Assembly: GCA_000320545.1 (NCBI GenBank) | Contig: ADNK01001596.1 | Location: forward strand, 65,633 to 129,632 | Direction: 5' to 3' | DNA length: 64,000 bases | Origin: Bigelowiella natans CCMP2755 | Taxonomy: Eukaryota > Protista > Cercozoa | Part shown: positions 1 to 64,000 of the stretch, one piece after another | Numbering within the stretch: position 1 is the stretch's first letter | Layout: each line of letters begins with the position of its first letter | Made by a program: the position numbers and the translations under genes | The notes under the pieces: generated by a model | The model's input: only the letters and a program-made list of their open reading frames with translations | Told to the model about the DNA's origin: nothing | Database searches by the model: none

Positions 1-593
1 TTGTCTCTGTGCCATGCTGGCAAGCAAGAAACGAGTTTGCACGATGAGAGCGACACAAACGTTCGATCTGATTTGGCGATCAGCACAGCTGACAGGCTAG
101 CTGCAACATTGCCGGCCATGTTCCAGAGCCATGGCACTCGCATCATCAATGAACAATGAACAATGAACAAAGCGTTGATCAAAAACTGCATGCGCCAGAA
201 CCACATGGGAGACAGGCATTTGCACGCAGCAGAGCCTCAACAACACTCGTTGCATCATCGATGCGCATCGCCACAGCATCATCAACCTGACTGAGTCCAG
301 AAGTCATTCCAGCATTGCTCGCGCTGCCATCTCTGCGATTCGCCGAGCACCTGATGCGAACGTGCATGTGGACTGGCAAAGACATCGGCGACGATTCCAA
401 TTCAGTGTTGTGCACATTCAACACATGAGATTTGCTAGCTTGAGCTAGCTGCAACAAATGGTCCTCATTAGCGGATGGTCATTAGCGTATGATCATCGCA
501 CAAAACTGCAATCATTGACCCCACGTGCACATCTGTAACATCACATTCATTCATTTCTGGTATTTTGTTGGACAGGATACATGCACTTCACAG

Positions 594-2882
594 TTATTCA
601 GTTTTTCCACCCAAGCCTTGTGTTTGTGGTGGAGAAGAGGCACTGGCTTGTGCGCTTTGGCTTTCAACTGGTGTCCCAGGTTCCAATTTTGGCACACGTT
701 GTATCTGCGAATTTTCGTTGACATCGGTCGACGAAATGGCGTCAACTTTCCTTTTTATGGAAGAAGGTTCGTTGCTGTTCGTCGGTGACGTTTTGACCGA
801 AATAGTTGAGGAAGAGGCACTGGCTTGTGCGCTTTGGCTTTCAACTGGTGTCCCAGGTTCCAATTTTGGCACACGTTGTATCTGCGAATTTTCTTTGACA
901 TCGGTCGACGAAATGGCGTCAACTTTCCTTTTTCTAGAAGAAGCTTCGTTGCTGTTCGTCGGTGACGTTTTGACCGAAATAGTTGAGGAAGAGGCACTGG
1001 CTTGTGCGCTTTGGCTTTCAGCTGGTGTCCCAGGTTCCAATTTTGGCAAACGTTGTATCTGCGAATTTTCGTTGGCATCGGTTGTCGAAATGGCGCTAAC
1101 TTTCCTTTTTCTGGAAGAAGCTTCGTTGCTGTTTGTCGGTGATTTTTTGACCGAAATAGTTGCCGTCTCTTTTCCATCGGAAATTTTCTCCCCTTCTGAG
1201 GGTTTATCCGGGTTTGTCGGTGGCATAGTAACTGATTTGTCATTTCCCTCATTTATCTTAGTATGTTTTTCCGAAGGAACTGAGGATTCAGATTGAGGAT
1301 GGCCGTTTCTGCCACTAGATCGGTGATTTGAATGACCTTTGTTGAGATGATGAACAGGCTTCGAAGTATTCTTACGTCGACGAGGATCGCATTCATCATG
1401 TAATTTCCTCTTGTAAGCGTTCTTTTCGCTCCGTGACATCTTTTTGTACCTTTCTATCTCTTCTGCACTTCTTTGAGACCACCTAAGCGACCAATTCTTT
1501 TCATGCTGCTCCTTAAGAGATTGCTCCTTTTTCAGGTGTTCCCGATTCTCTTTTTTCTCATTCCATTTTTTCTGGAGGAAACGATTTTTCTCCGCCTGGG
1601 ACATCGTTTTCATCTTCTCTTTCTCTTCTCGTGTGAGGGGAATTCCATCTTTGCCCATTACTAGATTTAGATAAAGTGTGTAAATTGTACGGATACATCA
1701 ACGAATATGTTTTAGGGATTATAATGTTATCTGACTTTTTTTCTCTGGGTTTTCATAGATCTTGAGCATCTCGCTTCCGGCGCCTTTTCGTAGGATGTTG
1801 CCGATTACTCCGGTTTTGCAGTGGGCAATTGAAAACATTAATGTAAGTACTACCTTCTAAGTGTGCCAAAGTGACTCCGTAATTCTGTGTGACATGAATA
1901 ACATATTATCAAAAGCACGATCAATGGATGAATCTATAGTTTCAGTCGAAAACATTGTTTCAATCTAATGAAAATGGAGTGCATGTTAATAATCTTTGAC
2001 ATAAGTTATTTTTAAGGGATTTATGCTACCGTGAACCATGGCGTCTCTGTCTCGAATCTCTTATCGAAATTGAATCTTTGATGCTTGAATGCTAGATACA
2101 AGGCTGCCAATGCAATTGTTTGTGATGGGTGGGTTAAACAGAGCTTTGATTTGATGCTGTCGTTGATGAAGTTCGAAGCCCACACCCCGATGTTCCTGAG
2201 GGTCTTGTCGGTCTTGATCTGGTCACCAAACATCTTTAGCATAACATTCTTCAATATTTTATGAGGTCTTTTCACAGTGAAATCAAATTCCAGTGCTTCC
2301 ATAAGTCGTTTCTCCGTCGATATTATCTTTGCCCTAAAATCCAGGAATTCCTAACCAAAATATCAGCCTGGGTTGATTGGCAATACCTTTCCCCGCACAA
2401 GTAGACACATTAATATCACACAGTACCGGTGAATTAGTTCTAGGCCGTCGCCGTCCCTTCCACAGAATGTAGTTGAAGAAGTCGAGAAGTCTATCTAGTT
2501 TCATTTTAGTTCCTTCTATCTTGTTTGCAAAGAACAAGCATGTGCATGCTACGACCTAATACGAAAAAGTAAGAGTAAAGAAAGATACGAGCCTTTGCAG
2601 TGCGGAAAAATGATAACATATAATTCAACAACCCGATTATCGAATTCCTTGTAAGAATATCTGGTGTAGAATCTTTGATAGTAGACTCCTCCAGCGTAAA
2701 CCGAGTGTGCAGATCTATTAAATCAATGTATGTTGGTAGGAAAATAAGGATTTCAAGCCCTTGAGAATAACTGCAATAAATTCTTATTTGACAATTAAAA
2801 AATTATTGCTCCTAAGTAACAGACCCGCGAAGATCCTTATCATTCACCAATGAAAAGGGTGTGGATGCAATTAAAAAACGTA

Positions 2883-2922
<40 letters not shown>

Positions 2923-2926
2923 GCGG

Positions 2927-2963
<37 letters not shown>

Positions 2964-3268
2964 CGTGTGCCTACTCTCAAAAGTCATATTTTTTTCGTAA
3001 CGATAAAATATTACATATTGGTTGCATAGGTTTTCTTTCCAGATGTGGATTTCTTCTGCATCTCAACCATCCGTGCGTTGATTTCATTCCCGGTAGCAGA
3101 GATCCATTCCACACCCTGTCTTCTATATGCTTCTTCCTGGCTAGGTGTTATTCCGTCTCGGCGGGATGGAGAGTCACTAAGCTCGCTCTTTGTCATCAGC
3201 CATTTTCTCTGGTCACTCGTACATCGTTCCCTTGGAGAAGACCTCTTCAGGGGTCCGTTCGGATTCAT
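594..3268 (-). CDS. Cyclin T/K-like transcriptional cyclin (multi-exon) with long disordered, repeat-containing C-terminal exon
   Basis: N-terminal 'W....ELSDSPSRRDGITPSQEEAYRRQG' and cyclin-box segments 'FFANKIE', 'TEKRLMEALEFDFTVKRPH', 'HPSQTIALAALYLA', 'PWF'. GT-AG splicing joins PWFT|NYGVTLAHLE|GAGSEMLKIYENPEKK|IMGKDG to the 594-1658 ORF. Confidence 0.82.
634..1161. repeat. Three tandem 177-bp coding repeats (59 aa each) in the cyclin C-terminal exon
   Basis: 'gaagaggcactggcttgtgcgc' recurs at 634, 811 and 988; copies are near-identical and in frame. Confidence 0.95.
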
Positions 3269-3803
3269 TATTTGCGGTTCTGAAGACAAGAAGTCCAAGA
3301 GCTAACGCCCAAGCGCACGCGCTCCTCAAACCGCGTTGATGAAAACCAACTTTATTCGTATGAACACCTTCTTAAAGCACTCGCGTTCAAGGGGAGAATG
3401 GCCCGTGCATGCATCTACTGCGGGTCCAACCTTATTAAGAGGGGCGCAACAAGGGATTCTGCTCCAACCTGAGAGAAACTGGACATAGAGACAACTTACT
3501 CTTCATGACGCAATAGTATACTTCCTGTCATTCGTTCTTTGCGACTTGAAGTATGGGGAGGCATCTCAGAGAAGCTCTGACGCGTCTCTGAGAAATCTCC
3601 CCGCCAAGCTCTTTCCTTTGGCCGACTTTGGAGCATTCAGCAAAAGGAAGGACAGGCGTCTCGTCAGCGGATATCATTACCCACCTGCCTCCTCGCCGCC
3701 TCTTGTTGTTCCATGCAGGTACTTGATCTCCTACTCTAGCCTTTTTTCAGAAGGGAGAGTGAGCATCGCTGCTAAAATACTCGCATTTCCATTCTAGTGA
3801 AAG

Positions 3804-10984
<7,181 letters not shown>

Positions 10985-12093
10985 ATGTGTAAGCGGAAAT
11001 AACTGATGCATAGCATGTCTTACAAGATTTTTGCGCGATGTAGAATAGGAAAACCAGAATGTTTCATGTATTGTAGTTGGTGTGGTGATCTGGACCTTGC
11101 CTGCCCGCATAGACTTCTTATTATTAGACCACAAGGGATGATATCTGTTTATAAAGAAATAAATCTTGTCATTCGTGCAGAAATGCAATGAGGGTTCATG
11201 CATTCCATCGCACTAGCTTGCGCGTGCCATGCTAGTGCGTCGTGCTGCACATGTATTTTAATGTTGTTGTTTTCTCATTCGTTTGCCAGTGTTTTTAGTT
11301 TACTAGCTTCCTGTTGTGCGCAGGGACTAGCTTGCGTGCCGCTTATTGTGCGAAGGGGCTGTCTCTCTCGAGATGATCAATCCTCTCTAGCGCTCATCAA
11401 ACGTTCATGCTCGTAGGTTTGCTACCTTGGGCTCTAGATGCACTGTCGTAGCCAGCATGTCGCGCTGATGTACGTGCATGTGTATTAGTGTGTGCGTGTG
11501 CGTGTGTGTGTGTGCGTGTGTGTGTGCGTGTGTGTGTGCGCGCGCGCGCATGTGTGTGCATGTGAGTGCGTGCTGCAGGCAAATTAAGTCGTACAGCTGT
11601 TTGCGATGATTGTGCGATTATTGACATTATGCACCCCACTCGTCAGTGTGGATGACACAATGAGCACTTGGCTAGCTAGCGCAAAGTTGCGCCCAAAAGC
11701 GACGTGTGCATGGCACTCTGCACGTTGTCACTACGTGCACGTACGTTGGAAAAAAACTGCGTGTGTTTTCATTTCGAAATCATGCCAGCATGCCCACGCT
11801 GGCGGGTCACGTAGTTTGCTTATTTCCGAAGTGCGACAAGCTGGACAACGACGAGGCGGCGGCGTCGTCATTCAATGATGACATGTGCATGCATGTGTCA
11901 GCCTGGTGGACAAACAGCAATATGATGTCTTCGATCGGCGACGCTGCAGAGGCAAGAAGCATTGGCTCTGCATGCCATGACGACGAGAGAGCAAAAATAA
12001 GGCACAGCAGCTCATTAGCACATTCTTCATCAATGGGTGGTGTCGAAAGTTGACATGCGATTGAATGTCGTTGCATGCGATTGAATGTCGTTT

Positions 12094-12474
12094 TCAAATG
12101 AAAGCTGTGGCATCATTTTTCTTGAGGTCATTCCGCCTGCGTCCGCCCCTCCTACCTCTCATTCTACTACTTCGTTGCCCCCAGAATTTTCCACGGAATC
12201 CTCTTCGAGAATTCCTATTTTTATTGCTACTCCCATTACTACTTTTCCCTTCTTGATGCAGAGTCTTTGTTATCTCCGGCAAGCGGAAAAACTCAACAGC
12301 ATTCTGCGTTGTTTCTGCCGCCAATTTCTCCACTGAGATGTCGTAGCACTCAGCCAAGGTTTGAGCTGTGATCCCGAGCGTGCATGGTTCGTTCCTACTC
12401 CTCTTGTACACCTTACCTAGGAGTTTAGATCATTGAATTTATTTATGATATATTTCTCCTAATATTTTCTTCCA

Positions 12475-12518
<44 letters not shown>

Positions 12519-13314
12519 GAGGCATCGTGTTGCGGTTGTTTCTCAACATTTCAATCGCTGTTTTGAACATCGGAAGACTACTACATTGTGGATGATCCGG
12601 ACACATGTACGGAGAGTCGGTTTCAATCATGAGCTGAGGGAGGGGCAACGCCTAAAATTTAGGTCGTGTGATTCGATAAAATCCTGAGAACATCGATAGA
12701 TGAAATAACCTTTCTTCTGACAGCTTCCCTTAGCCTTTCGCCTCTGGATTTCATCGCAATAAACCTGCAAGATGTTCATCACAGAAAAAAATACCAGGAA
12801 CATTCAGAATAAGTAAAAGGACAGCTCACAATTATCAGCTTGAAAGAGCATGTAGGTCGTACCCAGTGATGCCGATGTAGTAGCCTCTTGATACGTAGTA
12901 TCTGAGCTCCTCCTCTGAGCCAGTAAAGCAGTGCACGCATATCTTAAGAGACTGTTTTTTTTTCCCCTCCTCTCCATCATCAAATTCCTCCAGGATTTTA
13001 ACAAGGTCGTCATGGGCCTCTCTCTCATGAATGAACCTTTGGAAGAGCACACATGCCTCAGTCAGCAGCGTAGGTGTTGCCTACTATTCTCTGCTCGGTA
13101 CGCACATGGGTTTTCCCGTGTCGAGAGCTAGCGCGACATGGGCTCGGAAGCAGCGTTGTTGCTCCTCTTTCGTAGACCTCATTCGGTTGTAGTCAAGGCT
13201 GAGAATGATAACATGAAACAGCATGGGAGCAACCAATTACATGTTCGGCCGAGTACATATAGCCCTCTCTTTCTCCCTCTATACACACACGCACACACAC
13301 ACACGCACACACAC

Positions 13315-13364
<50 letters not shown>

Positions 13365-14112
13365 CGTGTGTGTGTGTGTGTGTGCGTGTGCGCGCGAGAG
13401 TATATGCGAGCTTCCTCCCTCCCTTTAATGTTGCTTGCTCATTTTTTGGCCTGTCTCACCCAGTTTCACCGATGCTGCAGGCAGACTCCGATGACAACAG
13501 CCTCCTCAGATCTCTCAAAGAATCTTTCCCAAAGCTCTTTGCATGGTGGGGGTGAATGCCTACAGTGGCACGTAGGAGCGCTGGGTACTTCTCAGCAATA
13601 GCAATTGCCGACCTGGAAATTGCCACGCTTGTTCCAGTGGCCTGTGTGCGCAATAGAGGAGTCAAATAGAAGCTGATCTACATTTCCAAGCGTTCATGGT
13701 TTGAGGGCCAACAGCAACGCTATGGGAGGGGAAGAGAGTTGCTACATCGGCTTACCAGCATGAAGCCCACGTTTGCTTCAATGGCCCTCTCAAACATCTC
13801 TTCCAATCTTGCAATTTCAGAGATATTGGCTAGGTTGGGCTTTCCTAGGTTGATACCGATGTCTACCAGCGGAGTTCCAGGCGAGATGAATGGCACTATT
13901 TTCTTCTTTTTCTTCTTCTTCTTCTTCTTCATCTTACTCTTGCTTTCACCCTCCTCATTCCCGAGTGCCACTTTTGATGGCGGAGATGCTGCAGAGAACG
14001 CTATGGAGGATATCGTATATCTACTCGAAGGCGCTGTCCTTGCAACTTCCTTTCGTGTCTCTACGTCTAGTAGTGCGCGATTACACACACACACACACAC
14101 ACAAACACACAA

Positions 14113-14170
<58 letters not shown>

Positions 14171-14345
14171 AAAGAGGTTGCCCTCCCTCATCCTTATATT
14201 CGTTGTTCTGGCTTACATATGTGAGAGGATTTTTCTGGGTATACATGCGTAAATCCAGGGACTAGTCCTGGAAGATTATCGGCTACATAGCGAGCTGCAA
14301 CGCTCCTGTCACAAACATCACAAATGTCACAAATATATTTATATA

Positions 14346-14391
<46 letters not shown>

Positions 14392-14708
14392 TTGCAGACT
14401 TTTTCTACCGGTGGCATCGTTTATGGCTGCCGCATCCACAGAGAAGAAAGACTGGAAAAAAAGAAGTAAAGGCTATGAGGCTCAGTGGCTTTTCAGTATA
14501 ATAGACAATGATACCATTGCGTTTTTGTTTCCGAAGTAAGTCGTCAAAGGTAGTCAAGCTCTCGGAGGGACTGAACGTTTGAAAAAGTGATGCAATACCG
14601 CCTCAGGCACCCCAAGGAGTGCATTAGCGGATAGATACCTTTTTAGTTGAATTTTCGACCCTCTTCCACCATAATTTACGTTGCCTGGCATTGTGTCACA
14701 GCCCTTCT

Positions 14709-14744
<36 letters not shown>

Positions 14745-15231
14745 CAGATACGGAGAAAGCAGCCCAAAAGATGCTGAACGTGTGAATGTATTACCCAGAC
14801 ACTCCAAATGCATGTAAGACTTGCGGCCTAAACGTTGGCCAAATAAACGCTTTGAAGATAGAACCTTCAAAAGAAAAAAACTCACCGATATACTCTTCCA
14901 GTTGGTCCTTACACCAGTGTTTTGTCCTGCTGTATGGCTTCAGACGAGTGTCGATTAGCATCGCACTGTCATGCTGTACCTGAGGAGAAAGTTGGCCACT
15001 GAGAGGACTAGCGCATACTAAGCTCAGATTTTGAGCGCACCAGAAGTTGCTTGATTTCTTCGGGATTCCATTGCGCGTAACCTGTGCAGTTTACGTTAAA
15101 TTTGGAGATTCGCCCGAAAAGAGGACAGGATTTTTACCAATAGTGTACAGCCCCCCTCGTCTCTCAGTGCTAGAGCTACTGCAGTTGCTGCTTGTCGTTT
15201 TGATATCGCTGTCGTTGCTGTGGGCGTCCAT
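12094..15231 (-). CDS. tatD: TatD-family deoxyribonuclease with N-terminal extension (multi-exon)
   Basis: Motifs 'LVDIGINL', 'ATVGIHPH', 'IGETG|LDY', 'HEREA', 'CVHCFTG', 'YIGITG', 'MIETDSPY', 'RNEP'. The 5' exons and start at 15231 are tentative. Confidence 0.88.
13282..13390. repeat. Intronic inverted microsatellite (CA)n-(TA)n-(TG)n
   Basis: CA arm and TG arm flank a TA tract; both arms carry mirrored GC interruptions. Confidence 0.9.
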
Positions 15232-15520
15232 TAGATAGAGAATAGACCACGTAGGAGGTAGGTCTACACGACTTGTAGCGATTTAAGGGGTCGGGGTCAA
15301 AGACCTGGTCTTCGGAGTTAAGAGCTGGGCAGCGTGCCTTTGGATCATTTCCGTGTTATTTTACCTAAATGAAATGGTTCCTACCAGGATGGTGGTGGAG
15401 ATATGACCTAGTCTTCGGAGTCGAGAAGACAGGTCTGGGATTGTTCAGGAGAGAGCTGCTTTTCCGTGAACTTTCCAGAAACTTTTGTTCGGGTCTTCCT
15501 GGAATAAATGTGACTATCAA

Positions 15521-16759
15521 ATGGTGAAAAATATGAACCAGGAATATCTACTAACACCTCACCCTACTGAACAACAACACAGCCAACAACCTGCTGCAGG
15601 TGTAGTTCGCAGGATCGTAATACCAGCGAGTGACTGCTGGTATATTTATTCAAGAAATGGCCTGTATTTTTGGAAGCAATAGCATGTACAGGGCTGGAAA
15701 TTCCAAAGAACGCCCTGCGCTTCTCTGACTACCTCCAAAATCGGGCCGAATACGGTGAAGATGGATCCGAGCACCGCATCGAATTGCGTGATTTGCTGTG
15801 CCCAATCATCCGATCCAGAGTACCACGTGCACTGTCGGTGTTGCCGACATATTCCTCGCCGCTATTTCTGGCACGAATTGGCTTCCGGATGCTGTTTCAG
15901 AAGGCGAATCCCCTCTCTTGGCTCTGTTCCACCTAGCCTGCAGCAACAAGTGAATGGGGTGATCGTGCCTCTTCCAACAACAAGCAGAATTCAACAGCAT
16001 CCTGGCCAGCGCTGCTAGTCTTCCCCCGTCGCAATGATCATTCGAATCCCTAGCGGCCATGACCTGTTGCGTTCCTCGAGCACGTCCGAATCACCGATGA
16101 TCGGGCGCACCGATACTCCCACATCATTCATCGATGGGGGAATACCTAATGTAAACCCCTTCTTCAGCGGGCGAGACATTCATCCTAGGTTTCGAAGGTA
16201 CAGTAAGAACTATGAAGTTCCCGAATTACTGGATGGATGGAACCCGTCATTTGCTTCCCTATGTGATGCCGGGGAGTCCCATTCAACAACGGCGATGATG
16301 GAGCAGGAGGACAACAAGGACTTCGACATGGACGCAATATCACCGACATTGGATAGCATACGCCAAGCTTCAAACAACTCAGAAAAACTGGCAACAAAGA
16401 ATGTGAACATGAAGCTGGAGGAACAGGATCTAAATAATGAACAGGAATGGATGCACGGAGAGAATGAAAACGGGCTGGTAATAAATGAAGCTAAAAGGCA
16501 GAAAAGAAGAACTTACCGGATTGCTGCATGTGGGCATGAAAATAATATTGGTCGGAAAACCTGCTGGTATCCTGGCTGTGGAGCGAAAATTAAGCCTAGC
16601 ATGACAATGGCAGCAATGGCGAAACGAGAATGGAGACGTCGCAAAAAGATGAAAGACAGGGGCTTCTTCACGGGTTCAAAAATGTCAAAAAACAAGAACT
16701 ATACAAGGGATGAAGCAGAGTTGCTTGCTCATTGCAAAAGAGTATATCGTTTACTTTAA
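15521..16759 (+). CDS. Hypothetical protein with Cys/His clusters (possible Zn-binding)
   Basis: Three same-frame ORFs (15485, 15755, 16034) joinable by short GT..TAG introns. Motifs 'CVICC..EYHVHCRCC' and 'ACGHENNIGRKTCWYPGCG', plus a basic NLS-like 'KREWRRRKKMK'. Start uncertain. Confidence 0.55.
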
Positions 16760-16858
16760 GATGAACAGAAAATAATCTGTAATGTACAAACAATAGAATT
16801 TCTTTTTAGTGTAGTAACTAATGAAGGGATCGTCGTCTTTGTGGCTCGATCAAGCAGA

Positions 16859-16897
<39 letters not shown>

Positions 16898-17355
16898 ATG
16901 ATTCAAATCGCTTATTTTATGTACAGAACTATTTTATAAATTAATTTATGATATTAGGGAAACGAATACGCTTTACTAGTTTATTAATGTTGTACTAAAT
17001 ATTATCGCACGCGCCTATCAATACTAGAATACATCGCAAGTCGCTGCTGCAATACCAATGCAGCTCTAGAGCTGATCATGTAGGCTGTCACCTACCTGCC
17101 TAATTTACATGGATGCATGCATCCATGATCGAGACATGGCGCGGGGCACAAGCAAAGGCCACGAGCATCGATCGGAGAGATGTGATTACAAACATCATGC
17201 AATGAACTTTTCGACATTGCTTGGTACACTATCCTAGGTACACGAATCGCGCTAGAGCCTAGATAGCTGCGCCGCGTCGCACCACTCTAGCTGACTGCTA
17301 CTGACTGCTTCTTGCATAGTCTAGATAGGCAATAGCTAGTTGTCGGCAGCGTTTA

Positions 17356-17399
17356 CGTTGAAAAGATTTAATCACTTCATTAGATCTACATCCGTCTCA
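17356..17399 (-). repeat. Copy of dispersed ~47-bp TGAGACGGATGTA... intergenic element (diverged)
   Basis: Reverse complement tgagacggatgtagatctaatgaagtgattaaatcttttcaacg resembles the copies at 21551, 21908, 26749 and 32176. Confidence 0.7.
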
Positions 17400-17667
17400 T
17401 GCATGCATGGATATAGTCCGTGCGCTCATGCTTCATGCTCATAGAAGTACGTACGTGAGCAGCTACAAATACGCACAGAGAATACTAACGCACAATTACA
17501 GCACTGTCCTTGCGGATCCTCCAAGCCAAAGCTTTAATTTCTCTACGGCTAAAATTTGAACTAGACTCCATAAACGCCAAACTAATTGGCGCCAATATCA
17601 TTGAACCCAATGACGTTAATTTCCCACACATAATTAATTTAAAGACATTCATTCAAATATCTGTTCA

Positions 17668-18580
17668 TCATCCATTCTCCATACAAGCACTAGACTCCCT
17701 GGTCTTGTTCTTCAAGCAAAGACCAGCGAGAACGTAAAGGGATGCTAATGTGGGCTCAGATTCATTCCTCAACATTTGATACGATTTCCCATTGAATCCG
17801 TCGAGTGAACCAAATGTTTTCAGCAGGATTTGCGACGTGCTGTTCTCGATGCCAATGCCCTTTTCGAGCATAAGGGAGTGCAAATCTTTCCCAACGTCTA
17901 TTTTCTGTCGCATTAATAAGCGACGAAGGATTATATTGTATGTCTCCGAAGAGGCTTGGAGTTTCCACTGATCCATGCGATTTAATACATCGACAGCATT
18001 CTCGAGTCGATTGGCGTTCACATAGGCCAGAAGAATGTCCATGTACATACACTGAGAAAGACATCGTTTCAGATATAAATCTTACTGTTATTTATTAGGA
18101 ACCGGTGGTTCAGATTCCAATAAACGAAAAGGAGGTAATATTGATGAATCGTGTGTATCTTTTTCAACCAATGGGTAGATTTTTCTACTTTCTCTCTCAT
18201 ACGATTAGAGAAGATGAGGGTAGTCATTATTTATCATTATTACTCTTGGTGATAGTAGCAGTGGGGTGATATGAATGGTGCCCTACCAGTGAAGGTTTCA
18301 GGTTTTGTTCGTGCAGCCGCATTAGGACACGTTCTGCCCCTTCGAAGTCGACCAACGACATGTTTCTTAATGGAAATTTCCATGAAGCAACCATTGGCAT
18401 CCGCAGGTAGCTTTTGATGAGAACGACGTAGTGCAGCCTTTTTGGATGCTGCAATCTCGAGAATCTTTCTTGCATCAAGGAGCAGTTTTGCCCCCTCCTC
18501 AGCATTTCCTTGAGTAGTGTTTCCCAGTCTTCATCCCTCAATTTGTTTGGATCTTCGTCCGCCCTGATAGTTGGTCGCAG

Positions 18581-18617
<37 letters not shown>

Positions 18618-18961
18618 GGATGTTTCAAGGTAAAACACTCCCTCGATGATAGCTAACAGCACAACATCACAAGAACTACTCACAGTGATTCTGCAACATA
18701 GTGCTTTCTGTATTCAATTCTGATGGAGCCCAGCCGCGGTATTCTTCTCATGAGACTGTAATCGTTCCTCCAGCTGTGCCGATTCCATATGCTGATCGTC
18801 GGGGATTTCTTCTTCATTGCCAGCGACACCCCAGTAATCTGATATCGTAGTAGGTCAATTGGATTGTGAGTAGATGCAAGTGTATTTTGTCGCGAGGAGG
18901 ATGCGGTTTTGCCTTTACTATCTGATAACTTGGTAAGAACTCCACGCACACACGACTCTCT

Positions 18962-19026
<65 letters not shown>

Positions 19027-20087
19027 CCTCTCTCTCTTATCTCTTTCGCACTCAAAATTACCTCAGATGCGCACAAGCTCTCATTCTTCAGTAGGGTACC
19101 ATTTGTACACGTAAATACGATATCTTTCCAGCCCTCAGCAAGATTTGCGGTATTAATACTTCGCAGCCGCCAACGTCCGCCGCGACAATTTGAACGATCC
19201 TCCCAGCATGGGGCTATGCCTTTACGCATGAGGAACCTGAAGTACAAGTTGCTGCTGTCTCAGACACTTAGACGGCTTTATTGAAATAGAGAACAAATTG
19301 CAACCAGAAGCCGTCGCCCTTGGTGAAGTTTATTCTATGGAATGTGTTGATGATATCTTGTCTTGAGCGTGCCTCCTCGAGCTTCTCATAGCTCCCTAAA
19401 TCCCACCTAATATTTGACGGTGAGAGGTTAATCGATGGTTACATAATAATCATAATAATCAGGTAATTATGTACCACATCGAGATTCATTCCACCCACAT
19501 CATGATCACTTTCATAATCAATGAAATTCATGAAATTCTGCCGTTTCGGGGCCAAATCGTAGGTTGTGCTGATTAATACCCTGCCACCCCCCACCACAAC
19601 GAACCTGTTTGATGTCGCCGAATGATACCACCACACCCAGGTGTATCTGAAGCGACTTCTGTCTCTCTCTCTATGGCGCGAGCTAATCCTGGCCATTGGG
19701 CATCGAGAAGACGAAGTTCGAGGTTGCTTGTCGAGCTGAGTTGCATCATTGGCGGCCATTAGCAATGGAAAAAGCGGTAATGGGGCCCAGTAAAAAGCTG
19801 ACAGAAACAAACTTGCGTTGTGCAGTATGGGAAGATAAAAGTCGAAGCCCCACCCAAAAATCAAAATCTATGCTTATATTGTTCCATTCGCTTACGTGGC
19901 GAGTGGGATTGTTGTCTTTGCCTCTTCGTGCTTCTTTCTTAACGGTAGAGGAAAGTAGACGTGACTCCCCCCTCCCACACAGGACCAGAGCGAGAAGAAT
20001 TGTCGTTAGACACATAGCTATAACCGTCCACTTACGACGACAGATTTTCCTCGGCCTGGGCCCATAGCAAGGGGCGGAATAAATCAT
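17668..20087 (-). CDS. eIF4E-fold + pentatricopeptide-repeat fusion protein with signal/transit-like leader (7 exons, 471 aa model)
   Basis: Exons 20087-19896, 19735-19605, 19406-19305, 19236-19062, 18838-18684, 18563-18287 and 18051-17668 are all GT-AG, in frame and total 1416 nt. eIF4E motifs 'YTWVWW', 'FLMRKGIAPCWED..N..GGRW', 'ITGVSL', 'ISIWNR', 'EYRKH'; PPR-like 'ETYNIILRRLLMRQKIDVGKDLHSLMLEKGI'. Confidence 0.78.
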
Positions 20088-20544
20088 CCGGAAACGAGGA
20101 GGGGGTTAGTGCTTCGTCATGATCCTTTCTTCGTTTCGATTTTGGCCACTCTTCTGTCTGATAAGAGCAAACCCACAACACTTGAAACACGCAATATTGA
20201 ATTTAGGCCTAATAATAAGCGGAAAATACCTAAACCTCTCTTTCCAGAGTTGAATTTGTTTGAGAGAATGAGTACGTAACATCCAAGCAACATCCAACCC
20301 CTGGCACTAATTTGCTCCGGTTTAACCTACCAGAAGCTTTCTTTCTGAACTGGGTAAAAATCGATGTCGTTCTATATAAATCTCCTATATTTATATAAGT
20401 TTTGTCCGTCGCTGCAGCGCAACAGAGCTCAGGAAGAAAGGGCTTTCTGTGAGGCAGCGAGATTGAGGAGGTTCCATTTTCCTGGGTCTTGGATTTCGTT
20501 ACGTATTGCTAAATTCTAACCCTTTATTGATTGAATAGGCTCAA

Positions 20545-20616
20545 ATGTCGTACTCGGGACAAAAAACTAAACAGGTTTGTGAAGTCTTTTACAACATTAC
20601 AACACAAATAGAAGGC

Positions 20617-20667
<51 letters not shown>

Positions 20668-21234
20668 GGTGGGTGCGTTATGTTCTCGTACAAAATCATA
20701 AAGAAACTATTGGAACACGTACCAAGTAAAATTTGTCTTTAACAGGAAGGGAAAGACTACGAAGCTTCTCGATCATATGCTCAATCATCTTCATCACACT
20801 TCATGAACCAGCAGAGTATGGAACTCGATGCCTCTCAGTTAAAACTTGGCAAGGAATTTCATGAAGCACATTGCTTATGGAATGCAGAGGTAGCTGTGAT
20901 TCTGGATACTGTGATTAAAAGAGAAACGCTAAGTGATAGGAATAAAGACTTGGTAAAGACGACATTAGACTATGTAAATAAGTTCAAGTATTTCCCCACG
21001 AAAGAAATGGCTAAGAAGGCAAGGGAGTATGTTGAAGATAATACTAAGCCCGATAGGAAAGGAGGTAAACCAGGTATTGACATCGAACAATTTGAAGTCG
21101 CTGAAATGGCGAACACAGGAATATTCCAGGCTGAGGAAGCCAGAGAACTTCTGCCAACCGTAAAGGAAAAATTTGAGGGTAGAGAGGATGAACTTGAAGA
21201 TTTCCTTTCCGGTCTCACAGAATATGTGGGTTGA
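20545..21234 (+). CDS. RPB4: RNA polymerase II subunit RPB4 (2 exons)
   Basis: 'ELDASQLKLGKEFHEAHCLWNAEVAVIL', 'KTTLDYVNKF', 'FEVAEMAN..AEEARELLP'. Exon 1 20545-20574, exon 2 20746-21234. Confidence 0.92.
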
Positions 21235-21550
21235 ATCAATTTCGTGGTATTCGTTGGTTTCCAGTCGGGGCGATTTTTCTAGTCACCCCGATTTTTGCGA
21301 TAGGCACGTGCGCATTCGTGCCTTAATTGAAAGTTAAAAGTAATACACTAGTTCATGTCTATTGAGAATGCTCCAGCTGAAAACAATTTGACGTCCCTGG
21401 CATTCTAAGCGCTTTGTGTTCAGTTGCGCAGATGCTGTGCGCATTGCGTAAAAGTTCCAAATGATCCAGTCGTATATGTATCTATAATAGCTACATGTAC
21501 ATCAACAACGTAACGTAACGTTGCGCACATTGGCGGTTATTTTATCATTA

Positions 21551-21977
21551 TGAGACGGATGTAAGACGGATGTAATCAACCAATTAAATTTGTGCAATAA
21601 TGGTCATCCTAATGTAGCTGTGCAATGCCAGCGGCTTACAGCGCTAATGTTGAATCTGTTGGTCTACGCTATGATGTGTTTCATGCAATCAAATGCATGT
21701 GGCTCGGTCTTAAATGTCACGCATTTCCCTAGTTTCGCGCAGCAGTGCGTGTTTCCTTCTCATCGCAAGTCAATCTTTTCGTTTCGTCGTCGTGCATCAC
21801 CATGTAATGTGGCAGTGAGCTGATTCCTCTAGTGGCGTTGACACGTGCCGTGGCAGTGTGCAATGAGCAAGAAATATAGAAAGCAAATGATCTACATCGA
21901 TCTTCGATGAGACGGATGTAATGAAACGATTAAATTCTTTCAATGGTCATTCTTATTCTGTCATTGTGAGACGGATG
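21551..21977 (+). repeat. Cluster of dispersed ~47-bp element copies (21551-21610, 21908-21954, partial 21967-21977)
   Basis: tgagacggatgta(agacggatgta)atcaaccaattaaatttgtgcaataatggtcatcct and tgagacggatgtaatgaaacgattaaattctttcaatggtcattct. Confidence 0.85.
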
Positions 21978-22472
21978 CATTAGGTGGTGCGCAAACCAGC
22001 GGCTAGACTACTACATAGCTCTGCAGCTAGCGTAGCTAGCATGGAGCGCCTGTGTGTTGTTCGTATTTGTTGGTTCATCTACATAGCTAGATAGGCATAG
22101 TAGCTTGACTTGCTTCGCTAGCTAGATAGTGCCATGCATGGTGTCCATACGCCAACCTATAAATCATGAACACATGTACGTGTACTACTACCGCTACTAC
22201 CTACGATATTCTACCTTTAAAAGATGACACCACGACGGCATGTAGATGCTACACGAGAAGCCGCCATCACTAAATCACACCGCATCTCGAATTAATGCGC
22301 GATGCAATCCTAGCGCTGCGCATGACGACACGCTGTAGCGAGTGAAATAAATAAACACCCAGCTAGAACGTCATCACAACATCCATCACATAGATACTGT
22401 TACCACACTATAGTGGAAATAACTTTAATTAGTTGCACGATTGGTAGGCATCAAAGGTACAATCACACTGGT

Positions 22473-23655
22473 CTAGCCGTATGCAATGTCCGGATTAGGA
22501 TTTGGGTAAGAGTGTGGATAAGAATTCGGATTCGGCAGTTGCTCAGACTGCCTGAATTTGTAGATGTCCTCCGCAATTTGCTCATCATCAAGTTGCGAAA
22601 ATTCACCTATAACTGAAATCTTACTTTCATACTCGGACATCAGCACCTCCGTATCCTTCCCGAAAAAAAGGTATTTAACTATTTCGTAAATCTCTCTTCG
22701 AACAGTAGGATTGTAGAAGAAGAACAAGGCGTCTAACAAACCAAACGTACTCGAGGAGATAGCATGAAGCAACTGGAAAGTGTACGGTGGTGTAATAAAG
22801 ATTGCGATGAAGCGATTTAGTGTTGGCGCCAGTAGACCCCAAATGAGAATTAAGGGGTAGAACTTGAGCAACTCAAAAGGCCCAGAGATGATTTTCCTCT
22901 CTTGTCCCGCTCCGTCAAAATTGCGCAGTTTTTGCCATATCGTGTAGTATATATACGTACAGTAGAACACATATATCCAGCTTAATCCATAGAGCGAAAA
23001 TATGCGGACCATAATATACATGTCACTCTCCTTTCCTTCTTTGACCCAGCACCAATTCCCGGCGTCTCCATAAGCATTGAACCACATCGGTAACGACGAC
23101 GGGACCACAGGAAACAGTTGGCATAATACAAAGAATATCCTCATCATGTAGGAATGGTCGATTGGTTCTCCAGAACTGATGCTGTTTGCGACTACACGAT
23201 GCAGCGTGTATGCAGTGGCGCAGGCCCACAACATCGCGCTTTGCAAACCTAGAATGTTGAATAGGATGCTCAGTGTTTATCATGCTTGCTAAACCAGTAC
23301 GACGAAACTGTTAGAAATTATCAAACCGTAGTTGATGAAGAATGCTTGCGCTTGGCACCTGAAGCTGTCCTCTCCATACTGGGCCATATCTCCGATTCCA
23401 AACACACAGTAGAATATGAAGTCGTTCAGCAATATGAAGAAAACCATTTGGAATGCCATTGTTGGCCGTAATTTTTCCAGTCCAAAGAAGCAAATCATTG
23501 CGAGCAAGACTGCACTGGCACTAATCCAGGATCCAATCCTGGTGAAGATTACCTACAGAGCAGCATTGGTGAGTTTTATTTTCAGTTCCATATTCAACGG
23601 AAACCATTTGTAATCAGACCAGAGCATGATGTTCTTCGGCCACAGACTGCACCAT
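22473..23655 (-). CDS. 7TM GPCR of the cAMP-receptor/GCR1-like family
   Basis: Seven hydrophobic helices; 'CQAQAFFINY', 'YGDAGNWCWV', 'LKFYPLILIW', 'GLLDALFFFYNPTVR'. Exon 1 MVQSVAEEHHAL starts at 23655. Confidence 0.85.
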
Positions 23656-24137
23656 TTGTACTTATTATTCCGTGCAATTATCTCTTTAATCCACGATATT
23701 GATACGCCCAGCTACGAATGGAGGCCGACAGTCCAGCAGCTACCTACTGTGCTACCATGACGCTGCTGCAAGCTTGAGTCGGTCGGCTGCAACAATACAA
23801 AATCATCACACATCGTCGGTACTTCATCACCGTCATGAGTTCTATCACTGTGAACACTTCCATTCCTCTGTTAGTCATCGTCTGATTCAGTTACCGTATT
23901 TTCAGCTCAGGCCTCCTCCTCATGCTGCATGGTTTCTTTGCTCGGCGACATAGACCAGCTAGTAAGATGCAACTCCCGACGAAAAACTACGGGAAAACAA
24001 TCTATTTTTAATTTTACAGACAAATATACATGTACGACACGATACACTTGAAGTCGTAACAAAAAATCACACATTTACGCCACTGCAAACCTGAAAGAGT
24101 AGGGACTAGATCTGATGAAGAGGTTCAAGAACGAGTA

Positions 24138-26201
24138 ATGAGGCAGCGCTACAGAGCTGTTGTGCAGTACATCGGCACCCGGTCGTCGCTCCTTGGCCAA
24201 CAATCAATGATGACACAATTATTTATAGATTTTAACGAAATCAATACCTCAGTTATCATGGCTTCGCGCGCTCGGAGGGCTTTCCGACGGTGCAGGAAGC
24301 TCTGGACAGAGCAGTGGCTGTTCTTGGAGCCCAAACACCGAATAATAACGTGATTAACGCGATGAATGTTGCTGGGGAGGAGGATAATAGTCGGCGGAAA
24401 CGCAGAGGGTTCTGCGTGGGCGCTGGAAGAACGGATGCGGGCGTGCATGCTCTAGGTAACAGCCGGTAAGGAATGCGCGGAGCGAGTTGTAGATTTACCC
24501 GCAGCTGCTCTATTATTTACCAGGCCAGGTGATCCACTTCGATTTGTCACGAACGCAGCGGAAGACAAATGATCCTCTGGAGGCAATATCAGGTAGTTCG
24601 CAAGAACCTCTCATCTTTCATCTGTCTTGGTAAGCTAAACAAATGTCCTCGCTTTGGCACGAAGCCGAAATGATTCATTCATTGCTGAGCTCGAACAACA
24701 CGGCTTCTCTGTTTGAGCACTATGTTCTTAACAATAGGGGACAGCGTCAAGAATGCTGTGAATTATTACCTCAGGCAAAATCAGAATGCAGATATCCAGG
24801 TTGTGCAGCTAACTGCTGGTGGAAAAAATCTAGACGCCATTTCGATAGATGCGAGCTGTTGCGATGTCTCTTCGTTCCTCGAAGGGAATGTTAGATTGAG
24901 ATGCCTTTCAACAAACTCGCTGTATTGTTTTGAGACCATTTGGAATAATCATATGAATTAATGATTTATTAGGTAGTTTCTGCATCGAAGGTGAGCTCAG
25001 ACTTCCATGCAAGATATAGCGCACGGATGCGGCATTATGTGTACCGCGTGGAACTAACAGAGGATCCGTCGCTTTTTGAATCGCACAGGTTTCCTTCTTC
25101 TCAGGATAGACCATGATTATGTACTCTAACTGAGCCGCTGAAACACTGCAGAACCTCTCACTTTTGCGGTACAACTCGCACATAACAGGTCATGGCACGT
25201 GCCGGAACAACTGGACTTTGAGCAAATGCAGCTTGCAGCTGACGTACTAGAAGGCGAGCACGACTTCTCTTCCTTCAGGGGATCTAGATGCCAAGCTCGT
25301 TCGCCCATCAGGTCGTCCTGAGTTGCAGCTAACAGGGGAAAATCCAGCTTTCTTGAGAAGCACCGCCAATAACACACTCGCATTCAATCAACAAATAACG
25401 GATGAACGCATTGTCGGTGCATGCATACATAACAGGCGAATAGAAGCTATAAAGCTTGACGGGTACAATATAACGGAGGATTTCTCTCCCCGTGTAGTTT
25501 CGTCTGCGTCTCTATGCCAAACCTCCTCGTCTTCTCAACTGCTGCGAGCAATCGCCACCACCACCATAAAGCAACCGGACATACTACACGTGCGTGTGGC
25601 TAGCCGCGGCTTCCTGTATAACCAGGTATTAATCTTCACAGGCACGTAGGTCTATGCTTGCACATTGTTATATATCGAGTCGGTGCATCTGTATCAATCT
25701 GCATCAATGTTGATGTCCTCTCTCAATACCTGGTGAGGTTCGGCGAATGGTTGGGGCTCTCGTGGATGTTGGCAGGGGAAAGGTACGCATTATTTTGCGC
25801 GGTCACAAAATTAACATTTAAGGCAGCCCAAGATTCTGATGACAACATTTCTACCGATATTAGCCGTTGGCATTTTATTCCTGTGTGAGATACACATTTT
25901 AAGCATCCTCATAAAGAAACCACGCGTTGTTGTCCCTTCGGAACTTCAGCATTTACGTTTGACGCTATTTGAAGCTTTATATGTGTGTGTCTGTGTGTAG
26001 ATATCTGTCTCACAAGTGCGCGAGATATTGGAGAAGCGAGATAATAGCTTGGTATTTTCAAACAATTTGAAACGTGAAAAAGAGCTTTCGGTTCATTCTC
26101 TGACGACTTCCTTAATCCGTAATATTTATCAGCTTCGAACAGTTGCACCCCCGCACGGACTTTATTTCGCGAAGGTAGAATATGATAACATTTTTAATTG
26201 A
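24138..26201 (+). CDS. truA: tRNA pseudouridine synthase, TruA family (multi-exon)
   Basis: '[11 protein letters not shown]', 'TVQEAL', '[12 protein letters not shown]', '[13 protein letters not shown]', 'GEHDFSSFR...CQA', '[13 protein letters not shown]', 'APPHGLYF'. Confidence 0.92.
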
Positions 26202-26748
26202 TTGAAGGGCATTCTCTTCTCAGAGAGTTTGTGTGCAGCGCAAAGTCACTATGTGCACTGTCAATTATCATTGCAACTTGGTGATTAAAGATGCCACAAC
26301 GAGTGTATCTGTAGCAGTTCCATCGCATGGCAAGCAAGCTTTACTGCATCAATTTGCATTGGTGGCCGGATTCACATCTATACAGCGCCGAACAATGATC
26401 ATTGCAATAGCTAGCATGCACTTTGCTATAATTATGCTCGAATTACACATTACACAACGCGCTGGTCGCCTGATCGACTTATTAGCCAGTGGAAGCCAAT
26501 CAGTCTGCATTAACATGCGCTACTTAGCTAGTTAGCTAATCTAGTGATGCTCGATCGATCAGGCGTGCGCTAGCAATTGCAAGTCAAAACAATGCGAAGC
26601 ACACGCAGCATGACCAAAACAACATGCACTTGATTGCATGCATGAAACATGCACATCACGCATAGCGGAGACCAACAGATTGAGCATGCATGTACAATAG
26701 CGCTGCAAGTAGCCGCTGCGCTGCATTCTAGCATTGCACAGCTACATG

Positions 26749-26795
26749 AGGATGACCGTTAAACAAATTTAATTTGATCGATTACATCCGTCTCA
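26749..26795 (-). repeat. Copy of dispersed ~47-bp intergenic element
   Basis: Reverse complement tgagacggatgtaatcgatcaaattaaatttgtttaacggtcatcct. Confidence 0.85.
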
Positions 26796-27218
26796 CAGAC
26801 TGCTAGCATGTACATGCATGCTAGCATGCCTACCAGCTAGCAGCTGGATGTGCATGTATGGCTGTGCTAACAGAGGCATCTAGGCATGGCAAAGTGTAAG
26901 CGTTTGTATACGCACGTGCGCATTATTTTCGCATTGTTGGCAGATGTCTTTGTGCGCTTACGCTTATGTAATAAGCTTGCGTATACATGTAAAGCTTCTT
27001 AGACTATCTAGCTATTATTCATTTGCATCCGCACGCTCAATATCATGTATCTTGATCTAACCAGCTCGATCTCCAGAACTAGAGAATAACACGCATGCGC
27101 AACGACCGAAGATGTAGTATAAATTCACGCAAAAGTCTTGAAAAAGGCTAAGATTACATTACGATAGCACGTGATCAAATCAAATGAGCTGATGTCATGG
27201 ATTGCTTCACAAGGAGCA

Positions 27219-29997
27219 CTAACTAAATCGAAAAGAAGAACCCAGCCGAGAAAGAATTGGATAGTGGTTGGGACTTTGATTCGGTGAGGGTGCGTACCAT
27301 TGCCTGAGGTAATAACATCAAACTATGGAGTCAGGAGAGAGCATTCCTTCGGGAAATTATTAGTTATTATTAGGATGTCGACTTACAAGCACTGTCGCTG
27401 GACCCCATTGATTTGTTCTTCGGATTCGCTTATCATTCCATACCGCTCTTTAAGGTTATCAAGTGCGTCTTCCATCACCTGTGAGGTGTATGAACAGAAG
27501 GGAGAGGAAGGGGAGGGGGCGGCAATGAGGGCTTAGAGATCATGGCATGAAAAGTAAGAGCAAGAACCACGACTCATCATCATCATCACCACCATCATCA
27601 TAATCGTATTCCCTCTTGCTCTTACCTGAGGATTACTCTGATAGCCCATGATGCTCTTTAAATGTTCTACCGGCACCGGCATATATTGCTTTGAACCGAA
27701 TGGACCATCACTCACGCTTTGCTCCAGCTCTTCCCGAATCCTAGCTGTGAGCCTGTTGTGCAGACGTAAAAAATATGTGAAATTGTGTACGTTATGCTTT
27801 CTTCAACACAACACTTTTACTACCCGGCATTTCTTCAACCTTTTCCCAACACGAAGAAATGCACGCACCAGTGTTACATAATAACACTGTTGTCGCGAAA
27901 TGATAACACATAAAATCTCACCTGGCAATTGTCCATCGGTGCCACAGCTTTCGCAGGTAGATCGATGCAACGCCCATTGCTGGAGCAACATACTTCCAGT
28001 TCGCCAGTGCGAATGAGAGGAGCGGCCACACGCATTTATTCAAAATATAGCACCTCCACGAATACCGTCGATAACCCATGCTAGAAGTATACAAATTTCC
28101 GCGATTCTTTATGCCAGTTTTGGGATCGCTCACTATCTCGCGCAGCACCTTATCTTGTCGCGTCCTGAGATCCCTGAGATCCAGACCCTTGCTCCTAACT
28201 GCTTCTCCGTATTGCTCCTCCAGCTTCGTAGCTATCTGTGAAGGGTTGAGCCCTGGCGGTGTCGACGTCCCAGAGCATTCTCGCCTTGCTTGAGCTTCCT
28301 CGATCGTTTGTATGATAAAGGGTTTGAGCTCCCTTAGCACCCAGATGGGCCGGCACTTTGAAGACTTTTTCTCATACCACGGTTGGCAATGTGTAAACTC
28401 TCCCATTTGGCAATATCCATTGTCCGGGCATGGGATGCAAAGAGTCTTGGATTGCGATGCATACTTGCCGGTGTCGCAGTATTTCAAAAATGCTGGGTGG
28501 CTGACATAGCGATAGACTCTCTGGGCACATAGGAACGCAACCAGAAAAATCAGAATACTACCCACTCCAGCGACCCCGGATGAGCTGAAGCCTTGCTTTG
28601 TGGAGGATATGAGAGACTGAGTCGCTTTCATTGTGGAGTTGAGCACTGCTAAAGCAAGTCTGATGGGAGCAAGCAGTGCCCACACCACCAATCGTATGAA
28701 AGCAAGAGGCAACTTAATAATATCTTTCAATGCATTCCCAGATCCAAGTCGAGGGGGAGGGGGAGGAGGAGTAAGGGATTGCGCGGGTGATGATGACGAT
28801 GAAAATGATGGTCCTCTTGCTGCTGGGGTGCTCTTCTTACTCTCCTGCTGTTTCACTGCATCATCTTCAGGAACCCCGAAAGCTTCTATGTAAGCCTAAT
28901 AACGTGTAGTAGAGAATAGAGTTATCAATAAGCTCATTCAACAAGTGCGGATGATGAACATGATAATCATTGTGATGCATCGGTAGAGGCAGTGGTAGCA
29001 GTTGTTGTTGTAGTAGCACTCGCAGGTTTTATAAATATCACATAAATTTTGAAGATAAATACTCCGATGGCGGGGAGGAGGAAAGGAGGGAGGGGGGAAG
29101 AGAGATCTAGTCCTACCTCAATAAGTTGTTGCCTTCGCTGGTAACTTTTCGTTTGAATTCCCACCATTTTCAGCTGCTTTCTCATTTCTTTAACAGTAAG
29201 GCCCTTCATTGAAGTCGGCGTCGTATGCTTCTTCACACCTTGCCTCTTGCTGTAACTTCCCACATGGCTTTCTTTCTCCTTTTTTGCACCCACAGTTGTT
29301 GTGTGATAATTATCCGCGTGTATGTGCTTGACATCCTGTTTGCCCTTTCTAACGACGTACGCATTGTCGTCGTGTTCTTGTTCTCCGAGCTCTTCCAGTT
29401 CTCCATCGAGTATTGGCGCTAACTCCTCTTCACCTACCCAACCCATATGCTCCTCCTCCTCTACCTCATCTTCCCCCTTCACGTCTTCGTCTTTCACCAA
29501 AAAATCAGCCAATTCAGGCTGGGCCCGGCGTCGTGGCGCTGTTCGAGGAAGTCATAACATAATTTTAGTCATTGGCAACAACTTCGGAGTTATCAAAAAC
29601 AAATCGCAAAAAAATGCAGTTTACCGGTCTTTCGCGCACTCTGGAACACGTTATCTCCTGAATCCTTACGTTCCCATATTGCGTTCATCGCGGACTTCCT
29701 CCTTCCACGCTTTGGCCTTTTTGTAGGGCGAGGGTCTGTCATGACCTTCCCTATACACATGCAGCAAATCGTGATTATTCGGATGTGTAACCAATAATAA
29801 AGTCTTCAATCGATTCAGCAATTACTCTTTGAACGAGTGCGACGAGTAGGCGTAGCTGGTTCAGGGCTCTGTGAGAACCAACATCAACATTTATTCAAGA
29901 TGACGGTCTTAACTCGAAGATATGAAATGTTAGATACCCTTCTGACGCTGGAAGACCCTCGCCGTCTACCCGTACGGCGTTGTGACGATCGAGGCAT
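27219..29997 (-). CDS. MAN1/Src1/Heh-like inner nuclear membrane protein
   Basis: HeH/SAP-like 'LTVKEMRKQLKMVGI....RRQQLIE', a TM helix, luminal 'YCDTG...CIPCPDNGYC..G...C...Y.....C', a second TM helix and a C-terminal winged-helix-like tail ('EEQINGVQRQCLQW'). Start tentative. Confidence 0.75.
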
Positions 29998-30297
29998 GAT
30001 GGCGGGATGGGGCGGGTTGATTTACTTTATCTCTATTTTACTGGTGTAGAATCCTAGTTCTTGGAAGGGGCGGGGACTACTCAGGACGATGAGTTATGAG
30101 TAGAAGTAACAAACACGCCACACGCTTCTTTGATTGCACTTTTCCGTGCGAAAACATACACACTACCTACAGTGTTTCGTAAGCGTCTCACGAAATTCCA
30201 TGACGTAGACTAAAATCCGCAAGGGTTTGCGTTCCGGTTTAAGTTTAGTTTACCGGTATCCTGTATACTTAGATCTGGGCTCTACTCTGACATATTG

Positions 30298-31621
30298 ATG
30301 TCGCAGGTATAAAATCCCCTATGATTGATAAAATCACTGAATCGTGCGGCTCAGATGGACCACTGTCCATTCCTCACGACTCACATCTGCCGCTGTGCCA
30401 CTCGCGCACGCCACCACGAAAGGCGAAGCTACTGTGAGAGAATCAACGGAACGATTCTGTTCAAGGCATGCCCGTAGTCCCTTTTGGTTTGAGCGCACTG
30501 CCAGCCAGTGTCCTTGCTCCATATGATTTGGAGGATTTACAATATCTGGTCTCAGCGACGCTCGCGGCATTGCTCACGGCCATCGTTCTTGATCGGAGGA
30601 AAGCATCATCTATAATCTTCACATTCTTTCAGGTTTTTGTTCAGTAAATTATTTCCGGGCAGCCTGTATTCTGAATTATTATTCTCACATATAAATATAT
30701 ATTTCATCGACGCGTGATATAATTGGAGCTCATCTTCTCATCACATATCAGGAACTCTTTGGGACTGCATTCATGATTTGCTGCGTGTTTCCACCAAGTC
30801 CTCTCCTCGGTCACCTCTCTCCGAAATACATGTACGAGTGGCCTGTGCATGGACTTGGCGTTATTGTGTCGGACTTTATCTTCGGAGGGCCACAAGTCAA
30901 CGCTGCCTGCACTTTTTCCTTGTGGATCGCACAGTTGGTAATACGGAAATTTACTAAGTGGAAAATTCACACTTCCTCAAATATATTCCTTATAGTTTCC
31001 GGCGATTAATTTATTTTCATTGAACTCGCCATTAAAATAATTACTGCATATTTTTAGATTCCGTTGACGCAAGCAGTATCAAACATTTTCGCCCAGCTTC
31101 TCGGCGGCGTTATTGGATTCCCTCTTGCAAAAATGATAACTCTCGCTATAAGACCAAAAGCCGAGTTTGGAGGACCCACATTTACCCTAGATGAAAGTGA
31201 AACTCCGAAACAGCTGACTCTGGAGGAGGCATTCGCAAACGAGTTCGCCGGAGTCGTTCTTCTAATGTGCGCAGTGTACGGATTTTGTTTGACAAAACTT
31301 GGTAAGAGGTATCTTCTAAAGCAATCGCTTGTAGCCGCTTCTATTCGTTTCATATTACATTTTTATCCTAAAACTGGACCAGCCATGAACCCTGGGCTCG
31401 GCAGTATGTACCATTTCTTCATTTCTGGAAGATTACATAGAGATGCGAGTCACTACTACGTGTACTGGCTTGCTCCATTCGCAGCAGGAGGAATAGTTGC
31501 TCTTTTCTGGAGTGGGGCAACCGAGACAGGACTATTTGCAGCTGAGCCCAGCAACACAAACATGAACAGTAAAGCTGATAATTCGGGTGAGGGAAAAACT
31601 TCGCATAAGGTGTACGAATAG
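30298..31621 (+). CDS. Aquaporin/MIP-family channel, unorthodox (SIP/AQP11-12-like)
   Basis: 'ELFGTAFMI', 'GGPQVNAA', 'AQLLGG', 'NEFAG', 'TGPAMNPG', 'VYWLAPFAAG'. The 5' exons are uncertain. Confidence 0.82.
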
Positions 31622-32175
31622 CGCGCCGGCATGCAGCCATAACAAAATCACATGTAAGCCTGATCAAAGCCGCACGATATAACGACGCTTAGGACAGATA
31701 CACATTATGTACTGGCACAAACAGCATTCGAAAAATATAACAGTACATAGTAGTAGGTCGGTGTCGTTAAGTCGCTAACCTGCTAGTAGTTGCTTCATGC
31801 GATGGATCGTGCATCCTAGCAATGCTAGATCACATGAATGGATCCTGTGCGCGATAAAGAATCAAAGCTAGACCGGGCATACTCACACATAGCATATCCC
31901 CATCGTAGTCAGCGCATCGAACAGTTGTAACCATGCAGAACAAGAAGCTACAAGCGTTGGTTGTAATGCACGTGTTTTTGCATCATAGCTAGCACATCGA
32001 TGCAAGTGCATGTCTTTTGCATTGTTTCCAAACTGCAAATTACGTAGTTCACAATGTACAGTAAATGCATTGCAATGATTTGGCAAGTCGCACAATAATT
32101 GCGGTAAAGTTGGCAGTGCACATCACATCACAATCATAATGCAATCGCTAGCTAGCTAGACTAACGCTATATATT

Positions 32176-32221
32176 GGGATGACCATTGAATAACCTTAAT
32201 TGATTCATTACACCCGTCTCA
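32176..32221 (-). repeat. Copy of dispersed ~47-bp intergenic element
   Basis: Reverse complement tgagacgggtgtaatgaatcaattaaggttattcaatggtcatccc. Confidence 0.85.
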
Positions 32222-32429
32222 CATGTAACACTAGCAAATTATTGCACTTTTATGCTATTTAAATGCAGGCTAGTTCTCACTCCTCGTTACACTTTACAAA
32301 TTGTAAATTTATACACATACAATCGCTGGTCTTGTAATCCCAATCGGAGTGGAATCACACGCCCGATCAGCTAAGTCCTTTTCTTCATAGTCCAACGAAT
32401 CATCACATAAACGACTGATTGTGCTTTCC

Positions 32430-34139
32430 TTACATAAATGGATTTCCCCGCGGACCCATCATATCGCCCACGTGTAACCTCCCATCCATGGGGAAAAATA
32501 TTACATGACAAAATCGTTTGACTGTCTTAGAGAGGCAAATAGTGTGGATAACCCTAGGATCTCTTGGTGGGAAGCTTTCCTCCTTGATTTTTTCTTGTGG
32601 TTCTGAGCTACTGGTTGCGCTGTCAAGTGTTGAAGAAGGAGTCTTCTTCGGAGAAGCATGGAATGGAAGCATAGTTCGACAGAACTTAGACAGTCTTACT
32701 ACAGCCATTAATGCCCCAATCTTGCCATTTTTAGCATTTGGGGGCTGGAACTGAGGTTCCATACATACCCCCACCATCTTCAAAGCTTCTGCAGCACTTA
32801 CTCGCACTAACTTCTCGAAACTTGACGTTCTTAGGACCTCCCTAAGCTCGGCAGTCATGTTCGCTGTTCTAACTCGCAAGGCGTGGTCTTCGTTGCTTTC
32901 TTTTACGTCTTCTAAATCGCGGCGGTACCACTCAGGCAGTATATAATTAGAGTATCTAAATCTTTCAAACTCTTTAGCTTTTACTTCATTTCCCCCGCAA
33001 TTAGATCGACGAGATTGATCTTCGAATTCCCCCTTTCCTTCCTTAGCGCCACTTGCTGCCAGACTTTGTCTTGTATCCATAACTTGCAATACTTCCAGGA
33101 GGAAGTTTGACAGGTCAGCTGCGGCAAGAGGTTTCTTGACAAAGTTTCCCTTCCGCTGAATCACGCGGGCCACAGACTCCTCGACATGCTTGGCAAGGTT
33201 TTCTAGTCCTGCACCCATAAAATAACGGAGTAGGTTTAACATTTCCTTGCCCGCCTTATCTGCAATCTCCTGATTTTTGGCAGCAATCATAGCCCGTCTC
33301 TCTGCTATTGAAACCCCATTAGGCCCTCCACGCTCACTAATTATTTTGATTATCCTGGCTAAGACCCGAGGGTTCTGTGTCGCTTCTACAACGCTCATGT
33401 TCGCACACAGGCGCTCAAGCTCCGCATCTTTTTTAATAAAATCTTCAAATGCTTTCGGGTCACTCAGTAGCTTCTCGATATCTAGAGTACCTCCCGTATC
33501 TTTACCATCCTCGAATTCCGCAGCGGCGGCTCGTACATGCTCATGGAGCCCATGCCGGTGGAAAATACTCAGAATTACCTTTGTTGTCACGCTGAGAAGA
33601 TCTATGACGAGTACTGCAGTTATAGTTTGGGCAACCCCAGCTATCACAAATTTTTGTAATTTCGAACGATCCTTCTTGTCTTTGCCCTTGAGTTGTTCCC
33701 TTAGGGCTTTCAGATTGAACAGATAATTTATTTTTTTGAATAGACCTTTGGACCCCTCCGAATTAGAATCCGAATGAAGGAAAGTGCTTTCAAGAAGTTG
33801 GATTTCAAGCAATTTATCTCCGGTGGCGATGATTTTCTGAAACTGTCTGCCTAGGGGCGTACCTGCCTCCGCACACTGACCAGTACCAAGTGTATCACCA
33901 AACACACTGTCACCCCCGGAGGAAGTTAAGTGATTTATTCCGTGACGGGCGAAGTGGTATAGACCCTCTAACATGTACGACACCTCAGTACCCCAAGGTT
34001 TTAGATTGAGATAAATGTAATATGTTCCCATTCCGGTAGCAGCTAACGAGATCGCTACTTTGTTTCTTTCGAGAGCAGTTGAAACTTGCGCGTAGCTCTC
34101 CTTCATGGCCTTAAGCGTATTCGGGAAAAAGTTCTGCAT
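32430..34139 (-). CDS. PEX3: Peroxin-3-like membrane protein (single exon, 569 aa)
   Basis: N-terminal basic motif + TM ('ERNKVAISLAATGMGTYYIY'), 'RQFQKIIATGD', 'LREQLK', 'QTITAVLVIDLL..TKVILSIF', 'ELREVLRTSSF' follow the Pex3 helical pattern. Confidence 0.6.
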   Translation of the reverse strand: MQNFFPNTLKAMKESYAQVSTALERNKVAISLAATGMGTYYIYLNLKPWGTEVSYMLEGLYHFARHGINHLTSSGGDSVFGDTLGTGQCAEAGTPLGRQFQKIIATGDKLLEIQLLESTFLHSDSNSEGSKGLFKKINYLFNLKALREQLKGKDKKDRSKLQKFVIAGVAQTITAVLVIDLLSVTTKVILSIFHRHGLHEHVRAAAAEFEDGKDTGGTLDIEKLLSDPKAFEDFIKKDAELERLCANMSVVEATQNPRVLARIIKIISERGGPNGVSIAERRAMIAAKNQEIADKAGKEMLNLLRYFMGAGLENLAKHVEESVARVIQRKGNFVKKPLAAADLSNFLLEVLQVMDTRQSLAASGAKEGKGEFEDQSRRSNCGGNEVKAKEFERFRYSNYILPEWYRRDLEDVKESNEDHALRVRTANMTAELREVLRTSSFEKLVRVSAAEALKMVGVCMEPQFQPPNAKNGKIGALMAVVRLSKFCRTMLPFHASPKKTPSSTLDSATSSSEPQEKIKEESFPPRDPRVIHTICLSKTVKRFCHVIFFPMDGRLHVGDMMGPRGNPFM

Positions 34140-34817
34140 GGTAACTGCAACAACTCTTCCGGTTGAACGGATCCCCCCCCCCCCTTAAATCGAAGCTTTG
34201 GAAAAATCCCTTTTTCCGCCGTCCTGCTGAGGTCCTGGGTGCGAGGTAAGCGGATTCGAAACTAAATTCCTCTGTCGTACAGTTTATTTTTAGAATGCGA
34301 CATCAGAATCTCCATGTCTCACATGAAATTCCAACTGTTCACCTTATGCCACAGCTGCATAGTTGTCGCAGGGGATAATTCGATTGCATTGTTTCTTCTT
34401 CATTCATGAGCACTTCTACCACGAGAAATGCCACGTGCCCGTCGGAAAAAGGACGATAGAAATCCAAAAATCCAGCGGAGAACATCGTACGGGTTGCATC
34501 GATGGAGGCCTTCATCAAGGCTCGCCGTTGTGCTCGGGATAGCTTTTGGCGGGAAGCGAGTATGGTACATCTTTCGGATGGTCTGTATGATGTTGCGACG
34601 GGTCGTATAGGTTGTCGCAGCCCGTAATTAGGGCTCTTTTTGCGAGGAAGAAAGATCATGTAATATCATCCCCGTGCTGTCTCATTAACCGGTAGCGACG
34701 AACCGAACCACTCGGGGTAGGAGCATAAGGGCAACCTTTCCCTCCTGTCCTCCTGAATTGGCAGGACTCCTTCGTGGATATAAGGAGAGGGGTACCTACC
34801 TTCCTTTCGTAATAAAT

Positions 34818-36171
34818 ATGGAGCAGAAGGAGGACCTTCGGGAGCCACTTGCCCGGGGGCTCTGGAAATTAGCGAGGAGATGTACGGACGCGGAATGGAA
34901 GCTGAAGCGACGATCTCATCTAGTGAGGGCTATAGTCACGATATCTCTCCACAAAGAGCCCTTGCGTTCGCTTCGTCAGGTTGGCCAGTTATACAAAATC
35001 GGCAGTGTGGTCTTAGAGCAGCTCCAGGCGCTCCTTAAGACACGTCACTGCAGCAACGGTAGGCCTCGTCGTAGTGGCCCTTTGTTGAATCTTGAACCCC
35101 TCAACGAGACGCAGTTTTGCAGTGCTGCATTAGCTATACTAGTCTGTCTTTATGAATGGAAATCGAGAGAAATCGAGCGAGATCTGTGTTCTTCTTCCTC
35201 CTCCTCGAAGACTCGTCACGAGTATCTTTTGGCACTGGAAGAACTCTGTGACGGCACTCTCCAAAAACGCTTGCCGGGGGAGCAGGGAGGCCTTCTCAAC
35301 GTATCTAAACATGTCAATGGAGCTCCCTGTGGATGCTTAGATCAGCTGAAGACCATGGCAACAGGGACTTGGGATAGCGGGGGTGAGAAGCTCATCAAGC
35401 TGCGGAAGAGAAACAAGAAAACTGTGTTGGAACTCCTCCCGGCAGGAGAAAGAATAGCGTCGCGACTTGTCTCTGAGCGACGGAGAGTTATGCAGAGAAA
35501 ACGGGAAGGAATGGCCACAGGCGTAAACGAAGGAGTGCTGAAGATTGCGTCACAGAATCGATTTGGCCCTCTTATTGATTTCAAAGCCCCCCCCCCTTCC
35601 TCGTCGTCGACCACCTCTTTTGTGAAGTTGCTCGTCGACACGCGTGAGGGGGGTGGAGAGGACCACCATCTTTACGAAATATCGGCGAAGCTGAAGAGGA
35701 TGAGGGTTAGCTTTGAGACCCGACGCTTGCCAACTGGGCTAGGTGACTACGTGTTTGTTGTGAAATCCCGTCGTGGCGCTGCAGCAGCAGGCAGGGGAAA
35801 AGAAGAAGAAGAGGAGGAGGAGGAGGAGCTTGTCCCCATCATCATTGAACGGAAGACGCCGGTTGGTACATGTAAACTCTCCCATCATTTTCATCTGCCA
35901 AATCATTATTTTCATAAAGCAATCCATCATCATCATCATCGTTGTCGTCGTCGTCGTCGTCATAGTTGTCACCATTTTGAATCGTTGTTATTTCCTCATT
36001 CAACCACCACCAAAGGTGGATCTTTCACAAGGCCTAATGGACGGGCGCTTCGAGCGGCAGGCCGCAGGTGCAGTCAAAAGCACCATTCACTGTGAACACC
36101 ACCACCGGTAGCAGGATCTCATTATCTTGTACTCGGCGAGGGCTGACTACGTGATGATGAGGAGATGTCAA

Positions 36172-36220
<49 letters not shown>

Positions 36221-36798
36221 TCTCTCTTTCGTCCATTCCTAATCCCTAATCGCGCTATAGGCATGCAAAGAGCGATGAAACTGCTCGTGGCTGGGCTGGG
36301 AGAGGCCTCCTCATCCTCCTCCTCCTCCTCCTCCTCCTCCTCCTCCTCCCCCTCCTCGGCGTTAGAACGATTCGGGCTGCAGGAGTACGGAGCACCTGTC
36401 TACTTGCTTCAGGGAACCCCTTCCCCCTTCCAGTGTCCAGCATGCGGCATATCCCGACAATGCCGTGGGGTGGGTGGCTGCGAAAGGAGGGGATTTGCTT
36501 CAATTGAGCGGTTGGAGAGGCAACTCTGCATCATAGAGGAGAAGGATGGCATGGTGCTGGTAAGAATCGCTTCGAGCCTTGAAGCCGTAGCAGGTTACTA
36601 CTGTGTTATACTACTATATGCACGTATGGACAACTGTCATCTGCTCGCTCGACGCTTTATCTGGCACCACCATTCTGATAGTAATCAATAACATTGCCCC
36701 TCCTCTTACACCCCCCTCCAGAGTACCTCGCAGAATTGCATGCACAGCTTTCCCAGCTTCTGGAGGAGGGCCAGTCGATTGGATCGAATCGTAATATA

Positions 36799-36831
<33 letters not shown>

Positions 36832-38443
36832 GTGATGACATTTGAGAGCTCACCTATCAACCCCATGTGCGTACTTCGTGTCTTGTATCCTTTTAGGCTC
36901 CTACCGGCAAATCGTCGATTGTTTAAAATATCGTCGTAGTAGTAGTAATAGTAATAGTAGTAGTAGTAGTAGTATTCCTCAACCTCATCATTCGTGGAAG
37001 GAGAAGGGGAAGGAGGCACAAGTCTCCCATGCAACTCAGGGCACCATCTCAAAGAAGCGTGAGAATCCATCAACCACACAAACACAACAACAACAACAAC
37101 AACAGTAGTAGTAGTAGTAGTAGTAGTAGTGTCTCACTTCTCTCTGTCCCCCTCCCCTAATTTTCCCCATCTTCTGCGTTCTTCCCCATACTTTCACAGG
37201 ACTTTCGCCGATGAAGAGGCGATATCGAATGGTAGGGGAAGGTGGAATTGCAGATGCCGCTGCCACAAGGAAGAAGCAACAAGGGCTTGCCGTCCTTAGT
37301 GTGCGTGGTCCGAATGGTTGTGAGGAGGATAAGGGGGGGTGGGGGGAAGCGGAAGAAAGGAAAACTGCAGCCTATGCTAAGAAAAGGGAGAAGAAGAAGG
37401 GTTTTTGGAGCTGTTCCAGGTAGCGCCTTATGTTGATCGTCAATATAATAATAGGAGTGATGAAAGCTTTTTGGCTTCGAATTTTGGAACTATCATGGTC
37501 GTCATCGTCATTATTATCTTCATCACCGTCGTCACCGTACTCGCCCCTTTTTCCCTTTGATCCTCATATCTGTAACCCACGATGGCGACGGTGATGCTGC
37601 TGCTGCTGCTGCTGATAATGATGATGATGATGATGACGATGTGTGTGTGTGTGAGAGTGTGTGTGTGTGTGTGTGTTTGTTACAGATGTACTTTCATCAA
37701 CAAGCCACTTCACTTGATGTGCGCTATGTGCAATTCTACGCGGCGGAATGTAGAGAAAAACCGGAGTTCATCGACGTTTACGGCATCATCGCCTTCTTCT
37801 CAAGTCAGTGATCATCAGGAAGCACACCTTCAGCAGGAGTCGTCAATATCATCAGCATCAACAACAATCGCAGCAACATCTTCTTCTTCTTCTTCTTCTT
37901 CTTCTTCTTCTTCGCTAATTCGGCAGCGACAGCATGGCCAGAAGCAAAGTAGCAGCGACAGCAGTAGTAATGCCATCGTAGTAATAGATTTGGTGGGGGA
38001 GGAGGAGGAGGAGGAAGGAGATCCTCCAGCTACAAAGCCAACATCCGGACGTGCTGATTCTGACAACTACCCAGATAACAATGCAATGAATGCTAAGTGC
38101 AGGAGCGAGCAAATTGACGACGGCAACGACGACGAAAGACTCGCAAAATTGCCAACCACCAGAGGAATCAAGGCCAAGGTATTGACGACGAGCAAGAAGA
38201 AAACAGCATCGATGATGACAGCAGCCCTGAGAGATCAAAATGAAGGAGGAGTAGGAGGAGGAAAGGCGGCTCCAAAGACGAAACAGCCGATTTGCGGCAT
38301 TGTCAGCATCATCAGCAGCAGTGATGACGACGATGATGACATTCTTATGAGCATCAGGCAACAGAATCTTCTTCTTAAGAGTCGTAAAAAAGCAGCCACC
38401 ACCAATTCGAAGAAGAAGACGACGTTCACCGCCAAAACAGCAA

Positions 38444-38482
<39 letters not shown>

Positions 38483-38550
38483 ACAGTAGCACAAGATCTT
38501 CCTCTTCGTCGTCGTCGTCGTCGTTGTATAAAGCCACCAGCGCTAAGAAC

Positions 38551-38590
<40 letters not shown>

Positions 38591-39241
38591 GCTCTTCTAC
38601 TGCTACTACTGTCACAAAAACTACTACTACTACTACTACTACTACTTCAAGAACCACCGCTGCTGCTACGAAAGAGAGGAATGTCCAGCAAACGATTACT
38701 TCTCTATTCAGAAGCCAAAAACAAAAGCTATTTTTAAAGGGGGATGCCTCATCATCTACCAAAGAGCGAAGAACAATACGTGGGAATGATCATCAGAGCA
38801 GCAGCACGAAAGCCACCAATCCTACCCTCGCACCATCGTTATCACTGTCGTCATCATCACACTCCTCAAACACCTCGCAGAAGACGAAAAACAAGAAGAT
38901 GGTGTCCATATTGCAGGTGAAAAAGCAGGAGAAGGCACTGGATAGCAGTAGCACGCAGAATAAGAATAATAAGATGAAGAATAGCACCTTTTTCAATACT
39001 ACCACTACTACTGCAGTGAAAGGAGTCTCACGCGTTAGAAAGGCAAAATACAGCATGGGATCTTGCCAGTATAGCAGCAGCAACAAAGACGCTCCTTCCG
39101 GAAGAAGCAGTAGCTTTCTCTTGAGTAAATCCGTAGCAGAGCTTAAACGATTGTGCCGCCAGCGGGGAGAACCAGTCTCAGGTTGTTCTTTTGACAATGA
39201 TGATCATTATGATGACGACGACGACGACGACGGTGATGATA

Positions 39242-39274
<33 letters not shown>

Positions 39275-40338
39275 GTGATGATGAATATCAGGAAGCAAAA
39301 AGGTACTGGTGGAACGGCTGTTAAGGCCTCCGTTGCCTTTCATTCTCCAGAAGCGAAAGAGGGAGAAGCAATATGTCCCTTTGAAGGGCAGCATAAACAG
39401 CGCCATTCTAGTTGAAATGGAAAGGATGCTCGGGACCGCCGCTACAGTGACGACGCCTACTGCTGCTGGATATGATGGTGATAATGATGATAATGCTAGC
39501 AGGGATGAAAACATCATAAGTAATAAAAGCAGTATTATCATTAGTAGTAGTAGTAGTAGTAGTAGTAGTTGTGTAGTGATAATGATAATATCGAGTACTG
39601 ACTAGCGTCACAACTCAGCGACGCCATTATTACCATATGAATCTGTATCATTCTGCGAGTGGGAGAAGGAGCCCTTTCTTCGTTTTCTTGCTCTTTTGCT
39701 ATTGCCGCCACTACCTCGAGGTGATGCTGAAGTTATAACACACCAGGCTTCACGAAGGAGCGGATCATGCAGATAGCGAACGACTCTCCCTTCACATCGA
39801 CTAACGTGTTTGAGAAGAAAACTACGGGCAAGGCAAACTGGTAGAGCTAGAGAGGCAGCTTGCCTAATATTACACACACATATAATTTATATAAATATTA
39901 TATGTGTATATATGTATGTATGTGTATATATATTGTGTGTGTGTGTAACAAGCATTTACGTAATGAGCAGGGGCTACGATGGTTGGTCTGGCGTGTCTCG
40001 CTTATTCCAAACAGAAGACAAAGATAACTACCCCATGCTGGTCCTGACAACTAATTAGCACATCTTCCGTCATATCTATTTTTAGGATGATGCTTAAACG
40101 CTAAGTAGTTACGTCCTCCATCATCATCATCATCATCACTTGATCATGTTGCCTCCCTATTACAACTCACTGTACCTACTACCACCACCCCCCTCAGACC
40201 AAGTGTCGAGGTAAGCCCGTCCGTTACAAGCTGACCCCGTTAGGGAGGAGCATTGGCAGAGCGATTCATAAACATGCTCACGATCTGGGTTCGTGTATCT
40301 GCGATCACTTCGACAACGACGATTATCAGCAGCAATGA
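34818..40338 (+). CDS. MUS81-like ERCC4-domain endonuclease with RanBP2-type zinc finger, SAP domain and C-terminal winged helix (multi-exon)
   Basis: HhH 'PLRSLRQVGQLYKIG'; ERCC4 motifs 'LLVDTRE', 'GDYVF', 'ERKTP|VDLSQGLMDGRFERQ'; 'WSCS|RCTFINKPLHLMCAMC'; 'SVAELKRLCRQRGEPVSG|SKKVLVERL'; 'YVPLKGSINSAILV...YDGWSG...YKLTPLG'. Confidence 0.75.
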
Positions 40339-41007
40339 ATGATGATGAAGATGATGATATCGGTCGTTTTGGTTATGATGCGGTACCTACTGGTCAATGC
40401 CTCAGTCTAGATAGTAATGTTCCACAGCTAGCATGCGGGTTAAAATCGATGTCTCCCTGTCGAATATTTGTTTTATTTGTTAATGAAAAAAGTCTTAGCC
40501 TAGTCTTGCATGTCAATACTGTTACAGGCGCAAGTGTACTAAAAAATGTCAATATTTCAACAAAGAGATAATTACTAATTCATACCTGGGATTAGTTGTA
40601 GCTTAAAACTGACACTACAACTTGTATGACGTGCGATCATCGCATGCTTCAAGCACGTATCCATGTACACACACAATTGAAATTAATGATGACAGTACTT
40701 TGTGCACACATGTAAGCTGAAGCACACCACAAACATGCACACGCACTAGACGCACGCGCACACAGCTCAAGAGCTTTCTAGCTTTACTAGACAAGGAGAG
40801 AGAGAGAATGAGAGGCGCACATGCCCACTAAGACATGCCAGCTAGTCAGATGTGTACATCTAGACATCAAGTCGCATAGATGTGCCCGCTGTGCTCATCG
40901 CGGTGTGCTAGCTGCGTTACATGGTCAAAATGCAAGTAGCTACACTGTTACAACACAGTAAGTGCATTAGCTGATACCAGTAAAAATTCTAATGCAACCA
41001 GAAATAA

Positions 41008-42811
41008 TTATATCGTTACTTCTTCATCCTCGTGTGTACTTTCATAAAGATCTCTATAAGTTCCCCTCTCTATTTTCCCAAGTCTTAAGTCACCCCCGTC
41101 ATTCTGTTCTTCTTTTTCAATTTTATTGTCTGCCTCTACTTTATCCCAACTTTTACGTACGCATCCAAAAAGCACGAGAAGAAGAAAGACTACATGGAAA
41201 CTGAACCAAATTGTTAAAAAGGCTGAGAAGCAACCTCGGTCGACTCTTTGTGAAAGCTCTTCACTTGTTGCATCTCTCACGACAACACTTTCAACGGCGA
41301 CAAATGCAAGAACCAGATTTGTATTGAGAATGTACACATCAACAAATGTTAAGTAGGAAATCAAAGGAATGTGGTCTGAGACTGCAAACTTAAAGGCGAC
41401 CGAAGTAAGAAGCAGAGCAACAACTAAGTTTATGCGGTCGGCTATATTTTCTGGATCAATCAGGAAAGCAGTAGAAGCCAAGGTTGTTATAACAAACAAC
41501 GGTAGTATCACGTTGAGAAAGTAATAAAAAGTAAGTCTCTGAACTCTAGCTTTGAAAACTAGCTTTCCGTTGTCTCCAGAAATGTCCATTAAAGAATGCA
41601 ACATTTGAAATTCAGAACTTACTCTGGGACGGAGTTTTATGTCAATACATCTTCTTGAAACATGTTTTGAGAGCTTCCATCTCCTCGGTGGTGCTGGTAT
41701 AAATTGATAGTCTCCACTATTAACTAGGATGAAAATATGTAAAAGTTGGCGATCAAATGGAAACCTATGAAGTTCCATCTGCTCCTCTAATGTGCCGTGG
41801 TGTTTGTAATGAACATGGACTATCCCAGTAACCGGATTGAAGAACTCTTCGCGTTCAACAAAGGTTACAGAACCTTCTAAAGCGTTACCAAACAGTTTTT
41901 CGGGATCTACGGGTAGTGAGGAGTCTTCTGGGAATACAATAGGAAAATCGCCTAGGACATTGTCGTTCTTTGATTTCAATTTGACCTTCTTCTCCCGTAT
42001 CAAATTTGGCTCATGCCAGAAAATACTTGTCTGGCAAGAAATATTAAAATTCTCGTTCTGGCAACTTATTTGGCTTACCTCTACCTCGAACGTTAAGTAC
42101 GCATTTGCTCGCTGTGTTACTTTGATGCCAGCCTTTTTCATTCCTTTCAAAATACTTTCAAACTCCTTGCAGCGTACCTTTGGATCTCGATCTGCATCTT
42201 CCACGAAATAGTGATGTGTCCCATCACTGAGAGTGTCGCGAAAATTGTCGTATTCCTTAATTGGTCTCGATTTACCACCTGCATTATTAAGATTATTCCG
42301 GAAGGTTATCTATGTTTGCTGGCATATGCAAGTTTAATGTTAAACCCCTTATATTGTGTTGCTTTTCTTAGTAATATTACGTACCTTCTAAGATCTTTCT
42401 GATATCATCCGGAAGTTTGCTCTCATTTGTGTTGACAGGATCCCAGTGGAGATAGAAATTAGAGTCTGCATTATTATATTCTATTCTCCAACATTGAACT
42501 CGAATTCCAAGGTCTAATTCGCCTCTACTGTTGGTAATGCTTCCTATATCTTCATCTCTAGTAAAAAGAATGCTTTCCAGTCGACGTAAATGGCCAAAAT
42601 TTTTAATTCCAAGGCTTCGAAGATCCTCTCGATTCATGAACGCTAGATCTTTCCCGGATACATCATTTTCCCTATCATTTTATTCATCGTACTCATGGTA
42701 ACCCCCACACAAATTTCAATACACATGTCACCTAAATTTCTTGTCATAGTCTTCCTTTGGAAATTGTTGCTTTATTAAATTGGACACATCCAAACAACTC
42801 ATTTGCTTCAT
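41008..42811 (-). CDS. Cys-less pentameric ligand-gated ion channel-like protein with N-terminal SAM domain
   Basis: Exons 42811-42732, 42671-42385 and 42278-41008 are in frame (1638 nt). SAM 'FRENDVSGKDLAFMNREDLRSLGIKNFGHLRRL'; Pro-loop 'MELHRFPFDRQ'; four TMs with 'NVILP', 'DRINLVVALLLT', 'IPLISYLTFVD'. Further 5' exons are possible. Confidence 0.8.
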
Positions 42812-43210
42812 AATTTTCTGTTTACTCTCTGCTTTCTTCTACTTACTATCATCTTTAGACAAAGGCAGTACACTCTTCGTTCTGTTAAACTCTATGACAT
42901 CGCGCCTGCTCTGCTGCCGTCCCTAGGCGACCAGGCTGCATTAGTGCGCCACGTACATCAAGGAACCAAGATACGATATGAAGTTAAATTGAAGCTGAAA
43001 CGCATGGCGATAGATCCCTGCGACGATCATAAAGCAACCGAATTTAGGGAAAACCCCCTGTTGTTCTTGTTCTTTGAGCTGCGTATCTATCCTCGTCGTT
43101 TTCTACGGCCTTTGCTTTGCACGCGCCGTTCCCGCCATTTCCGGACTGGCCGTCTCTTGCCCCGTGACCCTCGATTTATGTCCGCGACCGCTAATTCGAA
43201 GTTTAGGCCC

Positions 43211-43685
43211 ATGGAGGGCGGCGCAGGTAGGATTTTAAATTGATGCGAGACTGTAATGGGCTTCCGATGATGTATTTTGCATGCGCTTGTGATGTTTGAA
43301 TTTCATCAAAAAATAGAGAACATAGGTAGTCTGAACACTCGTTTGATTTAGCATTTATGTAATAGATGTAATCTCAACTACTACGACGTGGAGCTTAGCA
43401 ACAGTCTCAGAATTATTAAGCGATTGGCCAGAGAATCGATCAATGTACCTGGAGGCTGTAGATAGGGATGATGAAATGGGTATTGATGAACAGCTTGAAA
43501 GTGAGACGAGCTCGTCCACAATAGAATCAACTTCAGATGAAGATCAATATTCTGATGGTGATCTGAGCGAGCTATATATAGCCTCCAAAATTCTTGCACG
43601 AGGTGTAATCCTTCAAAGCTACGAAAATTCTCCACAAAGTTGTTTCGCGTCAAAGGAAAGTTGTCAAATGTGCGTTGTCTCCTAA
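43211..43685 (+). CDS. Small acidic hypothetical protein (2-exon model)
   Basis: ATG GAG GGC GGC GCA G|GTAGG at 43211; acceptor TAG near 43365 splices in frame into ORF 43443-43685. Confidence 0.45.
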
Positions 43686-44535
43686 GTTTAGACATAGTGG
43701 TGGAATTTAAAGTTGAGAACCCATTCAAATGATTTACAAAGTATACATATTTTTACACCATTGTAGAAATTGAAACCTTGATCGATAGAAGAATTATCTT
43801 ATCGATCGTAAGAAGGGCAAAACTAGTTCAATTTTCAGTTAAAAAGTGTTTATTAGGCTACAGTACAAAAGTGAACTATAACAGAGGTTTATCTATTTGG
43901 TATTGTTGGATTAAATTCTAATTGGTGATACAAGCGGTTGGTGATTAATAAGAGCAGCTTGATAGTATCAGCAATGCAACAGCTCACCCTCTAAACTAAA
44001 TTAAATATAAATTGTGATAGTGTAAATACCAACAAGTGATAATTCGTCAGTCACTAGCTGTCACATCTAGACATGCAAAATGTGTGCTGTAATATCAACG
44101 CTCATTAGTAGACATTCTATTGTTGTCAAATGCCTAGAACATCTAGACATGTATAGATATGTAAATTTGTATAAATTTTGGCTGCGAATTAGCGCTATCT
44201 AGCTATGCGTTGTGCTGAATGAAGACAACTCTAAAATTACTGCACATCCGAGACATCTGGACATCTTGACATCTGCGATGCCTACATACTCGTACAGTGC
44301 ATACTAGACACATCTAGCTACACACTTACAAAGATACATTACGAGGCGCCACATTTTTCTCAATGCATTTCGGCTGCGCGAATTGACGCAGCCAGCCGCC
44401 ACCAGCGCAATGAAATCATCTTTCCCGAACACAACACTAAATTTTTGATTTACACGTTTGACACACATTTATAAGTTTCCGTACATTTTTAACATGTGCG
44501 CGAATTTCACTTCATCTGTACCTGTATCTTTGGGT

Positions 44536-46242
44536 TTAACCGCAACATCCAACAGCCTCGACATGACTCTCTGCAGGAGAAGAATTCCTGGAAACAACAT
44601 CTCGGCTAGTGAGTTTTGGAGACTTAATTATGGTTGTAGCTATTCCGGACTCGAGGTTAAAGTCCAGATTATGTGAAACTAGAATAGGTCTCAGATTGAG
44701 ACTTGGCTTCCAATGAATCTGTGCCGTGATCTCGAATGTCCCCCATCCTATTCGCGAGAGCTCGAAGTTTTTGGACTCTGCTGCAGAGACTGTGACTTTG
44801 TTGGGTGAGAATGTAGGGTGGAGGAAGTATGTGACTTTATCTGCCACTTGGTTAAGCTTCGCTTCGCCTGCAGCCGATTTAAGAAAGAGCGTCCATTTGA
44901 AGTTAGAGTTTCCAGCCCTTGACACGGTGTTGCCAAAGCGGATTCCGGACTTGAGAATAGCAATAGCAGCTTTTTCTTCAGTAGTTTGCTGTGCTTCCTT
45001 TCTCTTCTTTTTTGCCGCCTCCTCAACAGCCTCTTGGCGTGCTTTCGCCTCTGCTTTGAGCTTCTTGTTGGAGTCCTCCAAGCGTTTCGCAGCCTGAACG
45101 TAGTAAGAACTAACGTATTTCGGGATCTTATGGATGGGGACAGAATCTCTTGGTATCCACACAGGCACAGGATCTATTGAAATGCCAAGCTGCTCCATAA
45201 GAGCCTCGAATACGGGATCTGTCTTACCCCATATGCGCAGGTCGCATTTCCTATCGTCCGGTGTCTGTTGGAGGTTGATAATGACGGTTCTCTTTGCGAG
45301 AAAGGGGAAGTGGGTAATATGGCGTAGCGACATCGAGGTCCCCGCAACGATAACAAGGTCCGCCTTCCTACAATGCTTGTCAGCCTCGTTCCAATCCATA
45401 TCGTCCAGGCACTCGCCGAAGTTGATGTGAGTGTCCTTCGTACCTACCCGCTCGTCGCGTGTACCGATCAGGTGGTTGTCCCTGTAGTCTCCATCAGATC
45501 CCGTGTTATTAGAGATGGGGCGTCCAGTGTATGAGGAAGGCGGCTTGCTTTTGCACCTTTGGCACTGGCCAATGTGGTGATCATGCACATGAATTCGCGA
45601 GCGTCGGGTGTAGTAGTTGCGTTCGAAGTCATAGCCGCAGCCTGTGCACCTCTCAGCATAAACGCTACCGTGAAGGTTGCAAATTTGTGTATGTGCCTTC
45701 AGGCCCGACTTTCTATGAATTCCATCAAGGTTTGTTGTCACAATGTAATGCGCGATCTTCTTACGAATGAGTGTGGACATAGCCATGTGGGTGGGAGTCG
45801 GTCGCGCGTCGATCATCGGGACGGACTTTTGTTTGCCTTTCTTCTCACTTTCTGCAAGAAGTTTATTAAGCTCAGCCCTATCCTTCGGCGAAATGACGTT
45901 CCGTGCCTTGAGTCTTTGAAGCTCGCGAATGCGACTCATCGTCCAAGCCCCAGTGGGCCCACGGTAATCTCCAATTCCTGCTGAAGTTGATACTCCAGCC
46001 CCCGTGTAAAAGACAGTGTATTTGGATTTGCGAACCCAGTTCGCAAGTGTCTTGATCTTGGCCTCTTGAGAGGATGATTGTTCCTGGATCTCTTGGATCC
46101 TGTCTGCATCTACTGTTGATGCCATGGTTGCGTTTGGTTTTTGATACGAGTAGCTTTTGGTTCTTGTCAGGTAGTTGTCTCTCCTCGGACCAGATTTGTT
46201 CAACGTCATGTCATTTTTTAGCAAGAAACAATCGATGATCAT
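44536..46242 (-). CDS. Class IV (SIRT6/7-like) sirtuin fused to a C-terminal YEATS domain (single exon; ATG likely at 46209 or 46125)
   Basis: 'YTGAGVSTSAGIGDYRG', 'TTNLDGIH', 'LHGSVYAERCTGC', 'CQRC', 'GTSM', 'INLQQTPDD'; YEATS 'FGNT..KWTLF..KVTYFLHPTF.P..V...FELSRIGWGTFEI...IHW...HNLDF'. Confidence 0.93.
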   Translation of the reverse strand: MIIDCFLLKNDMTLNKSGPRRDNYLTRTKSYSYQKPNATMASTVDADRIQEIQEQSSSQEAKIKTLANWVRKSKYTVFYTGAGVSTSAGIGDYRGPTGAWTMSRIRELQRLKARNVISPKDRAELNKLLAESEKKGKQKSVPMIDARPTPTHMAMSTLIRKKIAHYIVTTNLDGIHRKSGLKAHTQICNLHGSVYAERCTGCGYDFERNYYTRRSRIHVHDHHIGQCQRCKSKPPSSYTGRPISNNTGSDGDYRDNHLIGTRDERVGTKDTHINFGECLDDMDWNEADKHCRKADLVIVAGTSMSLRHITHFPFLAKRTVIINLQQTPDDRKCDLRIWGKTDPVFEALMEQLGISIDPVPVWIPRDSVPIHKIPKYVSSYYVQAAKRLEDSNKKLKAEAKARQEAVEEAAKKKRKEAQQTTEEKAAIAILKSGIRFGNTVSRAGNSNFKWTLFLKSAAGEAKLNQVADKVTYFLHPTFSPNKVTVSAAESKNFELSRIGWGTFEITAQIHWKPSLNLRPILVSHNLDFNLESGIATTIIKSPKLTSRDVVSRNSSPAESHVEAVGCCG

Positions 46243-46654
46243 TGTCGCATGTAAGGATACCAGCCAATTTCACTACTCTAAGATAGGCTTCGACCTCTCC
46301 AGGAAATTTCTGAGAGGAGAAATATCTGTTTTGTTCCTACGACATGATTATCATCTTGTCGCTTGGTCTCCAAATCCTTACATTAGATTTTTCCTTCTCC
46401 TCCTTCCCCGTCATAATTCCATGGGCTGGGAATGTTCCCAAAATGTCGTCACAAACTGGATTGCATTCGGTCCCATTTTGTGGGCAAACGCGATGTCGCA
46501 ATTTCAAAAAGCAGGGAAGATATTAGTTAGAGACTAAAGGAGAAATTTTTGAAAACCCCCTTGAACTTCTTGCATTCCCCGGCGATAGTCTTTGTCGTAG
46601 GTGATGTGACGAAAGATCGATCTTCTGTCGACGTCTCCTGCATCCATCCACCCA

Positions 46655-47726
46655 ATGGAGGGTCGTCGAGCCACATTTGTGTCGCAAACTCCAGCAGTTT
46701 TAAGTGGCGTGGCATTTGGTCTGGCCACAGCATGTGGAGGACTCATGGCGCTTGGGCTTTACTTGGGGCGAAAGAAGGTGATAGAACTAAAAGGTCTGAT
46801 TCCCCATCCTGAAGGACATGCTTCTACCTAGGTGGAGGATCTTGAAAAACAATCGAGGCAAACAAAGAGTGTGATTGACACTTTAAAAGGTAGAGAAGAG
46901 CTCGCTGATGGGAGAGGAAATTTTCCAATGGAAGTCGGTGCATTCGGATTTACTGAGTCAGGATCTTTATAAATCAGGAGAAATTGAGGCAATGAGGAGT
47001 ATCATGAAGGCCCCGCCACTTTCACACACCTCTAGCTCTCTCACCCCGGCTTCTATTTCGTAGGAATAATTACAGAGTTTCAGAATAAAGCAACACTCGT
47101 CACACACACCCGATGTGCATGGCATGAATCAATGAACTTATTCACGCAGGTTAGGCATGGACTTCAAACAGTCAAATGCTAATCCCAGCTTACCCTCCTC
47201 CAGCTCCTCTACAAGGGTACGATGCCCAAAAGCAATTTCGATGAAATTTCCCTGGTATGAAGTAGAAAACTTAGCCAAATATATAATGTACGCATAACAC
47301 TAGGTGTGGCGATTAGTCCTTACTGGAGGGCCCTGTGCAGGTGAGAGATATGATGGACGATGATAACAATTATATACAAACAATGGCAATGATGATGATG
47401 ATGGGGGTGGTGGTAGTGTCAGTGGTCTTGATGAAGGCACAAAATTTGGGGTGAATTGCTTTTTTGCAACACCCGCAACACTTGTGGTGTGCTTTCATCA
47501 GCAGATGCCGCATCTTTCATGGCAAACGTATGGCAATATAGCAATAGATGTCACATCGTGTATTAGGCCTCAGTAAGTAAAACCATCGTCGATGGACACT
47601 AAAAGCGATTTTACTTTGTGCTTTCTCCAGGAAAATCAACCGCTTTAGCTCGTGTGAAGAGCTTCTTACAAAGCAGAGGGTTGGGGATCATTCGCACGCC
47701 AAACGCCCCTAGTGTTCTTCCTCCTC

Positions 47727-47761
<35 letters not shown>

Positions 47762-48113
47762 CTAACTCCTCCTCATCATGGTTAGGTACTTTGTGGCTAC
47801 GGTGTCTGAAGCTGCGACATTCCTTCATAACAACGGTTGGCAATGTGGCATGTTCCTCGTGCACACACACGCGCGCGCGCGCACGCGCAGACACACACAC
47901 ACAGCAAAAACTGAAAAACAAGCTGGTTTAGTGAAATGATGCAGCAATCTCTCCCTTTTGTTAGGCGTCAGCTTCTATCCAAAATCCCCCGATATGTTCC
48001 AAAAGTGTGTCACTACGATGCAGCGGGTACTACTAAAGATGATAAGGAGTGCAATGTCGACTACGAGCAGAGTCGCTGATACATCAACAACATTTATATT
48101 CAATTAAAATATA

Positions 48114-48151
<38 letters not shown>

Positions 48152-48277
48152 ATATATTATTGATAGATGTGTAAAGTATATATACAATTATATGAGTATG
48201 TGTGTGCACTAAGAAAGTCCCCTTGATTTGTTCTTTGGGTTAGGACCACGAGAGGAGAATCTTTAAGTCGCACCAAC

Positions 48278-48316
<39 letters not shown>

Positions 48317-48400
48317 ACGCATACACTCACACACAAGTGAATAAAAATGCACAGAAATATGAGCACATGTAAACAATACTTTTTAAGAAATATAATGTAT

Positions 48401-48435
<35 letters not shown>

Positions 48436-48480
48436 TTACGTACAAAATCGCGAATAATAGCTCTCACACTTCTGAAATTT

Positions 48481-48516
<36 letters not shown>

Positions 48517-48591
48517 TATTTGGTCGATGACAGCTATTGCCAGGAAATGGCTGTTAGAGAGAACATCCAGGTAGTAGGTTGATATGTAAAC

Positions 48592-48628
<37 letters not shown>

Positions 48629-48771
48629 AGATTTTTCCTTTCAAAGGGCAAAAAGAGGCACTAGAGCAGTCATTCTTGAATGTCCGTAATTTGCCATGAC
48701 ACTGCTGTCTAATGGCTCGATTCTACCATAGGCTGTTATGCTCTTTGATCGAGGAATTCAGGTAGAAGACA

Positions 48772-48802
<31 letters not shown>

Positions 48803-49000
48803 GAAGGAGAAGCGGGAGAAGTAGAAATCTGCAGGAAAGAAAGACATTCACACCCGCTCCCTCCTTTCTCCCCCCCTCTCAGGATGGACGCAGTTACTAT
48901 GATGAAAAGGGTTGGCAGACTGTGCTGGGGAAAATTGGCTTTCCCACCGATATCGTGAGTCGTCGCCGCGAGAGGGAGAGCGCGAGGGAAGCAGATATAT

Positions 49001-49050
<50 letters not shown>

Positions 49051-49799
49051 GCTGAGGAATGAGAAGATAGCTGAGGTACCTACAATATCAACAACTAGGG
49101 CTGTCCGAACCTGATGAACCCCAAGTTGATAGGAGAGCAGTAGCAAGCACCACCTCAGTACATGTAGATAGTAGCTGTGCTTATGCTTAATTCTCGTCGT
49201 TACAGCAACCGATTCTGATCTATACACTCCTCTATATCACTCCTCTTCCTTCCTTCGCTCTTCTTCCTCTTCTTCTTCTTCTTCTTTCCCCCACCCCCTC
49301 CCTGCTACACTTTGTTGCATGCCTTTGCGCCATATCAGGACATGATAATGAAACGATACGACGCTGTATTCCACCTAGTTACTGCAGCTGACGGTCTGTC
49401 TATCTGCTTGTCTGCTCTGACATGAAGGAGAGAGGGGAGGGTGGGGGGGGAGATGGAGGAGATGGGGGGTTTGTATCAGCGAGAAGTCCTTTCACACATC
49501 TCAACGTGGTGCATGAGAGTGACGTTGCTTAAATAGGAGCTCAGAAGTTTTACACGAAGACAGGAGAGGATGGAAAGCAGGTAATGATGATGATGATGAG
49601 GATGATGATGATGATATCTATGTTGATCTACTCTTTCCTCTCCTATTGATGTATTGCTATCATCATCATTGGAAATATGTAGGTGCGGCACGAAGAGCCA
49701 GATCAGGTTTGTCGTTCATTATCACACGCGCAACCATGATGTTGCTAACGATGATGAGGATGTTATTATTGAGGATATGGCTTGGTCTAAGTCTTCTTT

Positions 49800-49834
<35 letters not shown>

Positions 49835-50698
49835 CTACAGGCTAAAGATCTCGATCGGAAGCTACAGAAAGCATGGTAGCTATCCTCTGTTGTCGTAAAG
49901 AAACCGCATTGACCCAGATTTCACCAACAAAAATATAAAGATGCCGAGAGAGAGGGGAGGGGGGGGGATAAATAGAACTCTATTCTGGTGGATTCGAAAG
50001 AGATCTATGATCTTGGCTCTAAAGCGGTCTCTCATGCTTTCTTCATCGATCCCTATATAGGAGCTCTCACCCTAAACACTACGTCTTCAAGAATAATGGG
50101 ACTTTCGAGGACAAACTGGAGAAGATGGTAAAGATGTTAATCTTCCCTCAAGTAGTATCACCATCCCTGCCATATCAGCATCGTTGATGAGCTTGTTCAC
50201 CCTTTCTCTCGATAGATTTCCTTTGAGAGTGGAAATCTTGCTCTTACTCTGTGTGTTTGCCCATGCTGTTTGGTTCCTGCTCCCATAGATCTCGCAGATG
50301 TGCAAGTTGCTTGGTATTATTCGTTGGCATGCACTCCCTCCCGCCGTCGTGTCCTTTCATGATTCTGGACACCATTAGCTTTCCGACTCTTTTCCAACAA
50401 AAAAGAGGGGGGGGGGGGGGGAGAGAGAGAGAGAGAGAGAAAAAGAGAGAGACTACCACGCTCAAACGTTGCTCTGCTCACATGACTATTCACTATAACC
50501 ATGTCTTCCGCTATTATAGGTGTACCGCACACGAAGAAAAAACCCAGAAAGTTCCTTCTGAAGTCGATGCCAAGGGTGAGTATCCTGCACTAATTTTCAC
50601 GAGGAAAGGAGGGGGGGGGGGGGGGAGAGTAAAGGTTAGGGAAATAGGGTAGAGGCATTTTAATCGGGAGGGGGAAGTTGGAGAGAGAGAAAGAGAGA

Positions 50699-50732
<34 letters not shown>

Positions 50733-50998
50733 GGGGGAGGAGGGAGAGAGAGAATAGAGGGGGCTGAAATATACATAAATTGTTCATAATCAACACGGAT
50801 AAACCCCAAAACACTGGGTGTGTGCTCGTGCACGTGTATATGTATACATCATCATCATCATTGTCGTCGTTATCGTTATCGTCGTTGTTTAGTCGTTTCC
50901 AGCTGTAGGATTGGATAACATGTCCACGGCAACTTTCACGAAGACTTATATCAAGTATATCTTTTATCTTCCTCCCCCCCTACTCTCCCTCTCTCTCG

Positions 50999-51038
<40 letters not shown>

Positions 51039-51060
51039 CACACTAGCATATAGTTGTGTG

Positions 51061-51091
<31 letters not shown>

Positions 51092-51216
51092 ATATCTCTT
51101 GCCTCCTTGTAAGGCCCCCAGAGCAGAAGAATATGAAGAACGTACAGAAGCATGATCCTCAGCCATTCATGTTTGTCAGGGAAAGGTCAATTCTTTTGTT
51201 AGTTTCACATAGCTAT

Positions 51217-51290
<74 letters not shown>

Positions 51291-51675
51291 GCGGATTGAT
51301 TAGGACGCAGCAAGCGATAGGAGATGCAACGGAAAAGCGATCTCTCAGTAAGATGAGCTATCAGCAAAGAGAGTGATGAGAAGAAAAGCAGCGCCGACAC
51401 AATGAATAACAGAGCACGTTGGACATCAAAACCACGCAATCAACACAAAATGAGACGAATGAAAAGTAGCAAACACGAAGTGAATACTGCTCGTGTATTC
51501 ACCATCATGTTTTCTTCCCCCCCCCCCTGCTGCTGCTTCTCTTTCTTCTTCTTCCTTTCCCCCTCCCTAAGATATTCGGTCATACATCCTCAAAACTGTC
51601 TCAACCAAGGTAGAGCTGTGTGTGTGTGTGTGTGTGTGTGTGTTGATTCTCCTTCTGATTTAATCTCTTCACTGT

Positions 51676-51725
<50 letters not shown>

Positions 51726-51841
51726 TGTGTGCTGTGTGTCAGGGCGCACAAGAGATTGAAAGCACTCGCAACCTTTCGAGAAGAGAGGTAGGCCTCGAAT
51801 CACACTAAATCTGATTACTCATTATAATGCGATTAAGTCAC

Positions 51842-51879
<38 letters not shown>

Positions 51880-52261
51880 GTGTGTGTGTGTATGTGTGTG
51901 TGTGTGTGTGTGTATAAAACAATACACTAGCAATGCCCAATAGCATTTATTGGATGTACTGATAAATAACACTCATTCTTTTTCTCCCCCCCCCTCCCTG
52001 TCTCCCCTTGGTTCCACCATTTTGCTGCTGCTGGGCACTCTCAATCATCATCATCATCGGTCTCATCATCGTCATCGGCAGTACGAGGACTATTTGCGCT
52101 TTGAAGACCCGGAGAGATTCCGAATCAAACAGCGACGTATTCATTGCTCATGCACACACGCTGCAGCACTACTGCATGTTGTCCGCTAATATTATAGCCT
52201 ACTGACGTAAGCATTCTTTTAGGTGTGCAATTCTCGTATAAAGATCAGTTTTATGAGGTTT

Positions 52262-52301
<40 letters not shown>

Positions 52302-52377
52302 TTTACTTTTACCAGCATGTGCATGCACACTCTCGCTCGTGCGCTCGCATATGATGTGTAGATATCTGACCTCGTGA

Positions 52378-52415
<38 letters not shown>

Positions 52416-52573
52416 TGTGAGTGTGGTTTTCATCTTCACCTCCTGATTTCCACCACCAAACATGCTACAGATTGTAGAGTATTTGGAACCGAAGAGGATT
52501 CCACCGCTGTTGCTACTCAATGTGCATCAGGTCACAAATAAGGAGTCAGCCTCTCTTCTTCTTCCTCTTCTCT

Positions 52574-52616
<43 letters not shown>

Positions 52617-52950
52617 TGTGTGTGTTTGTGGTACTTGCCACTAACTCCACATACACTGAATAAATGGTTCAGAATAAGGACGAAAAGCTCGCTATCGTCG
52701 ATATCCCCGACTTTCTGTCCGTGAAAGGTGCGTTGTGCTATGCTTGCTGCGCTCCACTTCGCATCATATCCAAACCAAGCTTTCTGCTAAATCCATACAC
52801 GTCTCTTTTGCGCCTCTGGTTGTGTTGTTATTTCTATTCGTAATGTGTTGTCCGCCATCAACTCGCAGAGGACGTCACGTTGCAGTCCACGTACTCAGCG
52901 CACATGATTTCGAAGAGAAACCTGCAAGATACCTCGGTACTCTACCTTGA
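46655..52950 (+). CDS. TTD14-like P-loop NTPase (AAA_28/NadR-type) with N-terminal TM anchor (many small exons)
   Basis: 'VWRLVLTGGPCAG|KSTAL', 'AVMLFDRG', 'RYDAVFHLVTAADG', 'AKDLDRKLQKAW', 'HPKHYVFKN'; N-terminal hydrophobic 'AVLSGVAFGLATACGGLMALGLYLG'. Confidence 0.75.
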
Positions 52951-53095
52951 CACATTTCCATCCATCCTGCCAAACGATATTTATCACAACGCTCAAAAGA
53001 GCAATACATAATTATTATAATAAAACACAATAGAAGCAAAGCTGCACACCACAAATATTCTCACCGACTTAACAGGGAATAATAACATAATATTC

Positions 53096-53172
<77 letters not shown>

Positions 53173-53253
53173 CACCTATATTGTAAATTTTATAATATTT
53201 AGTTGCATACATTTTGCTTTTGTGTTATTGTTTGGTTGTTTGTGATACAATAT

Positions 53254-53291
<38 letters not shown>

Positions 53292-53968
53292 ATTAATTGA
53301 CAGCCTATGATTCCACCACTCGCTCGATCGATGACCGCCTCATGATCCCTGCAAATATGCAGCATACACTACGATAGATGCACTGCATAGATTTGAGATG
53401 GGAAATCGTATGAATCGATACTGTTTTTCTGTGTATCATCTTCTTGTTATTCGAGTCGACTACGAGGTGACAGTAGGCCTGTTGCGCGAGCAACACCCGT
53501 CGCCTCGAAATGGCATGTTTGCTGCATGTAATCCATTACGAGTACGTGAGTGAATCTATCTGCTGCTGAAAGTGCACTGCACTCATATACGCGCGCACGT
53601 TTTGCGCCATGACGACATGCAAAGTACACCTGTGACTCACATGAAATCGCGATGCGATCATCACGTTGCGTACATGAACTAGCGCTGTAAAAACGCCACT
53701 GATGTAATCGAGACAAAGAGAACACAACAGTATTAATAATTCTGCTGCTCATATCCGCGCCTGCATATTTCTTTGTTTTTTTTATTGCAATCTATCTAGC
53801 TCTAGAGCTATCTGCACCTTATTACACATGCTAACAGCTAACAGGCTCACTCGAGAGGCGTACATCATTGCCTATTGCATGCACGAATTCAGATGTTGGC
53901 TCTACTTGCTACTACATGTTTGCATATAACATACAATCAGAGCCTCATGCATGCATGATGGCTGTACA

Positions 53969-54526
53969 TTATGTCCTCCTTCTCGTCATCGTTAAGCACC
54001 AGGGAGCCAGGCAGAATGTCGTACCTAACAGGGCAGTCACGCCCAAACATGCATTCAAAGCCCGTCCTTCCCGTGCGTGCACCGCCCAAGTTGCGCCGAG
54101 CGCGAAAGGGAATGTAGCCCATGCAACACGCCAGGATGGGTTGAGCATCCTGAACGAAAGAAAAGCGTATCTGTGAGTCTTCTTATCAGACTTTCATGCG
54201 ATGAAAGGCAAAGCGATTTAGGTGTCAACCTTTGGGAGGAGCAGAGGAGGCAAACGTAGGGGGAGAGAATCATCAAAGAGTGCATCATTCGTGTCCACCC
54301 TGGTCCTAGCCGCGTGGCTAGCGTCTCCTGTTTTTGTGTGTGAAACGGCGAAACGAATCAGCTTTACTTTCACCCGTGGGTTGGTTCTTTGCCGCTGTCG
54401 CTCCACAGCAATAACCACACCTTATTCACTTTTCTGTCGCTCGGAATGTCCCGCAAGTTGTTGACAACCAAGATAGCGCTCACCTACACCAGGGATGGGG
54501 GAGCAATGCGTTCGTGTCGGGCGTGG

Positions 54527-54595
<69 letters not shown>

Positions 54596-56076
54596 CGAGG
54601 ATTAGGTTGCGGTTTCTACCAGTGATCCAGCGATGAAGGAGGGCAAAATCACTCGACAGAGCAGCGTAAAGTCCATATTCCCCCCGCTCTGAAGGTCGCG
54701 GTAGTAGTGAGGAGGAGGGATTCTTCTAATTCACGGTTTTGTCTTGTTTTGATTATTTCGCTATCATTTCATCTACCACCTGCACGAGCACTGTACCGAG
54801 TACCGAACCTGATCATCAATTGTCAGTGGTGATTCACTACGATATCATGTGGTAGTAGTAGTAGTGGTAGTAGGCCCTAGGGAAAACGATGGAAAGCGCA
54901 GCACATCCCCCTCCTCCTGCTCCGCATGTGTTTTTATTCTTTGCTTTGTACGGAAATAGATGTATAAAGCTTCAAACCTGGGCCGAATAAAAGGAAGACA
55001 GCCACCTCGCCCAACCCTGAAATTATTAAATACTGATCTTACACTCGATTCCAACAAAAGCTCTTCAATGTGCAAGTCGAAAGTTGTTGTCTTCGCCAAC
55101 CCATATATGCGAGCGATCTTTTCCCCGTCGTGTACCTACGTTTAAAAGAAGACAATAATACACACCGTCGCCACAAACAACGAATCCTGAATATGTGCTT
55201 ATATTCGGTATTGTGGAATGCTGTATCACCATATGGCTCCTGCCACGCCGATGAGGCCTAGACACAGAACGCCGATTCCTATCGAGAGCATTTCCATCGT
55301 GTCGGCGCATGCTCATAAAATCGAGTTATTATCATTTACCTCCCCTAAGGCACAGGGGAACAGCGAGCACCACTTCGAACCTCAGGATGGCGTCAATCGC
55401 CTTCTTGATCTTCCGATAATGAGCATATTCTTAATTAGTTACGAAAGCCGCTCGCTCATCAACCGAGGAAAAAATGTGAATTAGTACTTCTTCGGGGGTT
55501 ATCCATCCCATGGCGATGACTCGTGGAGGGCCTAGTCGCTCAGACTCATCATCTGTGTCAGAGTAAGTAAGTAGGTAATAATAATAATAATCATAATACC
55601 AATAAGCGTTCGTTTGTTTTCGTTGTGCAAATCTATTAATAACAAAAACTCTTTGATGGTAACAACCGGCTCCTTTTTTGTAGTCCCCGTAGTCGTTAAC
55701 CAGATTTGCCACTATCTGAGCGAGGTGGGAGGCGGTGGGTGAGCGAGTGTGGGAGAATGGTAGCGAGGATATGATGGCTGCCTGCCGCATATCTAGTTTC
55801 CTTTCCTGTCGCACTACCTGTAGCGTGGCCAGCGCAACGAACGTCAGAGCCAACCATCCAAAGTCTACCTGGTAATCATCGGAGAAATCATGGGAAGGGA
55901 AATGCAGCGATGATGGATGTACGGAATGAACGCACACGCTGGTCAGGAGATTCAAATGCCAGAGCTCCAGCTGCGATTGAGGTGATAGAAGCTAGGAGAG
56001 TAGGAGGCCGAAGCGCTGCGATCCACCGTCCAATAGGTCCAGGAGGTTTGGCCTGGGCCTTGGCCTTGGGAGCCAT
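53969..56076 (-). CDS. menA: 1,4-dihydroxy-2-naphthoate prenyltransferase (UbiA superfamily, MenA type)
   Basis: 'WIAALRPPTL', 'QIVANLVNDYGDYKKG', 'ERLGPPR', 'ILVVNNLRDIPSDRKVNK', 'EGRALNACLGVT'. The 3' end is approximate. Confidence 0.87.
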
Positions 56077-56716
56077 CGCTCTCTCACCAAACCAATCGCT
56101 CTCTCACCAAACCAACGGCGGCCGAAGGCGATGCACGCTTCTTCCGGTCTGTGTGACGCAATGAAAACACCATTGTTTTTTTTACCTGCGACAAGCCTCA
56201 TTCATATGTCGCAAGACGTATATCGTCCGCGTTCTCGAGAATCTGATCATCATCCTGGCATGAAATTCAGGAAGTTTCCGGGCTGATCCAGCAGTCAGCA
56301 CAGGAGTCTTAACCGCGGCTCCATTTTAGGAGTATTTGTCTCTGTTGGATATGTGCGACAATGTCATATTGTTGTCGCAATGAAGAAAATGTCTTCTGTT
56401 TCTCAACCGTGCTCCCAGCTGAGGCTAAAGTGAAGGGGAGGGGCTCGAGACGGAGTCGTTGGGCTGAGAGAAGAAACCCCATTGGGAAAGAGAGGTGATT
56501 TTGCGTATGGCTAGCAAGCAAGCATGCATGTTTCGCGATTGACTTCTCATAGCCTGAACTTAAAAAGCAACGTTTCGGAGAGTAGAAAAAAGGGAGAGGG
56601 GGATGGAGACGATTCGATCAAATTATTATTATTATAGATGCCTCTCCAATGTGCTTATTTCATCAAAGTAGGGAGTATTTGGTAACGGTATATCTATCTC
56701 TTCATCAGCGTGATTT

Positions 56717-59453
56717 ATGTCCAAATCCGTACTCAATATCAACAATGCGGGTCTCACAAATGACCAAGCTGAGAAGATCTGGAGTGGCCTAAGAACCGCC
56801 ATTATTGAAATACAGAATCAAAATGCATCTGAGTTACGTTTTGAGGAACTTTATCGGAACTCGTACACCCTGGTGCTGCATAAACATGGAGACTTGCTGT
56901 ACAATGGTGTTCGAAGGACCGTCGCAGAGAATTTGGTGAAGATCTCGAATGAGGTGTCCAATACCGTGGATGGCCAACTACTGGAGAAGATCGTTGAAGC
57001 CTGGGAGAATCACAAAATTGTGATGACTATGATAAACGACGTGCTGATGTATATGGTCAGATCTCAGCTTGCCCCATTCATTCATTCATTCATCATTTCC
57101 AGATACCATTTATTCACGAGATTCTTGTCTCCCCCACTATCAGGACAAAACGTACTGCCTTTTGAAAAAGAAAGAGCCCGCGTACAACATGGGAGTTCTA
57201 CTTTTTAAGGACCACGTGATCATGGAAGGGCAAGTTGCAAACGTAGTTGCCGTAATTCAATGCTGCTGATGGAAAGAGCACGTATATATTAACTTGATTT
57301 AACTCCTCAGCGGCTTAAATCCCTTCTCCTCGAAAACATCCGTTTGGAGCGGACTGGTCGCACAGTCGATAGGATTCTGCTCAAGAATGTCTTGTGCATG
57401 TTAGTAGAGGTAATGTATCTTCGTCCTCAACCATTGGCCGCTAGTATTAAGTAAGGGTGATACGCGTGTTCAGGTTAACGTCCGCAACACGGACATATAC
57501 AAGGCGGTATTCGAAAGCGATCTGCTAAGCTCCACGGCTGTATTCTATCAGCAGGAATCGCAGAACTTTATGGCGCAAAACACGGTTTCGGGTATTTAAT
57601 CCTCTCTGCCCCCCCCCCCCCCCCCAATTGGTATTATTGGATAAATTTTGGAGTTTAACACGCAATATACTTGATTGCCGATTATCTAAGGGAGATCGAG
57701 AGGAGAATCCGGGAAAAAAAAGACAGGGGACTCGAGTACCTATGACAAAAGTACACATGCCAAGCTGAGGTAGAAAATCACTGAATCTTAACCGGATATT
57801 ATATATATTATTATATATGTAAACATATGGGTTTTTAATCCTTTTTCCCCCCCCCCCCCCCCCCAATTGTTATTATTGTATAGATTTTGGAGTTGAACAC
57901 GCAATATACTTGATTGCAGATTATCTAAGGAAGATCGAGAGGAGAATCAGGCAAGAAGAGGACAGGGCACTCGAGTACCTAGACAAAAGTACACATGCCA
58001 AGCTGAGGTAGAATATCACTGAATCTTAACCGTTTTTTTTATATTTTTTTATACATCAAAACCACCGAACTTTCGGTTTTCTTCTCCCCCCCCCCCCCCC
58101 CCCACCTCCGTTTCAAATAGACACGTCGTCCAAACGGAGTTAATATCAAACTACGCGCAGCAGCTTGTTGAGAACAAGAGCACCGGCTGCGTACACATGT
58201 TTCACAACGATATGGTGGGGGACCTGAGGCGGATGTTCGTTTTGTTCTCTCGAGTGCCTGGAACGCTGACGCATATTAGGAGTTGCATGAGCTCCCTCGT
58301 CAAGAAGACGGGGACTAACATCGTCAAGGCAATATAGATAACATTCACCACAGCATACGCCTACACGTAACGAAGTCAAATATGGTTGTGTGCGGCATTA
58401 TTTCACTGGGGGGGTGGAGTAGGAGAAGGAAGGAAACCGATATCCTGTTGTTGTTGTTGTTGTTGTTGTTGTTTTCCTGTGCGGGTCGTAGGACCCGGAG
58501 AACCTGAAGCACCCGAAGTTTTTCGTACAAAAAGTGCTGAACTGCCGGAAGAAGTTCCACATTTTCGTCAAGAGGTCTTTCATGGAAGACCGCAGCTTCA
58601 CTCGGTAACAAGGATCGCAACGATTGGGAAACTAAAAAACAAATGCGAAGTACAATTTTGGTGATTCATCCTTGATTCTCACTTCTTGAGAGCTCATTCT
58701 CTCTGCGACAAACGCCATACACAGGGATCTTAAAGACTCTCTTGAGTACTTCATCAACCTGGACTCTCGAGCTGCACGTTATCTTTCACTATATCTGGAC
58801 GACATGATGCGTAAGGGCCTCAAAGGAAAGTCCCCAGATGAAAGGGAGAAGATTCTCAATGATGTGAGACAACGAAGAAGATGATGACGATAGTATTTAT
58901 AATAATTGCAAGGAGAAAAAGGAAACCCATCGATGGGATAACGTGTAGTAGTAGCTAGCACCGATCACGAGCAATCACTCTTCCGCATCACCACCACTAC
59001 ATAATACCATAATGCATCATCATCATCATCATAATCCAGGTCATTTCCATATTCCGATATCTCTCCGACAAAGACGTTTTTGAGGACTTTTACAAGAAGC
59101 ATCTAGCATCCCGACTCCTCACAGACAACTCAGGTTGGTTCGGAGAGGATTGCTTGAAGAAAGAATACCAAAAAGACTAAGCAGTTTTTCCTTTCTTGTC
59201 GTCGTCAATTCCTCTGTTCTTGCTCATTCTTCTTCGTAAACATCATCATCATCATCATCATCATCGTCGTCGTCGTTATCATCATCTTCTGCTTCATGCC
59301 TATCATCACAGGCGATCGTGAGGATGAGAAGATGATGATATCAAAGCTCAAAGCAGAGTGTGGCCACCAATTCACATCGAGGCTAGAGGGCATGTTCGCT
59401 GATATTCAGATAAGCTCAGACTTGATGGCTTCTTTCAAGAACCAACGTGCGTG

Positions 59454-59489
<36 letters not shown>

Positions 59490-60704
59490 TTACTTTGCTA
59501 ATACAAACACAGTATAGATGGCCTTCCTTAAAATTACCTAATATGCTCATCGTCCTCTCTCTCTCCCTCCCTCTCTCTCCTTTCCTTCCTCCTCCTCCTG
59601 CTCACCAGGAAAAGATCAGAGCAACGTCGATATCAACGTGACGGTCTTGACGACTGGGTTCTGGCCAGTACATAACATGGAGCATTGCACCTTGCCTCCT
59701 GAGGCCAAGAAGGCCACGGATGAGTTTGCGACTTTTTACAAAACTCGAAACTCGGGGAGAAGGCTAACGTGGCAAACGCAGTCGGTCAGTGCCCCCTCCA
59801 ACTTCGTAGCAAAATTACTCAACCTCGTAACGAAACCACCGAGGAGAGAAACCAATTTAGACCAGCATGTTTCCTCTCGAGAGAGGAGGGGAGGGAGGGA
59901 GGGAGGGAGGGAGGGAGCGAATGATCTCATGCGGGGCGATACGGTGGGGAAGGGCAAAGATCAAAGAATTTTCCTTACATGCCGCTGCGTCCTCCCTTCA
60001 TTCCTTCTTCTTCTTCTACTACTACTACTACAACTACTACTTATTCCCGCTGATGGTCTACAACTTACTCACTGCAGGGCACAGCAGAAGTACTTTGCCA
60101 CTTCAAACACGGCAATAAGCTACTAGCCGTCCAGACGTACCAGATGTGCATACTGATGCTGTACAACCGCGCGGAAACGTACACGTACGCGCAAATCGCA
60201 AAGCTCACTAACATCCCAGATAAGGTAGTAACCGTAGCAGCCATGCATCACGGACCGACCCCCAATTTTGCCCTGCAAGAGCAAGTGCAAGAGCAAAAAT
60301 ATCGATACCAGCATGCGCTATTATTCCGTTATTTTCCCGATTTACGACTGAACTGTAGCGAATATGCTATGACCACCATACCATCATCATCATCATCGTC
60401 ATCATCATCATCATCATCATCATCATCACGATCTGCTGCTGCTTTCCGTCAGGAGCTCCGCCGGCACCTTCTGTCGCTGGCTCATCCTCGGGTAAAAGTG
60501 CTCAAGAAGTTTCCGAACAAGAAGTCCCTCGCCCCCAGTCACACGTTCACCTACAACTACGGCAAGCAGAGCCCTCTATTTAGAATCAAGGTGCCCTTGC
60601 TAAAGGTGGAAAACGACTCCAAGGAAATCAAAGTCCCACCTTCCGTGGAGGAGGAGAGGAAAAACAGGTCGCATCATCATCATCATCATCGTCATCATCT
60701 ATTT

Positions 60705-60737
<33 letters not shown>

Positions 60738-61017
60738 CTGGTAGCATGTATAGATATGTTGTCGTGCCCATACTGAGGTCCTACCCGCCCCCATCTTCAT
60801 CATTTTTTTTTTCTTCTTCTTCTTCTTCTTCCTCTTCCTCTTCCTCTCTTTTTGCAGGATCGAGGTTATGATAGTAAGAGTGATGAAGACTCGAAAGACG
60901 CTAGACCACAACACGTTGATGTCGGAGGTGATGAAACAATCGTTACGATTCTCCGTCAAGCCAAGTAAGTAGCACTAGCAGTACCACCAGCACACAACGA
61001 CGATATAGTAGTAGTAG

Positions 61018-61051
<34 letters not shown>

Positions 61052-61328
61052 CGATGTGTCTACCATGACCACATAGAGCGTTCCGGGCAATCAACCGCTA
61101 ATGCTTGCTCGCTGCTGCTGCTGCTGCTTCACACAACACTATGCTCAGTATTCATCAAAAAGCGAATCGAGAGCCTGATCGAGAGGGAGTATATCGAGCG
61201 CGACAAAAACAAACGGTAATGAAGAAGTTGTTGTGCCGACGAGACTGATCATCATTCTTACTTAGATGCGAATGTTTGTCTTTCCCCCCCCTACATACAC
61301 CAGCGGGCTGTATCACTATTTAGCTTGA
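56717..61328 (+). CDS. CUL3: Cullin-3 (multi-exon)
   Basis: '[23 protein letters not shown]', 'DVLMYM|DK', '[18 protein letters not shown]', '[21 protein letters not shown]', 'VLTTGFWP', 'SGRRLTWQ', neddylation motif 'IVRVMKTRK', '[15 protein letters not shown]...YHYLA*'. Confidence 0.96.
57624..58100 (+). repeat. ~239-bp tandem duplication of a CUL3 intron+exon unit; upstream copy degenerate
   Basis: 'cgcaatatacttgattg' at 57661 and 57900. Copy 1 has a CCG acceptor and indels; copy 2 has an intact CAG and exon 57920-58007. Confidence 0.92.
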
Positions 61329-62311
61329 CGAGAGAAATAGCCCACGTCAGCATCCTATTCCAACCGGAGAGTCGGCCCGCAAGCAGTTATTAATGCAGCT
61401 TATTTGCTGCTGATGATGATACCCATACATCCCCGTCTCCTGCTGCTCTGCTACCCTGCTGCTCTTTCGCTATATGAGCTGTTCTCAGTGTACTTGTTGC
61501 GACAGATTTGGCATGTTGCGTGAGTCGAGTCATATGTCGCTCATGAATGATCGCGAAAAGGTTGTTCGTAGGAAGTAGTAGTTTCTATCATTATTGCTAG
61601 AAAGTATCGTAACTAGCTAAATCACCTCTGCTCAATCTAGCAATGCAGCAACATCTAGCTGCACATGGCACCTCTAAGATTGAGAATAAGCATATATAGC
61701 AGATAAAGGGTGCGATTTATTGCAGTGCTAGCTGGCATTGCATATTTGCATTCCTGCCGGTATTTCGCTACATAGTCTACAATGCATATTCCTAAACATG
61801 AGATGGCGCAATGCACTGCGGCTGTGTCGATGTCCACCCGCAGTTTGCCAGCAGCCAGCGCAGCGCACGCGAGACGTGTGCGAATGTCAAATTGTTTGTC
61901 ATCATTAAACATAACGTGATGAGTGTTGCCGTAACGTGTCGATCGCTAAATCGGCAAGTCGGGAATTATGCGTCAGATCAACAACTTGTTATATAAAATA
62001 AAACGGAAGTATCTATGCGACGTGTTTTGTCCTACGGTGCCTCACAATGACGACCTACACGCTCATGCATTCTTGAGAGTATGCATGCACGCACGCCTCT
62101 AGATCAGCATGTCATAGTAGCATTTCCAGATAGGCTGAACAGTAGCAGTACGTAGGCTTGTTGACTCATGATAATCTGCTATTTAGCACAAATTACATAT
62201 ACATTATATAGCATATGCATCCTCGCAGGTTCGTCATAATGTCATCATTAGCGACGTACATTAGCGACGTACAGTCATCATTCAATACGCCGATGCGGAT
62301 GGAGCGAGCAA

Positions 62312-64000
62312 TCAAACCCCTCTGGTTTCGATATTGAAAGGTTTTAAATCCTCGTTCATAAAAGCGCCAATTATGCTGTTCGGCTCTTCGCTTCCCGTGC
62401 AGATCTGATGGACCTACAGCACACGTGGAGTGTAAACCGGAGGGGGGGGGGGGGGGGGGGGGGCAAGAAATCGACACAGGATGAATGTGACATCAACATC
62501 GAAGATCGATGTTGTGGAGTAGTATCACCCAAATAAATAAATACAGACTCTGGTTCATCAGTCAGGGAACCAATACTTCAAACCGCTGTTCCATGCCAAA
62601 ACATGGCTATCGCTGCAAGTAGCGAGTGGCTGGCGTCTCTCTCCCTCTCTCTCATACACACCTGGCTAAAGAAAGGAAAGTCTTGAAGCTTGCCGTTTGA
62701 GCTCAGAAACTCAAAGACTTCGGCTGCCGTGAGAACGCCCTTCGTGGTAGAAAGATAGGACAGAGGGAGGTACAAAACAATCGCCGCACAAGACTTGCGT
62801 GAGAGAGAAAGGGAAGTATGGCAACTTTGCCAACCTACTCGATGATGCCGCTACTGTCGGAATCTTCTTTCCTTTCTTCTTCTTCTTCATCATCATCATC
62901 ATCATCAACCTCTCCTTCTGGTTCTCCCTCACGATAACTATCACCACCATGATATCCCTGATTTATCATCACCTGCAGCTTCTGGCCACCCAACATCTCC
63001 GCCTCCAACTCGTTCCAAGACCTTGTCTTCTCCTGCACAAACCTCTCTGCAACCCTCCGATTGCGCCCCCCATAGCACGTGGTCAGCACGTCTGCAATGC
63101 CTGATTTCACACCATTATTTCCAATGACTCAGGAGGCGCTCGTAACGACTAGGATGAATCAGAGGGTGGGGTGGGGTTAGAGAAGGGTGAAACTCCGTCC
63201 TTTCCTCTTCATTCCCTCCTCTCTTCATATAGTATTCCAGTGAGTTGTGGGTGTGTTTGTAAATACTGATCCTACTACGACTGCTACTACTACTACTATC
63301 CCTCTCTTAGCTACTTACCGCATGAGTCCCACATCGTACTTCGGAGCACCTCAGGATAGAATACCTAAGTGATTGTCATTATCATTATCATCACCACCAC
63401 CATCATCATCATCATCATCATCATCGTTACATATGACCCCCAGCAACCTAGAAGCAAATCTCAGACTACTACTACTACTACCACTACTGCTACTACTGCT
63501 ACTACTGCTACCACGGCTACTACAACTAGCAGTAGCACCTTGGTGAATCTTCTCATCTCCTCAACCCCCATTCTAATGATCGCAGCTTTGGTGTTGGAGT
63601 CGAGTCCCAAGCCATCCACAAATCCGGCGGCCTGTGACATTATTGGTTTTGATTGTGCAGAAGATGTATGATGGGTGGCGTGGATGGATGTGTGGAGGCC
63701 AAACAAAGCGCAGATCAAACTTAAAGTTTTGGAGGAGCGGCAGGTTGGGAAATGGGTTAAGAATTTGGCGATTTAGCGAAATCATACTCCTCCTCCTCCT
63801 CCTTCTCCTCATCATCATCATCATTCTCATCATCATTATCAATTTCATATTAGTTTGACCAGAGCGACGATGTTCTTCAATGAACCGTAGATTTGTACGC
63901 CTAATCGTGAGTAGTAGTAGGTAGTAGTAGTAGTTGGACAGGAGGAGGAGGATAAGGAGGATAAGGAGGAGGAGGAGGAAAGGAGGAGGAAGGAAAGTAA
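62312..64000 (-). CDS. GPD1: NAD-dependent glycerol-3-phosphate dehydrogenase (3' part; 5' end outside window)
   Basis: 'LKNIVAL|[24 protein letters not shown]', 'SC|[18 protein letters not shown]', '[13 protein letters not shown]|GVLTAAEV', 'FPFF'. Confidence 0.95.

What the first reader, a model, noticed from the sequence alone, without database searches (positions are those of the whole stretch)
17668..20087. Organelle-targeted-looking eIF4E-PPR fusion: a 5'-end reader joined to a sequence-specific RNA binder
Seen: a seven-exon in-frame model with a hydrophobic signal ('WTVIAMCLTTILLALVLCG'), an Arg/Ser-rich transit-like stretch, a complete eIF4E-like fold and about 3-4 PPR-like repeats. 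The cap-pocket 'WED' and 'ISIW' motifs are kept, but the dorsal (S/T)VxxFW eIF4G/4E-BP-binding motif is replaced by 'SRQDII'. Established: eIF4E acts on capped cytosolic mRNA, PPRs act mainly on organellar RNA, and signal+transit leaders target secondary plastids or the periplastid compartment. Inference: a repurposed factor that binds or protects defined RNA 5' ends in the plastid, or regulates capped nucleomorph mRNAs, without recruiting eIF4G. I know of no described protein with this architecture.
Basis: partly seen in the sequence, partly recalled or inferred. Interest (0 to 1): 0.86.

Follow-up and report, generated by a model that had tools for sequence, protein, structure and literature searches.

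The report
Leader-bearing eIF4E–PPR fusion gene in Bigelowiella
The alga Bigelowiella natans really does express one spliced mRNA for a 471-residue protein that joins a hydrophobic N-terminal leader, a cap-binding eIF4E domain lacking its usual eIF4G docking site, and a short PPR repeat array. The reference annotation misses this architecture and I found it described in no paper, but where the protein goes and what it does are untested.

Summary
The seven-exon minus-strand model (ATG 20087, stop 17668-17670) has all six GT..AG junctions in transcript contigs from three independent studies. It also stands in three JGI transcript contigs and in an MMETSP ORF of exactly 471 aa (P0034).

On the contiguous natural ORF, Pfam gives IF4E (62.9 bits, profile 2-132 of 158) plus PPR_2, PPR_3 and PPR_long. 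Seven of the eight conserved eIF4E tryptophans and the cap-contacting Glu and Arg are kept. The dorsal TVEDFW-type eIF4G/4E-BP site reads SRQDII.

The tail has about five PPR-like hairpins, but none carries a canonical RNA-code residue pair. The leader's hydrophobic core matches that of RbcS from the same genome. Its 20-residue basic n-region and its charged post-signal stretch are not typical of a stromal transit peptide.

The organism is Bigelowiella natans. The official JGI model (Bigna1 62536) holds only the last 200 aa, so the fusion is hidden in the reference annotation. B. longifila has an ortholog of the PPR part (83% identity). No fusion was found in any other organism, nor any paper describing one.

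My best reading is an eIF4G-independent, RNA-tethered cap binder, most plausibly imported into the periplastidial compartment to act on nucleomorph mRNAs. Localisation and binding are inferred, not shown.

The parts
17353..20133 (-). Whole transcription unit (mRNA 5' end about 20130-20133, 3' end about 17353-17361)
   Evidence: Ends of the independent transcript contigs L016, L017, L018 and the X3 contig agree.
20106..20120 (-). Four-codon upstream ORF in the 5' UTR, in frame with the main ORF and closed by TAA 19 nt before its ATG
   Evidence: Read from the sequence. It lies inside the transcript contigs.
19896..20087 (-). Exon 1 coding part, residues 1-64: basic n-region (1-19/20), hydrophobic core (20-38, nt 19974-20030), start of the charged Ser/Arg-rich linker. 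The second ATG (Met25) is at 20013-20015.
   Evidence: The splice to exon 2 is shown. No paralog exists in the genome.
19605..19735 (-). Exon 2: rest of the Arg/Ser-rich linker and the first eIF4E strand, carrying the Trp equivalents of human W43 and W46 (residues 97 and 100)
19305..19406 (-). Exon 3: W109 (equivalent to W56, nt 19403-19405) and the rewritten dorsal helix. SRQDII at nt 19349-19366 replaces the TVEDFW-type eIF4G/4E-BP site (V69 to R123, W73 to I127).
19062..19236 (-). Exon 4: eIF4E core with W153-E154 (W102-E103), R163-W164 (R112-W113) and W178 (W130)
   Evidence: Pfam IF4E on this exon alone scores 38.4 bits.
18684..18838 (-). Exon 5: end of the eIF4E core with K209, K211 and T214 (R157, K159, K162) and W218 (W166). 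The last strand ends near residue 250.
18287..18563 (-). Exon 6: helical linker, one degenerate hairpin, and a PPR repeat with a 15-residue insertion between its two helices
   Evidence: This exon has no Pfam hit on its own. A low-confidence AF2 model shows four long helices. Its last helix is part of the PPR_3 and PPR_long matches when read across the junction.
17668..18051 (-). Exon 7 including the stop codon: two canonical-length PPR repeats, one degenerate repeat and a terminal helix
   Evidence: PPR_2 at 3.7e-11. In-register alignment to designer PPR proteins and to PPR10. 83% identity to B. longifila P0023, which ends at the same C-terminal residues.
19736..19895 (-). Intron 1 (160 nt), retained in some transcripts. 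Its last 24 nt hold an ATG in frame with exon 2, which would give a leaderless 415-aa ORF.
   Evidence: Retained in L016, L017 and an X1 contig.
18956..19037 (.). (CT)41 microsatellite inside intron 4. A (GT)16 repeat lies at 18583-18615 inside intron 5.

Best explanation
What is shown. This is a genuine, expressed nuclear gene of Bigelowiella natans encoding a 471-residue modular protein. Each module sits in its own exon block. Exon 1 holds a hydrophobic N-terminal leader. Exons 2-5 hold a complete but divergent class-I-like eIF4E domain. Exons 6-7 hold about five PPR-type helical hairpins.

What is inferred. The eIF4E pocket still clamps an m7G cap, because both stacking Trp, the Glu, the Arg and the methyl-contacting Trp are kept. 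The dorsal surface can no longer bind eIF4G or 4E-BP-type partners. The covalently attached PPR array takes the place of those partners, contacting the body of the same RNA or a protein. The result is an eIF4F-independent, RNA-tethered cap binder. It would either shield or repress chosen capped mRNAs, as 4EHP does when tethered by an RNA-binding adaptor, or act as a minimal initiation adaptor.

The leader most plausibly takes the protein into the secretory route and on to the periplastidial compartment. That compartment is the endosymbiont's remnant cytosol, where nucleomorph mRNAs are translated on 80S ribosomes. The host would thereby gain a handle on nucleomorph gene expression.
For: One mRNA and the exact model.

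eIF4E identity and completeness: Pfam 62.9 bits over profile positions 2-132; solved eIF4E structures at E = 6e-9; predicted-fold match TM 0.84 over residues 81-250.

Cap residues kept and dorsal site lost: alignments. The closest paralog in the genome (L006) still has TVETFW, so the loss is specific to this copy.

PPR identity.

Module boundaries coincide with introns 1 and 5.

Constraint: the B. longifila ortholog is 83% identical through to the shared C-terminus.

Leader: its hydrophobic core has the same 19-residue Kyte-Doolittle mean (2.29) as the RbcS signal of this genome. The +6 N-flank predicts, by the positive-inside rule, that the C-terminal body is translocated (inference).

Context from papers: the chlorarachniophyte periplastidial compartment has 80S ribosomes and an active nucleomorph (PMC3101018). 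Proteins bound for it need a signal peptide (PMC6411479). A gene named mce is listed in a chlorarachniophyte nucleomorph (PMC4494063); that the name stands for mRNA capping enzyme is my own knowledge. The cryptophyte nucleomorph's own eIF4E likewise lacks V69 and W73, and no eIF4G is encoded there (PMC3388326).
Against: There are no localisation or binding data of any kind.

The n-region is 20 residues with six K/R. That is atypical for a cleaved signal peptide and compatible with a signal anchor or a mitochondrial signal.

The post-signal stretch is unlike the one stromal transit peptide I could compare. The rule that acidic residues mark periplastid targeting rests only on my memory of Hirakawa et al. 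2010, which I could not read.

The PPR code positions are non-canonical, so specific RNA binding is unproven.

Intron-1-retaining transcripts and the internal ATGs (Met25, Met78) could yield forms without the leader.

Conservation of the eIF4E part and of the leader outside B. natans could not be shown. Whether the B. natans nucleomorph encodes its own eIF4E could not be checked, because the nucleomorph genome appears not to be part of the assembly.
Confidence: 0.4

Rival explanations
1. It acts in the host cytosol as a mRNA-selective translational repressor of the 4EHP type. The protein is either held on a membrane by its hydrophobic segment or made without the leader from Met78 or from intron-1-retaining transcripts. 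It binds the caps of host nuclear mRNAs picked out by the PPR tail and blocks eIF4F assembly.
For: The cap pocket is kept and the eIF4G site is lost. 4EHP structures are among the best solved matches. The closest paralog, L006, appears to lack a leader. Intron-1-retaining transcripts carrying a leaderless 415-aa ORF recur in two JGI samples and in X1. The uORF and a pyrimidine at -3 of ATG1 could favour downstream starts (inference).
Against: The fully spliced form dominates in X3 and X16, which show no intron-1 signal. In that form ATG1 is the first in-frame start after a stop codon. The +6 N-flank argues against a topology with the body facing the cytosol. In the retaining isoform the leaderless ORF lies behind ATG1 and overlaps its 113-codon frame, so it would be translated poorly.
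Confidence: 0.25
2. It is an organellar (mitochondrial or plastid stromal) PPR protein whose eIF4E-derived domain has been repurposed. That domain would hold non-m7G 5' ends, such as triphosphate or NAD-type caps, of organellar transcripts.
For: PPR proteins work mainly in organelles (established knowledge). The N-terminus has six K/R and no acidic residue before a hydrophobic segment, which resembles a bipartite mitochondrial sorting signal. The best natural PPR matches are plastid and mitochondrial proteins.
Against: The m7G-specific residues (two stacking Trp, Glu, and the Trp that contacts the methyl group) are all retained, which is unexpected if m7G were no longer the ligand. The post-signal stretch contains six acidic residues, unlike the RbcS transit peptide. 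The first 13 residues hold three Pro and a Gly, which is poor material for an amphipathic presequence.
Confidence: 0.15
3. It is a young, lineage-restricted chimeric gene with little or no function. On this view the exon-shuffled fusion is transcribed but not under meaningful selection.
For: No ortholog was found outside the genus Bigelowiella. The N-terminal third of the eIF4E domain and exon 6 are highly divergent. Intron retention is frequent. Other first-stage notes report many PPR fusions in this genome.
Against: The PPR part is 83% identical in B. longifila and keeps the same end. Every cap-contact residue is kept while the dorsal site alone has changed. The gene is expressed in at least six studies. 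The reading frame stays open across seven exons.
Confidence: 0.1

Closest known systems
Canonical class I eIF4E (human eIF4E-1, PF01652)
   Same: It has the same fold and length of core. Equivalents of W43, W46, W56, W102, E103, R112, W113, W130 and W166 are present.
   Different: V69 and W73 of the eIF4G/4E-BP site are Arg and Ile, and K162 is Thr. It also carries an N-terminal hydrophobic leader and a 220-residue PPR tail. No other eIF4E seen in my searches has such additions.
4EHP / eIF4E2 tethered to specific mRNAs by RNA-binding adaptors
   Same: It is a cap binder that does not recruit eIF4G and acts on selected mRNAs through an RNA-binding partner. This is the logic I propose, with the partner fused in cis. 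4EHP structures are among the best solved matches.
   Different: Class II eIF4Es replace W43 and W56 by Tyr or Phe (Joshi et al. 2005, PMC1260017, abstract plus my own knowledge), whereas this protein keeps Trp at both. Here the adaptor is covalently attached. Any repressor activity is only inferred.
Human eIF4E-LRPPRC-4ESE RNA export complex
   Same: An eIF4E and a PPR protein work on one RNA, with eIF4E on the cap and the PPR on an internal element (PMC5435865). The fusion is a 'Rosetta stone' style counterpart of that pairing.
   Different: LRPPRC docks on the dorsal W73 surface, which is destroyed here. LRPPRC has more than 30 repeats against about five here. Sequence similarity to LRPPRC is marginal (E = 0.0026). 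No nuclear export role is implied.
Nucleomorph-encoded eIF4E of the cryptophyte Guillardia theta
   Same: It is an eIF4E serving, or proposed to serve, a periplastidial translation system that lacks eIF4G. It also has non-aromatic residues at the V69 and W73 positions (PMC3388326).
   Different: That protein is compact, nucleomorph-encoded, without leader or PPR, and comes from an independent (red algal) endosymbiosis.
Engineered PPR-eIF4G and PPR-eIF4E fusions
   Same: A laboratory PPR array fused to an initiation factor steers translation of chosen mRNAs (PMC10762265).
   Different: Those constructs are artificial, carry 18 canonical repeats, and work with eIF4G. The PPR-eIF4E version gave no significant effect in that study.

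Membership tests
eIF4E (Pfam PF01652) | Profile match above the curated cut-off over most of the domain | tested here: met
   62.9 bits against a cut-off of 28.7, profile positions 2-132 of 158, on the contiguous ORF L017:375-1619. Exon 4 alone scores 38.4 bits.
eIF4E (Pfam PF01652) | Cap-sandwiching Trp pair (W56, W102) with E103, plus W166 and R112 | tested here: met
   Alignments to solved eIF4Es and to a family HMM place W109, W153, E154, R163 and W218 at these positions.
eIF4E (Pfam PF01652) | Dorsal eIF4G/4E-BP binding motif (S/T)VxxFW with V69 and W73 | tested here: not met
   The motif reads SRQDII, so V69 is Arg and W73 is Ile. Paralog L006 keeps TVETFW.
eIF4E (Pfam PF01652) | eIF4E three-dimensional fold | tested here: met
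   In the ESM Atlas's own model of P0034, residues 81-250 align to an IF4E cluster at TM 0.84, normalised by the target, over 167 residues. Both sides are predicted models only.
eIF4E (Pfam PF01652) | Binding of m7GTP or capped RNA | not testable with these tools
   Needs biochemistry.
Pentatricopeptide repeat proteins (PF13041, PF01535, PF13812) | Profile matches above cut-off and tandem 35-residue helical hairpins in register | tested here: met
   PPR_2 scores 43.4 and 38.2 bits against a cut-off of 30. PPR_3 and PPR_long pass their cut-offs on P0023. There is in-register alignment to designer PPR proteins and to PPR10. AF2 models show paired helices but at low confidence, pLDDT 51.
Pentatricopeptide repeat proteins (PF13041, PF01535, PF13812) | Canonical RNA-code residues (position 5 = N/T/S with position 35 = D/N/S) | tested here: not met
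   The register gives V/S, M/S and N/E for the three best repeats. No nucleotide can be read from them.
Bipartite plastid/periplastid leader of chlorarachniophytes (signal peptide plus transit-peptide-like region) | N-terminal hydrophobic core comparable to that of a known plastid protein of the same genome | tested here: met
   The 19-residue Kyte-Doolittle mean is 2.29 for both this protein and RbcS in L011.
Bipartite plastid/periplastid leader of chlorarachniophytes (signal peptide plus transit-peptide-like region) | Short n-region before the hydrophobic core | tested here: not met
   The n-region is 20 residues with six K/R, against four residues in RbcS. It would be met only if translation starts at Met25.
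Bipartite plastid/periplastid leader of chlorarachniophytes (signal peptide plus transit-peptide-like region) | Transit-peptide-like region that is Ser/Thr-rich, net positive and poor in acidic residues | tested here: inconclusive
   The 54-residue stretch has 12 S/T and 17 K/R but also 6 D/E. RbcS has no acidic residue in its first 35. No conserved first residue is known for chlorarachniophytes (PMC6105332). No predictor was available.
Bipartite plastid/periplastid leader of chlorarachniophytes (signal peptide plus transit-peptide-like region) | Demonstrated import into the plastid complex | not testable with these tools
   Needs a GFP fusion, for instance in Amorphochlora amoebiformis as used in PMC4641359.

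The most novel reading that the evidence does not exclude
A host-nucleus-encoded cap-binding protein is imported into the periplastidial compartment. There, lacking any eIF4G contact, it uses its fused PPR array to select or license nucleomorph mRNAs for translation. That would be a host-controlled, eIF4F-independent initiation or repression device for a relict endosymbiont nucleus, and the first natural eIF4E-PPR 'Rosetta stone' for the eIF4E-LRPPRC partnership.
Probability: 0.3. Interest if true: 0.82.

Novelty: new variant of a known kind. Interest (0 to 1): 0.62.

Why it matters
How the tiny nucleomorph expression system is run and controlled by the host is an open question, and its initiation machinery looks incomplete. 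A host-encoded cap binder with a targeting-type leader and its own RNA-binding tail is a concrete, testable candidate for that control.

Independently of location, it is a natural case of an eIF4E cut off from eIF4G and joined directly to an RNA-binding solenoid. This is a design that engineers have tried to build, and one that mirrors the human eIF4E-LRPPRC pairing.

It also shows that the reference annotation of B. natans hides domain fusions. The catalogued model here is a 200-residue fragment.

Tried and rejected
Exon-wise searches. Exons 1, 2, 3 and 6 gave no Pfam hit. Against solved structures, exons 2 and 3 gave only insignificant chance hits and exon 5 only spurious WD40-repeat hits. 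Their eIF4E nature became clear only from collinear weak HMM hits, from short matches to paralog L006, and finally from public contiguous transcript ORFs found by look-up.

Homolog hunts.
- phmmer with exon 4 against 1.84 billion representatives gave only ordinary 70-255-aa eIF4Es and spurious bacterial Ig-repeat proteins. The missing self-hit there is not informative, because proteins of the window's own genome are withheld.
- Exons 6 and 7 found only the B. longifila fragment P0023.
- Exon 1 found only the window's own read-through ORF P0030.
- Two metagenome scans and one viral scan found nothing. A viral origin for the eIF4E domain is therefore not supported.
A full-length search of other chlorarachniophytes was therefore not done.

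Its two jobs were then spent on P0023 and exon 6, both giving pLDDT about 51, before a full-length reference existed. I did not run fold search on those weak models. Complex prediction, meant to test whether the PPR tail docks on the eIF4E domain, was not available. The Atlas was busy for exon 6.

Targeting and context.
- I looked for a periplastid-targeted eIF1 to use as a leader control and found only a leaderless eIF1 and a DENR-like gene.
- Only one eIF6 locus exists, so the nucleomorph genome appears absent from the assembly. Whether it encodes an eIF4E could not be tested.
- The papers of Gilson 2006 and Hirakawa 2009 and 2010 are not held, and no supplementary tables were available.

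Full report
**What is there**

The region 17353-20133 is a minus-strand gene of an intron-rich eukaryote. Reading it gives seven exons with GT..AG introns:
- 20087-19896
- 19735-19605
- 19406-19305
- 19236-19062
- 18838-18684
- 18563-18287
- 18051-17668

Together these make 1416 coding bases, or 471 codons. An in-frame TAA lies at 20108-20106 upstream of the ATG. A four-codon uORF occupies 20120-20106.

**How the spliced model was handled**

Later the tools returned natural contiguous references for the same mRNA and protein (loci L016-L018, proteins P0032-P0034). I used these by reference.

**Transcript evidence**

The look-up of sequencing runs listed 20 runs from six studies holding about half of the words of the 3-kb stretch, as expected for a spliced mRNA. 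Four runs were laid on 17300-20500:
- All six joints appear at exactly the predicted positions.
- Contigs of 1775 nt (X3) and 1739 nt (X16) carry all seven exons with no intron.
- X1 shows the same joints and, in addition, pieces that retain introns 1 and 3.
- Raw RNA-seq reads (X23) cover the 3' end.

An exact look-up of the small ORF P0030 led to three JGI transcript contigs. They map at 99.4-100% identity to the same exon blocks and share ends at 20130-20133 and 17353-17361. L018 is fully spliced, L017 retains intron 1, and L016 retains introns 1 and 3.

The 90%-identity cluster of these products holds P0034. P0034 is an MMETSP ORF of 471 aa marked complete, and it is identical to the model.

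The same cluster holds P0035, the official JGI model Bigna1 62536. P0035 is only the last 200 residues. This fixes the organism as Bigelowiella natans. It also shows that the reference annotation misses the leader and the eIF4E domain.

Its first two refutation criteria (separate transcripts; exon 1 not spliced to exon 2) are not met, so the finding stands on those points.

**The eIF4E domain**

Exon by exon, only exon 4 passes Pfam on its own (IF4E, 38.4 bits). Exon 5 follows collinearly but weakly. Exons 2 and 3 are individually insignificant.

On the contiguous natural ORF the evidence is clear:
- IF4E scores 62.9 bits over profile positions 2-132 of 158.
- Solved eIF4E structures match at up to E = 6e-9 across the core.
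- The ESM Atlas's own model of P0034 aligns at residues 81-250 to an IF4E cluster at TM 0.84.

The alignments map residues onto the human protein as follows (human numbering is from my own knowledge of that sequence):

| This protein | Human eIF4E-1 |
|---|---|
| W97, W100 | W43, W46 |
| W109 | W56 |
| W153-E154 | W102-E103 |
| R163-W164 | R112-W113 |
| W178 | W130 |
| K209 | R157 |
| K211 | K159 |
| T214 | K162 |
| W218 | W166 |

Only the dorsal site differs. TVEDFW becomes SRQDII, so V69 is Arg and W73 is Ile. The closest paralog in the genome (L006) shares the FLMR and WDL-SY motifs but keeps TVETFW and appears to lack a leader. The loss is therefore specific to this copy. The genome has at least four further eIF4E-like loci.

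**The PPR tail**

- Exon 7 gives PPR_2 at 3.7e-11.
- The B. longifila fragment P0023 reads straight across the exon 6/7 junction and passes PPR_2, PPR_3 and PPR_long.
- P0023 aligns in register with designer PPR proteins and with maize PPR10.

Counting helices gives about five hairpins: one degenerate, one with a 15-residue insertion, two canonical and one degenerate, followed by a terminal helix. This count rests on low-confidence AF2 models and on the register.

The code positions 5/35 read V/S, M/S and N/E. No RNA target can be read from these, and canonical sequence-specific recognition is not supported.

The B. natans and B. longifila tails are 83% identical and end at the same residues.

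**The leader**

Residues 20-38 form a hydrophobic core whose 19-residue hydropathy mean (2.29) equals that of the RbcS signal in this genome. Two features depart from the RbcS pattern:
- The n-region is 20 residues long with six K/R, against four residues in RbcS.
- The next 54 residues hold 17 K/R, 6 D/E and 12 S/T. The RbcS transit peptide is Ala/Ser/Thr-rich with no acidic residue in its first 35.

The positive-inside rule predicts translocation of the body (inference). A stromal destination looks unlikely.

A periplastidial destination fits the biology. That compartment has 80S ribosomes and an active nucleomorph (PMC3101018). Entry requires a signal peptide (PMC6411479). A gene named mce is listed in a chlorarachniophyte nucleomorph (PMC4494063). 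The cryptophyte nucleomorph's eIF4E also lacks V69 and W73, and no eIF4G is encoded there (PMC3388326). None of this has been shown for the present protein.

Met25 has a purine at -3 and would give a textbook short signal. Met78, or the in-frame ATG at the end of the retained intron 1, would give leaderless forms.

**Distribution and literature**

- The gene is single-copy.
- Outside Bigelowiella I found no fused relative.
- No paper in the library describes an eIF4E-PPR protein.

The nearest concepts in the literature are these:
- Human eIF4E-LRPPRC-4ESE complex (PMC5435865).
- Tethered 4EHP repression.
- Laboratory PPR-eIF4G and PPR-eIF4E fusions (PMC10762265).

Other first-stage notes of this scan report many PPR fusions in this genome, and a protein with a 4E-BP-like motif. 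I did not test those.

**Verdict**

The functional reading remains inference, and I put it at about 0.4. That reading is an eIF4G-independent, RNA-tethered cap binder, most plausibly sent to the periplastidial compartment.

The rivals are a cytosolic 4EHP-like repressor (0.25), an organellar 5'-end binder (0.15) and a near-neutral chimera (0.1).

I rate it a new variant of known kinds, with interest 0.62.

Noticed in passing
window 17668-20087, compared with JGI model Bigna1 62536 (P0035): The catalogued JGI/EukProt protein for this locus is a 200-aa fragment starting at an internal Met of exon 6. The reference annotation therefore lacks the leader and the eIF4E domain, while MMETSP and JGI transcript data hold the full 471-aa ORF.
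   Followed up: yes
window 19736-19895 and 19237-19304: Introns 1 (160 nt) and 3 (68 nt) are retained in a sizeable share of transcripts in some samples (X1, L016, L017) but not in others (X3, X16, L018). Retention of intron 1 ends the leader frame after 113 codons. It also exposes an in-frame ATG that would give a leaderless 415-aa protein.
   Followed up: partly
window 20106-20120: A four-codon uORF starts about 13 nt from the mapped 5' end and stops 19 nt before the main ATG. The main ATG has C at -3, whereas Met25 has G at -3. Leaky scanning or reinitiation could shift the start.
   Followed up: no
L006 (G000:C1447:133375-136449): This is the closest eIF4E paralog of the fusion's cap-binding domain. 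It shares the FLMR and WDL-SY motifs, keeps the canonical TVETFW dorsal site, and ends in an RGG-rich tail. It has no leader and no PPR.
   Followed up: partly
L004 (G000:C3191:12638-15853), minus strand: This is another divergent eIF4E-like gene. About 0.9 kb upstream of its WED exon lies an ORF that begins with Met and a 13-residue hydrophobic stretch. If it belongs to that gene, it could be a second leader-bearing eIF4E. There is no transcript evidence.
   Followed up: no
window 17353-17386: Transcript contigs of this gene and of the convergent plus-strand neighbour (ORF 16034-16759 and beyond) all break or abut within about 30 bases here.
   Followed up: no
window 20803-21234 (+): An RPB4-like ORF (RNA polymerase II subunit, recognised by eye and not tested) lies head to head with this gene. 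The shared upstream region is about 670 bp and contains a (TC)19 repeat at 20620-20658.
   Followed up: no
window 18583-18615 and 18956-19037: Perfect (GT)16 and long (CT)41 microsatellites sit inside introns 5 and 4 of the gene.
   Followed up: yes
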